Source: an uncultured Chloroflexia bacterium (GTDB lineage: Bacteria; Chloroflexota; Limnocylindria; QHBO01). From it: a stretch of DNA of 64,000 nt. The stretch covers positions 1,856,001-1,920,000 of the forward strand of contig CAWGTN010000002.1 of NCBI GenBank assembly GCA_963825525.1, given 5' to 3'. This document shows positions 1 through 64,000 of this stretch, one piece after another; position 1 is the stretch's first letter, and each line of letters starts with the position of its first letter. A program made the position numbers and the translations under genes. Below the pieces are notes generated by a model. It was not told the DNA's origin. It saw nothing but the letters and a program-made list of their open reading frames with translations, and ran no database searches.

Positions 1-539
1 GCCTCGCCGGTGTGGACGCCGATCCCGACCGGCAGCGCGACCTCGCGAAGGATGGCTCGCGCCGCCTCGATCCCGACCTCGGCGTGGCGCTCGCCCACGA
101 ACCCGGGGATGAAGAGAGCCATGATGCCGTCGCCGAGAAGCTTGTCCACGAGCCCATTCGGCTCGCGGATCGCGCGGCTCGCGACGCGGACGTATTCGTT
201 GACGGCGGCGGAGTACTCGGCCGGTGACATCATCTCGGCCATCCCGGTCGAGCCCCGGATGTCGGCGAAGAGCGCGGTGATCTCGATCTCGGCACCGCCG
301 GGATGCTTCTCCGACTGGCGGAAGCAGCTGTTGCACAGCTGCGGATTGGGCGGATAGCGGCCGTAGCCGAGCGCTCGCATGACGGGCCCGCCGAGGCCGC
401 CCTGGGGAGCGAGGCACATCTTGCAGCGCGGGTCCGATGGCACGTGGCGGAAGATGCGTCGCTGACGCACGAGATCCGGGTGCTTGCCGGTCAGGATCAT
501 CTCCCAATCGAGCGAAGATTCCCGGTGTTCGTCGGCCAT
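1..539 (-). CDS. Class III adenylate/guanylate cyclase with N-terminal CxxC...CxxC domain (runs off window start)
   Basis: Not in the ORF track. Manual translation from ATG 539: MADEHRESS...PRCKMC...NPQLCNSC...[13 protein letters not shown]...[13 protein letters not shown]...[10 protein letters not shown], the cyclase catalytic motifs. -10 TACAGT lies 6 nt upstream. Confidence 0.85.
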
Positions 540-603
540 GGTGCCACTGTATCCGAACCGTCCAGAGCGGGCGCTTGACGGATCGGCTACGGTCGCAGGA
601 CCG

Positions 604-2035
604 ATGAGTGATTCGAACCCCGACTCAGCACGCCCGCGAACGATCGTCGAGAAGATCTGGGACGAGCATGTCGTTGCCGAAGGCACCGATGGAGCTCCCG
701 ACATCCTCGGCGTCGACCTGCACCTCGTCCACGAGGTGACGAGCCCGCAGGCCTTCGACGGCCTGCGCGAGCGCGGCCTCCGTGTGCGGCGCCCGGGGCA
801 GACCGTCGCCACCGCCGACCATTCGATCCCGACCACCGACCGCAGCCTCCCGATCGCCGATGAGATCGCCGCGGCCCAGGTGAAGCGCCTGGAGGACAAC
901 TGCCGAGAGTTCGGCGTCCCGCTCCACGGCATCGGCTCGCCGCACCAGGGGATCGTCCATGTCATCGGCCCGGAGCTGGGCCTGACACAGCCGGGCATGA
1001 CGATCGTGTGCGGTGACTCGCATACCGCGACCCACGGGGCGTTCGGGGCGCTCGCCTTCGGCATCGGAACCACCGAGGTCGAGCACGTGCTGGCGACCCA
1101 GACGCTGCTCCAGCGCCGCCCGAAGACGTTCGAGGTCCGTGTCGACGGGGCGCTCCATCCGGGCGTGACCGCCAAGGACATCATTCTCAGCCTGCTGTCG
1201 CGGATCGGCATCGGCGGCGGGACCGGCCACGTGTTCGAGTACCGCGGCTCGGCGATCCGCGCGCTCGGCATGGAGGGTCGGATGACGATCTGCAACATGA
1301 GCATCGAGGGCGGCGCGCGGGCCGGGCTGATCGCCCCCGACGAGACGACGTTCGAGTACGTCCATGGTCGGCCCGCATGCGCCGCAGGGTGAGGCGTGGG
1401 ACGCGGCAGTCGAGGCATGGCGCCGGCTGCCGACCGACGAGGGGGCGACCTTCGACCGCAGCATCGCCTTCGATGCCGGCGAGCTGACGCCGATGGTGAC
1501 CTACGGCACGAACCCCGGCATGGGCTTCCCGATCACCGAGCGCATCCCGGACCCGGCCACCATGGCCGATGCCAACCAGCGCGCCTCCCTCGAGCACGCG
1601 CTCGAGTACATGGCGCTGACCCCCGGCGAGCCGATCCTGGGCAAGCCGATCGACGTGGTGTTCGTCGGGTCGTGCACAAACTCGCGCATCAGCGACCTGC
1701 GCGAGGCGGCCCGCATGCTCCGGGGCCGCCACGTCGCCGATGGCGTGCGGATGATGGTCGTCCCGGGCTCGACCGAGGTGAAGCGCCAGGCCGAGGCCGA
1801 GGGCCTGTCGACCGTGTTCACTGATGCGGGCGCCGAGTGGCGCGAGGCGGGGTGCTCGATGTGCATCGCGATGAACGGCGACCAGCTCAGCCCCGGCCAG
1901 TACAGCGTCAGCACCAGCAACCGCAACTTCGAGGGCCGGCAGGGCAAGGGCGGCCGCACGTTCCTGGCGTCGCCGCTGACCGCGGTCGCATCGGCGGTGA
2001 CCGGGCGGCTGTCGGATCCGAGGGCGCTGCTGTGA
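604..2035 (+). CDS. leuC: 3-isopropylmalate dehydratase large subunit (frameshift near 1375, probable sequencing indel)
   Basis: [37 protein letters not shown], then a second frame with [31 protein letters not shown]. Confidence 0.95.
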
Positions 2036-2651
2036 GCGCCGTCCGCGAGCCGTTCCGCGCGGTGACATCGGCGGTCGTGCCGCTGCCGCGCAACGACATC
2101 GACACCGACCAGATCATCCCGGCGCGCTTCCTGAAGACGATCAACCGCGCCGGCCTCGGCGAGCAGCTGTTCCACGACTGGCGCTATCTCGCCGATGGCT
2201 CGCCGAACCCCGACTTCGTCATCAACCGACCCGAGATGGCCGGGCGATCCGTGCTGGTCGTGGGCGACAACTTCGGCTGCGGCTCGTCCCGCGAGCACGC
2301 GCCGTGGGCCCTCGGCGCGTGGGGCATCCGCGCGGTCATCAGCAGCAGCTTCGCCGACATCTTCCGCAACAACGCCCTGAAGAACGGGCTCCTGCCGATC
2401 GCCGTCTCCCCGGAGGAGCTCGAGCACATCGTGGCCATCGTGCGGGACGATCCGGATGCCGAGGTCACGGTCGACCTCGAGGCGCAGGAGGTGCGGCTGC
2501 CGGATGGCGGGGGCATCGGCTTCACGGTGGACTCGTTCGCGCGCCGCATGATCCTGGACGGGACCGACGAGCTCGGGTACCTGCTGGCCCAGGAGCCGGC
2601 GCTCGAGGCGTACGAGCCGCGCATCCAGCGCGCGTCTCGACCCTCGCCTGA
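2032..2651 (+). CDS. leuD: 3-isopropylmalate dehydratase small subunit (indel near 2616)
   Basis: GTG overlaps the leuC stop. [41 protein letters not shown]. One added base restores the end [13 protein letters not shown] at 2651. Confidence 0.93.
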
Positions 2652-2659
2652 GGCCCAAC

Positions 2660-3509
2660 CGATCCATCCGGATAGAGATGCGGCCGTCGTCGAGCTGCAC
2701 GACGTCACCGTTCGGCGGCAGCGCCGCGAGATCGTGTCGCACGTCAGCTGGACCATCGGGGATGGCGAGCGCTGGGTCGTCCTCGGTCCGAACGGCGCGG
2801 GAAAGACGACGCTGGTCAGGATCCTCAGCACCTACCTCAGGCCGTCGTCGGGAACGGTTGAGGTCCTGGGCCGCCGCACGGCGCGCACGGACGTGGCGAA
2901 CTGCGGCCCAGGATCGGCTACCTGAGCCCGTCGCTGGCGACCATGGTTCCGCCCGAGCTCACGCCGCGCCAGATCGTCGACGCGGCGCAGGCCGGCGCGG
3001 TGCTGCCGTGGTACGTCGACCCGGGTCGCATCGACCGCGACCTCACGACTCGCGCCCTGGCCGACGCCGGCATGGCCGATGCGCGCGACGCACCGATCGA
3101 GACCTTCTCGTCCGGAGAGCAGCTGCGCGTCCAGCTGGCGCGTGCCCTCGTCACCGATCCGGCGCTGCTGCTCCTGGACGAGCCGATGGCCTCGCTCGAC
3201 ATCGGCGGCCGCGAGGCGCTGGTGGCGACCCTGTCGCGTGTCGCATCGGGCTCGATAGGCGCCGTCGTGGTGGTGCTGCACCGCGTCGAGGACATCCCGC
3301 CGGGCTTCACGCACGCGCTGCTCATGCATGACGCCCGCGTGCTCGCGGCTGGCCCGATCGCCGAGGTCCTGACCGACGAGTCGATGAGCTCGACGTTCGG
3401 GATGTCCCTCCAGATCAGGATCGTTGGGGATCGCCTGGCGACGATGGGGAAGAAGGCAGGGATTGAGTTGACGGGGCCCGCGCCCGCCAACGAGCCGTTG
3501 GGCCGTTAG
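2660..3509 (+). CDS. ABC transporter ATP-binding protein, ModF/YlmA-like (start uncertain, frameshift near 2900)
   Basis: Walker A GPNGAGKTT in the first frame; FSSGE signature and LLLLDEP Walker B in the second. Confidence 0.8.
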
Positions 3510-3512
3510 CAG

Positions 3513-4058
3513 GTGGGCCGTGTATATCGATACCTTCCGGCGGAGGGGTACGAGTGGATCGTTCCAGCCACCGACAGCGACTATCAAGTCCTGCGGGCAC
3601 TGGCGTGGCCTCCACCCGCATCAGCGTGGCGACCCATGGCAGTCCGGTCAGTGGGCGTTACCAGTCAGGGGGAGTTGCTCCGTCGCGCAGATCTTCCGTG
3701 GCTTACCTCAAACGTTCCCGCCTGCCGGCCAAGCGCGTGGGAGGCGTTGCGGAATCTGATAGCCGGTGACGCCGAGCCGCTTCCCCTCGTGGGTCCCTCC
3801 GGATCTGGGGAGTTTCTGGCCCTCGGCGTTCGAGTGCTCTCGGAGGCTATCGACATCGGAGCGTCGACGGTCGAGCGGTTTCATTCGGGCCGCCTCCTCG
3901 AAATCAAGGAGCCGGTGTTTGTAGCGAGCAAGATCGACGGCGCTGAGATCTTTCGGCTTGCTGAATTGCCTTCCGGCCCAACCTTTGTCTCGGAGGCATT
4001 CGTACATCTCGTCACCGATACCGGATTGTCAGGACTCTCCCTAAAGGAAGTCGTGTGA
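3513..4058 (+). CDS. Imm11/DUF1629-like putative immunity protein
   Basis: 181 aa. The pattern ADLPWL...EALR.LI...E.LPL...AIDI.AS...IFRL...FVSEAF...GLSG resembles the Imm11 family. More A/T-ending codons than neighbours. Confidence 0.6.
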   Translation: MGRVYRYLPAEGYEWIVPATDSDYQVLRALAWPPPASAWRPMAVRSVGVTSQGELLRRADLPWLTSNVPACRPSAWEALRNLIAGDAEPLPLVGPSGSGEFLALGVRVLSEAIDIGASTVERFHSGRLLEIKEPVFVASKIDGAEIFRLAELPSGPTFVSEAFVHLVTDTGLSGLSLKEVV

Positions 4059-4307
4059 CTTGGGGAACACCCCCGTGAGAACGGGCCGGGTGCCCCCGGG
4101 TTCGCACGCGGCCGCAGAGGCTGCACCACTACTGCGAGTAGTGGATCGCCGCGCACGCCCATCGGGCACAGGAATGGGTCATGATCTACTCGAACGCCTG
4201 CTACGCGCACGCACCGTTGGCCGAGCTCGGGGCCGCGGCGACACCGCGTCGAGCGACTCAAGGCTATTGCCCGTATGGGGTGCGCATTGGTACGTAGTCC
4301 CGCAAGC

Positions 4308-5102
4308 GTGGTAACCACCCTCCTCGACGACCGCTATGCGCCGATCACATCGTCGATAGGCTTTCTGAAGATGCCGGTGGAGGACGCGGCCGAGGCGTTG
4401 GCCGCCTGGAGACGCTCACTTGCGCCGCCCGTCTCGATCGAGCCGCTCGACCACTCACTCGAGGATGCGCTGCGCCAGCTCGATCCGCTCGAGCTCGGCA
4501 ACCGGTCGCGCGAACTGCTTGTTGCGGTGGATGGCGGCTGGACCGCCTACTTCGACTGCCTGGTCTCCGGCACAGACGCGGTGACCGCGATGGGCTTCCT
4601 GGCACAAACGAACCAGTGTGACGCTGCATCCATCACGTCGATTGCCGGCAGCAAGGGGCGGGGCGGTTCGATTAGGTTCGAGATCTACGGCCCCCAGCCC
4701 ACCGAATGGCTGAATCACGTCAGAGCCATCCAGGTTGCCGAAGACGACGGCAGGTGGCGATTCTTCGAGGCCGGACAGCCCCAGCCGTTCGAAGACCTTG
4801 ATGCCTACCGGGCGCGACGTATCAGGGACCGCCTCACGACCGACATGTTGTCCAAGTACTGCGAGGCGCTCGGATTCCGGCCATTCGAGGTGTCGGCGTA
4901 TCGAGAAGCAGTCTTGGTGCGCAGCAATCGGCCCGATGACATCGTTCTGATATCGCTCGAGGATGTCCAGAGGCGGCTGGAGTTGACGCCTAGCCCACCG
5001 GCCATGCTCAACCGTCCGGATGTGCCGGGCGGCCGGGCACTCAGGTGGACTCGAGCAGCCAGTCGATGGCTTCGAGGTAGCCGCGCCAACCCCGACCGAT
5101 GA
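4308..5102 (+). CDS. Hypothetical protein, possibly immunity-like; its 3' end runs antisense over the aroQ duplicate
   Basis: Long ORF starting TTLLDDRYAPITSSIGFL with RELLV...GWTAYFD and RWRFFEAGQPQPFED. GTG start at 4308. Confidence 0.55.
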   Translation: MVTTLLDDRYAPITSSIGFLKMPVEDAAEALAAWRRSLAPPVSIEPLDHSLEDALRQLDPLELGNRSRELLVAVDGGWTAYFDCLVSGTDAVTAMGFLAQTNQCDAASITSIAGSKGRGGSIRFEIYGPQPTEWLNHVRAIQVAEDDGRWRFFEAGQPQPFEDLDAYRARRIRDRLTTDMLSKYCEALGFRPFEVSAYREAVLVRSNRPDDIVLISLEDVQRRLELTPSPPAMLNRPDVPGGRALRWTRAASRWLRGSRANPDR

Positions 5103-5168
5103 CCTGGTGCGCGGTGGCCGGTGCCGTGGCGGAGACCCGGCGCCACGCCTCGCGGGCGGCGATGCCGT
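5041..5168 (-). pseudogene. Diverged duplicate of the aroQ 3' end
   Basis: Reads IAAREAWRRVSATAPATAHQVIGRGWRGYLEAIDWLLEST* versus aroQ ITAREPWRRVSVTAPATAHQVIGRGWRGYLEAIDWLIAST*. Confidence 0.9.
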
Positions 5169-5249
5169 CAAATGCATCCGTAGACAGTCTGCGCCTCCCT
5201 CCACCCACCACGATCCGAGATCCCGGCTCAGCGGCCCTAGTATTGCTCC

Positions 5250-5723
5250 ATGAACGCCATCGTTAACGCGGCAATGGCTGGATCGATCGGCGTGTTGTCG
5301 ATAGCGATGGCGATTGCCTTCAAGAGAGGGCGGGCACGCCGACTCGCCTTCGCGTATTGGGACCCCACGATCCCCTGGTACATCCGGAATGCAGTCTTCG
5401 GGTTTGCGCCGACTGGGGTCGCCGCCCTCGCCGCGGCTGTTATTGGGCTGGCAGGAACCACGGATACGCTGACTGGAGCGTTTGTGGCCCTCCCATTCAT
5501 TCTTTCGCTGGGGCCCGTGTTCCTCCTGGTCATTTTGTGGGCACGACGCCCGCCCGACTTCCTCAAGCCGGATTGGCTACGAGCGGAAGAGGCCGTCCGC
5601 GGCGGGCAGCCATCGACAACCGGCGCAGCACGCTGGATTGACCGCACCGCACTGCTACTTGGAATAGTGGCTGCGGCAATTGTCGCGCTAGGTTTTCCGT
5701 TCCTTCTGCTCTACCGACCCTAA
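5250..5723 (+). CDS. Hypothetical membrane protein (about 4 TM)
   Basis: 157-aa hydrophobic ORF with a PPDFLKPDWLR motif. TAGTAT -10 lies 6 nt before the ATG. AT-richer than flanks. Confidence 0.65.
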   Translation: MNAIVNAAMAGSIGVLSIAMAIAFKRGRARRLAFAYWDPTIPWYIRNAVFGFAPTGVAALAAAVIGLAGTTDTLTGAFVALPFILSLGPVFLLVILWARRPPDFLKPDWLRAEEAVRGGQPSTTGAARWIDRTALLLGIVAAAIVALGFPFLLLYRP

Positions 5724-5776
5724 CAATGGTGGAACGCACCACTAACTGAGCGTAAGCATCGGCGCGGGCTGATGAC

Positions 5777-6199
5777 TCAGGTCGAAGCGATGAGCCAGTC
5801 GATGGCTTCGAGGTAGCCGCGCCAGCCGCGGCCGATGACCTGGTGCGCGGTGGCGGGGGCCGTCACCGAGACCCGGCGCCAGGGCTCACGGGCGGTGATG
5901 TCGCTGATGTGGACCTCGACGGCCGGGCGACCCGATCCGCGCAGGGCGTCGTGGAGCGCATACGAGGTATGCGACAGCGCGCCGAAGTTGCAGATGACGG
6001 CGTCGTAGTCGAGCTGCTCGAGCCGATCGATGAGCGCGCCCTCGTGGTTCGATTGGAACGCATCGAGCAGGGAGCCGCGCTCCAGCGCATGGGCGCGCGC
6101 CGACTCCACGATCTCCTCGAGGGTGGTCGTACCGTAGATCTCCGGCTCGCGGCGCCCGAGCGTGCCGAGGTTCGGGCCGTTGAGGACCAGGATCTTCAT
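5777..6199 (-). CDS. aroQ: Type II 3-dehydroquinate dehydratase
   Basis: MKILVLNGPNLGTLGRREPEIYG, FQSNHEGALID, HTSYALHDA, VEVHIS. Confidence 0.95.
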   Translation of the reverse strand: MKILVLNGPNLGTLGRREPEIYGTTTLEEIVESARAHALERGSLLDAFQSNHEGALIDRLEQLDYDAVICNFGALSHTSYALHDALRGSGRPAVEVHISDITAREPWRRVSVTAPATAHQVIGRGWRGYLEAIDWLIAST

Positions 6200-6203
6200 C
6201 GGC

Positions 6204-7059
6204 TCATTCTCCTCCGGCCACGCCGAACGAGCCCAGCACCCGCATCGAGCTGGTGTGCTGACGCAGCCCCGGCAGGGCCGATGCGAGTGGATCCGACGCG
6301 GCGTCGCCGGAGACCTGGACCAGGAATCGATACCGCCACGGCCCGCTGCCCGACGGCCGAGACTCGATGCGGCTGAGGTTGATCCCCGCGTCGGCGAGCG
6401 AGCCCAGCGCGCGGTACAGGTCGCCAGGCGTGTGGCCCGTCTCGAAGGTGATGAGCGTCTCCCGCGCGGCGTCCTCCGCCGGTGCGAGGGAGCCCGCGGC
6501 TTCGATCTGGCCGCCGTCATCGCGCCGAAGAACGGCGAAGCGCGTCATGTTGTGGGCGGCATCCTGGATGTCCGTCGCCGCGATCTCGAGCCCGTAGCGC
6601 TCGGCAGCGCGGGCCGATGCGATGGCCGCCGGAGCCGCGCTCGCCGCTCGCCGCCAGCTCCCGGGCCGCTCCCGCGGTGTCGGCCGCCGGGACGACATCC
6701 CAACCACGGTCGGAGAGGAAGCGCTCGCATTGCGAGAGTGCCTGCCAGTGGCTGCTCACCCTCCGGATCGCCCCGATCTCGACGCCCGGCAGGACGAGCA
6801 GCTGATGACGGATCGGCAGCAGCAGCTCACCGACCACGCGCAGCTCTCCATCGGCGAGCGCATCGAGCGCGTCGCCGACGGTGCCGGCCAGCGAGTTCTC
6901 GAGTGGCAGGACGCCGGCATCGGTCGTTCCATCCTCGACGGCGCCGCACACCGCCGAGAAGGTCGGCATCGGCATCGGCGTGGCGTCATCACCGAACCAG
7001 CCGACGACCGCCTCCTCGCCGAAGGCTCCCGGCTCGCCCTGGTAGGCCACCGTGGTCAT
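6204..7059 (-). CDS. pheA: Prephenate dehydratase with ACT domain (frameshift near 6640)
   Basis: MTTVAYQGEPGAFGEEA, LPLENSLAG, SHWQALSQC, then NMTRF and NLSRIESRP in the other frame. Confidence 0.92.
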
Positions 7060-8626
7060 GCGGCGATCGTCCGCAGCCCGAGCGTCGATCTCGGCGTCGG
7101 TGACGTCGTCCACCTCGCTCACCCGGCCGATCTCCATCGGCAGGATCCAGCGCTGGCGGCCGGCGTGGCGCTTCTTGTCGCCGAGCATGGCCGCGCGGAC
7201 GGCCGCCGGGTCGAACGTCCGGCGCAGTGCGAAGCCCAGCCCGTCGAGCAGCGAGTCAAGGCGATCCGCGAGCTGCGGATCCCCGCCACGGCCGGCGGCG
7301 ATGGCAGCCACCGCCCGCAGCCCGAGGGCGACGGCGGCGCCGTGCGAGAGCCCATAGCCGGACTCGATCTCGACGCCGTGGCCGATGGTGTGGCCCAGGT
7401 TCAGCGTGCGACGCTCGCCATCCTCGTACGGGTCGCGGTCGCACACGCCGAGCTTCAGGCGCGCGCTGCGCTCGATGATCGCGAAGCGAGCCGGCTCGTC
7501 GGTACGAAGGGCCGCCGCCCCCCGGTCCTCGATGAGCCGCCACAGCGCCGGATCGCCGATGAGCGACGACTTCACCGATTCCGCCATGCCGTCCCGGCGC
7601 TGGCCGATCGGCAGCGAGCGCAACGTCGCCACGTCCGAGATCACCGCGACCGGCGGCCAGAACGCGCCGACCGCGTTCTTCGCATCGCCAAGGTCGACCG
7701 CCACCTTGCCGCCGATGGCGCTGTCGGCCTGCGCCAGCCACGTGGTCGGCACCTGGATGAGCGGGATGCCGCGGGCATACAGCGCGGCCGCGGTCCCGGC
7801 GAGGTCGCCGATGGTTCCGCCGCCGACCGCCAGGAGGGGCACTCGAGCGCTCCACGCGATGCTTCACCAGCCACTCGAGGATGCGCTCCAGGGAACCGAT
7901 GCGTTTCGCACGCTCCCCACCCCGGATCGGGAGCATGGTTCGCGTTCCGAGCTGCCTGACGAGGCCCGGGAGCAGGTCCAGCAGCCGCCGATCCAGGACG
8001 ACCACGCCGTCCGGGACATCGTCGAGCTCCACGCCCATGACCACGCGGGCCATTGGCGCACCCATCGGGTGATGACGCGGGACTTCGGCGTCGAGCAGGC
8101 GGCGGGCCGACGTGACCCGCATACCGTTCATGACCTCGGTCGCCAGCGAATCAGGCGTTCCGCCCGCCTCGATGCGGAGGTCGGCGGCCCGATAGACGGC
8201 CGATCGACTGGCCAGGACCGCTGACGTCCGTTCGGTCGAGTACGGCTGGAGGGTGGGGCGTGCAACGCCGTCGGATCGCAGGCGCTCGTTCAGCCGTTCG
8301 GGGTCCAGGTCGAGCCATGCCACCGTGCCGTGCTGCCACAGCGCCCATCGGTTGAGGGGGTCCAGCGCGGCGCCACCGCCGGTCGAGATGATGGCGCCCG
8401 GCGTGGCGCATGCCTCGCGCACAGCCTCGGACTCCTCGACGCGGAACGCGGCCTCGCCGTGCCGTTCGATGTACGCGGGCACGGGCATGCCGATCCGTCG
8501 CTCGGCGAGCTCATCGGTGTCGAGATGGGGGACGCCCAGCCGCTGCGCCACGAGCTGGCCGACGGTCGACTTTCCGCTGCCCGGCATGCCGACCAGGACG
8601 ATGCCCGAGCGGTCCGGCTCAGACAT
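7056..8626 (-). CDS. aroKB: Bifunctional shikimate kinase / 3-dehydroquinate synthase (indels near 7845 and 7085)
   Basis: GMPGSGKST and STGGG (AroK) run in frame into the AroB N-terminus GERAK; then GGGTIGD, VPTTWLAQADSAIGGK, LNLGHTIGH, DKK. Confidence 0.9.
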
Positions 8627-9380
8627 CGGCCCCGGGACCCAGCTCCGTCCGCAGTGCGGCTCGCATGGCATCGATGGGCGCTTCGCGCTCGGCCCAGATC
8701 GAGAAGCTGAGCGCTGCCTGACGCAGCAGCATGCCCGCGCCGCCCCGGGCTCGGGCACCGATCTCGCGGGCGTCTCGCACCAGGCGTGACGGACTCGGCC
8801 GATACACGAGGTCGAGCACGGCCATCTCGCGTCGCAGGAGCGCAGCCGGCACAGGGGTCTCGTCGGCATCGGTGCCGATCGGCGTCGCGTTGATCAGCAG
8901 ATCCGCGGTCACCAGCGCCCCGGGCAGGCTCGCCCAGCGCGAGCGGTCGAGGACCAGGATCTCGTGGCAGCCCTCGGCGCGAAGCGCATCGGCGGCGGCG
9001 CGAGAGGCGCCACCAGCACCCAGGATCACGGCTCGGCGAATTCCCGGCGGCAGCTCACCGCGCAGGGCGGCGAGGTCGGTGTTGTGGGCCACCAGCCGGT
9101 CGTCATAGCGGACGATCGTGTTCGCCGCCCCCAGGCGCTTCACCTCGGGACCGAGCTCGTCGACCAGCGCGCAGACCGCCATCTTGTATGGCTTCGTGAC
9201 GTTGGCGCCGATGCGGTCGCCGGCCCGCAGCGCGGCCACCTCATCGGCGAGCTCGTGCGGCTCGACGTCGCGCAGCTCGTAGCGGGCATCGGCCCCGATC
9301 GCGTCGAACGCGGCGTTGTGCATCGCGGGCGACGCGGAGTAGCCGATGCCCTGGCCGAGCAGGACCGCCAGCGCCGTCAC
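8619..9380 (-). CDS. aroE: Shikimate dehydrogenase
   Basis: SASPAMHN, GANVTKPYK, AANT, HNTD, GAGGAS, NATPIG, DLVY, GMLLRQA. Confidence 0.95.
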   Translation of the reverse strand: MTALAVLLGQGIGYSASPAMHNAAFDAIGADARYELRDVEPHELADEVAALRAGDRIGANVTKPYKMAVCALVDELGPEVKRLGAANTIVRYDDRLVAHNTDLAALRGELPPGIRRAVILGAGGASRAAADALRAEGCHEILVLDRSRWASLPGALVTADLLINATPIGTDADETPVPAALLRREMAVLDLVYRPSPSRLVRDAREIGARARGGAGMLLRQAALSFSIWAEREAPIDAMRAALRTELGPGADV

Positions 9381-10576
9381 GCCGTGGAGCCCGGGCCGCG
9401 CGTGCGGCGACGGCGGCGGGACACGGCGGCCCGCAGATCGCCGATCGTGTCACCACCGAAGGAGTAGAGCAGCTCGTCGGCCAGGACCAGGGCCACCATC
9501 GCCTCGCCCACGATCGCCGCGCGCGGCAGGACGGTGACGTCACTGCGCTCGATGTGCGCGCGGCCGCTCTGGCCGGTCGTCATGTCGAGTGAGGGGAGCG
9601 GGGTCCGGAGCGTGGAGACCGGCTTCTGGGCGACACGGACCACGATCGGCTCGCCATTGCTGATGCCGCCCTCGATGCCCCCGGCGCGGTTCGTCCGGCG
9701 ATCCCAGCCGGAGCCCGCAGCGTCGACCACGTCATGGACGGTGCTCCCACGACGATCGACCGTGCCGAATCCGAGCCCGATCTCCACGCCCTTCACTCCC
9801 GGGATCGCCATCGTGGCGCCGGCCAGCAGGCCGTCGAGACGCGTGTCCCACTCGGACGACGAGCCCAGGCCGATCGGGGTGCCTTCGACCACGACCACGA
9901 ACGAGCCGCCGATCGAGTCGCCGGCCTCCTTTGCCGCGTCCACCTCGGCCAGCATGGCGCGCTCCGCTTCCGGGTCCGGGCAGCGGAGCGGGGAGGGATC
10001 GGCCAGGTCGCGATCGGCCCAGCCGTCGGGAATGGCGGCCAGGACGTCATCGGCGTCGGGAAAGGCCCGGATCGGCCCGAGCTGGTCCACGAAGCTCCAG
10101 ATGCGCACGCCGCAGGTGAGGAGCAACTGGCGCGCCAGCGAGCCAGCCACGACCCGCGGGGTGGTCGACCGTGCGGAGGCCCGCTCGAGCACGTTTCGGA
10201 CGTCGTCGGTGTCGTACTTCAGGGCGCCGGCCAGGTCGATGTGCCCGGGTCTGGCACGGGTGATCGCCTTCGGGCGTCGGGCAGCCGGGATCGGCTCCAC
10301 CGACATCCGGTCCAGCCAGTTGGCCCAGTCGCGGTTCTCGATGCTGAACCCGACCGGGGAGCCGAGCGTCCGCCCGTATCGGATGCCGGCGGTCCACTGC
10401 ACGCGATCCCGCTCGATCTGCATCCGCTTCCCGCTGCCGTAGCCGTGCTGGCGCCGCCGCAGGTCAAGGTCGACACCGCGCGTGCTGACCCGCATCCCGG
10501 CCGGCAGCCCCTCGAGAATGCCGGATAGCCCGGGGCCGTGCGACTCGCCACTGGTCAGCAGGCGCAGGCGGCGCAT
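9377..10576 (-). CDS. aroC: Chorismate synthase
   Basis: TSGESHG, RPGHIDL, ERASARST, NRAGGIEGGISNG, ERSD. Confidence 0.97.
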   Translation of the reverse strand: MRRLRLLTSGESHGPGLSGILEGLPAGMRVSTRGVDLDLRRRQHGYGSGKRMQIERDRVQWTAGIRYGRTLGSPVGFSIENRDWANWLDRMSVEPIPAARRPKAITRARPGHIDLAGALKYDTDDVRNVLERASARSTTPRVVAGSLARQLLLTCGVRIWSFVDQLGPIRAFPDADDVLAAIPDGWADRDLADPSPLRCPDPEAERAMLAEVDAAKEAGDSIGGSFVVVVEGTPIGLGSSSEWDTRLDGLLAGATMAIPGVKGVEIGLGFGTVDRRGSTVHDVVDAAGSGWDRRTNRAGGIEGGISNGEPIVVRVAQKPVSTLRTPLPSLDMTTGQSGRAHIERSDVTVLPRAAIVGEAMVALVLADELLYSFGGDTIGDLRAAVSRRRRRTRGPGSTA

Positions 10577-11862
10577 CAGCTCGTCACCGTGGCCAGGTCG
10601 TCCCAGAACGTCGGGTACGAGACGGCGGCGCAGTCCGGGTCGTCGAGCGTGACCCCGGCCGCGATTCCGGTGACCGCCGCCACGGCGAACGCAATGGCGA
10701 TCCGATGATCGCCGTGGGTTCGGACCTCGGCCTCCGCCGGCGTGCCACGGCTCACCCGCCAGCCATTGTCCAGCTCCTCCACGTTGGCGCCGATGGCGCG
10801 CAGGCCCTCGACCACGGCGCCGATGCGATCGGTCTCCTTCACGCGCAGCTCGTCGGCGTCACGCAGCTCCGAGGGCTCCGCGACCGATGCCATGGCGATC
10901 GCCACCAGGGGCAGCTCGTCGATGAGCTCGGCCACCTGCGCGCCATGGATGGTCACCGCTTCGAGCGGCCGCCCGCCGCGAACCACGACCTCGCCGATCG
11001 GCTCCGGGCCAGCAACGTCGATGATCCGCGTCTCGATCTGCACGCCCATCCGCTGCAGCAGGCCGATGAGCGCGAGCCGGGTCGGATTGAGCCCAACGCG
11101 CTCCATGTGGATCTCGGCATCGGGGTGCAGCGCCGCCGCAACCAGCCATGCGGAGGCGGCCGATGGATCACCCGGCACCTCGAGCTCGAACGGGCGCGGT
11201 CGCGCCGGGCCGGTGAGCTCGGTGATGGCGCCCGCTCGTCGGATGGGGACGCCCATCCAGGCCAGCATGCGTTCGGTGTGGTCGCGGGTCGGCCCTGGCG
11301 TCTCGATACTGGTCTCGCCCGCCGCGCTCAGCCCCGCCAGGACACACGCGCCCAGCAGCTGGGCGCTCGCGACCGACAGCCGATGGGTGACGGCGCCCGG
11401 TGACGCACGTCCGACGATCGTGATCGGGGCATGGCCGTCGGTGGTGCTCACTTCCGCACCCGTCTGACGGAGGAGCTCGGCGACGCGCTCCATCGGCCGC
11501 GCGCGGAGCGATGCATCACCGTCGAGCGTGGCCCGCAGCGGCAGTCCGGCCAGCATGCCCGACAGCAGGCGCATGGTGGTGCCGGAGTTGCCGCAGTCGA
11601 GCGCCGCATGGCGCATCGGCCTACCGCGAACCTCCCAGCGATCCTCCGCGGCGAGCTGGATCTCGACACCCAGCTCGCGCAGGCAGCCAATGGTGCTCAG
11701 CACGTCGAGCCCGGGCGTCCGCATCGTCACCGTCGACGGGCCGCCGGAGAGCGCCGCGAAGATGAAGGCGCGGTGCGCTATCGACTTGTCGGGCGGCAGC
11801 GTCAAGGTTCCCCGAAGACGTGCCGCGGGAAGTATCGTCGGCGTGATCGATGCCGGCGTCAC
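10576..11862 (-). CDS. aroA: EPSP synthase
   Basis: [49 protein letters not shown] at 11862 overlaps the aroF stop. Confidence 0.96.
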
Positions 11863-13202
11863 CGTGCGCTTCCGGCCGTGGCCGCTTCCGCTTCGGTCAC
11901 GGACTGGGCGTGGCGGCGCTGGACCGAGCGCGATGCGCGGAGCAGCGCGTCGAACACGAGCGTGAGCTCCACCGGCGTCATCGGGCCGGACGTGCCACCG
12001 GCGGCGCGCTCGAGAAGCGCCCGTTCCCGCCGCGGGTCGTGGCCATGCGCCCCCGGCGCGCGGCGTCGCTGGACCTCGAGAGCCAGGGCCGCCCGCTCCT
12101 GGACCATCTCGGCCAGCCGAGCGTCGAGGTCGTCGATCCGATCGCGCACGTCGTCGATTCCATCGGCCGCGGTCGAGGCGGCGGTCACCGCCTGGCTCTC
12201 CGGGGCGCGAACGAACTGGAGGCGCCGAAGCTCGTCCATCAGGCCGCCGAACTCGTCGAAGTTGAGGCTCTGGTCGCCGTCCGATCGGGCATTGGCCGGG
12301 TCCGGGTGGACCTCGATGATCAGCCCGTCCGCGCCGACTGCGGCGCCGGCCAGTGCCATCGGTCCAACGAGCGCGCGATGGCCCGTGCCGTGGCTGGGGT
12401 CGACGATGATCGGCAGGTGGGTCAGGCTCCGCAGAACGGGCACGGCTGACAGGTCGAGCGTGTTGCGCGTTGCCGTCTCGAACGTCCGGATGCCGCGCTC
12501 GCACAGGATCACGTTCGGGTTGCCGGCCGACAGGATGTACTCGGCGGCAAGCAGCCACTCCTCGATGGTCGCGCTGAGCCCACGCTTGAGCAGCACGGGG
12601 CGGCGGCTCTGGCCCACGGCCTTCAGGAGCACGAAGTTGTGCATGTTGCGCGCGCCGACCTGGAGGATGTCCACGTGCTCCTCGAAGATCGGCACGTCGG
12701 TCGAGTCGACGACCTCGCTGATGACCGGCAGACCGGTCGCCTCGCGCGCCTCGGCGAGCAGCTTGAGGGCGGGGAGACCGAGCCCCTGGAACGAGTACGG
12801 GGAGCTGCGCGGCTTGAAGGCGCCGCCGCGCAGGACGCGCGCGCCCTCGCGGGCAACGCAGCGGGCCGTTTCGAGCAGCTGGTCGCGGGACTCCACCGCG
12901 CACGGGCCGGCCATGACGACCAGCTCCTGGCCCAGCCCGATCTCCACGCCGTTGGCGCGGACCCTGGTGCGCTCACCGGGCTCCTGCATGCTCGCGAGCT
13001 TGTATGGCGAGCTGACCCGGATCACCTGGTCGACGCCCGGCAGCGTTCCGAGGTGGCTGATCCGCTCGACGTCGCCCACCACTCCGATGACGGTCCGCTC
13101 CTCGCCCTCGCTGAGGAAGGCTTCGAGGCCGTTCTCCTCGACGGTGCGTTTCACGCCGTCGATCTCTTCTCGCGTCGCCGTCGGACGCATCACCACGATC
13201 AT
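11859..13202 (-). CDS. aroF: Type I-beta DAHP synthase with N-terminal ferredoxin/ACT-like domain and C-terminal AroQ-class chorismate mutase domain
   Basis: MIVVMRP...TVIGVVGD; [37 protein letters not shown]; C-terminus [15 protein letters not shown]...ERAALA...DPRRE. Confidence 0.95.
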
Positions 13203-13262
13203 TCGGTTGCCGCCTCTCGCTTGTTGCGCCGTTGTTCCGTTGTGCCCCGGCCCGCATCGGGG

Positions 13263-13296
13263 AAACAAAAAACGCAGGAGCTTGCGCTTCCTGCGT
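13263..13296 (-). terminator. Attenuator intrinsic terminator upstream of aroF
   Basis: Minus strand ACGCAGGAAGC-GCAA-GCTCCTGCGT followed by TTTTTGTTT. Confidence 0.9.
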
Positions 13297-13349
13297 CTGC
13301 GGGCACGAGTGCCTCTGCCGGCGAGATCTACTCGCCTGCCTCGTACCCG

Positions 13350-13376
13350 CTAGCCATAAAACCACATTGCGTTCAT
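13350..13376 (-). CDS. Leader peptide MNAMWFYG of the aro operon attenuator
   Basis: ATG AAC GCA ATG TGG TTT TAT GGC TAG, lying between a promoter and a terminator; tandem Trp-Phe-Tyr codons. Confidence 0.85.
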   Translation of the reverse strand: MNAMWFYG

Positions 13377-13386
13377 TGGTCCGCGG

Positions 13387-13415
13387 ACTGTAGGCCGCGG
13401 CGTTCCGCGTGTCAA
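13387..13415 (-). promoter_or_regulatory. Sigma70-type promoter of the aro operon
   Basis: TTGACA-17 nt-TACAGT on the minus strand, ending 10 nt before the leader ATG. Confidence 0.85.
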
Positions 13416-13434
13416 CCGGTCGGCGGGGTGCCCG

Positions 13435-13632
13435 GGTCGGCGGTGGGACGGCGGGCTGGTTCGGGGGTGGGAGTAACGGCCAGGCAGTGGCCGAAATTGC
13501 CTCGCGCCTGGGAGGTGGGGCCACGCAGGGCCGTCTTGCTTGGCTTTCGGTCCCACCCCGGAGGCCAATTTGGCCAATGAGTGGCCGTTGCTCCCAACGG
13601 GGGACGAACGCCAGCGGCAGTCCCATTCGACC
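13435..13632. repeat. Long imperfect inverted repeat (~200 bp)
   Basis: Nested arms TGGGAGTAACGGCCA/TGGCCGTTGCTCCCA, TGGCCGAAATTGCCTC/GAGGCCAATTTGGCCA, GTGGGAC/GTCCCAT. Confidence 0.75.
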
Positions 13633-13671
13633 TTCAATCCGGTGGCACAGCACTCGCACACGGAAGAGCGC

Positions 13672-14388
13672 TCAGCGGCCGAGGCGATCAGCATCCGCGG
13701 TGGATAGCGCCGTCCGGCCGCCGTCCACGGTCCAGACCGCCCCGGTGACGTAGCTCGCCGCCGGGCTCACCAGGAAGCCGATGACGTCGGCGACCTCATC
13801 GGCGGTCCCCATCCGACCGAGCGGCACATCGGTCCGGTGGTCGGCGGGGAGCAGACGCTCGTCGAAGTCGGTCGCGATGGCACCCGGCGCCACGACATTG
13901 ACGCGAACGCCGTCCGGCGCGCTGATGACGGCGAACGAGCGGGCCAGCCCCTCGAGCCCGGCCTTGGCGGCGGCGTAGGCTGGGGAGCGCAGCGAGCCCT
14001 CGACCGCACCCACGATGCTCCCTACCAGCACCACCGATCCCCGGGCCGAGACAAGGGCCGGCATGCACGCATTGAGCGCCTCGAAAGGAGCCGTGAGGTC
14101 CACCGCCAGGACCTCGTTCCAGTGCTCCCGGCTGTCCCACGGACCGGACGGCGGGACCCCCGCCGAGCAGACGAGCGCGTCGAGCGAACCCCCGCACGCT
14201 TCAAGTGCGCGAGACAGCACGGACGCATCGGCGGCATCGCCGGTGAGAAGCGTGAACGCTTTGAGGTCAGCGGTCTCCCGATCGATGCCCACGACCCGCC
14301 AGCCATCGGCAGCAAGGAGCTCGGCCGTTGCGCGGCCGATGCCGGCGGCGGCGCCGGTGACGATTGCGGTGCGGGATCCATCGGTCAT
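13672..14388 (-). CDS. SDR family oxidoreductase
   Basis: TGAAAGIG, YAAAK, RVNVVAPG, VTGAVWTVDGG. Confidence 0.92.
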   Translation of the reverse strand: MTDGSRTAIVTGAAAGIGRATAELLAADGWRVVGIDRETADLKAFTLLTGDAADASVLSRALEACGGSLDALVCSAGVPPSGPWDSREHWNEVLAVDLTAPFEALNACMPALVSARGSVVLVGSIVGAVEGSLRSPAYAAAKAGLEGLARSFAVISAPDGVRVNVVAPGAIATDFDERLLPADHRTDVPLGRMGTADEVADVIGFLVSPAASYVTGAVWTVDGGRTALSTADADRLGR

Positions 14389-14441
14389 TGCCGCGCCATG
14401 GTGACGGATCGGGTCAACCGGCGTGCTGGCGATACCTCGCC

Positions 14442-14471
14442 TTGACGCATGGAGCGCGACACACCTAGCAT
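14442..14471 (+). promoter_or_regulatory. Promoter of the T-box/trpE transcript
   Basis: TTGACG-18 nt-TAGCAT immediately upstream of T-box stem I. Confidence 0.7.
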
Positions 14472-14487
14472 GCGGCTCCAACTTCAG

Positions 14488-14740
14488 ACGGCAACGACCG
14501 GGACGAGTAGCCGGTTGCACGGTCAGAAGAGCGAGCCGGGATGGTGGAAGCCGGCGTGACACGGCATCGGTGAATGGACCCGCGAGCCTCGCTCCGAATG
14601 GGCACGACGCCCGGTAGGCAGCGACGGGACCGGCCACCGTTACCATCGGCCTCGAACGAGCGCGGACCCGACCGGGTCCGAACCAAGGGTGGCACCGCGG
14701 AATAGAGCCTCCGTCCCTGATCCGGATGGAGGCTTTGTCG
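14488..14740 (+). ncRNA. Trp-specific T-box riboswitch
   Basis: AGTA and AG boxes, GGTGGAA loop, specifier GAA-TGG-A (UGG at 14575-14577), T-box AACCAAGGGTGGCACCGCGG (14681-14700), hairpin AGCCTCCGTCC/GGATGGAGGCT. Confidence 0.93.
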
Positions 14741-14760
14741 TACGCCACAGCAGGAACCCG

Positions 14761-16122
14761 ATGACCATCGCAACCCCGGCACGCGTCACCAGCATCGAGC
14801 TGGCCGCGGACACGCTGACTCCCGTCGCCGCCGCGCTGCGTCTCGGGTCGCGCTGCGCGTTCCTCCTCGAGAGCGTGGAGGGCGGCGCGCGCTACGGGCG
14901 CTACTCGATCGCCGGCGTCCATGGCCGGACCCTGGTGGTCCAGCCGGGCGATGGAGATCCGCTCGAGGTCCTGCGCGCCGAGCTCCCGGACGTCACCCCC
15001 TCGGTCGGCGACCCGGCCTTCCCACTCGCCTCGGGGGTCGGCTACCTCGCCTACGAGGCCACCTCCCACTGGGAGCGGCTGCCGTCGCCCTCGAGCGACC
15101 CGCTCGCCATGCCGGACGCGGTGTTCCACGTGCCGTCGTCGGTCATCGTCTTCGATCACCTTGCCCAGGTGGCCCGCGTCGCAACCCTGGACGGGCCCGG
15201 GGCCGATGAGCGCCTGGCCGATGTCGTGCGCGCGCTGGCAACGCCGGCCCAGGGCGAGGTGCCCGCGCCATTCGCTGCGGCCGTCGTGCCGGTCGAGACG
15301 GACCCGGCGGCACGGGCCGCCTACGAGCGCGGGGTGGCGCGGCTGGTTGACGAGATCCACGCCGGCGAGATGCTGCAGACCGTCCTGGCACGACGCTTCT
15401 CGGTGCCCACGGATCGCACCGCGCTCGACATCTACCGATCGCTGCGACGCGTCAACCCGTCGCCGTACCTGTACTACCTCGACCTTGCGGTGGTGTCGCC
15501 GGGCGCCGCGGTTGTCGGAGCCTCGCCCGAGCTGCTGGTCCGGGTGCGCGACGGTGATGTGGTCACTCGGCCCATTGCCGGCACCCGACGTCGCGACGAC
15601 GATCCGGCCGTCGACGCCGCGCTCGAGGCCGAGCTGCGAGTGGATCCGAAGGAGCTGGCGGAGCACGCCATGCTCGTGGACCTGGCCCGTAACGATGTCG
15701 GCCGGGTGGCGGCCGCCGGGAGCGTCGAGGTCACCATCCTTCGCGACGTCGAGCGCTACGCCCACGTCATGCACCTCGTGTCGGAGGTTCGCGGCCGATT
15801 GGCGGACCGCCTCGACGCATTCGATGCCGTCCGTTCCGTCTTCCCCGCCGGCACCGTGAGCGGTGCCCCGAAAGTGCGCGCCATGGAGGCCATCGCCGAG
15901 CTCGAAGGGGAGCGGCGCGGCCCGTACGGCGGCGCGGTCGGCTACTTCTCGCCCACCGACGTTGAATGTGCGATCACCATTCGCAGCGCCCTGATCCGCG
16001 ACGGGGTGGCGACGGTCCATGCCGGGGCCGGGATCGTGGCGGACTCGGTTCCGGATCGGGAGGCGGCCGAGGTGGCGGCCAAGGCGGCCTCGATGCTGGC
16101 GGCCATCGGCGGTCCATCGTGA
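14761..16122 (+). CDS. trpE: Anthranilate synthase component I
   Basis: LLESVEGG...GRYS, NPSPYLY, GASPELLV, PIAGT, EHAMLVDLARND, GTVSGAPK, AGAGIV. The Trp T-box upstream favours TrpE over PabB. Confidence 0.92.
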   Translation: MTIATPARVTSIELAADTLTPVAAALRLGSRCAFLLESVEGGARYGRYSIAGVHGRTLVVQPGDGDPLEVLRAELPDVTPSVGDPAFPLASGVGYLAYEATSHWERLPSPSSDPLAMPDAVFHVPSSVIVFDHLAQVARVATLDGPGADERLADVVRALATPAQGEVPAPFAAAVVPVETDPAARAAYERGVARLVDEIHAGEMLQTVLARRFSVPTDRTALDIYRSLRRVNPSPYLYYLDLAVVSPGAAVVGASPELLVRVRDGDVVTRPIAGTRRRDDDPAVDAALEAELRVDPKELAEHAMLVDLARNDVGRVAAAGSVEVTILRDVERYAHVMHLVSEVRGRLADRLDAFDAVRSVFPAGTVSGAPKVRAMEAIAELEGERRGPYGGAVGYFSPTDVECAITIRSALIRDGVATVHAGAGIVADSVPDREAAEVAAKAASMLAAIGGPS

Positions 16123-16704
16123 AGGTCTTCCTGCTCGATAACTACGACTCCTTCACCTACAACCTCGTCCAGCTGCTGGCCCGCATCGGCGCCGATGTCA
16201 GCGTCGCGCGCAACGACCAGGTCACCGTGGCCGAGGTGGACGAGATGGCGCCCGACGCCGTCGTCATCTCGCCGGGGCCGTCATTGCCGGAGCGGGCGGG
16301 GATCAGCGTGGAGCTCGTGCAGCGGCTCGGGCCGACAATCCCGACGCTCGGCGTGTGCCTGGGGCACCAGGCCATCGGCGTCGCGTACGGCGCGACCGTC
16401 GATTCGCGTCCCGCCGGTCCACGGCAAGGCCTGGCCGGTGCATCACGCCGGATCAGCGTCGTTCGAGGGTCTCGCCTCTCCATTCGACGCGGCCCGCTAC
16501 CACTCGCTGGCGGTGGCGCGCGACGGGCTGCCGGGCGAGCTCGAGGTCACCGCCTGGTCCGATGACGGCGTGATCATGGGAATGCGCCATCGCGTCCACC
16601 CGGTGGAGGGATTCCAGTTCCACCCCGAATCGATTCTGACCGATGACGGGGAGGCGCTGGTGGCGGGATTCCTGCGGCGGGCTGCCGGCGTGCCGGCACG
16701 CTAG
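16119..16704 (+). CDS. trpG: Anthranilate synthase component II, glutamine amidotransferase (indel near 16403)
   Basis: LDNYDSFTYNL, SPGP, GVCLGHQ, then RYHSL and QFHPES in the other frame. Confidence 0.92.
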
Positions 16705-17370
16705 ATGACGAGCGCAGAGCCCATTTCCAGCGCGATTCGCCTCCGATTCGCCGATGAGCCCGGGGCACTGGTCGAGATCGTGACCGCGATTGCCGCGGCG
16801 GGCGGACGGCTTCGGACGCTCTCGACGCCCCGCGTGGTCGACGCGGTCGCCGAGGCCGAGCTCGAGGTGATCGGGCTGGACGAGGCCGGGCTGTCGGCCG
16901 CACTGGCCGAGGTCGCCGTGATCGAGTCCCGCGAGCCGACGCGGATCCTCGACCGGGTGTTCGGCAAGCGTGTGATCGTCATCGGCGGCGGCGCGCAGGT
17001 CGCGCAGGTGGCCCTCGGCGCCGTCTCGGAGGCCGATCGCCACAACCTGCGCGGCGAGCGCATCAGCGTCGACACCATCGCGCTGGTGGGGGAGGAGGCG
17101 ATCGCCGCGGCGGTGCGCGCGGTGGCGGACCTGCCGCGGGCCCGATGCCTGGTGCTCGCCGGGGCCATCATGGGCGGCCAGATCACCGCGGCGGTCCGCG
17201 AGCTGCGCGAGCACGGCGTGCCGGTCATCGCACTGAACATGGCCGGGTCGGTGCCCGATGCGGCCGACCTCGTGGTGTCAGACCCGGTCCAGGCTGGCAC
17301 CATGGCGGTCATGGCCATCGCCGACACCGCCCAGTTCGACCTCGCCCGCCAGCGCGGCCGCCGCTACTGA
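16705..17370 (+). CDS. ACT-domain protein of the AF1403/DUF5612 family
   Basis: N-terminal DEPGAL ACT motif; C-terminal [37 protein letters not shown]...LNMAGSV...DPVQAG. Confidence 0.8.
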
Positions 17371-17399
17371 ACCGTGAGGCGGCTACCATCGGCCTAGAC

Positions 17400-18083
17400 A
17401 TGTGTGGTCGATTCAGCCAGGGCGAGCCGTCGCATCGGATCAGCGACTATTTCGGCGCATATCCCGACGAGGACCTGCCCGATGGGCTCTACAACGTCCC
17501 GCCGACCGAGACGATCCGGATGGTCGTCCAGCGCGATGACGAGCGTCGCCTGGTCGCCGCGCGATGGGGATTTCGACCCTTCTGGGCCGATGCCAGCGGG
17601 CCGGGCGCGAAGTCATGGATCAACGCCCGATCCGAGGCGGCGTGGGACTCGCCGGCGTTCAGTCGCTCGCTCCGAGGTCGCCGCTGCATCGTGCCCGCTG
17701 ACGCGTTCTACGAGTGGGATCGCAGCACGTCACCGCGCCAGCCCTATGCCATCGGGCCGGCCGCCGGGGACGAGATGCTGGCGCTCGCCGCCATCTTCAG
17801 CCCGATTCACGACGAGCTGCCCACCACGGCCGTGCTGACCACGGCACCCAATCGGCTGCTCGCTCCGATCCACAACCGGATGCCGGTGATCCTTGGACGG
17901 GACGCGTTCGACGCCTGGCTCGATCCGGATGCGGACCTCGGGATCATCGCGTCGCTGCTGCGTCCCGCGGATGACGATGTCCTTCGCATGTGGCCCGTGA
18001 GCACTGCGGTCAATCGGGTTGCTGCGGACGGCCCCGATCTGCTGCGGCCGGTCGAGTTGGCGCCGACGCTCGGGTTGGCCTAG
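17400..18083 (+). CDS. SOS response-associated peptidase (SRAP/HMCES, YedK-like)
   Basis: MCGRF N-terminus, YNVPP, INARSE, RCIVPADAFYEW, IHNRMPVIL. Confidence 0.93.
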   Translation: MCGRFSQGEPSHRISDYFGAYPDEDLPDGLYNVPPTETIRMVVQRDDERRLVAARWGFRPFWADASGPGAKSWINARSEAAWDSPAFSRSLRGRRCIVPADAFYEWDRSTSPRQPYAIGPAAGDEMLALAAIFSPIHDELPTTAVLTTAPNRLLAPIHNRMPVILGRDAFDAWLDPDADLGIIASLLRPADDDVLRMWPVSTAVNRVAADGPDLLRPVELAPTLGLA

Positions 18084-18086
18084 GCC

Positions 18087-18671
18087 TCAGTCGCGACGCC
18101 GGTCGCCCGCCAGCCTCCAGGCCGCCGGAAGCAGGCCCGCGGCGATCATGATCTTCAGGGCGTCGCCCATGAGGAACGGCGTCACGCCCATGCCGATCGC
18201 GGCCGGCAGGTCCACGCCAAGCGAGACGGCCAGCCAGCTGACGCCCAGGGCGTAGATCAGCAGGTTCCCAGCGACCATCAGGCCCGCAGTCCCCACAAAG
18301 GTTCGGTCGGCCCCGCGGCGCGCGAACGCCCCGACGACGACTGCCGCCACGATGAACCCGACGATGTAGCCGAACGACGCGAACTCCCACCCCGAGCGCT
18401 GCTCGCTGAACCACGGGACGCCGAGCGTGCCAGCCACGAGGTACAGGCCCATCGCCGCGCCGCCCCGCATCGGCCCGAGCGCGGCACCGGCCAACAGGAC
18501 GGTCAGCGTCTGCAGGCTCAACGGGACGGGCGTGAAGGGAAGCGGAACGGCGATCTGCGCGGCGATGCCGGTGAGCGCCGCCGCGCCCGCGATCAATGCC
18601 AGGTCGCGGACGAGGTTGCCGGGGAGCAGATCGGCCAGGACGCGGGGGCGGGCGGCTGCCTGTGCTGTCAT
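18087..18671 (-). CDS. bioY: Biotin transporter BioY
   Basis: PVPLSLQTL, YLVAGTLGVPWF, SFGYIVGF, PFLMGDALK. Confidence 0.92.
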   Translation of the reverse strand: MTAQAAARPRVLADLLPGNLVRDLALIAGAAALTGIAAQIAVPLPFTPVPLSLQTLTVLLAGAALGPMRGGAAMGLYLVAGTLGVPWFSEQRSGWEFASFGYIVGFIVAAVVVGAFARRGADRTFVGTAGLMVAGNLLIYALGVSWLAVSLGVDLPAAIGMGVTPFLMGDALKIMIAAGLLPAAWRLAGDRRRD

Positions 18672-18695
18672 GGCGCGCAGCCTAGCATCGGCGCG

Positions 18696-19719
18696 TCAGA
18701 GCGCGAGGGTCGCCGCCGCCGCGAGGGCCGAGCCGCGCGCGCCGGCCATGTCGCGGTCCGGCACGAGCACGAATTGCGCGATGGCCGCCTGCTCCTCCCG
18801 CAGCTGGGTGTGTTCGCGGACGCGGCCGAGAAACCACTCGCCGAAGTGCGGCGCCGCCTCCACCACGCCGCCGCCCACGAAGTAGACCGCCGGGTCGCTG
18901 TAGTTGGCCGCGATCGTGAAGAGCCGGCCGAGCGCGGCGGCCTGCTGGTCGAACAGGGCGAGCGCCATCTCGTCGCCGTCGACGCCGTAGCCGCGGACCG
19001 CCTTGGCGGCATCGGCCGGCGGCATGACCGCCAGGGGATGGTCGGGATACCGGCTCAGCCAGTAGGGGAGCAGGTTGCGAACGATCCCGGTCAGCGAGGC
19101 GATGCTCTCGACGTCGCCGGGGTTGCCGCAGCCGCAGATCGGCATCGGCTGGTCGTCGGCCAGGATGCCGTCCGTTGCGATCCGCACGTGCCCGAGCTCG
19201 CCGGCCATCCCGGACGCGCCCCGAACGACGTGCCCCGCCTCGATGACCCCGCCGCCGAGCCCGGTGCCGACGATGGCCGACACCGACGAGCTGGTCGAGG
19301 CGGCCGCGCCCAGCAGAACGTGATGCGCGTACAGGGCGGCCGCGTTGCCGTCATTGTTGTAGGTGACTGGCAGGCCGATGCGCTCCTCGAGCGCCGGCGC
19401 GCACGTCGTACCCCCACCATGCCGGCTGCGCGAAGTTCGTGGCGCCCTTCACGCTGATCACGCCATCCGCGCTCGCGGGGCCGGGCGTGTCGAGCCCGAC
19501 GGCCGCGACACGGTCGCGGCCGATGCCCGGTCTCGCGCAGGACGAGTTCCATGGTCTCGGCCATGGCCTCGATCGCCGATGCGGGCCCCTCGCCACGCGG
19601 CTCGGAATCTCGTACATGCGGTCGACGAGGAATCGGCCCGACGCGTCGAGGACGGTGGCGTTGTTCTTCGTCGCGCCGTTGTCGATCCCGACCACGACGC
19701 GCTCACTTGGGCTGGGCAT
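18696..19719 (-). CDS. ROK family sugar kinase (several frameshifts between 19300 and 19600)
   Basis: VVGIDNGATK, VGLDTPGP, YNNDGNAAA, GTGLGGG, AGELGH, CGCGNPG, found across frames. Confidence 0.85.
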
Positions 19720-19764
19720 CCCGCTCATCCTAGTGGCGCGCGCTCGGCTCGGGTCGCCTTCGGC

Positions 19765-19943
19765 CTCGATAGATGACTGGATTTCGCACGGGAGGTGCTG
19801 ACGGTGCGCGGTTCCCGCGATCTATCGAGGGGGTGGGAGCGTGAGAGGCGCGGCCACGGGCAGCTCGTGCGGCGGGGCCATCGATACATCGCGGGTTTGA
19901 CACCTGCGGCAGCTTTCCCGTGAACCTCCCTCGATATATCGAG
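19765..19943. repeat. Dispersed four-motif palindromic element, copy 1
   Basis: 10-mers at 19765, 19820, 19880, 19934 (CTCGATAGAT, ATCTATCGAG, ATCGATACAT, ATATATCGAG); homologous to 51995-52173. Confidence 0.85.
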
Positions 19944-19983
19944 CTCCCAAGGTGGCACGCCACCGGCCCGCTACGATTCGATC

Positions 19984-21349
19984 ATGAGCCCCGACGTCCT
20001 GCTGACAACCCTGCGCGACATCGTCGGCGAACGACACTGCCTCGTCGACCCGTCGCTGCGAGCCTCGTACGAGACCGACTGGACGCGCCGATTCCATGGC
20101 GAGGCCGTCGCCGTGGTGAGGCCCGGCACCGTGAGCGAGGTGGCGGGCATCCTGGTCGCGTGCGGCAGGGCCGGCGTCGGGGTGGTGCCCCAGGGCGGCA
20201 ACACCGGGCTGGTCGGCGGCTCGGTGCCGCGCGGTGGCGAGGTCGTCATGAGCATGCGTCGGCTCAACCAGATCACCGATCTTGATGCCGATGCCGGTGA
20301 GATGACCGCCGGGTCGGGCGTCACCCTGGCCGACGCGCAGACCGCCGCCCGGGCTGCCGGCTGGGACGTGGGAATCGACCTCGGAGCGCGAGATTCGGCG
20401 ACGATCGGCGGCCTGGTTGCCACCAATGCGGGCGGCGTCAATGTTGTGCGCCATGGGCCGATGCGGGCGCAGATGCTGGGGTTCGAGGCGGTCCGCGCGG
20501 ACGGCACGGTCCTGGAGCGGATGCCGGGCATGCCCAAGGACAACACCGGCTACGACCTCGGTTCGCTGCTCGCAGGATCGGAGGGCACCCTGGCGGTGAT
20601 CACCCGGGTCCGACTGCGTCTCGTGCCACCTCTGCGACAGCGCGCAGTCTGCGTGCTCGGGTTCGACGACCCGAGCAGCGCCGTTGCCGCGGCCGCCGTG
20701 CTGCGCCGGACGCTGGCATCGGTCCTTGCGCTGGAGCTGTTCACGGATGCCGGCCTGGATCTCGTCATGCGCCACGCCGCGGTGGCGCCGCCCTTCACGC
20801 CGCGCACCCCGATCTACCTGCTCGTCGAAGTCGCATCCGATGATGTTGATCCGACGGAGGGCCTCCTCTCCGCCATCGGGTCACTCGGGCGCGCTGAGGG
20901 TCCCGCGGCGATCGCGAGCGACGAGGCCGGACGGCATCGGCTCTGGCAGCTTCGGGAGAGGCACACGGAGGTCATCAACGCGGAGGGCGTGCCCCACAAG
21001 CTGGACGTGTCGGTGCCGATGGCGCGCTACGCCGAGCTGGTTGCGCGGGCGCCCGAGGTCGTCCGGGCCGTTGACCCCTCGGCTCGCACGATCGTGTACG
21101 GACACGTCGGCGACGGAAATCTGCACGTGAACATCCTGGGACCTGAGGTCGACGATGCGGCGACCGATGATGCCGTCCTGGAGTTCGTGGTGAGCCTGCG
21201 AGGCAGCGTGAGCGCGGAGCATGGCATCGGCATCGCCAAGGTGGGATGGCTGGTGCGGGATCGCGGCGAGGATGCACGTCGCCGCCATGCGCGCCATCAA
21301 GGCAGCCTGGGACCCGGCCGGCATCCTCAACCCGGGCGTCCTGTTCTGA
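19984..21349 (+). CDS. FAD-linked oxidase, D-2-hydroxyacid dehydrogenase/GlcD family (indel near 21275)
   Basis: PQGGNTGLVGG, ATIGG..ATNAGG, KDNTGYDL, GSEGTL, GHVGDGNLH, SAEHGIG; ends DPAGILNPGVLF* in the other frame. Confidence 0.9.
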
Positions 21350-21389
21350 CCGCGGTCGTCATCGGCGGCCGAGCGGCTAGCATCGACGC

Positions 21390-22190
21390 ATGACGAACTT
21401 CCTCGAGACGAACGGTGCTCGCATCGCCTACGACGCCACCGGCACCGGTGACCCCGTGGTGCTCATCCACGCCGGCGTGGCCAACCGAAGCATGTGGGAT
21501 GCGCAGGTCGAGGCGCTGCAGGGCGGCTACCGCGTCATCCGCCACGACACGCGCGGATTCGGCGAGACCGAGACCGATGCGGTCGCGTTCAGCAACCGCG
21601 CTGATGTGGCTGCCCTCCTCGACGAGCTGGGCGTCGACCGCGCGCACGTGGTGGGGCTCTCGCGCGGCGGAGCGATCGCCCTGGACTTCGCGCTCGAGTA
21701 CCCCGACCGGGTACGCTCGCTCACCGTGGTGGCAGGTGGAGTGAGCGGTTACGAATCGCCCGCCGAGCCGGCCCCCGAGACGTGGGAAGCGCCCGAGGCC
21801 ATGGAAGAGGCCAGGGATTGGCATGGCCTGTCCGAGTGGGAGACGGCGTACTGGGCCGATGGGCCGGGACAGCCGGTGGATCGGGTCCCCGACATCCGAC
21901 GCCAGGTGCATGAGTGGGTCCTCACGACGTATCTTGCCGAGAAGCAGGAGGGAGTGCCGCAACCGCTCGACCCGCCGGCTGCCGGCCGCCTGGCCGAGCT
22001 GCGGGTGCCACTGCTCGTGGTGCTCGGCACGCTGGATGATCCGGGCACCACCGAGTCGATGCGTCACCTGGCCGCCGCGGTTCCGGGCGCCCGCCTGGAG
22101 GAGTTCCCCACCGCGCACATGGTCAACCTGGAGGAGCCGATGCGATTCAACGCCGTGCTCCGCACGTTCCTCGACTCAACCCACGGTTGA
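21390..22190 (+). CDS. Alpha/beta hydrolase
   Basis: VLIHAG, DTRGFG, GLSRGG nucleophile elbow, AHMVNLE. Confidence 0.9.
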   Translation: MTNFLETNGARIAYDATGTGDPVVLIHAGVANRSMWDAQVEALQGGYRVIRHDTRGFGETETDAVAFSNRADVAALLDELGVDRAHVVGLSRGGAIALDFALEYPDRVRSLTVVAGGVSGYESPAEPAPETWEAPEAMEEARDWHGLSEWETAYWADGPGQPVDRVPDIRRQVHEWVLTTYLAEKQEGVPQPLDPPAAGRLAELRVPLLVVLGTLDDPGTTESMRHLAAAVPGARLEEFPTAHMVNLEEPMRFNAVLRTFLDSTHG

Positions 22191-22200
22191 GCGCGCCCGG

Positions 22201-23217
22201 GTGAGCGAGCTTGACGATCTCCTCGCCGCGGCCGCGAGCGCACGCGAGGGGGGAGAGGCCTTCGCCCTCGCAACGGTGGTCTCGGTCCGCGGCTCGTCGT
22301 ATCGGCGGCCGGGAGCCCGACTCCTTGTGCCGGCGGAGGGACGCCCGGTGGGGCTCATCTCGGGTGGTTGCCTCGAGGACGAGGCGGCCCGCCTGGCGCG
22401 CGCCGCACTCCGCGACGGCGAGCCGATCCTCGTCACCGTCGACCACTCGGCCGAGGGTGACGAGCTGTGGGGCAGCGGCCTTGGATGCCGCGGCGTGATC
22501 GAGCTCCTGGCGGAGCCCCCGATCATGGCCGCCGATACGCTCGAAGCACTGCGTTCGGCGCGCGATGGGACTCCGAGCTATCTCCTCACCGAGCTCGGCG
22601 GCGATCGCCGCCGGCTGACCGAAGGCGAGGCCGTGGCGCTCGGTGAGCGGGCATCGGCGGCAGTGGCGCACGGCCGGCCGGTGCTCATCGGCGAGACGGT
22701 CCTCGACCCGATCCTTCCGCCACTGCACCTCGTCATCTGCGGGGCCGGTCCGGACGCCGCGCCCCTTGCCGCGGCCGGCAGTCGGATGGGCTGGCGAGTG
22801 AGCGTGGTCGATCCACGCCGCAGCCTGCTGCGATCCGGAGCCTTCGGCGGCGCGGAGCTGATCGACGCCGAGCCGGCAGCGGCGGCTGGAGTGGTCGACG
22901 CCGATCAATGGACGGCGGTCGTCCTCATGAGCCACGACTACCTGCGCGACACCGCGTTCCTCGAGGGGTTCCTGGCCCGCGGCGTCGGCTACCTCGGCGT
23001 GCTGGGACCGCGCGAGCGCACCGACCGCATGCTCCAGGAGCTGGGACGCGTCCTGACGGACCCCGAGCGCAGGATCGTGCATGCGCCGGCGGGCCTTGAC
23101 ATCGGGGCCGATGGAGCCGAGGAGGTCGCGACGGCGATCACGGCCGAGATCCTTTCCGTCCTGCGCGGCGGCTCCGGCGTCCCGTTGCGCGATCGGCCCG
23201 GCCCGATCCACGGATGA
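22201..23217 (+). CDS. xdhC: XdhC/CoxI family Mo-cofactor chaperone
   Basis: ATVVSVRGSSYRRPGAR, ISGGCLE, GLGCRG, MSHDY..D, YLGVLGP, APAGLDIGA...EE. Confidence 0.9.
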   Translation: MSELDDLLAAAASAREGGEAFALATVVSVRGSSYRRPGARLLVPAEGRPVGLISGGCLEDEAARLARAALRDGEPILVTVDHSAEGDELWGSGLGCRGVIELLAEPPIMAADTLEALRSARDGTPSYLLTELGGDRRRLTEGEAVALGERASAAVAHGRPVLIGETVLDPILPPLHLVICGAGPDAAPLAAAGSRMGWRVSVVDPRRSLLRSGAFGGAELIDAEPAAAAGVVDADQWTAVVLMSHDYLRDTAFLEGFLARGVGYLGVLGPRERTDRMLQELGRVLTDPERRIVHAPAGLDIGADGAEEVATAITAEILSVLRGGSGVPLRDRPGPIHG

Positions 23218-23224
23218 GGGTCGG

Positions 23225-24244
23225 TCAGCCGCCGATGAAGCTCATCTCGACCTTCGGAAGGTCGACGGTCTCGAGGCTCCGAAGCTCGGAGTAGCGATCG
23301 TCGCGACCGGTCCAGATGCGTCGCAGCGCCTCCGCCAGCTCTCGATCGTCGGCGCCGGATCGAATGATCGCGCGCAGGTCGTGCCCCGAGGTGGCGAAGA
23401 GGCAGGTGAAGAGCTGGCCATCGGCGGAGAGGCGCGCGCGAGTGCAGTCGCCGCAGAAGGGCTCCGTCACGCTGGTGATGACGCCGATCTCCCCGCCGCC
23501 GTCCCGGTAGCGGTAGCGCTGGGCAACCTCGCCGCGGTAGTCGGACGAGACGGGCTCGAGCGGCCACCGGGCGCCGATGGCGGCCACCACCTCGGCGGCC
23601 GGAATGACATCGTCGAGCCGCCAGCCGTTCGATGCACCGACGTCCATGTACTCGATGAATCGCACCGTGGCGTCCGTCCCGCGGAAGTGCTCCGCGAGGT
23701 CCACGATGGCGTGCTGGTTGAGGCCGCGCCGGATGACGGCGTTGACCTTGATCGGGCCGAGGCCCGCCGATTCGGCCGCGGCGATCCCCTCGAGGACCCG
23801 CGACACGGGGAAGCCCACGTCGTTCATGGCCTGGAAGGTGGCGTCGTCGAGGGCGTCGAGGCTGACCGTGACGCGGTCCAGCCCGGCATCGGCCAGGGCT
23901 TGCGCGCGTTTTGCCAGCAGGGACGCGTTGGTCGTCAACGTCAGGTCGTCGATGCCGTCGATCGCCGAGAGCATTCCGACCAGCGTCTCGAGGTTCCGGC
24001 GCACCAGTGGCTCCCCACCGGTCAGCCGCACCTTTCGGACGCCGAGTGCCACCGCGGCGCGCACGACGCGTTCGATCTCCTCGAAGTCCAGGATCTCGGC
24101 CCTCGGCAGGAACGCGTGATCGCGCCCGAACACTTCCTTCGGCATGCAATAGACGCAGCGGAAGTTGCAGCGGTCGGTGACGCTGATCCGCAGATCGCGC
24201 ATCGGGCGGCCGAGGGTGTCGAGGACGGTCAACGGTTCGGGCAT
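23225..24244 (-). CDS. moaA: GTP 3',8-cyclase
   Basis: LRISVTDRCNFRCVYCMP, TGGEPL, FCGDCTRAR..DG...TC, MSFIGG*. Confidence 0.97.
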   Translation of the reverse strand: MPEPLTVLDTLGRPMRDLRISVTDRCNFRCVYCMPKEVFGRDHAFLPRAEILDFEEIERVVRAAVALGVRKVRLTGGEPLVRRNLETLVGMLSAIDGIDDLTLTTNASLLAKRAQALADAGLDRVTVSLDALDDATFQAMNDVGFPVSRVLEGIAAAESAGLGPIKVNAVIRRGLNQHAIVDLAEHFRGTDATVRFIEYMDVGASNGWRLDDVIPAAEVVAAIGARWPLEPVSSDYRGEVAQRYRYRDGGGEIGVITSVTEPFCGDCTRARLSADGQLFTCLFATSGHDLRAIIRSGADDRELAEALRRIWTGRDDRYSELRSLETVDLPKVEMSFIGG

Positions 24245-24287
24245 GTGCCGTCCATGGTGGCAGCGCCGGCCGATCCTGCCAATCGCG

Positions 24288-26168
24288 TCATCCCACGAAT
24301 CGCCCGAGGCCGATGGTCGCACCCAGGATGACGGCAACCGCGCCTCCAACGACCAGCGCGATCCGCGACGCGGCCAGCTCGCAGCGCGGCAGGCGCGCGC
24401 CACCCAGGCCGAGGCCCACCCCCACGGCTCCGAACAGCAGCAGCGCGGCCGCGATGACCGTGACGATATCGAGCGGCGGCTGGGCTCGGCCGTCGTCGAT
24501 CCCGGACTCGGACAACGTGAATGCGAAGCGCTGCCGGGCCATCTCCACGCCGGATTGCGCGGACAGGATCCGGACGCTCGTGTCCCAGGAGCTCGATCCG
24601 GGCAGGACGACCGCATCGGCGATCCACTCGATGGTTCCTGTCGTCGAGGCCTGCGTCGCGCCGTGCGTCCCGCCATGTGACCCGCCGGCATCGGCGGTGG
24701 TGAGTGGGACCCGAGTGCTGGAACCGGTGTCGAGTCGATCGAGACCGAGCTCCAGCGATGAAGCGGCAAGCGCATCGGTGGTGCTGACCACGATCCGGTT
24801 GAGCCCCGGGCGTCCGGGAACGAGGCTCATGCTCATGCCGGGCGCGATCGTTCCGAAGGCGTCCGGGATCGGCGCGATCCCGACACCCAGCGGCTCGTCG
24901 ACCGGCGGCGTGCTTGCGAGGGCCGCGGTCATGACCAGCACCGTCGTCGCCAGCATCAGCTCGATCGTGACGCGGTTGCGCAGGCCGTCCAGCCACATCA
25001 TCATGCGGCCGCCGTCGAGGTAGTTCAGTCCGCCGAGCGCCAGGGCACCCCCGGCGAAGCCGCCCTTCATGAGGAGGGTGCGGCCGTATTCGGTGTCGAG
25101 GTCGAGCACCACCCCGGTCTGCACGATTGCGCTGTGGATTCCGGTCAGGACAACGAGGCCGATGGAGACCAGTGCCAGAGCGGAGAAGCGCGGAACGCTG
25201 GTGCGCATGGTCGGGACCGGCCCCTCGCTGAGCATCCGCGGCCAGCGGGCCAGGATCACGAGCCCGACGATTCCGCCGATCCAGACGGCCGCGCCGGAGA
25301 CATGCACCAGCTGGCTCAGGACCGCGGCCGGGCCGGGAATGCCGGACGCATGGCCCGCCAGCACGAGGAGCACCACGCCGGCCAGGCCGGTGGCACCCGC
25401 CGCGAGACCCGCGATGCGTCCGGGCACGACGACGAGGAGCGCGACACCACCGAGCGCGGCGACCGAGGCGCGCGCGAGCTGGAGGACACCGTTGCGACTT
25501 CCGGTCAGGTACTCGGCGACCCCGCCGGCTTCGAGGCCGGACACCGTGGCCGCCACCAGGGTCGCAAGGCCCGAGAGGACCAGCGCCCCTCCGATTCCGC
25601 GGACGAGGACCTGCGGCATGGGCCCGGAGCGGACGACCACGCGATGGAAGACGCTCAGGCCGATGGCCAGGAGCAGACCGATATAGGTCAGCCAGCGACC
25701 GATGACCGCCGACGGCTCCGCAGCCTCGTGGACCACGTCGTCACCGCCGGCGGCACTGACCTCGCCCACGTCGCCGACGCCGAAGCTCAGGAACCCCTCG
25801 GCGGTATGCCCGTCGGCTGCCGACAACGTGCGCCAGGTGAGCGTGTAGATCCCCTCGCCGAGCTCGGGCGCCTCGAGCACCAGCGCGAACGGATCCTCCG
25901 GATCCACGGTTCCGACACGCGAGAGAACGGTCTCACCGTCAGGATCGGCGAGGTCGAACGACGTCACCTGCTCCTCGAGCGGCTCGCTGAAAACGAGCCG
26001 GATCTCTTCGGGCGTCTCGGGCAGGACCGCGCCTGCCCCCGGCGAGCTCGTCACCAGCTGCGCATGGGCAAGGACCCGCGTCCCCGCCGCGCCGGGCAGA
26101 GCCGGCGCGGCGAGAAGGGCGAGTACGGCAACCGCGCCGGCGAGGCGCAGCGCCCGGCACCCGGGCAT
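24288..26168 (-). CDS. Copper resistance CopC-CopD fusion (YcnJ-like)
   Basis: AHAQLVTSSP, FSE, WRTLSAADGH; CopD part GHA, HV..AAVWIGG, RFS..A, YGRTLL.K. Confidence 0.88.
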   Translation of the reverse strand: MPGCRALRLAGAVAVLALLAAPALPGAAGTRVLAHAQLVTSSPGAGAVLPETPEEIRLVFSEPLEEQVTSFDLADPDGETVLSRVGTVDPEDPFALVLEAPELGEGIYTLTWRTLSAADGHTAEGFLSFGVGDVGEVSAAGGDDVVHEAAEPSAVIGRWLTYIGLLLAIGLSVFHRVVVRSGPMPQVLVRGIGGALVLSGLATLVAATVSGLEAGGVAEYLTGSRNGVLQLARASVAALGGVALLVVVPGRIAGLAAGATGLAGVVLLVLAGHASGIPGPAAVLSQLVHVSGAAVWIGGIVGLVILARWPRMLSEGPVPTMRTSVPRFSALALVSIGLVVLTGIHSAIVQTGVVLDLDTEYGRTLLMKGGFAGGALALGGLNYLDGGRMMMWLDGLRNRVTIELMLATTVLVMTAALASTPPVDEPLGVGIAPIPDAFGTIAPGMSMSLVPGRPGLNRIVVSTTDALAASSLELGLDRLDTGSSTRVPLTTADAGGSHGGTHGATQASTTGTIEWIADAVVLPGSSSWDTSVRILSAQSGVEMARQRFAFTLSESGIDDGRAQPPLDIVTVIAAALLLFGAVGVGLGLGGARLPRCELAASRIALVVGGAVAVILGATIGLGRFVG

Positions 26169-26782
26169 CAGGCGCGGCGACGCGCCACGGCCAGCCCCAG
26201 GGCCATCAGGCCGGCCAGGAGCCCGGCGCCGCCGACCACGAGCGCCAGCGTTGCCGTCCCCGCCGCAGCGGCTCCGGCCTCGGCGTCCCGAGCCGTATCG
26301 CCAGCCGCAGGCAGGACGACCGGGAACTGGCCGGCGGTCGCGTCCTGCACCTCGCTGAACGTGTCCGGACCGGATGTGAACCTTTCGTCGATCGGCTCAC
26401 CGTCAATCTCGCCGAAGATGTGGAAGGTGTACGCGCCGGCGGCCGTCGGGAAGAAGACCGCCCGGTAGGCACCCGGCTCGCCGAATCGTGGCGAGATCTC
26501 GAGGTCGCGCGACTGGTCGCCGAAGGTGACTTCGGCCTCCAGCGTCTCCTCGAGTCCCTCCACCGGCTCGCCGTCATGCGTGACTCGGAGGTCGAGTCCG
26601 CTCTTCTGGCCGTTGAAGACCGGTTCGTCAAGGAACCCGACGATCATCGTGATGTCGTCGATTTCCCGGCTCTCGTGAGCCAGGGTGGAGCCGATGCTGG
26701 CGACCATCGTCAACATCGCCCCGAGGACGGCTGCGCGTCCAAGGCGTCGAAACATGTTCAGATTCTCCTCGCGGGTCGCCAT
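26168..26782 (-). CDS. Secreted, C-terminally anchored protein in the copper operon
   Basis: Signal peptide ending LA-HE, beta-rich body, C-terminal TM helix followed by RRRA. Confidence 0.7.
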   Translation of the reverse strand: MATREENLNMFRRLGRAAVLGAMLTMVASIGSTLAHESREIDDITMIVGFLDEPVFNGQKSGLDLRVTHDGEPVEGLEETLEAEVTFGDQSRDLEISPRFGEPGAYRAVFFPTAAGAYTFHIFGEIDGEPIDERFTSGPDTFSEVQDATAGQFPVVLPAAGDTARDAEAGAAAAGTATLALVVGGAGLLAGLMALGLAVARRRA

Positions 26783-26803
26783 GCGCGACCCGCCTGCGTT
26801 CGC

Positions 26804-27466
26804 TTACCTGGTCCTGAAGGCGAACGTCATCGGCGGTGCCCGACCCGCCACGTTGTCGGAGATGTCCGGCGCTCGACGGGGAGCGACGGGACGCCCGGGA
26901 CGTGGTACTGCCCGCGGGGCTCGGAGGCGGCTGCGTCGCAGTGCCGCCGCGATGATAGTGATGAGGTCGCGCTCGACCGCGCCGAGGGAAGCGACGACGA
27001 GCGCCGAAAGCGCCGTGAAGGCGGCCAGAACCGGGAGTGCGAGCGGATATTCCGGTCCGATCAGCGCTCCGAGCGCCGGGATGTGGCCGTGGGCAATCGC
27101 GTGTTCGAGGTTCTCCTGCACCACGAACCCGATGGTCACGACGACGAAGAGCCGTGACCAGGTCGCGACGAACCGGATGCGATGCGCCCCGTGGCCGGCA
27201 CGCGGGGCCCCCCGGGCGCGCCGTGCCAGCCGCACGATGTTGAGCATCCAGCGCCCGACCGCGATGGCCCCGACCACGGCGATCAGCGTGCTGGCCGCTG
27301 CCCAATATCCATGGCCGGCGCCGCGCAATGCGTGGGTCAGGGATTCGCCCGGCCCGAGCTGCGCCATGAAGATCGCATCGTGGCTGGCGAGCAGGACGAC
27401 GCCCGCGAGCGCCCAGAAGGCGATGCGCGGCGAGATGCGGGCGGCGATCCGTGTGGTGAATCCCAT
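26804..27466 (-). CDS. Hypothetical membrane protein
   Basis: Hydrophobic ORF with His motifs (SHDAIF, GHGYW, QENLEH...HGH), co-oriented upstream of the copper genes. Confidence 0.65.
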   Translation of the reverse strand: MGFTTRIAARISPRIAFWALAGVVLLASHDAIFMAQLGPGESLTHALRGAGHGYWAAASTLIAVVGAIAVGRWMLNIVRLARRARGAPRAGHGAHRIRFVATWSRLFVVVTIGFVVQENLEHAIAHGHIPALGALIGPEYPLALPVLAAFTALSALVVASLGAVERDLITIIAAALRRSRLRAPRAVPRPGRPVAPRRAPDISDNVAGRAPPMTFAFRTR

Positions 27467-27517
27467 GAATCTCATACGGTAGCCGGAACGCTTCATACGT
27501 CCGGACCGCCGATCAAG

Positions 27518-28942
27518 TCAGGCCGACTCGCCGTGACCGTGGGGATGTTCGACCATCCGCATTCGCAACGCGGGGAGGGGCCGCGGGTCCGGATCGGGCT
27601 CGTACTCGTCGGTCCCCTCCGCCACCGCGTACGTCCACGCCGGCCCGTCGTCGGAAATGGCACGCAGCCCATCGACGAAGGCGTCGATATCCGATCGGTT
27701 CGCGCCCAGGCCCAGGCTCATGCGGGCGGCGCCGGGCAGTCGCTCGTGATGACCGGCTCGCGTCTCGTCGAGCAGCCGGTTCGCCTCCGCGTCACTCACG
27801 CGGAGGAGCCGCATCATGAGCGGGTGGGCACAGAAGCATCCATGACGGATCCCGATCCCGTGCTCGGCCGACAGCACGGCCGCCAGGAGGTCGTATGGGA
27901 CGCCACGCAGGTTGAACGTGGCGAGTCCGACGCGGGGATGATCGGCATCCCAGATCCGATAGTGCTCGAAGCCATCGATCTCGCCGAGGCGGCCGAGCGC
28001 GTAGGCAAGGAGCTCCGCTTCCTCCGCGTGGACGCGATCCATTCCCGCCTGGGCGAGAGTGTCGCAGGCGACGCCCAGTGCAACCGCTCCGATGACGTTC
28101 GGCGAGCCGGCCTCCTGGCGGTCCGGCAGCTCCGCCCAGACGGTCTCATCGGTCGTCACCAGCTTCACCGCTCCTCCGCCCCGGAGGAACGGATCTCCCG
28201 CCGAGAGCCAGTCGCGTTCCCCGATGAGCGCACCGGCGCCGTACGGCGCATAGAGCTTGTGGCCGGACAGGGCCAGGTAATCGATGCCGTCACCGGCCAT
28301 GTCGATCGGCGCGTGTGGGGCGAGCTGGGCCGCATCCACGAGGAGACGAGCTCCGTGCTCATGGGCAACGCCTGCAATCTCGGCGAGCGGCCAGATCTCC
28401 CCCGTGACGTTCGACGCCCCCGTGATCGCGACGAGGTGCGGATCCTCGCAGTGCGGCAGGTCGCGCAGGGTGGCCGCCAGGATCTCGAGCATCTCGGCAG
28501 GCGATTCCGGTACCGGCAGGTAGCGAACGCCCATGCGCTTCCATGGCAGCAGGTTGGCGTGATGCTCGCCGGCGAAGCAGACCACGTGCGTCCCCTCCGG
28601 CAGGATGCCCGCCATGAGGTTGATCGAGTCGGTCGTGTTGCGGGTGATGATCACCGCGTCGTCGTCGCGCGCATTCACGAAGCGATGGATCGACTCGCGC
28701 GCTCCCTCGTAGGCGGCCGTCGACGCGCGTGACTTGAACCCCGCTCCGCGATGGACGCTGGAGTACCAGCCCAACAGCTCCTCGACGGCGTCATGGACGA
28801 CCTGGAGAGCAGGGGCCGATGCCCCGTAGTCCAGGTTGACGTAGCGCCTCGTCCCGCCGGTGACGAGAGGCACCTCGACATCGGCGCCGACCAGGCGCAC
28901 GAGGTCACTTCCGTGGATCGATGGCTCTCGGGTGGCCGTCAT
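27518..28942 (-). CDS. Aminotransferase class V PLP enzyme (cysteine desulfurase-like)
   Basis: NLDYGAS, SVHRG, EHHANLLPW, DAAQ..PH, SGHKLYAPYG, GIRHGCFCAHP. Confidence 0.92.
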   Translation of the reverse strand: MTATREPSIHGSDLVRLVGADVEVPLVTGGTRRYVNLDYGASAPALQVVHDAVEELLGWYSSVHRGAGFKSRASTAAYEGARESIHRFVNARDDDAVIITRNTTDSINLMAGILPEGTHVVCFAGEHHANLLPWKRMGVRYLPVPESPAEMLEILAATLRDLPHCEDPHLVAITGASNVTGEIWPLAEIAGVAHEHGARLLVDAAQLAPHAPIDMAGDGIDYLALSGHKLYAPYGAGALIGERDWLSAGDPFLRGGGAVKLVTTDETVWAELPDRQEAGSPNVIGAVALGVACDTLAQAGMDRVHAEEAELLAYALGRLGEIDGFEHYRIWDADHPRVGLATFNLRGVPYDLLAAVLSAEHGIGIRHGCFCAHPLMMRLLRVSDAEANRLLDETRAGHHERLPGAARMSLGLGANRSDIDAFVDGLRAISDDGPAWTYAVAEGTDEYEPDPDPRPLPALRMRMVEHPHGHGESA

Positions 28943-28964
28943 CACCTTCATCCTACCCCCGACG

Positions 28965-29705
28965 TCAGGGGAAGAAGGCAAGCTTTGCAGCCGCCAGCAC
29001 CAGGACCAACGCCAGCGCCCGACGCAGGTTCAGGATCGTGAACCTGGTCGATCCGAGTCGAGAGCCGATGAGCCCGCCGCCAACGACCCCGGCGATCCAC
29101 ACCGGAATCTCCGGAGGGAGCGCCACCCCACCGCGCAGCAGCCCGGCGATCCCGGCCACCGAGTTCACCAGGATGAAGGCTCCCGACAGACCGGCCGCGG
29201 CCCGCGTCCCGGTCCAGCCCGTGAGGACGAGAAGCGGGGTCAGGAAGATGCCGCCGCCCGTCCCGCTCAGGCCGGCGAGGAGGCCGATTCCAGCACCGCT
29301 CGCAATGCCCGCCGCCATGGGAACGCCGGATGGCGTGGTGTCGTCGTCAGGGGAGGGCGAGGTTGCCAGCCGCACGGCGCCCGCCAGCAGCACGAGCGCC
29401 ACGAGCGGCCGATACAGCTCGCCGGGCAGGTGAATCATCCCGCCCAGGAATGCCATCGGCACGGACCCCATCGCGAGGGGCACCAGCTGGCGCCACGGGA
29501 GGTGTCCTGCCCGATGAAAGCGGACGATGACGATCGTCGCCACGAACAGGTTGAGGACCAGCGCCGTGGGGCGCATCGTCTCTGGCAGGACGCCGACCAG
29601 CGCCATCGCGGCCAGGTATGCCGATGCGCCGGCGTGGCCGACGCTCGAGTACAGCAGCGCCGCGGCGAAGAAGAGCGCCGCCAGCAGCAGCGCATCGGGG
29701 CTCAT
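28965..29705 (-). CDS. TauE/SafE family sulfite exporter
   Basis: LYSSVGHAGASAY, AGLSGTGGGIFLTP; multiple TM helices. Confidence 0.88.
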   Translation of the reverse strand: MSPDALLLAALFFAAALLYSSVGHAGASAYLAAMALVGVLPETMRPTALVLNLFVATIVIVRFHRAGHLPWRQLVPLAMGSVPMAFLGGMIHLPGELYRPLVALVLLAGAVRLATSPSPDDDTTPSGVPMAAGIASGAGIGLLAGLSGTGGGIFLTPLLVLTGWTGTRAAAGLSGAFILVNSVAGIAGLLRGGVALPPEIPVWIAGVVGGGLIGSRLGSTRFTILNLRRALALVLVLAAAKLAFFP

Positions 29706-29725
29706 GGCCCCATGCTACGGGCTGG

Positions 29726-30958
29726 TCAGGGCTGCCAGATGGTGGTGTCGGGCCGGAAGATGACCCACGCGAACCAGAAGGGCTGGTCGTTGACCACCGG
29801 GTCAAGCCGCGTGCCCGCCATCGGCCCATCGATGGCCACGCCACCCGTGTTCCAGGTCGAGCCGGTTGCCGTGTCCGTCATGCGAGCGTCGCCGGCGGGC
29901 TCGAATTCGAGGGTTTCACCGTCGGGTCCCGTGCGCGAGTACACGACGGCCGAGCCGACCAGGTCGCCGCCGGCCACCGTGGCCTCACCGAGCCCGGATG
30001 AGGTGCCGGGCGCCCACAGGATCACGATCGGCTCACCGCCGACCTCATCGTTGACGAGTCCCACCTCGGCCAGGTCGGGCAACGGATAGGCGACCTCCTC
30101 CTCACCGAGCACGATGCCCACGATGCGGACCTTCGGATTGAGCCTGCCATCAAGGAGGGTCGTGTCCTGGAGGAGGAACGGGGTCGAATCGGCCCGGTCG
30201 TAGCCGCCATAGGGGTTTCGTCCGTAGTCTCGGCTGTGCCCGGTGTCGCGGGTGAGTACCTGGCCGTCGGGATGCAGGTCCTTGAACTGGGCCCAGCTGA
30301 CCAGCTGTGAGGGAAGAAACGCCAGCGCCGTGCCGCTGTACTCACCGACGATGCCGCGACCGGTCGCCTGCTGCCACCACGACTCGGTCTGCCGGTCGTA
30401 CATCACCAGGTCGGAGTGGCGAAGATTGCCGCTCACACCGAAGTCGAGCAGCCGGCCGTCGACCGTGCGGTCGAACGCGATGGCCGTGTGGCAGAGAGGG
30501 CAGAACGTGACCGCCAGCGAGGTCTCGCCGATCGTGTCGTTCACGATCTCGTGCCACATGAGGATCTGGATGGGGTAGGCGCGCCATTCCTCGTCGACGC
30601 CGACCATGATCACCGGCTCCTGGTCCTCGAGGAAGTCGACGGCGGAAACCTTGGCGAACTGCGGATCGTCGATGGCCGGAATGCCGTCCTTGCCCGGGCC
30701 ACCGCTGAGGAACTCGTTGAGCGGGACGTCATGACGGCTGAAGTCGGTCCCCCAGCCGGCCATGCTGACGCTCAGCCGATCTCCCGGACCCGGCGCGTCG
30801 GTGGGTGCGTCGGTGGCGTTCGACGTGGCGTCTGTGCCCGGTTCACTCTCCGGCACGGAAGCCCCACCTCCGCTCGGCGTCACGCTGCTGGTGCACGCGG
30901 CGAGCAGGAGCCCTCCTGCCAACATCGCGGTGATCGATCGTCGGTTCGGCCAGTTCAT
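29726..30958 (-). CDS. DUF3179 family lipoprotein
   Basis: Lipobox LAAC; GGPGKDGIPAID.P, RAYP..IL.WHEIVND, TFCPLC, FGVSG.L, MYDRQTESWWQQ, FWFAW. Confidence 0.9.
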   Translation of the reverse strand: MNWPNRRSITAMLAGGLLLAACTSSVTPSGGGASVPESEPGTDATSNATDAPTDAPGPGDRLSVSMAGWGTDFSRHDVPLNEFLSGGPGKDGIPAIDDPQFAKVSAVDFLEDQEPVIMVGVDEEWRAYPIQILMWHEIVNDTIGETSLAVTFCPLCHTAIAFDRTVDGRLLDFGVSGNLRHSDLVMYDRQTESWWQQATGRGIVGEYSGTALAFLPSQLVSWAQFKDLHPDGQVLTRDTGHSRDYGRNPYGGYDRADSTPFLLQDTTLLDGRLNPKVRIVGIVLGEEEVAYPLPDLAEVGLVNDEVGGEPIVILWAPGTSSGLGEATVAGGDLVGSAVVYSRTGPDGETLEFEPAGDARMTDTATGSTWNTGGVAIDGPMAGTRLDPVVNDQPFWFAWVIFRPDTTIWQP

Positions 30959-30991
30959 TCGATAAGCATCCTCGCTCGACCGTGCCCTCGC

Positions 30992-31007
30992 CGTAACGGG
31001 GATCACA
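30992..31007. promoter_or_regulatory. Crp/Fnr-type box shared by two divergent genes
   Basis: CGTAA-cgggga-TCACA; centre 30999.5 is 41.5 bp from both ATG 30958 (-) and ATG 31041 (+). Confidence 0.8.
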
Positions 31008-31040
31008 TCCGTGACGCGGGGTCAGCACGATGCTGGACGC

Positions 31041-31307
31041 ATGCAACTCATGAAACAGATCCTCGGCTCAACGGACACGTGCGAGCACCTTCCGGACAGC
31101 CCGCCGACCGCCCTTGCCAACGAGTGCCAGGAATGCGGCAGCGGCTTCAACATTCGACTCTGCGGCACGTGCGGTCACGTCGGCTGCTGCGACTCCCAGT
31201 CGGGGCACGCCCGAATCCACGCCAACGAGACCGGTCACCCGATCATCTACGCCGATCCCAAAGGCGGCGGCTTCGTCTGGTGCTACTCCCACAACCGCTA
31301 CCTGTAG
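31041..31307 (+). CDS. UBP-type zinc finger protein
   Basis: CEHL...CQEC...RLCGTCGHVGCCDS...HA..H...GHPII...WCY. Confidence 0.88.
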   Translation: MQLMKQILGSTDTCEHLPDSPPTALANECQECGSGFNIRLCGTCGHVGCCDSQSGHARIHANETGHPIIYADPKGGGFVWCYSHNRYL

Positions 31308-31312
31308 GCGCC

Positions 31313-32677
31313 TCAACCGGCCTCGAGCTCGCGATGGGCGTTCATGAAGGCCGTGCCCATCACGCGCGCCACCGTCGGAAAGGCGTGGATCGTGTCCGCC
31401 AGGACGGCCAGCGGCGTCCGGAGCTTCACCGCCAGGACGGCTTCGTGGATCGTCTCGCTGACGCCGGGTCCTGCCAGGAACACGCCGACCAGTACCTTGG
31501 CGGCCCGATCCACGACGATCGTGCAGTGGCCCGATGCTTCGGCGGTGTACCCCCTGGCCGACGTTCCCAGGTCCACGCTGAACTCGACCGCGTCGATCCC
31601 GAGCTCCTTCGCTTCGTCGAGCTTCAGGCCGACGGATGACGCCTCGGGATCGGTATAGATCGCGCGGGGGATCGCTGTGTGATCGGGGGTGACGTCGTCG
31701 CCGAGCGCCAGCTGCGCCGCGAGCTCGCCCTGGTAGTGGGCAAGGTGCGTGTGCATCTCCGGACCGCCCGCGTCGCCGATGAGGTAGACGTTCTCCGCGA
31801 TCCGCAGCTTCTCGTCGGGCGTCACGCGCCCCTTCTCCGGCGTCACACCGATGGAACCCAGGTTGAGCGCGTCGAGCGGCACGTCGCGACCGACGGCAAG
31901 CATGATCTCGTGGCCCTCGACGGTTGATCCGTCCGACAGCGTGACGACATGGGCGCCGTCGGAGCCTGCTGCGGCATCGACGCGCTCGGCGCGGACCCCG
32001 AGTCGCAGCGTGACACCCTCGCTCTTCAGCGCCTCGGCCACGAGCTCGCTGCTCTTCGGATGGTCCTTGTCGTTGATGTACTCCGCCGGGTGGATGATGG
32101 TCACGGGTACGCCGTAGCGGGCGAACACCTGGGAGAGCTCGACGCCGGTGGGGCCGGCACCCAGGATGACGAGGCTGCGCGGGAGCTCCCGCGTCGACGT
32201 GCCGTGCCGATTCGTCCAGGGCTCGATCGCATCCAGACCCGGCAGTGAGATGACCTTCGGGTGCGTGCCGACCGCGACGATCACTGCCCCTGCCTCGAGC
32301 TCGCGATCGGCCGCGCCCTCCGATACGACAGTGACGCGGCCGGGGCCGTCGAAGCGAGCCTCGCCGCGGATGACGGTCGCGCCGGCTCCCTCCAGCGACT
32401 TCACGTGGCCGTTGTCATCGGGGAAGTCGGTGCCCTCGCGGCTGATCATGTAGTCGCGGAAATCGCTCGCCTTCGACCAGTCGTAGTCGCCACCGTCGTG
32501 ATGCACCCGCGCGGCATGGAGCAGCGCCTTCGACGGCATGCAGGCCCAGAACGGGCAGGATCCGCCGAACAGCTCCTTGTCGATGACGGCGACCGAGGCC
32601 CCGCGCCCCGTCGCCAGGTGTACGGCGGCCTCGCCAGCGCTGCCGCCGCCGATGACCACGATGTCGAAGCGTTCCAT
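31313..32677 (-). CDS. Pyridine nucleotide-disulfide oxidoreductase (Lpd/MerA-like class I)
   Basis: IGGGSAG, GGSCPFWACMPSK, GAGPTG.E, IHAFPT. Confidence 0.9.
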   Translation of the reverse strand: MERFDIVVIGGGSAGEAAVHLATGRGASVAVIDKELFGGSCPFWACMPSKALLHAARVHHDGGDYDWSKASDFRDYMISREGTDFPDDNGHVKSLEGAGATVIRGEARFDGPGRVTVVSEGAADRELEAGAVIVAVGTHPKVISLPGLDAIEPWTNRHGTSTRELPRSLVILGAGPTGVELSQVFARYGVPVTIIHPAEYINDKDHPKSSELVAEALKSEGVTLRLGVRAERVDAAAGSDGAHVVTLSDGSTVEGHEIMLAVGRDVPLDALNLGSIGVTPEKGRVTPDEKLRIAENVYLIGDAGGPEMHTHLAHYQGELAAQLALGDDVTPDHTAIPRAIYTDPEASSVGLKLDEAKELGIDAVEFSVDLGTSARGYTAEASGHCTIVVDRAAKVLVGVFLAGPGVSETIHEAVLAVKLRTPLAVLADTIHAFPTVARVMGTAFMNAHRELEAG

Positions 32678-32778
32678 CCATGTCTCCCGATGTGTGATGC
32701 CCGATTGTGCGCCGACGCGCCACCAGCGCAGTGCATGTGGCGCGCCGGACCATGGTGGCACTGATGACGTGAGTCGCC

Positions 32779-32794
32779 TGTAAGCGCACTCACA
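32779..32794. promoter_or_regulatory. Crp/Fnr-type box for the leftward reductase promoter
   Basis: TGTAA-gcgcac-TCACA; centre is 41.5 bp from the start inferred from minus-strand -10 CACCAT (32752-32757). Confidence 0.75.
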
Positions 32795-32805
32795 GGAGCT
32801 GGCGG

Positions 32806-32821
32806 CGTGAGCGCGCTGACA
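32806..32821. promoter_or_regulatory. Crp/Fnr-type box for the rightward reductase
   Basis: CGTGA-gcgcgc-TGACA; centre is 40.5 bp before GTG 32854, which lies 6 nt after -10 TATCCT. Confidence 0.65.
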
Positions 32822-32853
32822 TCGTCGCGGACATCCATCGGTATCCTGCGGTG

Positions 32854-34284
32854 GTGAAGAAGTTCGATCTCATCGTCATCGGCAGCGGTTCCGGGCTCGA
32901 GGTGTCGGCCGCCGCGGCCGAGCGAGACCTGAAGGTTGCGGTCGTGGAGTCCGGCCCATTCGGCGGGACGTGCCTGAATCGCGGCTGCATCCCTTCGAAG
33001 ATGCTCGTTCACGTCGCCGACGTGGCGCAGTCGATCGCCGAGTCCGAGAAGTTCGGCCTCCACGCCTCGATCGATCGGATCGACTGGCCATTCATCGTCG
33101 AGCGCACGTTCCACGAGATCGACCAGGACAGCGCGAACATCCTCGGGGGCAATCGATCGGCCGAGAACATCACGGTGTTCCAGGGTGAAGCGACCTTCGT
33201 TGGGCCCAAGCGCCTCTCGGTGGACGGGGAGGAGATCGGGGCGGAGACCATCGTGATCGCGGCGGGCACGCGTCCGACTGCGCCCAAGGTGCCGGGTCTC
33301 GACGAGGTCGGGTACGAGACCACCGACACGATCATGCGCATCGGCCAGCTGCCACGCCGCCTTGCCATCCTGGGCGGAGGATTCGTCGCGGCCGAGCTTG
33401 GTCATGTCTTTCGGAGCCTAGGCACCGAGGTCACGATCATCTCGCGCGGGCGGACGATGCTATCGAACGAGGACCGCGACATCGCCGAGGCCATGACTGA
33501 GGCGTATCGGCGCCGGTTCACGCTCCTCCTCGAGTCGACCCTGACTTCGGTCTCGCGAGACGGCGACGCGATTCATCTCGCGGTCGGATCGGCCGGCGAT
33601 GGCGGAGCCGAGTCACAGGCCGTGGAGTGCGACGCGTTGCTGATCGCCACCGGCCGAGTCCCGAATACCGACCGGCTCGCCGTCGAGGCCACCGGGGTCG
33701 AGACGGACGAGCGCGGCTACGTGCGCACCGATGGCCGGCTGGAGACGAACGTGCCCGGCATCTGGGCTCTCGGCGACATCGTCGGTCGCTGGCACCTGAA
33801 GCACAGCGCGAACCTGGAGGCGGCCCACGTCGCGAACAACATCCTCAATCCCGATCAGTCGGCGGATGTCGACTACCACGCCATGCCGTGGGCGATCTTC
33901 GGCTCACCGCAGGTCGGCGGCGTGGGGCTCACCGAGAACGAGGCCGAGGAGCAGGGCCGCCCGTATGCGGTCGCACGCTATCCGTTCGCTCGGACCGCCT
34001 ACGGCTCATCGATCGACGATCACGACGGCTTCGTCAAGGTGCTGGCCGATCCGTCATCGGGCGAGATCCTCGGCTGTCATGTCATCGGCCACCAGGCGTC
34101 GGTCCTGGTCCAGGAGGCGGTCAACCTCATGAGATTCCGTCTCCCGATCGATGTCATCGCGCAGTCCATCTACATCCATCCCGCTCTCACCGAAGTGATG
34201 CAGGCAGCCTTCAGCTCCGTCGCGGGACAGATTGCCGCGTCCCGCCAGGGCCACGAGCACGAAGACGAACACGAGCATGCGTGA
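32854..34284 (+). CDS. Flavoprotein disulfide reductase, mycothione reductase/Lpd-like
   Basis: IGSGSG, GGTCLNRGCIPSK, LKHSANLEA, YIHPALTEV; His/Glu tail. Confidence 0.88.
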   Translation: MKKFDLIVIGSGSGLEVSAAAAERDLKVAVVESGPFGGTCLNRGCIPSKMLVHVADVAQSIAESEKFGLHASIDRIDWPFIVERTFHEIDQDSANILGGNRSAENITVFQGEATFVGPKRLSVDGEEIGAETIVIAAGTRPTAPKVPGLDEVGYETTDTIMRIGQLPRRLAILGGGFVAAELGHVFRSLGTEVTIISRGRTMLSNEDRDIAEAMTEAYRRRFTLLLESTLTSVSRDGDAIHLAVGSAGDGGAESQAVECDALLIATGRVPNTDRLAVEATGVETDERGYVRTDGRLETNVPGIWALGDIVGRWHLKHSANLEAAHVANNILNPDQSADVDYHAMPWAIFGSPQVGGVGLTENEAEEQGRPYAVARYPFARTAYGSSIDDHDGFVKVLADPSSGEILGCHVIGHQASVLVQEAVNLMRFRLPIDVIAQSIYIHPALTEVMQAAFSSVAGQIAASRQGHEHEDEHEHA

Positions 34285-34295
34285 TCGCCCTTACA
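34280..34295. promoter_or_regulatory. Crp/Fnr-type box upstream of tlpA-ccdA
   Basis: CGTGA-tcgccc-TTACA; centre 34287.5 is 41.5 bp before ATG 34329, with -10 GATGCT 6 nt before that ATG. Confidence 0.8.
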
Positions 34296-34328
34296 GCGCG
34301 TGACCCGGCCGGGCGCGATGCTCGGTCC

Positions 34329-34847
34329 ATGCCTCGATTTGCCGCGGCCGGCCTCGTGCTGGCACTCATCCTCGCCGCCTGCTCACCCTCGGCCGGCACG
34401 CCGCCCGATGCGCCCGACGCCGGGCCGCTGCTTGCCTACGAGCTCACCGACGTCCGCAGCGGCGAGACGTTCACCCTGGCCGAGCTATCCGCCGACCGGC
34501 CAGTCATCCTCGAGACGATGGCCATCTGGTGCACGACCTGTCTCAGTCAGCAGCGGGAAGTGGTCCAGGCCCACGAGCTGGCGGAGTTCCACTCGGTCGG
34601 GATCGACGTCGATCCCAACGAAGAGCCGGCCGACCTCGCGGACTACGCCGATCGCCAGGGCTTCGATTGGCGCTTCGTCAAGGCCGATGCGGAGCTCGTC
34701 AAGCTGCTCACGGATCGCTATGGCTTCGGCGTGACGAATCCGCCTTCGACGCCGACCTTCGTGGTCGCCGATGGGCAGGTCCGCGCGCTCGAGTTCGGCC
34801 GCGTGCGCAGCGCCGAGGAGCTGGTCGCCGAGCTCGGCGCCGGCTGA
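34329..34847 (+). CDS. TlpA/thioredoxin-like lipoprotein
   Basis: Lipobox LAAC, AIWCTTC, cis-Pro motif PSTPT. Confidence 0.85.
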   Translation: MPRFAAAGLVLALILAACSPSAGTPPDAPDAGPLLAYELTDVRSGETFTLAELSADRPVILETMAIWCTTCLSQQREVVQAHELAEFHSVGIDVDPNEEPADLADYADRQGFDWRFVKADAELVKLLTDRYGFGVTNPPSTPTFVVADGQVRALEFGRVRSAEELVAELGAG

Positions 34848-34859
34848 GCGCCGCACGCG

Positions 34860-35558
34860 ATGGAGGTTTACGTCGGGGCGCTGCTTGCCGGCATCGGTGC
34901 GACGATCACTCCCTGCATCCTGCCGCTGTACCCGGCGTTCCTCGCCTACGTCACGACGGGCGGGCCCCAGGCGGCCACGGTTCCTGCCGGCGGGCCACCG
35001 CCCAGTCCAGCGCTGCCGCCGGCGATTGCGGCCCTGATCGTCTGGGCCGGGGTCGTGACCGGGATGCTCGCGATCGGTGCGCTGATCGCCACGGTCGCCG
35101 TGCCCCTCGGCGACTTCAACCGGATCGTGCTGCCGATTGCCGACGCGCTCCTCATCGGCCTCGGCATCCTTCTCCTGGCCGGGGTCAACCCGTTTGCGAA
35201 GCTGCCCCAGCCATCGGCCTCCGCGTTGGGTGGACGCGGGCCGGAAGCCGGGGCCTTTCTCTATGGGCTCCTCTTCGCACCGATCGCCATCCCGTGCAGC
35301 GGACCGTTCCTGGTCGGCATCTTCGCCTTCAGCCTGACGATCGGTGACGCGCTGGGTCGCATCCTGTTCTTCGGGGTCTTCGGCGTTGGCTTCGGGCTCC
35401 CGCTCTTCCTGTTGGGGACCGTGGGCCAGGCACGGGGAGCACAGCTGGCGCGGGCACTGGTGCGCCACGAGCGTCCGCTGCAGCTCGTTCTCGGCGTGAC
35501 CCTCATCGCCGTCGGGATCTGGGACCTCTCGGTCAACCTGCCGCAGATCCTCGCCTGA
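34860..35558 (+). CDS. ccdA: Cytochrome c biogenesis / disulfide transporter CcdA
   Basis: TPCILPLYP and IPCSGP motifs; about 6 TM helices. Confidence 0.88.
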   Translation: MEVYVGALLAGIGATITPCILPLYPAFLAYVTTGGPQAATVPAGGPPPSPALPPAIAALIVWAGVVTGMLAIGALIATVAVPLGDFNRIVLPIADALLIGLGILLLAGVNPFAKLPQPSASALGGRGPEAGAFLYGLLFAPIAIPCSGPFLVGIFAFSLTIGDALGRILFFGVFGVGFGLPLFLLGTVGQARGAQLARALVRHERPLQLVLGVTLIAVGIWDLSVNLPQILA

Positions 35559-35564
35559 CGGCGG

Positions 35565-36359
35565 TCAGCCGATCCGGAGGAGCGGCCCGGCGTCGAAGAT
35601 GCCGTCGACTGCAACCCCGAGTCCCGTGAAGACGGATGCCGGGATCCCGATGTCGGCCAGGTACGGCACGCCTGCATGGCGCGGACCCTCACCGATCGAC
35701 ATGCCTCGTTTCGGAAGGGCCAGGGCGAGCGTGGCGTCGGCCGAGACGGCAGCCCCGGGACGCGCGCCGCTCGTTGCATCGATGCCCGACGGGATATCGA
35801 GGCTCAGCACCGCACCGGCACCCGCCCCGGCCATTTCGATCAGCGGGCGAAGCACCTCGTCCGGCGCTCCACGCAGGCTGTAGCCGATGAGCGCGTCGAT
35901 CACCGCGTCCGCGTGCTCGATCTCGCCGCGCAGCTCGTCATGAGACCGATCGTGCCTTGCCACAGCGGCCCGCACGCCGGCGGCGAGCAGCGGCTCGATC
36001 TGGGCGCACGGGGCGGGACGCAGTCGGAGAATCGGGTGGGCGAATGCGACGCACACGTCGGCGCCCCAGCCGGCCAACCGGCGCGCCGCGACGAGCCCGC
36101 CGCCCGCGTTGTTGCCGGTTCCCGCCAGGACGACGATGCGGCGACCCGCAACCGGGGAGCCGAGCGTGAGACGGGTCAGCTCGGCAAGCTGATGCCCGGC
36201 GTTCTCCATCATCTGGAGCAGGCTGAAGCCGATGCGGTCCGTGGCGATGCGATCGGCTTCCACCATGACCCGGCCGTCGACGAAAGGCACCTCGCCGATC
36301 GACGGTGAGGGGAGAACGGGAAGCGTCCAGCGGGCCGGAGTCATGTTGGGCGATGCCAT
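35565..36359 (-). CDS. nnrE: NAD(P)H-hydrate epimerase (YjeF_N)
   Basis: MMENAG, GTGNNAGGG..AAR, DALIG, SLDIPSG, LADIGIP; own ATG at 36359. Confidence 0.88.
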   Translation of the reverse strand: MASPNMTPARWTLPVLPSPSIGEVPFVDGRVMVEADRIATDRIGFSLLQMMENAGHQLAELTRLTLGSPVAGRRIVVLAGTGNNAGGGLVAARRLAGWGADVCVAFAHPILRLRPAPCAQIEPLLAAGVRAAVARHDRSHDELRGEIEHADAVIDALIGYSLRGAPDEVLRPLIEMAGAGAGAVLSLDIPSGIDATSGARPGAAVSADATLALALPKRGMSIGEGPRHAGVPYLADIGIPASVFTGLGVAVDGIFDAGPLLRIG

Positions 36360-36392
36360 GACGCCAGCCTGCGCCGACGGCGCCGAGTCCGC

Positions 36393-36408
36393 TGTAAGCG
36401 GGGCGACA
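36393..36408. promoter_or_regulatory. Crp/Fnr-type box upstream of nnrE
   Basis: TGTAA-gcgggg-CGACA; centre 36400.5 is 41.5 bp from ATG 36359, with -10 CAGGCT 6 nt before that ATG. Confidence 0.7.
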
Positions 36409-36415
36409 CGGCCAC

Positions 36416-37172
36416 TCAACCCTCGGCCAGCGCCTCGAGTCGCTCGCGGGTCGAGGACCACGACGCGCTGGCGGGCCATCTCGACGATGCCGCGCTCGCG
36501 GAGGGACGACACCGTGGTTGCGAGCGTCTCCCGCGATGTCCCGATCATGTCGGCGAGCTCCTGCTGAGTGAGCCGCGCGTCGATTGCCCCATCGGCGTCA
36601 TCGCGGCCGAAGCGTCGCAGCAGGTCGAGCAGACGCGCCGCGAGCCGCTGCTCGACCGAGCGGAAGGCCATGATCTCCCGCTCGCGCTCCGAGCTGGCGA
36701 GCCGATCGGACAGGTAGCGAATGATGTTGACGCCCACGGCCGGGAAGCGATCGATGAGCCGTCGCAGCTCCTCGGGGGTGAAGCTGCAGATGAGAGCCTC
36801 TTCGACCGCTTCGGCATAGACCTCACTGAGCTCCTGTCCGAGCCACGACATGCGCCCGACGATCCGGCCCTTGTCGAGGATCTCCAGTGTGAGCTGCTTG
36901 CCGTCGGGTGTGAGCCGATAGAGCCGCACGCGGCCGCGCTTCACGATGTAGAGGCGCTCGGCGTCATCGTCGGGCGAGGTCACCAGCCCGCCGACGGCGC
37001 ACGTCTGCATCGGCAGCGCCTGGCTCACCTGCTTGAGCTGTGCAGGCGTCAGTCCCGCGAACAGATCAACCTCGCGCAGCAGGCCGACCTTCAGATCGTC
37101 CTCGGTCAGCGCGGGTCCGGTCGGGGGTTGCATCGCGGGTCCGGCCTGCCGCTCGAAGAAGCGTTTCAGCAT
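36416..37172 (-). CDS. Crp/Fnr family transcriptional regulator (indel near 36450)
   Basis: LYIVKRGRVRL...DGKQL; HTH LTQQELADMIGTSRET; removing one base gives the end LDRERLEALAEG* at 36416. Confidence 0.9.
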
Positions 37173-37276
37173 GGGTCAATCATGCATCCAGTGCGCGATC
37201 CGCGGAAGTCACGCAGGAGGCGGGATGTCGCAACGGGTGCGCCCGCGATGAGCGCACCCGTCTTTGAGGGCGCGGG

Positions 37277-38011
37277 TCAGCTGACTCGCGCGACAGTGAT
37301 CTCGACGACCGGGTCGGTCCAGCCATGGACTCCCGGCACGAGGTCGTTGCCACCGGATATGCCGGCGTGGTGATGGATGACGCCACCTTCGGCCAGTGCG
37401 GGGTTCGTCATGCCGGTGCCCGCGTCGTCGGAGGTCACGCCGATGAGGCCCTGGCACGGAGGAACGATATCGGCGAAGTCCTCGGTGTTGATCTCGGTCC
37501 CGGCGTCGTAGCCGGCGCCGTTGACCGTCACGGCAGTGCCCACCTGGTTCGGGAGCTTCAGCCCGTCAACCCCGGTGAACCCGTCGTTCGTGCAGATCAG
37601 CATCGACTCATAGGACAGGAACTGCGCGCCCGGCCCAGCGGTGATCGTCAGTGTCACCGTGTTGCTGAACACGCCGAACAGCGGGGAGCCGATGGGAACC
37701 AGCGGTGCGCCTGCCGCGGTGAAGTCGGAGACGGCCGGATCCGCACCCAGCGAGCTCAGGAACGGTGAGAGGTTGCCGTTCTCGGCAATCTGCTGCGTAC
37801 CGAGGTTGGCGGCACGTCCAACCTGGAACAGGTGGGTCGAGCCCCGATGGGTGGCGATGAGCGGCGGCGTGAACGCCTGGCCGCTGGTCAGGTTGGTGAT
37901 GGTGACCTCGTAGGTCCGCTGCGGCGCGGCGAGCGTCGGTGAGACGGCCATGATGGCCAGGAGGGCTGCGCCAAGGAGCGGGCCCCCGATTCGTCGGTTG
38001 GATCGGTGCAT
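37277..38011 (-). CDS. Secreted spondin_N domain protein
   Basis: Signal peptide, YEVTITNLT.GQ.FTP, IAENG, MLICTNDGF.G, YDAGTE.N.E. Confidence 0.85.
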   Translation of the reverse strand: MHRSNRRIGGPLLGAALLAIMAVSPTLAAPQRTYEVTITNLTSGQAFTPPLIATHRGSTHLFQVGRAANLGTQQIAENGNLSPFLSSLGADPAVSDFTAAGAPLVPIGSPLFGVFSNTVTLTITAGPGAQFLSYESMLICTNDGFTGVDGLKLPNQVGTAVTVNGAGYDAGTEINTEDFADIVPPCQGLIGVTSDDAGTGMTNPALAEGGVIHHHAGISGGNDLVPGVHGWTDPVVEITVARVS

Positions 38012-38120
38012 GGTCAGTCCTCGTGATGCGGTGCCGCCTCGGTGAAGGCGGCTCGCCGTGCATCGTGGGCAGGGACCATGACGAGGGTATGGCCGCGGCG
38101 TGACGGTTCGGTGAAGGGGC

Positions 38121-38666
38121 TCAGCCTGCCACGGCGGAGGGATCGTCGCGGCGGAGGAGGATGCCGAGGTATGCCTTCCACGGCCCCACCTCGGCCTCAT
38201 GCGATCCGGCCATGCCGGCAAAGATCTGCGACACGTGGTCGAGGTCGTGGACGGCCCAGGTGGCGATCAGCTCGCGCAGTGTCACCTCTCCCAGTGATGG
38301 ATGGAGGCCGCGTCGGTCGAGATCAGTCTCGCTGGCGAGGTCGGCCAGCCGGGCGAGGTTCTCGGCGCGCAGGGTGGCAAAGCGCTCAACCAGGTCATCG
38401 AGCTCCGCTTCCGCGTCCCGCTCGGCGTGCGCAAAGCGATCGAACCGATCGAACGGGACGCTTGTCCCCTCGGTGAGGATGCGCTGCGTCCGCTCGATCC
38501 AGTCGTCGAGCTCGGCGGTGATCAGGTGGCCGACCACGTCGCGGGGCCGCCAGCCGTCGGCAACGTCGACCGTGTCGGTCCAGGACTCGGGCAGGTTTCG
38601 CAGCAGGACGCGCAGCAGCTCCGGCGTTCGGCGCAGAAGGTCGGTCGTCTCGTCGAGGAAAGCCAT
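38121..38666 (-). CDS. DinB family protein
   Basis: W.PRDVVGHL, WAVHDLDH..QI metal-binding His residues. Confidence 0.85.
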   Translation of the reverse strand: MAFLDETTDLLRRTPELLRVLLRNLPESWTDTVDVADGWRPRDVVGHLITAELDDWIERTQRILTEGTSVPFDRFDRFAHAERDAEAELDDLVERFATLRAENLARLADLASETDLDRRGLHPSLGEVTLRELIATWAVHDLDHVSQIFAGMAGSHEAEVGPWKAYLGILLRRDDPSAVAG

Positions 38667-38675
38667 GCGCCGATC

Positions 38676-39842
38676 CTACGCCAAGCTCGGGAGAATCTCG
38701 ACGCCAGCGATCCAGGTCCGGAGCGGTCGAACCGCGCCGAGGTGGAGGGCGAACGCCCCCTCGTGCTCCGCGTCCCAGGCAACGAGGTCGGCCGCGGCAC
38801 CGACCTCCAGCCTGCCGATGTCTTGCCGGCGCAGGGCCGATGCGCCTCCGCGGGTGGCCGCGGTCAGGGCCTCGGTGACCGTCATTCCCATGAGAGTTGC
38901 CGAAAGGCCGATGACCAGCGGCATGGTCCCGAAGCCGCCGAAGGTCCCCGCGTTCGCATCGCTGGCGACGGCGACCTGGGCACCCGCGTCAAGCAGCGCT
39001 CGGGCCGGGGGCAGCCGATCCCTCAGCACGATCGCCGGGGCCGGCAGCAGGGTCGCCACCGTCTCGGACCGCGAGAGCGCCGCGATGCCCGGCTCATCCA
39101 GCTGCTCGAGGTGGTCCACGGACGCGGCTCCGAGCCGTGCCCCGAGCTCCGCGGCACCGGTCAGCGCCAGCTGATCGGCATGAAGACGGACTCCGAGTCC
39201 GGCGGCCAGCGCCGCGCGGCCGATCCGCTCGGTTGATCGGAGGTCGAAGAAGCCGGCATCGGAGAAGACGTCGACAAACGCGGCGAGTCCCGCTTCGGCC
39301 ACCGCCGGGATCATCTCGTCGGCGACGAAGGCCGCGTACTCGTCCAGGCCCCGGGCTTCGGGCGGGACCGCATGCGCCCCCAGGAAGGTGGGCACGACAT
39401 GCAGGGGCAGGCGCGCGGCGACCCGCTGGATGATGCGCAGGTGCCGAAGCTCCTCGTCGAGGGACAGCCCGTAGCCCGACTTGCATTCGACGGTGGTCGT
39501 GCCCGCCGCGAGAGCCGCCCGCAGCCGCCGCTCGACCAGTGCCTCGAGCGTGGCGTCGTCGGCGTTCCGGGTCGCGTCGACGGTGCGCAGGATGCCGCCC
39601 TCGCTGTACGCCTGGCCCTCGAGCCTCGCGGCCGCCTCGTCGGATCGATCGCCGGCGAAGACCGGATGCGTGTGGCTGTCGACAAGCCCGGGGGTGACGA
39701 GCGCACTGCCAAGCTCCATCCGCTCATCGTCGGCCGGCGCATCCCGTGGCGCGCCGATCCAGGCGATCCGGCCGTCGCGCACGAGGAGCGCCCACGGCGA
39801 GGGACCGGCGGGCGCCAGTCGGCCGGTGCCGGTCAGCAGCAT
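38676..39842 (-). CDS. hutI: Imidazolonepropionase
   Basis: PGLVDSHTH..FAG.R, GGI..TV..TR, GTTTVECKSGYGL, FLGAH, HADQL, DHLE. Confidence 0.88.
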   Translation of the reverse strand: MLLTGTGRLAPAGPSPWALLVRDGRIAWIGAPRDAPADDERMELGSALVTPGLVDSHTHPVFAGDRSDEAAARLEGQAYSEGGILRTVDATRNADDATLEALVERRLRAALAAGTTTVECKSGYGLSLDEELRHLRIIQRVAARLPLHVVPTFLGAHAVPPEARGLDEYAAFVADEMIPAVAEAGLAAFVDVFSDAGFFDLRSTERIGRAALAAGLGVRLHADQLALTGAAELGARLGAASVDHLEQLDEPGIAALSRSETVATLLPAPAIVLRDRLPPARALLDAGAQVAVASDANAGTFGGFGTMPLVIGLSATLMGMTVTEALTAATRGGASALRRQDIGRLEVGAAADLVAWDAEHEGAFALHLGAVRPLRTWIAGVEILPSLA

Positions 39843-39848
39843 GGCCGG

Positions 39849-39995
39849 CTAGAGGACGCGGCCGCGGGTGACGAGCCGATAGACGATCACCACCAGCGCC
39901 ACGATGAGCAGGAGGTGGATCAGGGCCCCGAACAGCTTGAGCACGAGCCCGAGCAGCCAGAGGCCGACGAGCAATGCGACGATGAACCACAGCAT
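39849..39995 (-). CDS. Small membrane protein (lmo0937/DUF5670-like)
   Basis: MLWFIVALLVGLWLLG...LIHLLLIVALVV; TACGCT -10 lies 6 nt upstream. Confidence 0.8.
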   Translation of the reverse strand: MLWFIVALLVGLWLLGLVLKLFGALIHLLLIVALVVIVYRLVTRGRVL

Positions 39996-40038
39996 GAGGG
40001 GAGCGTAGCGCTTCGGACGCCCGGTTACACTCGCTTGG

Positions 40039-41682
40039 ATGGCCGTCAAGCCTGCGATTCTCGCCGTCGACGATGACGCTCCGGTCCTGCGGGCCGTCGA
40101 ACGTGACATCCGCGCGCGCTACGGAGAGGACTATCGCGTCCTTGCGGCCGGGTCGGGAGCCGAGGCGCTCGAGCTGGTGCGCGAGCTCACGCGGCGCGGA
40201 GACGCGATCGCCCTCTTCCTCGTCGACCAGCGGATGCCCGTCATGACCGGGATCGAGCTGCTGCGCGAGGCACTCCCGCTCCAGCCCGATGCGAAGCGCG
40301 TCCTGCTGACGGCCTACGCCGATACCGACGTCGCCATCCGCGCCATCAACGAGATCGCGCTCGACCAGTACCTCCTCAAGCCGTGGGACCCACCCGAGGA
40401 GCGCCTCTACCCTGTTGTCGACGACCTGCTCACCGACTGGACAGCCGCGTTCCGCCCGGCGTTCGAGGGATTGCGGCTGCTCGCCGGCCGATGGGCCCCG
40501 CGCGGCCACGACATCCGCGACTTCCTGACCCGCAACCAGGTCCCGTACACGTGGCTCGATCCCGCCGAGGACGAGGGCCGTCGCCTTGCGGACTCCTTGA
40601 GCGAGGACGTCGATCCCGCCGTTCCCATCGTGCTCTTTGCCGATGGTCGGGTGATGCACGGCCCATCGTTGCGTGAGGTGGCGGATGCCATCGGACTGTC
40701 GACGACGGCCGCGTTGCCCTTCTACGACCTGGTGATCATCGGGGCCGGGCCCGCCGGGCTGGCGGCCGCGGTGTACGGGGCCAGCGAGGGCCTGAAGACC
40801 CTCCTCATCGAGCGCGAAGCGCCCGGCGGCCAGGCCGGTACCACCAGCCGGATCGAGAACTACCTGGGCTTCCCGTCGGGCCTGACCGGCGCCGATCTTG
40901 CTCGACGGGCCCTCGCCCAGGCGCGCCGCCTGGGCGCCGAGATCCTCTCCTCGCAGGCGGTGGCCGGCATCCGCAGGGCGGATCCCTATCGGACCATCGT
41001 GCTCGAGGACGGGACCGAGCTCTCATGCCAGGCGGTGGTCGTCGCCACCGGCGTCAGCTATCGGGTGCTCGATGTGCCGCGCGCCTCGGACTTCATCGGT
41101 GCCGGCCTGTACTACGGTGCCGCGACCACGGAGGCGCTCCTCTACCGAGACGCGGAGGTCGGCGTCATCGGCTCCGGCAACTCGGCCGGCCAGGCGGCCG
41201 TCCACCTGTCTCGCTTCGCCTCACGGGTCCACCTGCTCGTCCGCGGGGAGGGGATCGAGGCGACGATGAGCGCCTACCTGGTCGAACAGCTCATGGGCCT
41301 CGACAACCTGGAGCTTCACACCGGAGCCCAGCTCCGCGAGCTGGCCGGAAGCGATCACCTCGAGGGGGCGACGTTCGATGTCGGCGACGGGACCCTGGAG
41401 CTGCCGCTCTCGGCGCTCTTCGTGTTCATCGGACAGCAGCCGCGCACGGCCTGGCTGGCTGGAGTCGTCGCATGCGACGATCGCGGGTTCATCGTCACCG
41501 GCCAGGATGTCGCGTCGGCGGACCGACCGCCGGGGCGCTCGCCGGGTCATCTCGAATCGAGTCTCCCGGGCGTGTTCGCGGCCGGGGACGTTCGGCACCA
41601 GTCGATCAAGCGCATCGCCAGCGCAGTCGGGGAGGGAGCCATGGCCGTGAGCCTCATCCACCAGTACCTGGCCGACCTGTGA
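40039..41682 (+). CDS. Receiver domain-thioredoxin reductase-like fusion
   Basis: VDDD, DQRMP, LLTAY, KPW receiver; GAGPAG, GGQAGTTSRIENYLGFP, FAAGDVR, KRIASAVGEG. Confidence 0.92.
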   Translation: MAVKPAILAVDDDAPVLRAVERDIRARYGEDYRVLAAGSGAEALELVRELTRRGDAIALFLVDQRMPVMTGIELLREALPLQPDAKRVLLTAYADTDVAIRAINEIALDQYLLKPWDPPEERLYPVVDDLLTDWTAAFRPAFEGLRLLAGRWAPRGHDIRDFLTRNQVPYTWLDPAEDEGRRLADSLSEDVDPAVPIVLFADGRVMHGPSLREVADAIGLSTTAALPFYDLVIIGAGPAGLAAAVYGASEGLKTLLIEREAPGGQAGTTSRIENYLGFPSGLTGADLARRALAQARRLGAEILSSQAVAGIRRADPYRTIVLEDGTELSCQAVVVATGVSYRVLDVPRASDFIGAGLYYGAATTEALLYRDAEVGVIGSGNSAGQAAVHLSRFASRVHLLVRGEGIEATMSAYLVEQLMGLDNLELHTGAQLRELAGSDHLEGATFDVGDGTLELPLSALFVFIGQQPRTAWLAGVVACDDRGFIVTGQDVASADRPPGRSPGHLESSLPGVFAAGDVRHQSIKRIASAVGEGAMAVSLIHQYLADL

Positions 41683-43007
41683 CCCACGAGCACCTCCCCG
41701 CGGCTGACATCGCGGAGCGGCTGCGCGGCACGGCCCTCTTCGGCGGCCTGGACGATGAGCAGCTCGCCCGGCTCATCGAGATGGGCGAGATCATCGACCT
41801 TGCGCCCGGTGAGGTGCTGATTCGCGAGGGAGATGTGGCCTCCGCGCTGTTCGTCATCCTGGAGGGGGAGCTCGATGTCTCGAAGCTCAGCGGCACCACC
41901 GACATCCCGTTGGCGCGCGTCGGGCCCGGCGCGCTCCAGGGCGAGATGGCGGCGCTGGAAGGCGGACGCCGGCTCGCCACGGTCCGGGCCGTGAGCGAGG
42001 CCGAGGCGCTGCGCGTCCCCGTCGACGCCATGCGCCAGCTGCTGAATGCCGGGCCCGACGTGGCGTTGAGCGTGATCCGCACGGCGGTTGGCCGTCTTCG
42101 TTCGATGGAGTCGACGCTGCGCGAGCGAGAGAAGCTGGCCGGGCTCGGGACGCTGGCCGCCGGGCTTGCCCACGAGCTCAACAACCCGGCGGCCGCCGCG
42201 TCTCGCTCCGCGCGCGCATTAGCCGATGCCGTGCGGGCCGCCGAATCGCTGCCGCGGCCGTCACCGCCGCCGATCCCGCCGGAGGGAGGAGGTACGCCCC
42301 TGTCGGCGCTGGATCGCGCTGATCGGATCGATGAGATCGCCGAGCTGGCCGGAGGATCCGAGGCCGCCAGCGCGCTCGTCGATGCGGGCTGGACCATCGA
42401 AGCGCTGCGCGATCAGCCGGGTGAGGTCGTCCCGTGGCTGGCAGCCGACGCCACGGTCCACCAGCTGTTGTCCGAGGTGGCCATGGCCGTCGATCGGATC
42501 AGCGAGATCGTGGCCGCGGTGAAGGGCTATGCGTACCTGGACCAGGCGCCGCGGCAACGCATCGACGTCCGGATCGGCCTGGAGCAGACGCTCGTCATCC
42601 TGCGCCATCGGCTGCGCGATGGTGGGGTGACGGTGGTCCTCGAGATCGCCGACGACCTGCCGGAGATCGAGGCCTTCGGCTCCGAGCTCAACCAGGTCTG
42701 GACGAACCTCGTCGACAACGCGATCGATGCCATGGATGGGGCCGGCACCCTCACCGTGCGGGCGGAGCGCGAGAGCGACGGCGTGCGCGTCTCGATCTGC
42801 AATACCGGCGAGCCGATTCCGGACGATGTCAGGCCGCGCCTCTTCGAGCCGTTCTACACCACCAAGCCGCCCGGCAAGGGAACCGGCCTGGGCCTCCACA
42901 TCTCGCACAACGTGGTGGCGCGGCACGGCGGCCGGATCGAAGTGGAGAGCAATCCCGACGCGACCTGCTTCGTCATCGTGCTGCCGAACGAGGTTCCCGC
43001 CGCCTAG
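41679..43007 (+). CDS. cNMP-binding-domain histidine kinase
   Basis: GEM...RLATV cNMP domain; AHELNNP, NQVWTNLVDNA, FYTTK..GKGTGLGL. Confidence 0.92.
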   Translation: MTHEHLPAADIAERLRGTALFGGLDDEQLARLIEMGEIIDLAPGEVLIREGDVASALFVILEGELDVSKLSGTTDIPLARVGPGALQGEMAALEGGRRLATVRAVSEAEALRVPVDAMRQLLNAGPDVALSVIRTAVGRLRSMESTLREREKLAGLGTLAAGLAHELNNPAAAASRSARALADAVRAAESLPRPSPPPIPPEGGGTPLSALDRADRIDEIAELAGGSEAASALVDAGWTIEALRDQPGEVVPWLAADATVHQLLSEVAMAVDRISEIVAAVKGYAYLDQAPRQRIDVRIGLEQTLVILRHRLRDGGVTVVLEIADDLPEIEAFGSELNQVWTNLVDNAIDAMDGAGTLTVRAERESDGVRVSICNTGEPIPDDVRPRLFEPFYTTKPPGKGTGLGLHISHNVVARHGGRIEVESNPDATCFVIVLPNEVPAA

Positions 43008-43927
43008 CCCGCTCCGAGACGGGCTCGCCGCGTCCGCGGAACGCCGATGCGCACCGTCGCCAGCAGCAGGCCGGCCAGGATGAGGGCCACGCCGACCAGC
43101 TGGAAGGCCGACGGCGCCTCCGACAGGATCCAGATCCCAAGCAGCACGGAGCCGACCGGCTGGACGGTGAGGACGACCGATGTGAGGGCCGCCGGCAGTC
43201 GCGGCAGGCTCAGGCTGATCAGCAGCCAGCCGAGCACGTGGATGCCGAGCGCCAGCACGATCAGCCATCCGTGCGATGGCCAGCTTGGCACCAGGTCGAT
43301 CTCGCCCAGCGGCAGGCCGATGGCCAGGGTCACCAGCGCCCCGGACAGGGATGCTTCGAAGAGCGGCCCGGCGGGTCTGCGAATGTCTGCGTTTGCTCCC
43401 CGCTGGATGAGGATGAAGCCGCCGTAGGCCAGGCCGGTTCCGACGCCGAAGAGCACCCCGAGTAGCGGGTTGGCGCCATAGGCCCCCGCGCCGATGACGC
43501 CGGAGATGAGGACGACTCCGGTCAGCACGACCGGGACCGAGAACGCCACCCGGGCCGACGGGCGCTCATGCAGAAACGCCCATGCCGCAAGGGGAACGAC
43601 CACGACCTGGGTGTTGCCCAGCACGGTGGCCAGGCCCGCCCCGACCTGGGCGATCGCGTGGTGCCACAGGATGAGGTCGACCGCAAAGAACGCCCCGGCG
43701 ATCCATGCCAGGCGCGACTGACCCGGCGCTCGGGGGCCGTACTTGCGGCGCTCGAGCCAGGCAAGCAGGGCGAGCGGCGGAAGCGCGTAGGCGAGCCGGA
43801 AGAAGGCCGCCGTGGAGGGTTCGACGTCCGCCAGACGCACGGTGATGGCGGATCCGGCGATGGTCAGCGCACCCAGGAATGCCGTGAGAACCGGCCGATC
43901 GATGAGAAGATGGATGAGCGCGCGCAC
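43004..43927 (-). CDS. DMT/EamA family transporter
   Basis: About 10 TM helices; AFFR, LHERP, QPV..VLLG..ILSE.P. Confidence 0.88.
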   Translation of the reverse strand: MRALIHLLIDRPVLTAFLGALTIAGSAITVRLADVEPSTAAFFRLAYALPPLALLAWLERRKYGPRAPGQSRLAWIAGAFFAVDLILWHHAIAQVGAGLATVLGNTQVVVVPLAAWAFLHERPSARVAFSVPVVLTGVVLISGVIGAGAYGANPLLGVLFGVGTGLAYGGFILIQRGANADIRRPAGPLFEASLSGALVTLAIGLPLGEIDLVPSWPSHGWLIVLALGIHVLGWLLISLSLPRLPAALTSVVLTVQPVGSVLLGIWILSEAPSAFQLVGVALILAGLLLATVRIGVPRTRRARLGAG

Positions 43928-43995
43928 CGGCGAAGCCTAGCCGAGACAATCCTGTCTTGTGTCACGACCGTCGGCGACGCAAACTCGGGGCACTC

Positions 43996-46656
43996 ATGCG
44001 TGATCTGCCGACCGGAACCGTGACGTTCCTGTTCAGTGACATCCAGGGATCGACCCTGCTGTTGCAGGCATTCGGCGAGCGATGGCCCAAGCTGCTCGAG
44101 CGCCACCACGAGCTGCTGCGTGACGCGTTCTCCCGCAACGCCGGCGAAGTGGTCGGGACGGAGGGGGATTCGTTCTTTGTCGTCTTTCGCAACGCGACCG
44201 ACGCGCTGGCAGGCGCAATCGAAGCCCAGCGAGCCTTGACCCTCGAACCCTGGCCGCCCGAGGGACGCATTGCCGTGCGCATGGGCATCCACACCGGCGA
44301 TGCGATGCTGGCGAACGATACGTACGTCGGACTCGACGTTCACCGCGCCGCCCGGATCATGAACGCCGGTCACGGTGGCCAGATCCTGGCATCGTCGGCG
44401 ACGGAGTCACTCGTCCGTCAGTCGCTGCCCTCGGGCGTGGAGCTGGTTGACCTCGGCGTCCACAGGCTGAAGGATCTCGCCGCATCGGAGCAGCTGTTCG
44501 GCGTGCGAGCGGAGGGTCTGCCATCGGACTTTCCTCCGCTCCGGAGCCTGGACACCGCCACCAACAACCTGCCGACGCAGCTGACCAGCTTCCTGGGGAG
44601 GGAGCGCGAGGTCAGCGACATCTGCGAGCTGCTGACCACGCATCGGCTGGTGACCCTCACCGGCCCGGGAGGGACAGGGAAGACGAGGCTGAGCGTGCAG
44701 GCGGCGGCCGAGGTCATGGATCGCTTCCCCGGAGGTGCGTACTTCGTTCGGCTGGCCCCCATTCGGGAGATCGAGCTCGTCCTGCCCACGATCGCGCAGA
44801 CCGTCGGACTCGCGGATCCGGGGCGCAACCCCGTCGAGCGCCTGGCGGAGCACGTGGGTGACAAGCGGATGCTCGTGGTGCTCGACAACCTCGAGCAGGT
44901 GGTGGATGCGGCGGGTGACATCGCGGAGCTCCTGCGCCTCGTGCCCGGGCTCCACATGATCGCCACCAGCCGCAGCGCTCTCCGAATCTACGGTGAGCAG
45001 GAGTATCCGGTCGGCCCGCTGACACTCCCGGATCCGCGCGAGCTGCCTCCCGACGTCACCATCACGCGCTTCCCCGCCGTGGCACTCTTCGTCGAACGTG
45101 CTCGGGCGGTGCGGCCCGACTTCCGGATCACCACGGAGAACGCCTCGGCCGTCGCCGAGATCTGCTGGCGCCTCGACGGACTGCCCCTGGCTCTCGAGCT
45201 CGCCGCAGCACGTATTCGCATCCTGTCTCCCGAGGCCATGCTCTCGCGGTTGACCAGCCGTCTGGACCTGGGAGCGGGTGGGGCGCGAGACCTGCCGGAG
45301 CGCCAGCAGACGCTCCGCGGCGCGATCGCCTGGAGCTACGACATCCTCGACGATGCGGAGCGCCGGATCTTCAGCCGCTTCTCGGTGTTTGTCGGCGGCG
45401 CGGAGCTCGATGCCATCGAGGCGGTCATCGGTGAGGCCGATGCCCTGGACGTTGTCGGCTCGCTGCTCGACAAGAGCCTGCTGCGTCAGCCGGAGGAGGG
45501 CAGCGGGCCGGCTCGGTTCCGCATGCTCGAGACCATCCGCGAGTACGCCGGCGAGCAGCTTGTCGCACTCGGCGAGGCGGATGAGCTTCGACGGCGCCAC
45601 GCGGAGTACTTCGCCGCCCTGGCCGAGGAGATCGCGGCGGACGTGATGGGGCCACGCCAGAGAGAGCTCCTCGACCGCATGGAACGAGATCATGACAACA
45701 TCCGTGTCGCGATCGCCGCCTGCATCGAGCTCGGCGAGGGCGGTCTGGCGCTCCGCCTCCTGGCAGCCTGCTGGCGCTTCTGGCAGATGCGCGGCTACCT
45801 CGGCGAGGGCCGGGAGCGGGCGCGCCGAATTCTCGAGATCCCCGGGATTCCTGACGACACAGTCGCGCGTGCCCGCGCGGAGGAGGCCGCTGGTGGCCTC
45901 GCCTACTGGCAAGGGGAACTCGAGGATGCTCGCGAGCACTACGGCATTGCCCTCCGCATCCACCGCGCCCTCGGCGACGAGTCCGAGGTGGCAAATGCGC
46001 TCTACAACCGCGTGATGAGCTTCGTGGTCACCAATGACGAGAGCGATGCGACAGCTCCCAGCGTTCCGCCGGAGGCCGATCTGGACGCTGACGAAGCCCT
46101 TGCCATCTATCGTCGGCTCGGCGATCGCGCCGGCGAGGGACGGGTGCTGTGGGCGAAGCTTGACATGCGGGTCATCACCCGCAGCACGAACGAGGAAGAG
46201 ATCGAGGACCTGGCGGAACGCTGCATCGAGATCTTCACCGCGATCGACGATCGCTTCATGCTCGCCTGGACGAATTACATGCTCGGCATCCACCAAAACA
46301 CGCTTCGACGCCCCAAGGCGGCGCTCGAGAGGAACCTCAAGGCGCTCGAGCTGTTCCGGGCTTCGGGCGATCTGTCCGGGTATGCACTCGTGCTCGATGG
46401 CTTCGCCGTGACCGCGTTCCTGGCCAACGACCTGCCACGCTCGATGCGCCTCGCCGGCGCAGCCAGTTCCGTGCAGGCGCAGGGAGGTGCCGTCCTCGGC
46501 CGGCTCAATCGCGAGTGGTCGGAGTTCTTCCCCGAGCGGATGATGGACACGCCGGAGCTGGCAGCGGCATACGACGAGGGCCTGCGGATGCCGATCGAGG
46601 AGGCCATTCGACTTTCCGTCGAGCCCTACTCGCTTCCGGATGTCGATGAAGCCTGA
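43996..46656 (+). CDS. Adenylate/guanylate cyclase-STAND ATPase-TPR protein
   Basis: LPTGTVTFLFSDIQGST, EGDSFF, VRMGIHTG, AARI; GPGGTGKT, VLDNLE, LDGLPLALELAA. Confidence 0.92.
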   Translation: MRDLPTGTVTFLFSDIQGSTLLLQAFGERWPKLLERHHELLRDAFSRNAGEVVGTEGDSFFVVFRNATDALAGAIEAQRALTLEPWPPEGRIAVRMGIHTGDAMLANDTYVGLDVHRAARIMNAGHGGQILASSATESLVRQSLPSGVELVDLGVHRLKDLAASEQLFGVRAEGLPSDFPPLRSLDTATNNLPTQLTSFLGREREVSDICELLTTHRLVTLTGPGGTGKTRLSVQAAAEVMDRFPGGAYFVRLAPIREIELVLPTIAQTVGLADPGRNPVERLAEHVGDKRMLVVLDNLEQVVDAAGDIAELLRLVPGLHMIATSRSALRIYGEQEYPVGPLTLPDPRELPPDVTITRFPAVALFVERARAVRPDFRITTENASAVAEICWRLDGLPLALELAAARIRILSPEAMLSRLTSRLDLGAGGARDLPERQQTLRGAIAWSYDILDDAERRIFSRFSVFVGGAELDAIEAVIGEADALDVVGSLLDKSLLRQPEEGSGPARFRMLETIREYAGEQLVALGEADELRRRHAEYFAALAEEIAADVMGPRQRELLDRMERDHDNIRVAIAACIELGEGGLALRLLAACWRFWQMRGYLGEGRERARRILEIPGIPDDTVARARAEEAAGGLAYWQGELEDAREHYGIALRIHRALGDESEVANALYNRVMSFVVTNDESDATAPSVPPEADLDADEALAIYRRLGDRAGEGRVLWAKLDMRVITRSTNEEEIEDLAERCIEIFTAIDDRFMLAWTNYMLGIHQNTLRRPKAALERNLKALELFRASGDLSGYALVLDGFAVTAFLANDLPRSMRLAGAASSVQAQGGAVLGRLNREWSEFFPERMMDTPELAAAYDEGLRMPIEEAIRLSVEPYSLPDVDEA

Positions 46657-46683
46657 CCAACTCCCGCCGGTGCCCGACGGCGG

Positions 46684-47487
46684 CTAGGCGGGCGCCGCCA
46701 GGTCGCGTCTCGGGAAGACGATCAGCGCGTAGATCAGCGGGGTCACGGCGGCCACGAAGACGATGACGAGGTCAATCGGGTCGAGCTTGCCGGTCAGGAT
46801 CTCTCCCGGGTTGAAGTGGTGGAGCAGCGAGTACTCCTGGGTCCAGGCTGCATCGGTCCACAGTGAGCCCAGGATCTCGCCGAAGTAGTGCAGCAACAGC
46901 CACCCGACCGAGATGCCGATGGCCGGACCCGGTCGATCGAATGTGACCGACGCTGCCAGGCTGAACGTCGTGAAGCCAGCCCACAGCAGGAAGCCATTGA
47001 GCAGCACCAGGGGCAGCTGGCCGAGGTCGAGCTCATCGATCAGCCCGATGGCGGCGGATGAGCCGATCATGCCGCCGAGCATCGCGACGAGCACGATCAG
47101 GACGGTGACGAGCAGCGCCGCCAGGATGCTCGCGTACAACGCGATGCGCGAGATCGGCCGCGCCAGCAGTACCTCGAGGGTGCCACGGGCGCGCTCTCCC
47201 GCGATCGCCGTTGCCGATGCGCCGACGGCGAAGATTCCGAGCATCGCCAGCGCGAGCGGGTGCTGGAGCCCGAGCGTGATGGAGCCCGGGAGGGTGAACA
47301 GCGAACCGGAGCCGATGTTCAGCATGCTCTCGGGGATCGCGCCCGAGTTCGCAAGGTCCCGGAAGGCTTCGCTGAATGCGTCGAAGATGATCGGGATGAT
47401 CACGCCCCACGCGATGGCGGCGAGCGTGACGACAAGCAACGTGACGCGTTCCCAGCGCAGGGATTGAACGAAGAGCCGCATGTTCAT
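46684..47487 (-). CDS. ABC-2 type permease
   Basis: IAGERARGTLEVLLARPISR; about 6 TM helices. Confidence 0.87.
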   Translation of the reverse strand: MNMRLFVQSLRWERVTLLVVTLAAIAWGVIIPIIFDAFSEAFRDLANSGAIPESMLNIGSGSLFTLPGSITLGLQHPLALAMLGIFAVGASATAIAGERARGTLEVLLARPISRIALYASILAALLVTVLIVLVAMLGGMIGSSAAIGLIDELDLGQLPLVLLNGFLLWAGFTTFSLAASVTFDRPGPAIGISVGWLLLHYFGEILGSLWTDAAWTQEYSLLHHFNPGEILTGKLDPIDLVIVFVAAVTPLIYALIVFPRRDLAAPA

Positions 47488-48419
47488 CGGCCGTCTCGCT
47501 GCGGTTCGGCGGACGGGTCGTCGCCGGCGTAGTACTCGAGGAATGCCTCTTCCAGGCTGGCCGGCTCGATGGTGAGGTCGTCGAGGTTCGGCGAGGCAAT
47601 GGAGCGAATGAATCCCGATACCTCGCCGGAGAGCATGCCGATCAACCGATTGCCATCGACGTGGACGTCCTCGAGACCGGGGAGCGTGGATGGGTCCGGT
47701 GCGGCGCCGCGCCAGCGCAGGGTGACGCGCCGCCGCCGCCGCGCGAGCAGCTCCCCGACATCATGGATGGCCATGAGATGACCGGCACGAATGATCGCCA
47801 CCCGGTCGCACAGCCGCTCGACCTCCGAGAGCACGTGCGAGCTGAAGAAGACGGTCCGTCCCTCCCGACGCAGATCGTCCAGGATCGCGTAGAAGGCATG
47901 CTGCATCAACGGGTCGAGGCCTTCCGTCGGTTCGTCGAGGATGGCGAGCTCCGGGTCGTGCTGGAGGGCCTGAACCACCCCGATCTTCTGCCGCATGCCG
48001 CGCGAGTAGTCGCGCACCTTGCGCTTCAGGACCGATGCCGGCAGCTCGAGCCGGTCGCACAGCTGCTGGCGCCGATGCGGTGTTCGGCCCTGCATGTCGG
48101 CGAGGTAGTCGAGCACCTGCTCGCCGTTCAGCGAGTCATAGAGCGCGATGCCGCCCGGCAGGTAGCCGGTGAGCCGCCGAATCTCGACCGAGTCCGTTGC
48201 CACATTCCTGCCCAGCACCGTCGCGCTGCCGCTCGTTGCGTGCAGGAACCCCAGCAGGGTTCGGATCATCGTCGATTTGCCGGCGCCATTCGGCCCAAGG
48301 AAGCCGAAGATCTCGCCCTCCGTGACGTCGAGCGTCAGGTCGGTGAGCGCCGGCACGGAACCATAGTGCTTGGTCAGCGCCTGGGTGCTGATGACGGCCG
48401 TCGTCGGTGGACTCTGCAT
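47484..48419 (-). CDS. ABC transporter ATP-binding protein
   Basis: GPNGAGKST, YSRGMRQK, ILDEPT.GLDP, SSH. Confidence 0.92.
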   Translation of the reverse strand: MQSPPTTAVISTQALTKHYGSVPALTDLTLDVTEGEIFGFLGPNGAGKSTMIRTLLGFLHATSGSATVLGRNVATDSVEIRRLTGYLPGGIALYDSLNGEQVLDYLADMQGRTPHRRQQLCDRLELPASVLKRKVRDYSRGMRQKIGVVQALQHDPELAILDEPTEGLDPLMQHAFYAILDDLRREGRTVFFSSHVLSEVERLCDRVAIIRAGHLMAIHDVGELLARRRRRVTLRWRGAAPDPSTLPGLEDVHVDGNRLIGMLSGEVSGFIRSIASPNLDDLTIEPASLEEAFLEYYAGDDPSAEPQRDGR

Positions 48420-48452
48420 CGGACCGATCGTACTCCGCGCTAGGATCGGCCG

Positions 48453-49592
48453 ATGCACGTGACCGTCGTCGGCGCCGGAGTCTTCGGGGCCTGGACCGCA
48501 CTCTGGCTCCGCCGTCGTGGGGCATCGGTCACGCTCGTCGACCGGTACGGGGCGGGGAACTCGCTGGCGAGCTCGGGCGGGGAGTCTCGTGCGACCCGAT
48601 CGGCCCACGGCCCCGACCACTTCTATCCTGAATGGCAGCGTCGCTCGCTGGGCCAGTGGCTCGAGCTCGACCCGCACCTGTTCGTCGAGACCGGCGTGCT
48701 GTGGCTTGCTCGTCGTGAGGACGGCTTCGAGGCAGCGTCAGCCGATTCCCTGGACGCGCTGGGAATTCCCGCGGAGCGTCTGAGCGTTGCCGACCTGGGC
48801 GACCGCTGGCCCCAGGTGCGGACGGACGGCCTTGCATTCGGCCTGCACGAGCCCGAGGCGGGGGTGCTTCTCGCCCGTCGAGCCGTGGCGGCGGTCGCGG
48901 CCGCGGTGGCCGCAGAAGGCGGGGAGACGGTCATCGGCATCGCCGGCGTGGATGCGCAGCGGGTGACGCTCGACGGTCGGCCGGTCGCGGGCGATGCCGT
49001 GGTGTTTGCGGCCGGTCCCTGGCTGCCAACGCTGCTCGGGCCGGTACCGGACATGGAGATCGGAGTGCCGAGGCAGGAGATCGTCTTTTTCGCGACGCCG
49101 CCGGGCGACAGCCGGTTCGACGCCGGCTCGCTGCCGACATGGGTCGACTACGACGCCGGCTTCTACGGCATGCCCTCCATCGAGGGCCGCGGCTTCAAGG
49201 TCGCTCCCGATTGGCCGGGACCCCAGGTCGACCCCGATCGCCAGGATCGGCGCATCTCCGACGAGCGTGTCGATGCGTCACGCGCCTACCTCCGCGAGCG
49301 ATTCCCCGCCCTGGAACATCAGCCGGTGAGCGAGGGCCGCGTCTGCCAGTACGAGGTCACCGCCGATACCCACTTCATCATCGACCGTCATCCCTCCATG
49401 CCGGACGCGTGGATCGTGGGTGGTGGATCGGGCCATGGCTTCAAGCACGGGCCGGCGGTCGGGGAGTACGCGTCCGCCCTCGTTCTGGGTATCGATCCGG
49501 GCGACCTCGGGCCGCCTGACGATCGGTTCGAGCTTCGGCCGCGGTCGGCCGGGGTTGGCATGCGGACCGGCGGGGATCGCCTCAGCCGCTGA
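48453..49592 (+). CDS. FAD-dependent oxidoreductase (monomeric sarcosine oxidase-like)
   Basis: VVGAGVFG, SSGGESR, CQY..T.D.HFIID, GGSGHGFKH. Confidence 0.87.
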   Translation: MHVTVVGAGVFGAWTALWLRRRGASVTLVDRYGAGNSLASSGGESRATRSAHGPDHFYPEWQRRSLGQWLELDPHLFVETGVLWLARREDGFEAASADSLDALGIPAERLSVADLGDRWPQVRTDGLAFGLHEPEAGVLLARRAVAAVAAAVAAEGGETVIGIAGVDAQRVTLDGRPVAGDAVVFAAGPWLPTLLGPVPDMEIGVPRQEIVFFATPPGDSRFDAGSLPTWVDYDAGFYGMPSIEGRGFKVAPDWPGPQVDPDRQDRRISDERVDASRAYLRERFPALEHQPVSEGRVCQYEVTADTHFIIDRHPSMPDAWIVGGGSGHGFKHGPAVGEYASALVLGIDPGDLGPPDDRFELRPRSAGVGMRTGGDRLSR

Positions 49593-49616
49593 CTCGCATC
49601 TCGTCGAATCGTCCGC

Positions 49617-50933
49617 CTAGCGCGACACCCGCGTCGCACGCCAGATCGTGCGGATCCCGACCCGCTGCCCGTAGAGCAGCACGCCGGCGCTGTAGATGCG
49701 TGACGCGAGCCAGATCGCACCCGCCAAGACGGCGAGGAGCAGCACCAGGGCCAGCAGGATCTCGCCGATGCCGACCGACGTCAGGAGCATCCGTGCGGGC
49801 ATGAGATAGGGACTGAAGAACGGTACGATCGAGAGGACCGCGACCCATTGCGCGTCGGGATCGTTGAGCGCCGTCAACGAGGCGAGGTAGCCGCCCATGG
49901 CCAGGAAGATGAGGGGTCCGACGGCCTGCTGGACGTCCTCGATGCGGCTCACCATCGATCCGGCGGCTGCGTAGAGGGTGGCGTACAGGAGGAATCCCAG
50001 CAGGAAGAACGCGGCGAACCCCACCAGCGTCTCCGGGGCGAGCGACGGAAGTGAGAACGGCAGATCGCCTGCGACCCCGAAGGCCTCGGAGATCGGCCCG
50101 TTGGCCACCAGCCCGATCACGGCTGCCGCGACGATGGCCAGGTATTGCGTCAATCCCGCCGCGCCGGTGCCGAGGACCTTGCCGGTGAGCAGCTGACGCG
50201 GTGTGGCGGCGGTGATCAGCAGCTCCATTACCCGGCCCGACTTCTCCTCGGCGACGCTCTGGGCCACCCAGTTGCCGTAGGTCAGGATCGCCAGGAAGGT
50301 CAGGATGACGAGCGCGTAGGTGAGGATGAATGCCCCGCCGAAATCCTCCGCGTTCCGGCTGTCCTCGGGGTCGACCGGCACCGCGGTGAAGCTCGGGGGC
50401 TGGAACAGCTCCGCGCTCTGGCGGGGATCGATCCCCGCTCGCTCCAGGCGATCCGCGATCGCGATCGCAGCCGATGCCTGGGTGACGAGGAGCCGGGTCA
50501 TGTTCGTCGGGCTGGCGCTGCCGAGGAACTCGAACTCGAGCTCGTCATCGGCGTCGCGGGTGATGGTGAGGAGGGCGTCGAGCTCACCATCGCGGACCGA
50601 TTGGGCAGCCGCGTCGGGATCATCGGTGCGGGTCACGCGGGCTCGATCGCCCTCGACCGGCGGTGCGGAGGGGTCAACCGACGGATCGAAGCCGACGACG
50701 AGCGCCGTCTGGACCGTCAGGACCGGGTCGGTCGTGATGTCGTCGGCCTGGACGTCGATGGCGACGGTCGGCGGATCGGCGACGCCCAGCGCCCCCAACA
50801 GGGTTGGCACCATCGTCACGCCGACGATCGCCAACGCCAGGAGTGCCGTGGTGATGACGAACGCGCGGCCGCGGACTCTGAACAGGTACTCGCGTCGCGC
50901 TACGTGGAAGGCGTTCGGGAACAGGTCGGTCAC
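49617..50933 (-). CDS. ABC transporter permease (NatB/YhaP-like)
   Basis: VARREY, VAEEKSGRVMELL, GKVLG. Confidence 0.88.
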   Translation of the reverse strand: MTDLFPNAFHVARREYLFRVRGRAFVITTALLALAIVGVTMVPTLLGALGVADPPTVAIDVQADDITTDPVLTVQTALVVGFDPSVDPSAPPVEGDRARVTRTDDPDAAAQSVRDGELDALLTITRDADDELEFEFLGSASPTNMTRLLVTQASAAIAIADRLERAGIDPRQSAELFQPPSFTAVPVDPEDSRNAEDFGGAFILTYALVILTFLAILTYGNWVAQSVAEEKSGRVMELLITAATPRQLLTGKVLGTGAAGLTQYLAIVAAAVIGLVANGPISEAFGVAGDLPFSLPSLAPETLVGFAAFFLLGFLLYATLYAAAGSMVSRIEDVQQAVGPLIFLAMGGYLASLTALNDPDAQWVAVLSIVPFFSPYLMPARMLLTSVGIGEILLALVLLLAVLAGAIWLASRIYSAGVLLYGQRVGIRTIWRATRVSR

Positions 50934-51889
50934 GGGGCTGCCTCACGGCTGGACGCGGCGAGGTGCTCCTCGGACTCGTCGACGGCCCGTCGACCGACGT
51001 GCTCGACGAAGATCTCTTCGAGGCTCGGATCGGCGATCTCGAAGCGGGTGACGCGCTCGCCGCGGTCGATTGCCGCGCGCAGGATGCTGTCGGGGTCCCG
51101 ATCGGCGGGAACGTGAAGCTCCACGTAGTCCTCGCGGCGGGTCGTGAGCTCAACGCCCGGGATATCGTTCAACCACTCGACCCCGCGGCCGTCGCCGTCG
51201 GTGGCCAGCCGGACGACCTGCCGGCCCATGGCGCGCTTGACGTCACGGACAACCCCGCTCACCACCACCCGTCCGCGATCGACGATCGCGATCGACTCGC
51301 ACAGCTCCTCCACCTGCTCCATCTGGTGGGTGCTGAAAACGAGCGTCTTTCCGCGTGACTTCATCTCGACGAACGCCTCCTTGAGCAGCCGCACGTTGAT
51401 CGGGTCGAGCCCGCTGAAGGGCTCGTCCATGATCAGGACCTGCGGGTCGTGGAGGATCGAGGCGATGAACTGGATCTTCTGCTGGTTGCCCTTCGAGAGC
51501 TGCTCGACCTTGCGCTCGCGGTACTCCGGGATCCGGAAGCGTTCCAGCCAGTCGTCGATCTCGGCGCGCGCCGTGGCGTCCGGCACGCCATACAGCGCGG
51601 CAAAGAATCGCAGCTGCTCGCCGACCGGCATTCGCGGGTAGAGGCCGCGCTCTTCCGGCAGGTAGCCCCAGGTGCGGCGGGGAAGCGCGGTGTTCGGCGT
51701 GCCCTGCCAGGTGACGGTTCCGGCATCGGCGCGCAGGATGTCGAGCACGATCCGCATGCTCGTCGTCTTGCCCGCGCCGTTGGCTCCGAGCAGGCCGAAG
51801 ATGCGGCCCGGTTCGACGGTGAACGACACGTCATCCAGGGCGACGACGTCGCCAAAGCGCTTCGAGATCGAATCGACGACCAGCGACAT
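50930..51889 (-). CDS. ABC transporter ATP-binding protein (YhaQ-like)
   Basis: GANGAGKTT, GYLPEERGLY, LSKGNQQK, DEPFSGLDP. Confidence 0.92.
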   Translation of the reverse strand: MSLVVDSISKRFGDVVALDDVSFTVEPGRIFGLLGANGAGKTTSMRIVLDILRADAGTVTWQGTPNTALPRRTWGYLPEERGLYPRMPVGEQLRFFAALYGVPDATARAEIDDWLERFRIPEYRERKVEQLSKGNQQKIQFIASILHDPQVLIMDEPFSGLDPINVRLLKEAFVEMKSRGKTLVFSTHQMEQVEELCESIAIVDRGRVVVSGVVRDVKRAMGRQVVRLATDGDGRGVEWLNDIPGVELTTRREDYVELHVPADRDPDSILRAAIDRGERVTRFEIADPSLEEIFVEHVGRRAVDESEEHLAASSREAAP

Positions 51890-51994
51890 GGGAGTGGCAG
51901 CTTTCCCCAGATTTGGTCAGGTTGGACGAGGTCCGGCGCGGACGTCAGACAAGCCTAGCGGATGGCCACGAGCCGCGGGGCGCGCCGCCCGGCT

Positions 51995-52173
51995 GTCGAT
52001 ACATCGCCTGAATTGCACGTGGCGGCGTACCCGCGCGCGGTTACCGCGATCTATCGAGTGCCTTGGCGCGTGAGCAGCACGCCGGCGCACCGCTCGTGCG
52101 GGCCGCCGCTCGATATATCGCAGGATCGGCGCGCCAGGCACCGCCTAAGTGAACATTCGCTGCATCTATCGAG
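51995..52173. repeat. Dispersed four-motif palindromic element, copy 2
   Basis: 10-mers at 51995, 52049, 52109, 52164 (GTCGATACAT, ATCTATCGAG, CTCGATATAT, ATCTATCGAG). Confidence 0.85.
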
Positions 52174-52233
52174 CGCCGAGCGCCGAGCGCCGAGCGCCGA
52201 GCACCGAGCGCCGAGCACCGAGCGCCGAGCGCC
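52171..52233. repeat. 7-bp tandem repeat (GAGCRCC)x9
   Basis: Seven GAGCGCC and two GAGCACC units. Confidence 0.95.
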
Positions 52234-52408
52234 CCGCGCCGACTGCCGCGCGCCGCTGGCCGACTCGGACCCCCGGGATGTCGCGGCCACGGGGCCCTGG
52301 GCGCCGCGGTCGTCGGGCTCTGGTACACTCGGAAATCCGAACCGCCTCGCGCCATCGGATGAGCTGCGGCGGTTCTCTGTGCACCCTCCCCCGAAGAGAC
52401 TTGCCCTG

Positions 52409-53626
52409 ATGAAGATTGCTGTCCCCCGCGAGACCGCCGACGGCGAAACGCGCGTCGCGCTGACCCCCCTCATCGCCGGCCAGCTGGTGGCCGATGGCAT
52501 CGAGGTCATGGTCCAGGCCGGCGCCGGCGAGGCATCCTCGAACACCGACGAGGCCTACCGCGAAGCGGGCGCCACCATCGTCCCCGACGCGGCGGCCCTC
52601 TACTCCGGCGCCGACGTCGTGCTGCGTGTCGGCCGTCCCTCGGACGAGGAGGTCGAGATGCTCCGTTCGGGCTCGGTCCTCATCGGCACCCTGGGCACGC
52701 TGGCGAAGCCGGAGCTGGCGCAGAAGCTGGCGAAGGCCGGCGTGAGCGCCATCAGCATGGATGCCATCCCGCGCATCACCCGCGCCCAGAGCATGGACAC
52801 GCTCTCCAGTCAGGCAACGGTGGGCGGCTACAAGGCGGTCCTCATCGCGGCTGAGCGGCTGCCGAAGTTCATGCCACTGCTCACGACGGCGGCGGGCACG
52901 GTTCGGCCGGCCAAGGGCATCGTCATGGGCGCGGGCGTCGCCGGCCTCATGGCCATCGGCACGGCTCGCCGGCTCGGGGCGGTGGTCGAGGCCACCGACG
53001 TGCGGCCGGTCGTCAAGGAGCAGGTCCAGAGCCTGGGCGGCACCTTCATCGAGGTCGAGATGACCGACGAGGAGAAGGCAAAGGCGGAGACCGCCGGCGG
53101 CTACGCCACCGAGATGAGCGACGATTACAAGCGTCGACAGGCCGAGCTGATCGCCGAGCGCGTCAAGGAAGCCGACTTCGTCATCACCACCGCGCTCATC
53201 CCGGGGCGACCGGCACCGAAGCTCGTCACCGACGAGATGGTGAAGTCGATGAAGCCCGGAAGCGTCATCGTCGACATGGCCGCCGAGATGGGAGGCAACG
53301 TCGAGGGCACCGTGCCGAACGAGGAGATCGTGAAGCACGGCGTGAAGATCATCGGCATCACGAACCTGCCGGCCACCATGCCGGGCAGCGCGACCCAGAT
53401 GTACGCCAAGAACATCCAGACACTGATCAAGCATCTCGTGAGCGACGGGAAGCTGGAGCTCGACTTCAGCGACGAGATCACCCGAGGTGCCACGATCACG
53501 CACGACGGCAAGGTCGTCCACGAGGCGACCGCCAAGGCGCTCGGTATCGAGGTCGCCGCGCCCGAAGCCCCAGCCCAGCCCAAGACCGATGCGCCCGCCG
53601 ACGCGGGCGAGAAGAAGGACGCCTAG
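52409..53626 (+). CDS. pntA: NAD(P) transhydrogenase alpha subunit, domain I
   Basis: MKIAVPRE...ETRVA, PRITRAQSMD.LSSQ, GAGVAGL, TTALIPG. Confidence 0.96.
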   Translation: MKIAVPRETADGETRVALTPLIAGQLVADGIEVMVQAGAGEASSNTDEAYREAGATIVPDAAALYSGADVVLRVGRPSDEEVEMLRSGSVLIGTLGTLAKPELAQKLAKAGVSAISMDAIPRITRAQSMDTLSSQATVGGYKAVLIAAERLPKFMPLLTTAAGTVRPAKGIVMGAGVAGLMAIGTARRLGAVVEATDVRPVVKEQVQSLGGTFIEVEMTDEEKAKAETAGGYATEMSDDYKRRQAELIAERVKEADFVITTALIPGRPAPKLVTDEMVKSMKPGSVIVDMAAEMGGNVEGTVPNEEIVKHGVKIIGITNLPATMPGSATQMYAKNIQTLIKHLVSDGKLELDFSDEITRGATITHDGKVVHEATAKALGIEVAAPEAPAQPKTDAPADAGEKKDA

Positions 53627-53630
53627 CCCG

Positions 53631-53945
53631 ATGGAGCTCACCGCATTCGAGCTGCTGTCGGCCCTCTTCATCCTCGTCCTGGCCGCAGTGGTCGGCTACG
53701 AAGTGGTTTCGAAGGTGCCGACCATGCTCCACACCCCGCTGATGAGCGGCGCCAACGCCGTCCACGGCGTCATCGTTGTCGGCGCCATGCTCGTGGCAGC
53801 CAGCGCCGAGGGACCGATCCGGATCGTGCTCGCGCTGCTGGGCGTGATCCTCGGCACCATCAACGTGGTCGGCGGCTTCGTCGTCACCGACCGCATGCTC
53901 GAGATGTTCAAGCGCCGCCCCGGCGATAAGGCGGGTGAGCGCTAG
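53631..53945 (+). CDS. NAD(P) transhydrogenase alpha subunit, membrane part
   Basis: LHTPLMSGANA, NVVGGFVVTDRML.MF. Confidence 0.94.
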   Translation: MELTAFELLSALFILVLAAVVGYEVVSKVPTMLHTPLMSGANAVHGVIVVGAMLVAASAEGPIRIVLALLGVILGTINVVGGFVVTDRMLEMFKRRPGDKAGER

Positions 53946-55346
53946 ATGGACACGCTCCAGGTCCTGACCTACCTCGTCTGGCTCGTCGCCAGCGTCACCT
54001 TCATCATCGCCCTCAAGTTCCTGGCCAGCCCGAAGACGGCGCGGACCGGCAACCTGCTGGGCGCGGCCGGCATGGCCCTCGTCGTGGCATGGACGTTCTT
54101 CACCACGCCGGGCATGCTCGAGAACTGGTGGATCGTGATCGTCGGCGGTGCCGTCGGCGCGGTCGCCGGATTCCTCGGGGCCAAGCGCGTGGCGATGACC
54201 GCCATGCCGCAGATGGTCGCCATCTTCAACGGCGCCGGTGGTGGCGCGGCGGCGGTCGTCGCCATCGCCGAGTACCTCGAGTTCGCGGACCACGGCGACG
54301 GGCTCCTGCCCCTGCCGTTCGTCATCGCAACGCTCCTCGGCGCGGTCATCGGCTCGGTGGCGCTCACCGGCTCGGTCGTCGCCTTCGGCAAGCTCCAGGG
54401 CATCGTCACCTCGCGGCCGTACATGCTGCCCGGGCAGCAGCTCATCACCGGAGCCATGTTCATCGCGCTGTTCGCGATCGGCGTCTACATCGTCGGCTTC
54501 GAGAACAGCATTCCGCTCTTCCTCGTCTTCTGCGTCATCGCGCTGGCCGCGGGCGTGGTACTCACGATGCCGATCGGCGGAGCGGACATGCCCGTGGTGG
54601 TCTCGCTCCTCAACAGCTACACCGGCATCGCGGTCGCGGCATCGGGCTTTGTGCTCGGCAACTACGCGCTCCTCATCGCCGGGACCCTGGTCGGTGCGTC
54701 CGGCGCCATCCTCACCCAGCTCATGACGCGGGCGATGAACCGGTCCCTGTTCAACGTCCTGTTCGCCGGCTTCGGCACGGGCGGGGGCGCCGTGGCCGCC
54801 GGAGACGAGGGCGAGGAGCAGCTTCGTGAGACGAACGCCGAGGATGTGGCCGTGCTCATGGCCTACGGCAAGCGCGTCATCATCGTCCCCGGATACGGCA
54901 TGGCCGTCGCCCAGGCGCAGGGCCCGGTGCGCGAGCTCATGGACCTGCTGATCGCCAAGGGCGTGGACGTCCAGTTCGCGATCCACCCGGTCGCCGGTCG
55001 CATGCCCGGGCACATGAACGTTCTGCTGGCCGAGGCGAACGTCCCGTACGACCGCCTCAAGGAGATGGACGAGATCAACGACGACTTCGCCGATACCGAT
55101 GTCGCGCTGGTCATCGGCGCCAACGACGTCGTCAACCCCGCCGCTCGCGAAGAGGGTTCGCCGATCTCCGGCATGCCGATCCTCAACGTGGACGCGGCGC
55201 AGAACATCATCGTGCTGAAGCGTGGCCGGGGTACCGGATTTGCCGGAATCCCGAACCCGCTGTTCAGCAACGAGAAGACGATGATGCTGTTCGGCGACGC
55301 AAAGCCCTCGATCGAAGCCCTCGTCTCGGGTGTGAAGCAGGCCTGA
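53946..55346 (+). CDS. pntB: NAD(P) transhydrogenase beta subunit
   Basis: MTAMPQMVA, IGGADMPVV, PGYGMAVAQAQ, HPVAGRMPGHMN, GANDVVNP. Confidence 0.97.
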   Translation: MDTLQVLTYLVWLVASVTFIIALKFLASPKTARTGNLLGAAGMALVVAWTFFTTPGMLENWWIVIVGGAVGAVAGFLGAKRVAMTAMPQMVAIFNGAGGGAAAVVAIAEYLEFADHGDGLLPLPFVIATLLGAVIGSVALTGSVVAFGKLQGIVTSRPYMLPGQQLITGAMFIALFAIGVYIVGFENSIPLFLVFCVIALAAGVVLTMPIGGADMPVVVSLLNSYTGIAVAASGFVLGNYALLIAGTLVGASGAILTQLMTRAMNRSLFNVLFAGFGTGGGAVAAGDEGEEQLRETNAEDVAVLMAYGKRVIIVPGYGMAVAQAQGPVRELMDLLIAKGVDVQFAIHPVAGRMPGHMNVLLAEANVPYDRLKEMDEINDDFADTDVALVIGANDVVNPAAREEGSPISGMPILNVDAAQNIIVLKRGRGTGFAGIPNPLFSNEKTMMLFGDAKPSIEALVSGVKQA

Positions 55347-55381
55347 TCAGGCGCCGTCCTTGGAGCCGACCAATCGGCGAC

Positions 55382-55756
55382 TCAGCGGTCGCGGGTACTC
55401 CACAGCGCCGCCAGGATGAGTGGCACCTGAAGGGGTAGTCGGCCCCACCGAGCCCACCCGGCGGGAACGCCGTCGATCGGCACCTGGCTCACCGCTGCGT
55501 AGATGTTGGCCGGGAGCACCACAACGAGGTACGCGGCGAGGGCGATGCCGGATGCGCGACGCCATCGGCGGGGCCCGATGACACCGAACGCGAGGAGGAG
55601 CTCGATTCCGCCGGTGACCGCGACGAGCTCGGCACGATAGGGAACAGTCTCCGGGATGTGGCCGACGAACGGCTGGGGCGTGACGAAATGCGCAGCGCCG
55701 GCCGCCCCCATCCCGAGGCCCAGTGCGAAGCGAACGAGGGTGCGGGCAGATGTCAT
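55382..55756 (-). CDS. DoxX-like membrane protein
   Basis: AG..HF..P, TG.IE, PANIY, RLPLQ. Confidence 0.8.
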   Translation of the reverse strand: MTSARTLVRFALGLGMGAAGAAHFVTPQPFVGHIPETVPYRAELVAVTGGIELLLAFGVIGPRRWRRASGIALAAYLVVVLPANIYAAVSQVPIDGVPAGWARWGRLPLQVPLILAALWSTRDR

Positions 55757-55817
55757 CGGCTCCACCGTAGCCCAACGAGCGGAAGGAGCCCCCGGGCAGT
55801 CGGCTAGGCTTGGAGCG

Positions 55818-56456
55818 ATGGACGACCGCTGGATCTGCCTGGACGTGGGCGAGACGCTGATCGACGAGACGCGAGTGTGGTCCCTGTGGGCCGATGAGCT
55901 CGGCGTGCCGCGGCTCACCTTTCTCGCGTCCCTGGGGGCGGTGATCGCTCGCGGCGGTGACTACCGGGACGTCTTCACCAGGTTCGGCGCGGATGACTGG
56001 CCGCTTCGCCTCCCCTCCGTCGAAGCGGCGTACGGCGGATTCCGCTCCGAGGACCTGTATCCGGACGCGCTGCCCGCGCTCGATGCCCTTCGATCCGCGG
56101 GGTTCCGGGTGGCAATCGTCGCCAACCAGCCAGAGGCCCGAGGCGAGCAGCTCAGATCCATCGGCGTGAACGCCGACGTCATGGCCATGAGCGAGGGCCT
56201 CGGCGTCGCAAAGCCGGACGCCGCGTTCTACGCGCGCGCGCTGGAGCTCATGGGGTCGCCGCCGCCGGCATCGGTCGCCTACGTGGGGGACCGTATCGAC
56301 AACGACGTGGTGCCATCGGCGGTCGCCGGGATGCGGGCCGTGTGGATCCGTCGCGGCCCGTGGGGCCTGATCCAGGACCCGCCCGCACCCGGGGCAATCC
56401 TCACCGTGGACTCGCTCGTCGAGCTTGTCGACCGCATCGGCGAAATCTGGGACTAG
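55818..56456 (+). CDS. HAD family hydrolase
   Basis: LDVGETLID, ANQ, KPD, YVGDRIDND. Confidence 0.9.
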   Translation: MDDRWICLDVGETLIDETRVWSLWADELGVPRLTFLASLGAVIARGGDYRDVFTRFGADDWPLRLPSVEAAYGGFRSEDLYPDALPALDALRSAGFRVAIVANQPEARGEQLRSIGVNADVMAMSEGLGVAKPDAAFYARALELMGSPPPASVAYVGDRIDNDVVPSAVAGMRAVWIRRGPWGLIQDPPAPGAILTVDSLVELVDRIGEIWD

Positions 56457-58114
56457 CTCCGCCGCCGGCCCTCGACGAAGGCGGTTGCCTCCCGGTCGCT
56501 GACGCCGAAGCGCCGGAGGGCGTGGCGCAGGATCTCGTTGCCGACCTCGCGCTCCGCGACGACCACACGGTTCACACCCATCCGTCGCAGCTCGACCTCT
56601 TCCGCCTCCGAGTGGGCGCGCGCGACGATCTCGACCTTCGGGTTCCGCAACCGCGCGTAGGCAACTGCCTGGCGGATGGCGAGCGCGTCGGGGATGGCCG
56701 CGATGAGCGCGTGGCAGTGGGCCACGTTCGCCTCGTCGAGCACCGACGGCGCTCCGGCTTCGCCAAAGATGATCGTGGAGCCGTTGGCCCGCGCCTCGCG
56801 CGTGATCCCGTAGTCGCCGTCGACTGCGACCCACGCGAAGCCGCGCGACTCGAGGACACGAGCCACCGATCGACCGACGCGTCCATAGCCCAGGATCACG
56901 GCGTGACGGTGAAGGTCCGCCGCCGGGTGCTCATCGGCGGGACCGGGCCGATGCTGCTCGGCATCGAGCCACGATCCAAGTCGCCGGGCGCCGCGCAATA
57001 GCGGCTCGGCGGTGAGGATCGAGATCACGACCGCACCCATGGCCAGGCTGAAGGTGTCACCCGTCACCGCGCCGACGGAGAGGCCGGCGGACGCAAGGAC
57101 GAAGCTGAACTCCCCGCTCTGACCGATGAGCGCACCGGCGCGCACTGCGGAGGACGGCCGCTGCCCGTCGAAGCGGGCGAGAACCGCCACCGGGATTGCC
57201 TTGCCGAGGGTGATGATCAGGAGCAGCGCGACGACCGTCGGCCAGGCGGCGATGATCGCGGCTGGCTGGAGCAGGATGCCGATCGAGACGAAGAAGAAGA
57301 CGCTGAACAGCTCACGCAACGGAACGATCTCGCCGAGCACGCTCGCGGTGAGGTCGGAATCGGAGAGCGCCAACCCGGCGACGAAGGCCCCGAGTGCCAC
57401 GCTCACGCCGAGCGCGGCCGCCGCGAAGGCCGTCCCGATCGACAGCACCGCCACGCTGATGACGAACAGCTCGCGTGAGCGCAGCCCGGCCACGATTCCC
57501 AGCAGCCGGGGAAGGACCCGCGACCCGAGGATCACGACGAGCGCGACGAAGCCGAGCGCGACGCCCACGCTGACGAGCAGGTCGGCGAAGGTTCGGTCCT
57601 CGTCGCCACCGAGGGCGGTGAGCGCGACCACCAGCACCACGGTCACCAGGTCCTGGACGATCGACACGCCGAGGGCCGCGCGCCCGTACGTGGTGGTGTG
57701 GAGCGTGCCCTCCCCGGCGACCTTCACGAGCACCACCGTCGAGCACACCGACATGGCCCCGCCGATGAACAGCGCCTCGATCAGGCTCCAGCCCAGCATG
57801 AGTCCCGTCCCGGTGCCGATGCCGAGCGTGATCGCGACCTGGATCGGCGTCCCGGCCAGGATCCGCGCCCCGACCGACCGCAGCTCGCCGATGCTGAACT
57901 GGAGCCCGATGCTGAACATCAGCAGCGCGACGCCGATGTCCGCGAGGGCCAGTACCTCTTCGCGATCCGCCACGAAACCGGGGGTCGCGGGGCCGACGAC
58001 CAGGCCCGCCACGATGTACCCGATCATCGGGGGGAGACGCAGCCGGTGCGCGATGGCCCCCAGCACCAGCGCGGCACCGAGTGCCAGCAGCAGGGTCAGC
58101 CCGAGTCCGGTCAT
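56453..58114 (-). CDS. CPA2 cation:proton antiporter with TrkA-N domain (YbaL/KefC-like)
   Basis: IGVALLMFSIG, QDL, GAFVAG, FFVSIG, GEFSFV, GYGRVG. Confidence 0.92.
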   Translation of the reverse strand: MTGLGLTLLLALGAALVLGAIAHRLRLPPMIGYIVAGLVVGPATPGFVADREEVLALADIGVALLMFSIGLQFSIGELRSVGARILAGTPIQVAITLGIGTGTGLMLGWSLIEALFIGGAMSVCSTVVLVKVAGEGTLHTTTYGRAALGVSIVQDLVTVVLVVALTALGGDEDRTFADLLVSVGVALGFVALVVILGSRVLPRLLGIVAGLRSRELFVISVAVLSIGTAFAAAALGVSVALGAFVAGLALSDSDLTASVLGEIVPLRELFSVFFFVSIGILLQPAAIIAAWPTVVALLLIITLGKAIPVAVLARFDGQRPSSAVRAGALIGQSGEFSFVLASAGLSVGAVTGDTFSLAMGAVVISILTAEPLLRGARRLGSWLDAEQHRPGPADEHPAADLHRHAVILGYGRVGRSVARVLESRGFAWVAVDGDYGITREARANGSTIIFGEAGAPSVLDEANVAHCHALIAAIPDALAIRQAVAYARLRNPKVEIVARAHSEAEEVELRRMGVNRVVVAEREVGNEILRHALRRFGVSDREATAFVEGRRRS

Positions 58115-58258
58115 GGCACGAACCGGCAGTCGGCGGCGCGTCGCGTCGTCGGCATTCCCCGATCATACCGGTCCACTATCGAGCGTCGGCTAGACTGCAC
58201 GGCGTGGCCCGTCGGCCCACCGTGAGCCGCACCCGACCGGGAGTCTTCTTCCAACGCG

Positions 58259-59518
58259 ATGGACCACCTGACCGAGATCCTCATCCAGCTGTTCGCGATC
58301 CTGGTTGCCGCGAAGATCGGCAACGAGATCTTTCGGCGCCTGGGTCAACCCACGGTCGTGGGCGAGATCCTCGGTGGCGTGATCGCCGGCCCGGCCGTGT
58401 TCGGCGTGTACGAGGTCAACGCCGAGACCGAGCTGTTCGCGGAGATCGGCGTCGTCCTCCTCTTGTTCCAGGTCGGCCTCGAGACCCGTCTCCACGAGCT
58501 GCTGCGGGTCGGTCGCACCGCCCTGATGGTCGGCATCCTGGGCGTGGTCTTCCCGTTCGCCGGCGGATTCCTTGCCGCGGAACTGGCGGGCGGCGACCTC
58601 GTGCTCGCCATCTTCCTCGCTGCGGCCCTCACGGCCACGAGCGTCGGCATCACATCGAACGTGCTGCGTGACCTGGGTGCCCTCACGAGCCGCGGGGGGC
58701 GCATCATCCTCGGGGCGGCCGTCATCGACGACGTGCTCGCGATCATGATCCTGTCGGTCGCCTCGGGCGTGGCCGCCGGCAGCTTCCAGGTGACCGACGT
58801 CCTCGGCCTGCTCGTCATCGCCATCCTGTTCATCGGTGTCGTCGTCATCGGCGGAACGCGCATCCTGCGCCGTCGACGCTCGATCCTCACCGACCCCGAG
58901 TTCGCGGAGACGCCGTTCCTGCCCGGGATGATCATCATGCTGGGGCTGGCGGCGCTGGCTTCCCTGATCGGGCTGGCGGCAATCATCGGAGCGTTCCTCG
59001 CGGGCATGGTCGTCGGCGAGTCGTCGGAGCGCCACGCGCTCGAGTCCGAGGTCGCCCCGGTGGCGGCGTTCTTCACGCCATTCTTCTTCGGGTTCATCGG
59101 GGCTCAGGTAGACATCGCCGGTCTCGCCAGCATCGACGTACTTCTCCTGCTTCTCGGGCTCACCGTGCTCGCCGTTGCCACGAAGTTCGTGGGGGCATTC
59201 ATCGGGGCGTTGGGCCAGGGTCGCGCGCGTGCCGCCCTGGTCGGCTGGGGGATGGTTCCGCGCGGAGAGGTCGGGATCGTCGTGGCCGGCCTCGGACTGT
59301 CGGCCGGCGCGATCGACGGCGAGATCTACTCGGTCGTCGTCGGCATGGCGATCATCACCACCCTGATCGTCCCGCCGTTCCTGCCGTGGCTCGTTCGACG
59401 TGCATCCACGCGGTCCGAGGACGATGCCGATGGGGGCTCAGGCCCGGCCCCGGGTGTCGAGGACGATGCCGACGGGGTTCCGAACGCCGGCACGGACGAG
59501 CGCGCCGGCCCGAGCTGA
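58259..59518 (+). CDS. CPA2 cation:proton antiporter (NapA-like)
   Basis: VVGEI..G, GLET, ATSVGIT, AVIDD, PRGEV. Confidence 0.92.
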   Translation: MDHLTEILIQLFAILVAAKIGNEIFRRLGQPTVVGEILGGVIAGPAVFGVYEVNAETELFAEIGVVLLLFQVGLETRLHELLRVGRTALMVGILGVVFPFAGGFLAAELAGGDLVLAIFLAAALTATSVGITSNVLRDLGALTSRGGRIILGAAVIDDVLAIMILSVASGVAAGSFQVTDVLGLLVIAILFIGVVVIGGTRILRRRRSILTDPEFAETPFLPGMIIMLGLAALASLIGLAAIIGAFLAGMVVGESSERHALESEVAPVAAFFTPFFFGFIGAQVDIAGLASIDVLLLLLGLTVLAVATKFVGAFIGALGQGRARAALVGWGMVPRGEVGIVVAGLGLSAGAIDGEIYSVVVGMAIITTLIVPPFLPWLVRRASTRSEDDADGGSGPAPGVEDDADGVPNAGTDERAGPS

Positions 59519-59644
59519 CGCTCAGCTCGCCCGCTGGCCCGCGGGCTCGGGGCCTGAGCCGAAAATCGGTGACGCCGGCGCCCACGTGCCGGTTCGGGTC
59601 GGACTCTGGCCGAAATATCGGCGTCGAAGGCGCGGCGTATGAGA

Positions 59645-59676
59645 ACACCCCGCCCCGACGGATCGGAGCGGGGTGT
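59645..59676. terminator. Hairpin between convergent genes, probable terminator
   Basis: ACACCCCGC-CCCGA-cgga-TCGGA-GCGGGGTGT; U-tract is weak. Confidence 0.6.
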
Positions 59677-59702
59677 GTCGGTGATGAAGGCCGAACTCGG
59701 GA

Positions 59703-60824
59703 CTACTCCCCGCGGGGCGTGACCTCGACGCTGCCCTTCGTGAATCCGTCGCCGGTGGCGTCCTCCTCGATGCCGTCGAGGGCTGCCTGGGCAAGATCGG
59801 TCCTGGCCGCGTCCTCGGACGGGGCTTCAGTGATGATCCCGGAATCCAGGCTGATCTGGACCGTCTGATCCCACTGGTCGGAATCCAGGATGCCGATGCC
59901 ATCGGGGGAGGGCCAGATCAACGGGTTGATCTCGTTCATCATCCAGGCCTGGTGCCCGGTTCCGAGCGTCGAGCCCGCCGCCACGGTGTACTCGATGCAC
60001 TTGTCGGGATTGTCGCGGCAGAACATCCAGCCGCGGAAGCTTGCGCGGAGGAATCGCTCGGCGACGTCCTCGTTGCCATCCTCGGCAAGCCACGAGGCCC
60101 GCGCGAAGATCGCGTCCTGGAGCATGGCCGTCCCGACATCGTTGTAGTCGATGACGTTGAGGTCATCCGGCTGGTACAGCTCGCCCGTGTCGGGGTTCTC
60201 CGCCTCGAGCACCTGGGCGTACTCGTTGTAGATCATCGCCTCGGCGACGTCGATCTGCTCGGTGAGCAGCAGCGTCATGTCGAACGGCTGGGTGACCTTC
60301 TCGTAATCGACGCCTTCCTCGAGGCCCTCGGCCGACGCGGCCGCGGTGACCTCGAACTCGTTGCCGAAGTCCCAGACGCCCACCTTCTTGCCCTCGAAGT
60401 CGGCCGGGGAGGTGATGCCCGAATCGGCCCATGCCACGGACAACGTGCCGGAGCGCTGGAAGATCTGGGCGATGTTCACGAGATCCGAACCACCGGCTCG
60501 TGCCTCAAGCACCTTCGGCACCCAGCTGATCGTGAATTCGGGGCCGTCGGGCGCCGATCCCACCTGCTGGGGCACAACGTCCGGTCCGCCATCGAGAATC
60601 TCGACGTCAAGGTTCTCGTCCTCGTAGTAGCCCTCCTCCACGGCGGCAAAGTAACCGGCGAACTGGGCCTGCGGCGCCCACTGGAGCTGGAGCTGGACCG
60701 TAGCGGGCTCACCGCCGTCGCCGCCATCGCTGGGGGCGGTTGATTCGCCGGTCTGCGTTCCGCAGGCCGCCAGGAGGAGCGTCGCGCTCACCGCGACGCT
60801 CAACCAGATTCGGGATCGCTTCAT
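59703..60824 (-). CDS. NMT1/THI5-like ABC substrate-binding lipoprotein
   Basis: Lipobox LAAC, LQWAPQAQFAGY, QIFQRSG, GKKVG.W. Confidence 0.88.
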   Translation of the reverse strand: MKRSRIWLSVAVSATLLLAACGTQTGESTAPSDGGDGGEPATVQLQLQWAPQAQFAGYFAAVEEGYYEDENLDVEILDGGPDVVPQQVGSAPDGPEFTISWVPKVLEARAGGSDLVNIAQIFQRSGTLSVAWADSGITSPADFEGKKVGVWDFGNEFEVTAAASAEGLEEGVDYEKVTQPFDMTLLLTEQIDVAEAMIYNEYAQVLEAENPDTGELYQPDDLNVIDYNDVGTAMLQDAIFARASWLAEDGNEDVAERFLRASFRGWMFCRDNPDKCIEYTVAAGSTLGTGHQAWMMNEINPLIWPSPDGIGILDSDQWDQTVQISLDSGIITEAPSEDAARTDLAQAALDGIEEDATGDGFTKGSVEVTPRGE

Positions 60825-60932
60825 GCGCTCGGGCTCCTCGTGTGTCGGTGCGTGGTGTGATCCGGTCGGATTGGCGGATTCTACGGACCCAACCCGTGGC
60901 GTGCCAGCCGTTTATCCACAACTTTCCGCGGT

Positions 60933-62002
60933 TCAGCCCGCAGCCGGCAGCCGGAACCAGATCTCGGTCCGACCATCGCCGGAACGCGCACCGACCTCGC
61001 CCCCGTGCGACTCGACGATCTGGCGCACGATGGCAAGGCCGATTCCCGCGCCTCCGGTGGCCCGCGTTCGTGACGGATCGACGCGGTGGAACCGCTCCCA
61101 GATCAGGGGAATCTCACCGGGCGGGATCTCTGCACCGGTGTTGGCGATGGCGCAGGCAACCCCGTTGGCCTCGGCCCGCAGGTGGACGCTGATGTCGCCG
61201 CCATCGGCGGTGTAGCGCGCCGCGTTCTGCACGAGGTTGCTCACGACTTGTCCGATGCCGTCCGGATCCGCCGTGAGTCGCGGGAGGTTGGGGCTCTCGT
61301 CGATGCGGACGCTGATGGACCGGTTCGCGAGGTCGGGCGCCGCCAACGACAGCGCACGACGAACCACGTCGCCGAGATCGACTTCGATCCGGGCGCGCTC
61401 CCGGGTGCGCTCGTCGTTGCGAGCCAGCTGGTCGAGCGCCTCCACCAGCCGCGTGAGGCGCTCGATCTCGGCGTGGACGGTGCGCAGCATCTCCTCGGAC
61501 GGCTCAACGACGCCGTCGGCCAGCGCCTCGGTGTAGCCGCGCAGCACGGTGAGCGGCGTGCGGAGCTCGTGGGCGACATCGGCGACCAGGGTGGTGCGCA
61601 GCTCCTCCACCCGCTCGAGCGTGGCGGCCATCTGGTTGAAGGCGTGGGCCAGGTCGCGCAGCTCGCGGTCCGACGGCTCCGGGACCCGCGCCGCCAGGTC
61701 GCCGGCCGTGACGCTGATGGGTGGCCTCGGTCAGTCGAGCCACCGGACGGAGCACCCGTCGCGCGAGCCACCAGCGCGGAGACGCCACCGAGGACGACTC
61801 CGGCGAGCGCGCCGATGGCCACGACCCGGGCGATGTTGTCGTCGACCATGGCTCGCGCCTCGGCCTCGGAGGTGGCGCCTTCCATCAGCAGATGCATGAT
61901 CTGCTCGGTGCTGAACCAGCGAACCGAGGCCAGGATCACGCCCGCCGCGATGAGCGAGGTCGCCAGCATGGCCAGCACCAGCCGCACCCGAAGCGTATTC
62001 AT
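60933..62002 (-). CDS. HAMP sensor histidine kinase, BaeS-like (indels near 61715-61780)
   Basis: Two TM helices, HAMP, AHELRTPL, NLVQNA..YT, FHRVD.SR...GGAGIGL. Confidence 0.88.
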
Positions 62003-62719
62003 GTCGATTGGGCCTGCCGGCTTGCGGTCGCGGGCGAGGAACCGGTACCCGACGGAGCGCACCGTGCCGATGAACCGCGGGCTGGTCGCCGCGTCCTGGA
62101 GCTTGTGGCGCAGGCGACCGAGGTGGACGTCGATGGTGCGGTCGATGATCCCGGGGTCGTCATTGCCGTGCATGGCGCTGATCAGCTCGTCGCGAGTGAA
62201 GACCCGCATCGGCCGTGACATCAAGGCGTAGAGCAGGCGGAACTCCGAGGCCGTGACCTCGATCTCGCGGCCGTCGAGCTCCAGCCGCATGGCACCCGGA
62301 TCGATGACCAGGCCGTTCGCCGCCAGGGTCGGCTGGCTGGCCGCCGGCTGCCGCTGACGGCGCAGCTGGGCCCGAATGCGCGCCATCAGCTCTCGGGGAC
62401 TGAATGGCTTGACGACGTAGTCGTCCGCACCCACGTCCAGTCCGACGACCTTGTCGGAGTCGCCGCTGCGCGCGGTGAGCAGCAGGATCGGCGTGCTCGC
62501 CTCCTCGCGCAGTCGCCGGCAGACCTCGAGCCCGTCCATCCCGGGGAGCATCACGTCGAGCAGGACGAGGTCGCACGCCTCCTCTCGTGCCAGGGTGAGC
62601 GCACCGGCTCCGTCCTCCGCCTCCAGAACGCGATAGCCGTCGCGCGTCAGGTACAGCCGCAGCAGGTCCCGAATGCCAGGGTCGTCATCGACCACCAGGA
62701 TCGTGGACCGCGGGCTCAT
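61999..62719 (-). CDS. OmpR family response regulator (3' end blurred by a probable indel)
   Basis: VVDDD, LDVMLP, LTA, GADDYVVKPF, RTIDVH..RLR.K, TVRSVGY. Confidence 0.9.
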
Positions 62720-63411
62720 CCGAGAACCTGGGGCAGGTTGACCCACAGGTCCCACGCTCCGATGCCGATGAGCAGCACACCCATCACGATCTGCAGCGGA
62801 CGCTCCCAGCGAACGACGGCGCTTGCCAGACCGCGCGCACGTGCCTGTCCCACCAACCCGAGCGCCAGCAGCGGGAGGCCGAACCCGACCCCGAAGGCCC
62901 CGAAGAAGGCCAGCTGGCGTGCCGCATCGCCGATCGTGAGCGACGCCACGAAGATCCCGATGAGGAACGGCCCCGAGCAGGGGAGCGCGATCGGCGCGAA
63001 CATCAGGCCGTACATGAACGAGCCGGCCAGCGGCCCGGCGCTGCCGAGTCCCCGAGGCGAGGCCTGCGGCAGGCGCGCGAACGGATTGATGCCCCTCAGC
63101 AGCAGGACCCCGAGTCCGATGAGCACGAGGTCGATGATCGGCAACGCCACGCGCAGCACGCTGCCGAGGCTCAGTGAGAGCAGCGCGAGCAGCCCGCCGA
63201 TGGCGATCATCCCGACCACCACCCCGAGCCAGACCAGGACCGCCGCCAACGCGGGAGGCGGCCGCCGCTGGGCGACGGCAGATCCATCGGCACCGACGGT
63301 CACCGTGGCGGGCGCCGTGAGGTAGGCGAGGAACCCCGGGTACAGCGGAAGGACGCAGGGCGTGATCGTCGCGCCGATCCCCGCGCTGACCGCGATCAGC
63401 AGCTCGCCCAT
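62716..63411 (-). CDS. ccdA: CcdA family protein (paralog of 34860-35558)
   Basis: TPCVLPLYP, LPCSGP. Confidence 0.88.
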   Translation of the reverse strand: MGELLIAVSAGIGATITPCVLPLYPGFLAYLTAPATVTVGADGSAVAQRRPPPALAAVLVWLGVVVGMIAIGGLLALLSLSLGSVLRVALPIIDLVLIGLGVLLLRGINPFARLPQASPRGLGSAGPLAGSFMYGLMFAPIALPCSGPFLIGIFVASLTIGDAARQLAFFGAFGVGFGLPLLALGLVGQARARGLASAVVRWERPLQIVMGVLLIGIGAWDLWVNLPQVLG

Positions 63412-63416
63412 CGGCC

Positions 63417-64000
63417 TCAGCCGGCGCCGAGCTCGGCGACGACGTCTCCGGCGCTCCGAACGCCGCGCCCGAACTCGAGCGGGCGCACCGTGCCGTCAGC
63501 CTCGATGACGATGAGCGGGGTCGATGGCGGATTGGTTGCGGCGACGCCGAAACGGTCCTGGAGCAGGCGGTACAGGTCCGCATCGGCCATGGCGAAGGCC
63601 CAGTCGAATCCCTCCCGGTCGGCGTACGAGGCAAGGTCGGCCGGTGCCTCGGACAGGTCGACATCGAGCGATACGGAGGTGAAGTCCGCCAGGTCGTGGG
63701 CGCCGATGATCTCGTGCTGCTGCGATCGGCAGCTGCTGCACCAGACGGCCATGGGCTCGAGCAGGACGGGTCCATCGGTCGCGGCCAGCTCGCCGATCGT
63801 GAACGTCTCGCCACTGCGGACGTCGGTCAGCTCGACGGCCAGCAGTGCGTCGGTCTGCGCGGCCTCGGATGGCGCGGCCGAGGCCGCGGTCCCGGTGGGA
63901 CCGGGCTCGGTCGGCATCGGGTCGGGGCTGCCGCTCGCCGCTCCCTCGCTGGAGGAGGGCGCCGCGCTGCTCACGTCAGACCCCGTCGTGGACGTGCCGG
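63417..64000 (-). CDS. TlpA/thioredoxin-like protein (start outside window; paralog of 34329-34847)
   Basis: ELTDVRSGETFT, AVWCSSC, NPPSTP, LEFGR. Confidence 0.85.
   Translation of the reverse strand, partial: GTSTTGSDVSSAAPSSSEGAASGSPDPMPTEPGPTGTAASAAPSEAAQTDALLAVELTDVRSGETFTIGELAATDGPVLLEPMAVWCSSCRSQQHEIIGAHDLADFTSVSLDVDLSEAPADLASYADREGFDWAFAMADADLYRLLQDRFGVAATNPPSTPLIVIEADGTVRPLEFGRGVRSAGDVVAELGAG

Follow-up and report, generated by a model that had tools for sequence, protein, structure and literature searches.

A compact aromatic leader ahead of the aro operon in Limnocylindria: a probable transcription attenuator with no base-paired antiterminator in its folding models

The window, a stretch of 64,000 nucleotides with a G+C content of 69.6%, carries an eight-gene aro operon that lies wholly on the minus strand and runs from 13202 down to 5777, with gene ends that abut or overlap. 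The operon begins with aroF (11859..13202; 447 amino acids), whose product is assembled from a ferredoxin-like regulatory domain, a DAHP synthase domain and a type II chorismate mutase domain (Pfam: PF18152, 7.8e-20; PF00793, 4.6e-80; PF01817, 4.7e-10). On the same strand follow aroA (10576 to about 11860; EPSP_synthase), aroC (9377-10576; Chorismate_synt), aroE (8619-9380; Shikimate_dh_N/SDH_C), aroK-aroB (about 7000-8626; SKI and DHQ_synthase/DHQS_C), pheA (about 6204-7050; PDT and ACT) and aroQ, which encodes a type II dehydroquinase (5777 to about 6202; DHquinase_II); the exact gene starts were estimated from the positions of the domains. The Pfam assignments confirm the gene order aroF-aroA-aroC-aroE-aroKB-pheA-aroQ that a preliminary description of this DNA had given, and the operon covers seven of the seven shikimate steps and two steps towards Phe, leading to chorismate and Phe. 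The genes aroB and pheA are each split across two reading frames. The closest named public AroF records come from Candidatus Limnocylindria MAGs (Chloroflexota) and are 80-85% identical to the AroF of the window. In the genome to which the window belongs, the Trp branch has a tRNA-Trp T-box of its own.

The leader upstream of aroF is encoded on the minus strand as well. A sigma-70-type promoter (13387..13415) is formed by TTGACA (13415-13410) and TACAGT (13392-13387) with a 17-nt spacer between them; it has 10 of 12 matches in a promoter scan that returned 2 sites in 2 kb, compared with 0.1 expected from shuffles. Only 10 nt lie between the -10 hexamer and the ATG of a small upstream open reading frame (uORF), so that the transcript, judged by its predicted start, should be leaderless or nearly so. 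The uORF (13350..13376) consists of eight codons and a TAG stop, ATG at 13376 and then AAC GCA ATG TGG TTT TAT GGC TAG, and encodes M-N-A-M-W-F-Y-G. The putative regulatory codons (13356..13364) are TGG (13364-13362), TTT (13361-13359) and TAT (13358-13356), and their first bases are located 14, 11 and 8 nt before the first base pair of a 52-nt hairpin, P1 (13299..13350), in the RNAfold minimum free energy structure. The first paired base of P1 is the G that ends the TAG stop codon. The outer stem of P1 (5' arm GCGGGTACGAG, 3' arm CTCGTGCCCGC) pairs 13350-13338 with 13318-13317 and 13309-13299, and encloses an inner hairpin, GGCGAG/CTCGCC (13336-13320). A gap of 3 nt separates P1 from a predicted intrinsic terminator (13263..13295), in which a stem-loop (13295-13273; stem CGCAGGAAGC / GCTCCTGCG, with a GCAA loop and one bulged A) is followed by the tract T6-G-T3 (13272-13263); from this tract to the ATG of aroF the distance is 60 nt. 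With its bulged stem, this terminator is absent from the list produced by a simple terminator scan. The structure that RNAfold returns is exactly P1 plus the terminator, at -60.6 kcal/mol and z = -4.04, and 1 of 200 shuffled sequences is as stable. Sequence and RNAfold agree with the positions first proposed for the promoter, the eight-codon uORF, the hairpin that starts at its stop and the terminator, and the proposal that TTT and TAT are atypical for this DNA holds as well: in five genes of the window TTT serves for 2 of 33 Phe codons and TAT for 2 of 25 Tyr codons.

A crude scan of the whole genome (2.58 Mb) yielded only 23 hairpin-plus-T-run terminators, and a strict genome-wide pattern of promoter, short ORF and terminator had the aroF leader as its sole match. 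A looser scan over the 23 terminator-like sites brought up one Val/Leu/Ile-rich leader candidate, which was rejected as the C-terminus of a gene in front of a structured greA leader.

Within the genus, the element is present in all 19 loci with enough sequence upstream of aroF, one of which comes from an unpublished genome. In these uORFs W-F-Y is invariant, the first four codons are variable, and the last codon is G or V. The leaders of other Limnocylindria families look different but share the same build, that is, a uORF of 11-12 codons with a cluster of F, Y and W codons and a P-A-stop end, a hairpin, and a terminator. From 34 leaders we built a covariance model (R1), which found exactly one match per genome in 63 of 151 Limnocylindria genomes, two of the 63 being unpublished; this class-wide search ran under stricter filters. 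By family, and with the window's own genome excluded, the positive genomes number 16 of 50, 0 of 49, 41 of 44, 5 of 6, and 0 of 1. Re-alignment of the leaders resulted in 87 matches, 82 of them distinct, and it is on these 82 leaders that most of the comparisons below are based. The leader adjoins aroF wherever this can be judged. The N-terminus of AroF is encoded downstream on the same strand in 64 of the 82 (E < 1e-3); another 16 give short, weak AroF alignments that begin at residue 1, because just 150 nt of downstream sequence were taken, one alignment begins at residue 31, and one case is unclear. In the loci that were read, the upstream gene changes between relatives and the leader remains with aroF. 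The promoter hexamer TTGAC followed by A, G, T or C is found in 81 of the 82 leaders, and in 75 of the 82 the start codon follows the -10 hexamer at a distance of 9-13 nt. The conservation of the promoter with this short spacing suggests that the near-leaderless build is a trait of the family.

Contigs of relatives that span the equivalent of 13244-13367 were found in four RNA or possibly-RNA libraries, at depths of 2-18; transcript ends, strand and level are not readable from them. Three of the four contigs extend past the downstream end of the leader, and one of these resembles the aroF ribosome-binding region of a relative; the extensions may represent read-through RNA or DNA. One contig, from a single study, stops at 13272, the first T of the tract.

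All 82 leaders contain the uORF, with ATG (78) or GTG (4) as the start codon and a length of 8-14 codons. F, W and Y occur together in 36 leaders, 42 have F with Y, three have W with Y, and one has F alone; a Trp codon is missing from the uORF in 42 of the 82. If each codon is located by the distance of its first base, in nucleotides, from the first P1 pair, then the codon at -17 is aromatic in 30 of the 82 leaders, the codon at -14 in 80, the codon at -11 in 75, the codon at -8 in 82, and the codon at -5 in none. All 82 uORFs are read in one and the same frame with respect to P1. In 29 leaders the stop codon begins 2 nt short of the first P1 pair; in 51 it begins 7 nt, and in two 10 nt, into the arm, which places the stop at the base of P1 or within its 5' arm in every leader. 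F, Y and W swap for one another at the same codon positions, and the remaining codons vary freely. The choice of the Phe codon depends on the position: TTC is used at -17 and -14, and the rare TTT at -11 (38 of 38) and -8 (34 of 35). According to the available part of PMC1183508, attenuation is a race between transcription and translation, and rare regulatory codons raise its sensitivity.

These patterns make it very likely, as far as sequence comparison can tell, that the leader is an attenuator with an aromatic-sensing leader peptide. An alternative explanation is that the element does not sense amino acids at all: the terminator would damp expression constitutively or give rise to a small RNA, and the ORF would be kept for another reason, such as its peptide or its RNA sequence. 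The contigs from RNA libraries that span the leader in relatives would be compatible with this explanation, as would a sub-threshold match to a small-RNA family of Rfam, the Rhizobiales sRNA Atu_C8 (RF02502). This match covers the full length of the model and scores 34.4 bits against a cut-off of 50, and we rejected it: among 20 leaders scanned one relative scores 30.3 bits, the genome-wide search has no match at E <= 0.01, and our literature searches on the name Atu_C8 returned nothing relevant. If the peptide or the RNA sequence as such were under selection, one would not expect F, Y and W to interchange while the other codons are free. Moreover, the conserved positions of the uORF are exactly the three aromatic residues, in a fixed frame and ahead of the first enzyme of aromatic synthesis, and aromatic-rich leaders before aroF recur across many phyla, one of them reported to work in C. 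glutamicum. We therefore regard an element without a sensing function as very improbable.

The hairpin and the terminator are conserved as structures. Over both together, 96.7% of the cells in the alignment are paired and 13 of 22 pairs have changed on both sides, which none of 500 shuffles reaches; controls in which the structure was slid along the alignment pair in 33-46%. The outer stem of P1 has 8 of 13 pairs changed on both sides with 96% of cells paired, and the terminator stem has 99% of cells paired, with 3 of its 7 core pairs changed on both sides. However, most of the double changes separate two lineages, and they therefore represent few independent events. The span of P1 is 47-57 nt (52 nt in 57 of the 82 leaders), the linker between P1 and the terminator is 2-7 nt in all of them, and the distance from the stop codon to the terminator stem, 55 nt at this locus, is about 45-55 nt in all 82. 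Two pairs of the P1 outer stem are invariant, four others have the same pair type in 74 or more of the 82 leaders, and the terminator core GCAG/CUGC is invariant in all 82. The internal loop and the inner hairpin of P1 vary in sequence and in length. In the families that share the conserved P1 stem, AroF is only about 55-60% identical. The two expectations of the preliminary description for relatives, a conserved W/F/Y uORF and covarying stems, are both borne out, with W-F-Y kept at every genus locus, aromatic codons at fixed positions in the 82 leaders, and covariation in P1 as well as in the terminator.

A classical attenuator would possess a third helix, an antiterminator that forms when the ribosome stalls. 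We placed the ribosome at the stop or at one of the codons -14, -11 and -8, blocked the bases that it covers to 10 or 13 nt beyond the first A-site base, and calculated pair probabilities on the transcript as far as the last base of the terminator stem. In the six stalled states the terminator core has a probability of at least 0.82 in all 82 leaders, with a median of 0.97. The same procedure brings the terminator below 0.3 in 9 of 12 longer aromatic aroF leaders from other phyla that served as a positive control; in these the drop occurs at aromatic codons only, and the terminator stays at 0.79-1.0 with no ribosome or with the ribosome on the stop. The drop in the control leaders indicates that the method can detect classical antiterminators. 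An all-against-all search of the columns in the 82-leader alignment recovered just P1, the terminator and pairings of purines with the U-tract, and no conserved third helix. In 28 distinct leaders, one of them from an unpublished genome, the interior of P1 shows no excess complementarity to the arms of the terminator over dinucleotide shuffles (mean duplex z of +0.24 with the 3' arm and -0.34 with the 5' arm). When the 5' arm of P1 is covered, its 3' arm and the bases just before it may form a local hairpin that sequesters 4-10 of 11 arm bases in all 82 leaders; the stability z of this hairpin averages just -0.8. In terms of these models, a base-paired antiterminator is demonstrably absent from every one of the 82 leaders.

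The preliminary description had proposed such an alternative fold, in which GCAGG downstream of the uORF pairs with CCTGC in the 3' arm of the terminator. Both words are present, but the pairing never displaces the terminator in constrained folding, the complementarity is no better than in dinucleotide shuffles, and one relative has GCCGG in place of GCAGG. A broader form of this idea is a classical RNA switch with a base-paired antiterminator, maybe a pseudoknot that reaches out from inside the closed P1, in kinetic competition with the terminator when the ribosome stalls; the candidates would be GCAGG (13338-13334) or the loop GCAGAGG, each with CCTGC of the terminator 3' arm. Up to three GCAGG-like words occur, on the 5' side of P1, in its internal loop and in the 5' arm of the terminator, the word in the internal loop is CGCAGG in most members of the genus, and a pairing between the interior of P1 and the terminator 3' arm would be a pseudoknot, which lies outside the scoring of RNAfold. 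However, in the 28 leaders the P1 interior binds the terminator arms no more stably than dinucleotide-shuffled interiors do, and the loop word varies within the genus (GCAGAGG, GCGAAGG, GCGCAGG, GCACAGG) opposite an invariant terminator arm. Together with the substitution at the first site in one relative, the missing third helix in the 82 leaders, and a terminator that stays at 0.82 or above in stalled states under a method that finds antiterminators elsewhere, this makes an RNA switch of the classical kind improbable.

The folding of P1 itself responds to the position of the ribosome. With the ribosome on the -14 or the -11 codon the outer stem of P1 has a probability of 1.00, and with the ribosome on the stop codon a probability of 0.00. 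On the -8 codon the outcome depends on the footprint, the median probability being 0.77 with the 10-nt footprint versus 0.07 with the 13-nt footprint. By geometry, -14, -11 and -8 are the last three codon positions that leave P1 intact. Counting from the first base in the P site, the first P1 pair falls at +12 when the Y codon occupies the A site. The helicase activity of the ribosome unwinds duplexes at about this position, where the mRNA enters its channel. The folding thus makes us lean towards closed P1 as the signal for 'on'. With the 13-nt footprint a stall on the -8 codon collapses P1, and a model in which P1 stays closed would then be at odds with the invariance of the -8 position.

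The reading that we prefer, with a probability of roughly three in four, is that the leader is a ribosome-mediated transcription attenuator of the aro operon that reads charged tRNA-Trp, tRNA-Phe and tRNA-Tyr through the uORF. Transcription would begin a few bases before the AUG, to judge from the promoter spacing, and the ribosome would load at the 5' end. If all three aminoacyl-tRNAs are plentiful, the ribosome would reach the stop codon and unzip the outer stem of P1, presumably while RNA polymerase makes the 3' arm of P1 and the terminator; the terminator, about 50 nt away from the ribosome, would then fold and the transcript would end at the T-tract. If any one of them is scarce, the ribosome would pause with its A site over the W, F or Y codon, and P1 would be closed. 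Closed P1 would block termination, as about 52 nt would be folded away and the terminator would begin 2-7 nt past a helix that abuts the ribosome, so that the last pairs of the terminator hairpin could not close inside RNA polymerase. On a short leaderless frame the race would be tight, and together with the rare codons this could allow one codon per amino acid to suffice. Since three different codons would be read in series, the leader may act as an OR gate over Trp, Phe and Tyr, as the preliminary description proposed.

The last step in this scheme deserves more doubt than the others. P1 and the terminator share no bases, hence the step that connects them must be other than Watson-Crick pairing, and because no base-paired antiterminator was found we infer a steric read-out, in which P1 acts as a collapsible spacer and attenuation proceeds without an antiterminator. 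An effect of this type has a precedent in the terminator tR2 of E. coli, where, in the part of PMC4824070 available to us, moving a stop codon from 28 to 5 bp upstream lowered termination from about 90% to less than 10%. The same portion of that source puts the free RNA required between the A site and the terminator hairpin at 10-15 nt (PMC4824070); for a ribosome with the Y codon in its A site, the route by way of closed P1 amounts to 8 nt plus 2-7 nt. Against the steric step, P1 and the terminator coexist in the predicted secondary structures; nearest-neighbor folding is blind to sterics. It also counts against closed P1 as a sufficient signal that a leader that is not translated would then read through. 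We consider the steric read-out a possible but doubtful part of the scheme.

A different role for P1 is that of an antiterminator that acts on RNA polymerase, directly or via a protein, in which case the ribosome would just set the folding of P1. The put RNAs of phage HK022 are the model for an antiterminator RNA acting on polymerase. The sequence of the outer stem is conserved beyond what pairing needs, the terminator core is invariant, and no RNA-RNA competitor was found, all of which would fit this explanation. However, part of the stem conservation is explained by the stop and the last codons within the 5' arm, and the internal loop and inner hairpin, the expected sites of a binding pocket, differ between leaders in both sequence and length. 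Moreover, no candidate protein gene accompanies the leader in the loci read, and no Rfam family reaches threshold. An action of P1 on the polymerase or through a protein therefore appears to have little chance of being correct.

The proposed attenuator can be compared with several known systems. In the trpL and pheL leaders the regulatory codons repeat a single amino acid, the 2:3 antiterminator has bases in common with the terminator, and a stalled ribosome masks region 1. The Chloroflexota leader resembles them in the succession of a uORF with putative regulatory codons, a hairpin, an intrinsic terminator and a biosynthetic operon, and in the presumed race between ribosome and polymerase. 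Its uORF is aromatic-rich, with W, F and Y as 3 of 8 codons, and a terminator is predicted before aroF; a mutually exclusive antiterminator, by contrast, was not found by stalled-state folding in any of the 82 leaders. The leader further differs from trpL and pheL in having one codon each for three amino acids, in the lack of shared bases, and in that a stalled ribosome would leave the hairpin intact. The Rfam models Trp_leader and Phe_leader do not match it even at E up to 10. In attenuators of the pyrBI type, translation up to or through the terminator gives read-through. The likeness to pyrBI and to tR2 would lie in the absence of an antiterminator and in a read-out in which a ribosome near the hairpin stops its closure. 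Unlike in pyrBI, the leader frame neither reaches nor overlaps the terminator in the 82 leaders; the uORF ends about 50 nt upstream, and closeness would come about only through the folding of P1 on a stall.

Further likenesses concern leaderless ORFs and leaders of aroF. The leaderless short ORFs of mycobacteria that encode polycysteine read amino-acid supply by ribosome pausing and thereby control the operon that follows, according to the accessible part of 10.1101/834739. As described there, they act on translation, since a stalled ribosome prevents a fold that would otherwise mask the next ribosome-binding site; in the Chloroflexota leader, unlike in mycobacteria, a terminator follows the uORF and the ribosome-binding site of aroF lies beyond the terminator. 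Before aroF of Acholeplasma, the uORFC-13-1 motif has been proposed as an attenuator centered on Phe (PMC8632094, available in part). So far as that portion describes it, the motif shares with our leader a conserved uORF with an aromatic residue just before the terminator stem, upstream of aroF, and it differs in phylum and consensus. Among 80 loci that we inspected, aromatic-rich uORFs lie 130-230 nt before aroF in many phyla. The closest parallel described is aroR of C. glutamicum, which encodes Phe-Tyr-Phe before aroF and is presented, in the section of PMC11802643 that we could consult, as a working attenuator in which stalling raises transcription. The preliminary description knew of no characterized example of a mixed leader, and aroR corrects this. 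Going by the same section, aroR likewise places a mixed aromatic leader peptide directly before an operon headed by DAHP synthase, but contains no Trp codon, whereas the leader at our locus has W, F and Y once each; the Chloroflexota leader is further marked by its 8 codons, its probably near-leaderless transcript and its lack of an antiterminator. That section reports a response of aroR to Phe and not to Tyr (PMC11802643), which means that sensing of all three amino acids by the Chloroflexota leader is not assured.

The existence of the switch is not new, because attenuation is textbook knowledge and an aromatic leader before aroF is already described from Corynebacterium. Our literature searches found no description of a Chloroflexota aroF leader, and the compact leaderless build, the exact geometry and the lack of an antiterminator are not found described in the literature searched. 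Three features extend the textbook picture: single codons for three different amino acids would guard their common pathway; the build is very compact and near-leaderless, with a geometry exact to the single nucleotide in 82 of 82 leaders; and a competing hairpin is absent under a test that finds such hairpins in other phyla. A steric read-out, if true, would add a new mode of ribosomal control over intrinsic terminators and supply synthetic sensors with a design that is both small and portable. For the Limnocylindria, an uncultured and widespread class of Chloroflexota, the leader offers a handle on regulation.

The choice of Phe codon in the leader uORF varies with position. Among 82 distinct leaders aligned from the class Limnocylindria (codon positions -17 to -8, counted in nucleotides before the first pair of the hairpin P1), Phe is encoded by TTC in 20 of 21 cases at -17 and in all 35 at -14, and by the rare TTT in all 38 cases at -11 and in 34 of 35 at -8. 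The use of TTT at -11 and -8 could reflect slower wobble decoding beside the hairpin; another possibility is a requirement for a run of U at the level of the RNA.

Longer aromatic-rich leaders, of 17-32 codons, lie upstream of aroF in nine loci from Acidobacteriota, Syntrophales-like and Calditrichota records (L039, L041, L042, L046, L050, L063, L073, L079 and L099). Under constrained folding the terminator of these nine is lost only with the ribosome on the aromatic codons, and in this model they would behave as classical attenuators. Within the same class as the window's genome, the covariance model of the leader found no match in family f2 (0 of 49 genomes). In the sole locus of this family that was read (L029), aroF is located directly downstream of another coding region, so that it seems to lie inside an operon.

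The window leader (13257-13381, minus strand) is also a full-length, sub-threshold match (34 bits) to Atu_C8, a Rhizobiales small RNA family in Rfam, and so is the leader of a relative (L150:144-270; 30 bits). The Atu_C8 consensus opens with an apparent short frame rich in Ile, Leu and Val, followed by a long hairpin and then a terminator; in the alignment, the F and Y codons of the window leader fall opposite the Val codons of the consensus. Atu_C8 could in its own right be a leader-peptide attenuator with a build resembling that of the aroF leader.

Canonical hairpin-plus-T-run terminators number only 23 in a crude scan of the whole 2.58-Mb genome. Beyond the window, greA is immediately preceded (G000:C1:109067-109223, plus strand) by the promoter TTGACT-17-TACAAT, some 100 nt of structured leader and a strong terminator of this type. 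A greA leader RNA exists in E. coli, and the arrangement found here resembles it.

The aroF gene (11859-13202, minus strand) encodes a three-domain fusion of a ferredoxin-like regulatory domain, DAHP synthase and a C-terminal chorismate mutase of type II. Matches to relatives outside the genus cover only residues 1 to ~330-350, and the mutase part therefore seems to be missing from them. Further along the minus strand, aroB (~7840) and pheA (~6620-6707) are each divided between two reading frames. In aroB, the match to DHQ-synthase begins at profile position 34 in a new frame, the apparent N-terminal part being held in the aroK frame just upstream; in pheA the PDT domain resumes at profile position 138 in a second frame, which also encodes the ACT domain. 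No stop codon separates aroB from pheA, which run in a single frame. The splits and the shared frame may stem from assembly indels, or reflect genuine frameshifts or fusions.

On the plus strand, trpE (14689-16122) is directly preceded by a T-box leader (14485-14721), which overlaps its start; the leader scores 79.1 bits, below the cut-off of 93, and has an E of 1e-17 in a local search. The specifier position of this leader reads UGG, so that the Trp branch would seem to be equipped with a tRNA-Trp sensor of its own, next to the W-F-Y leader that serves the common pathway.
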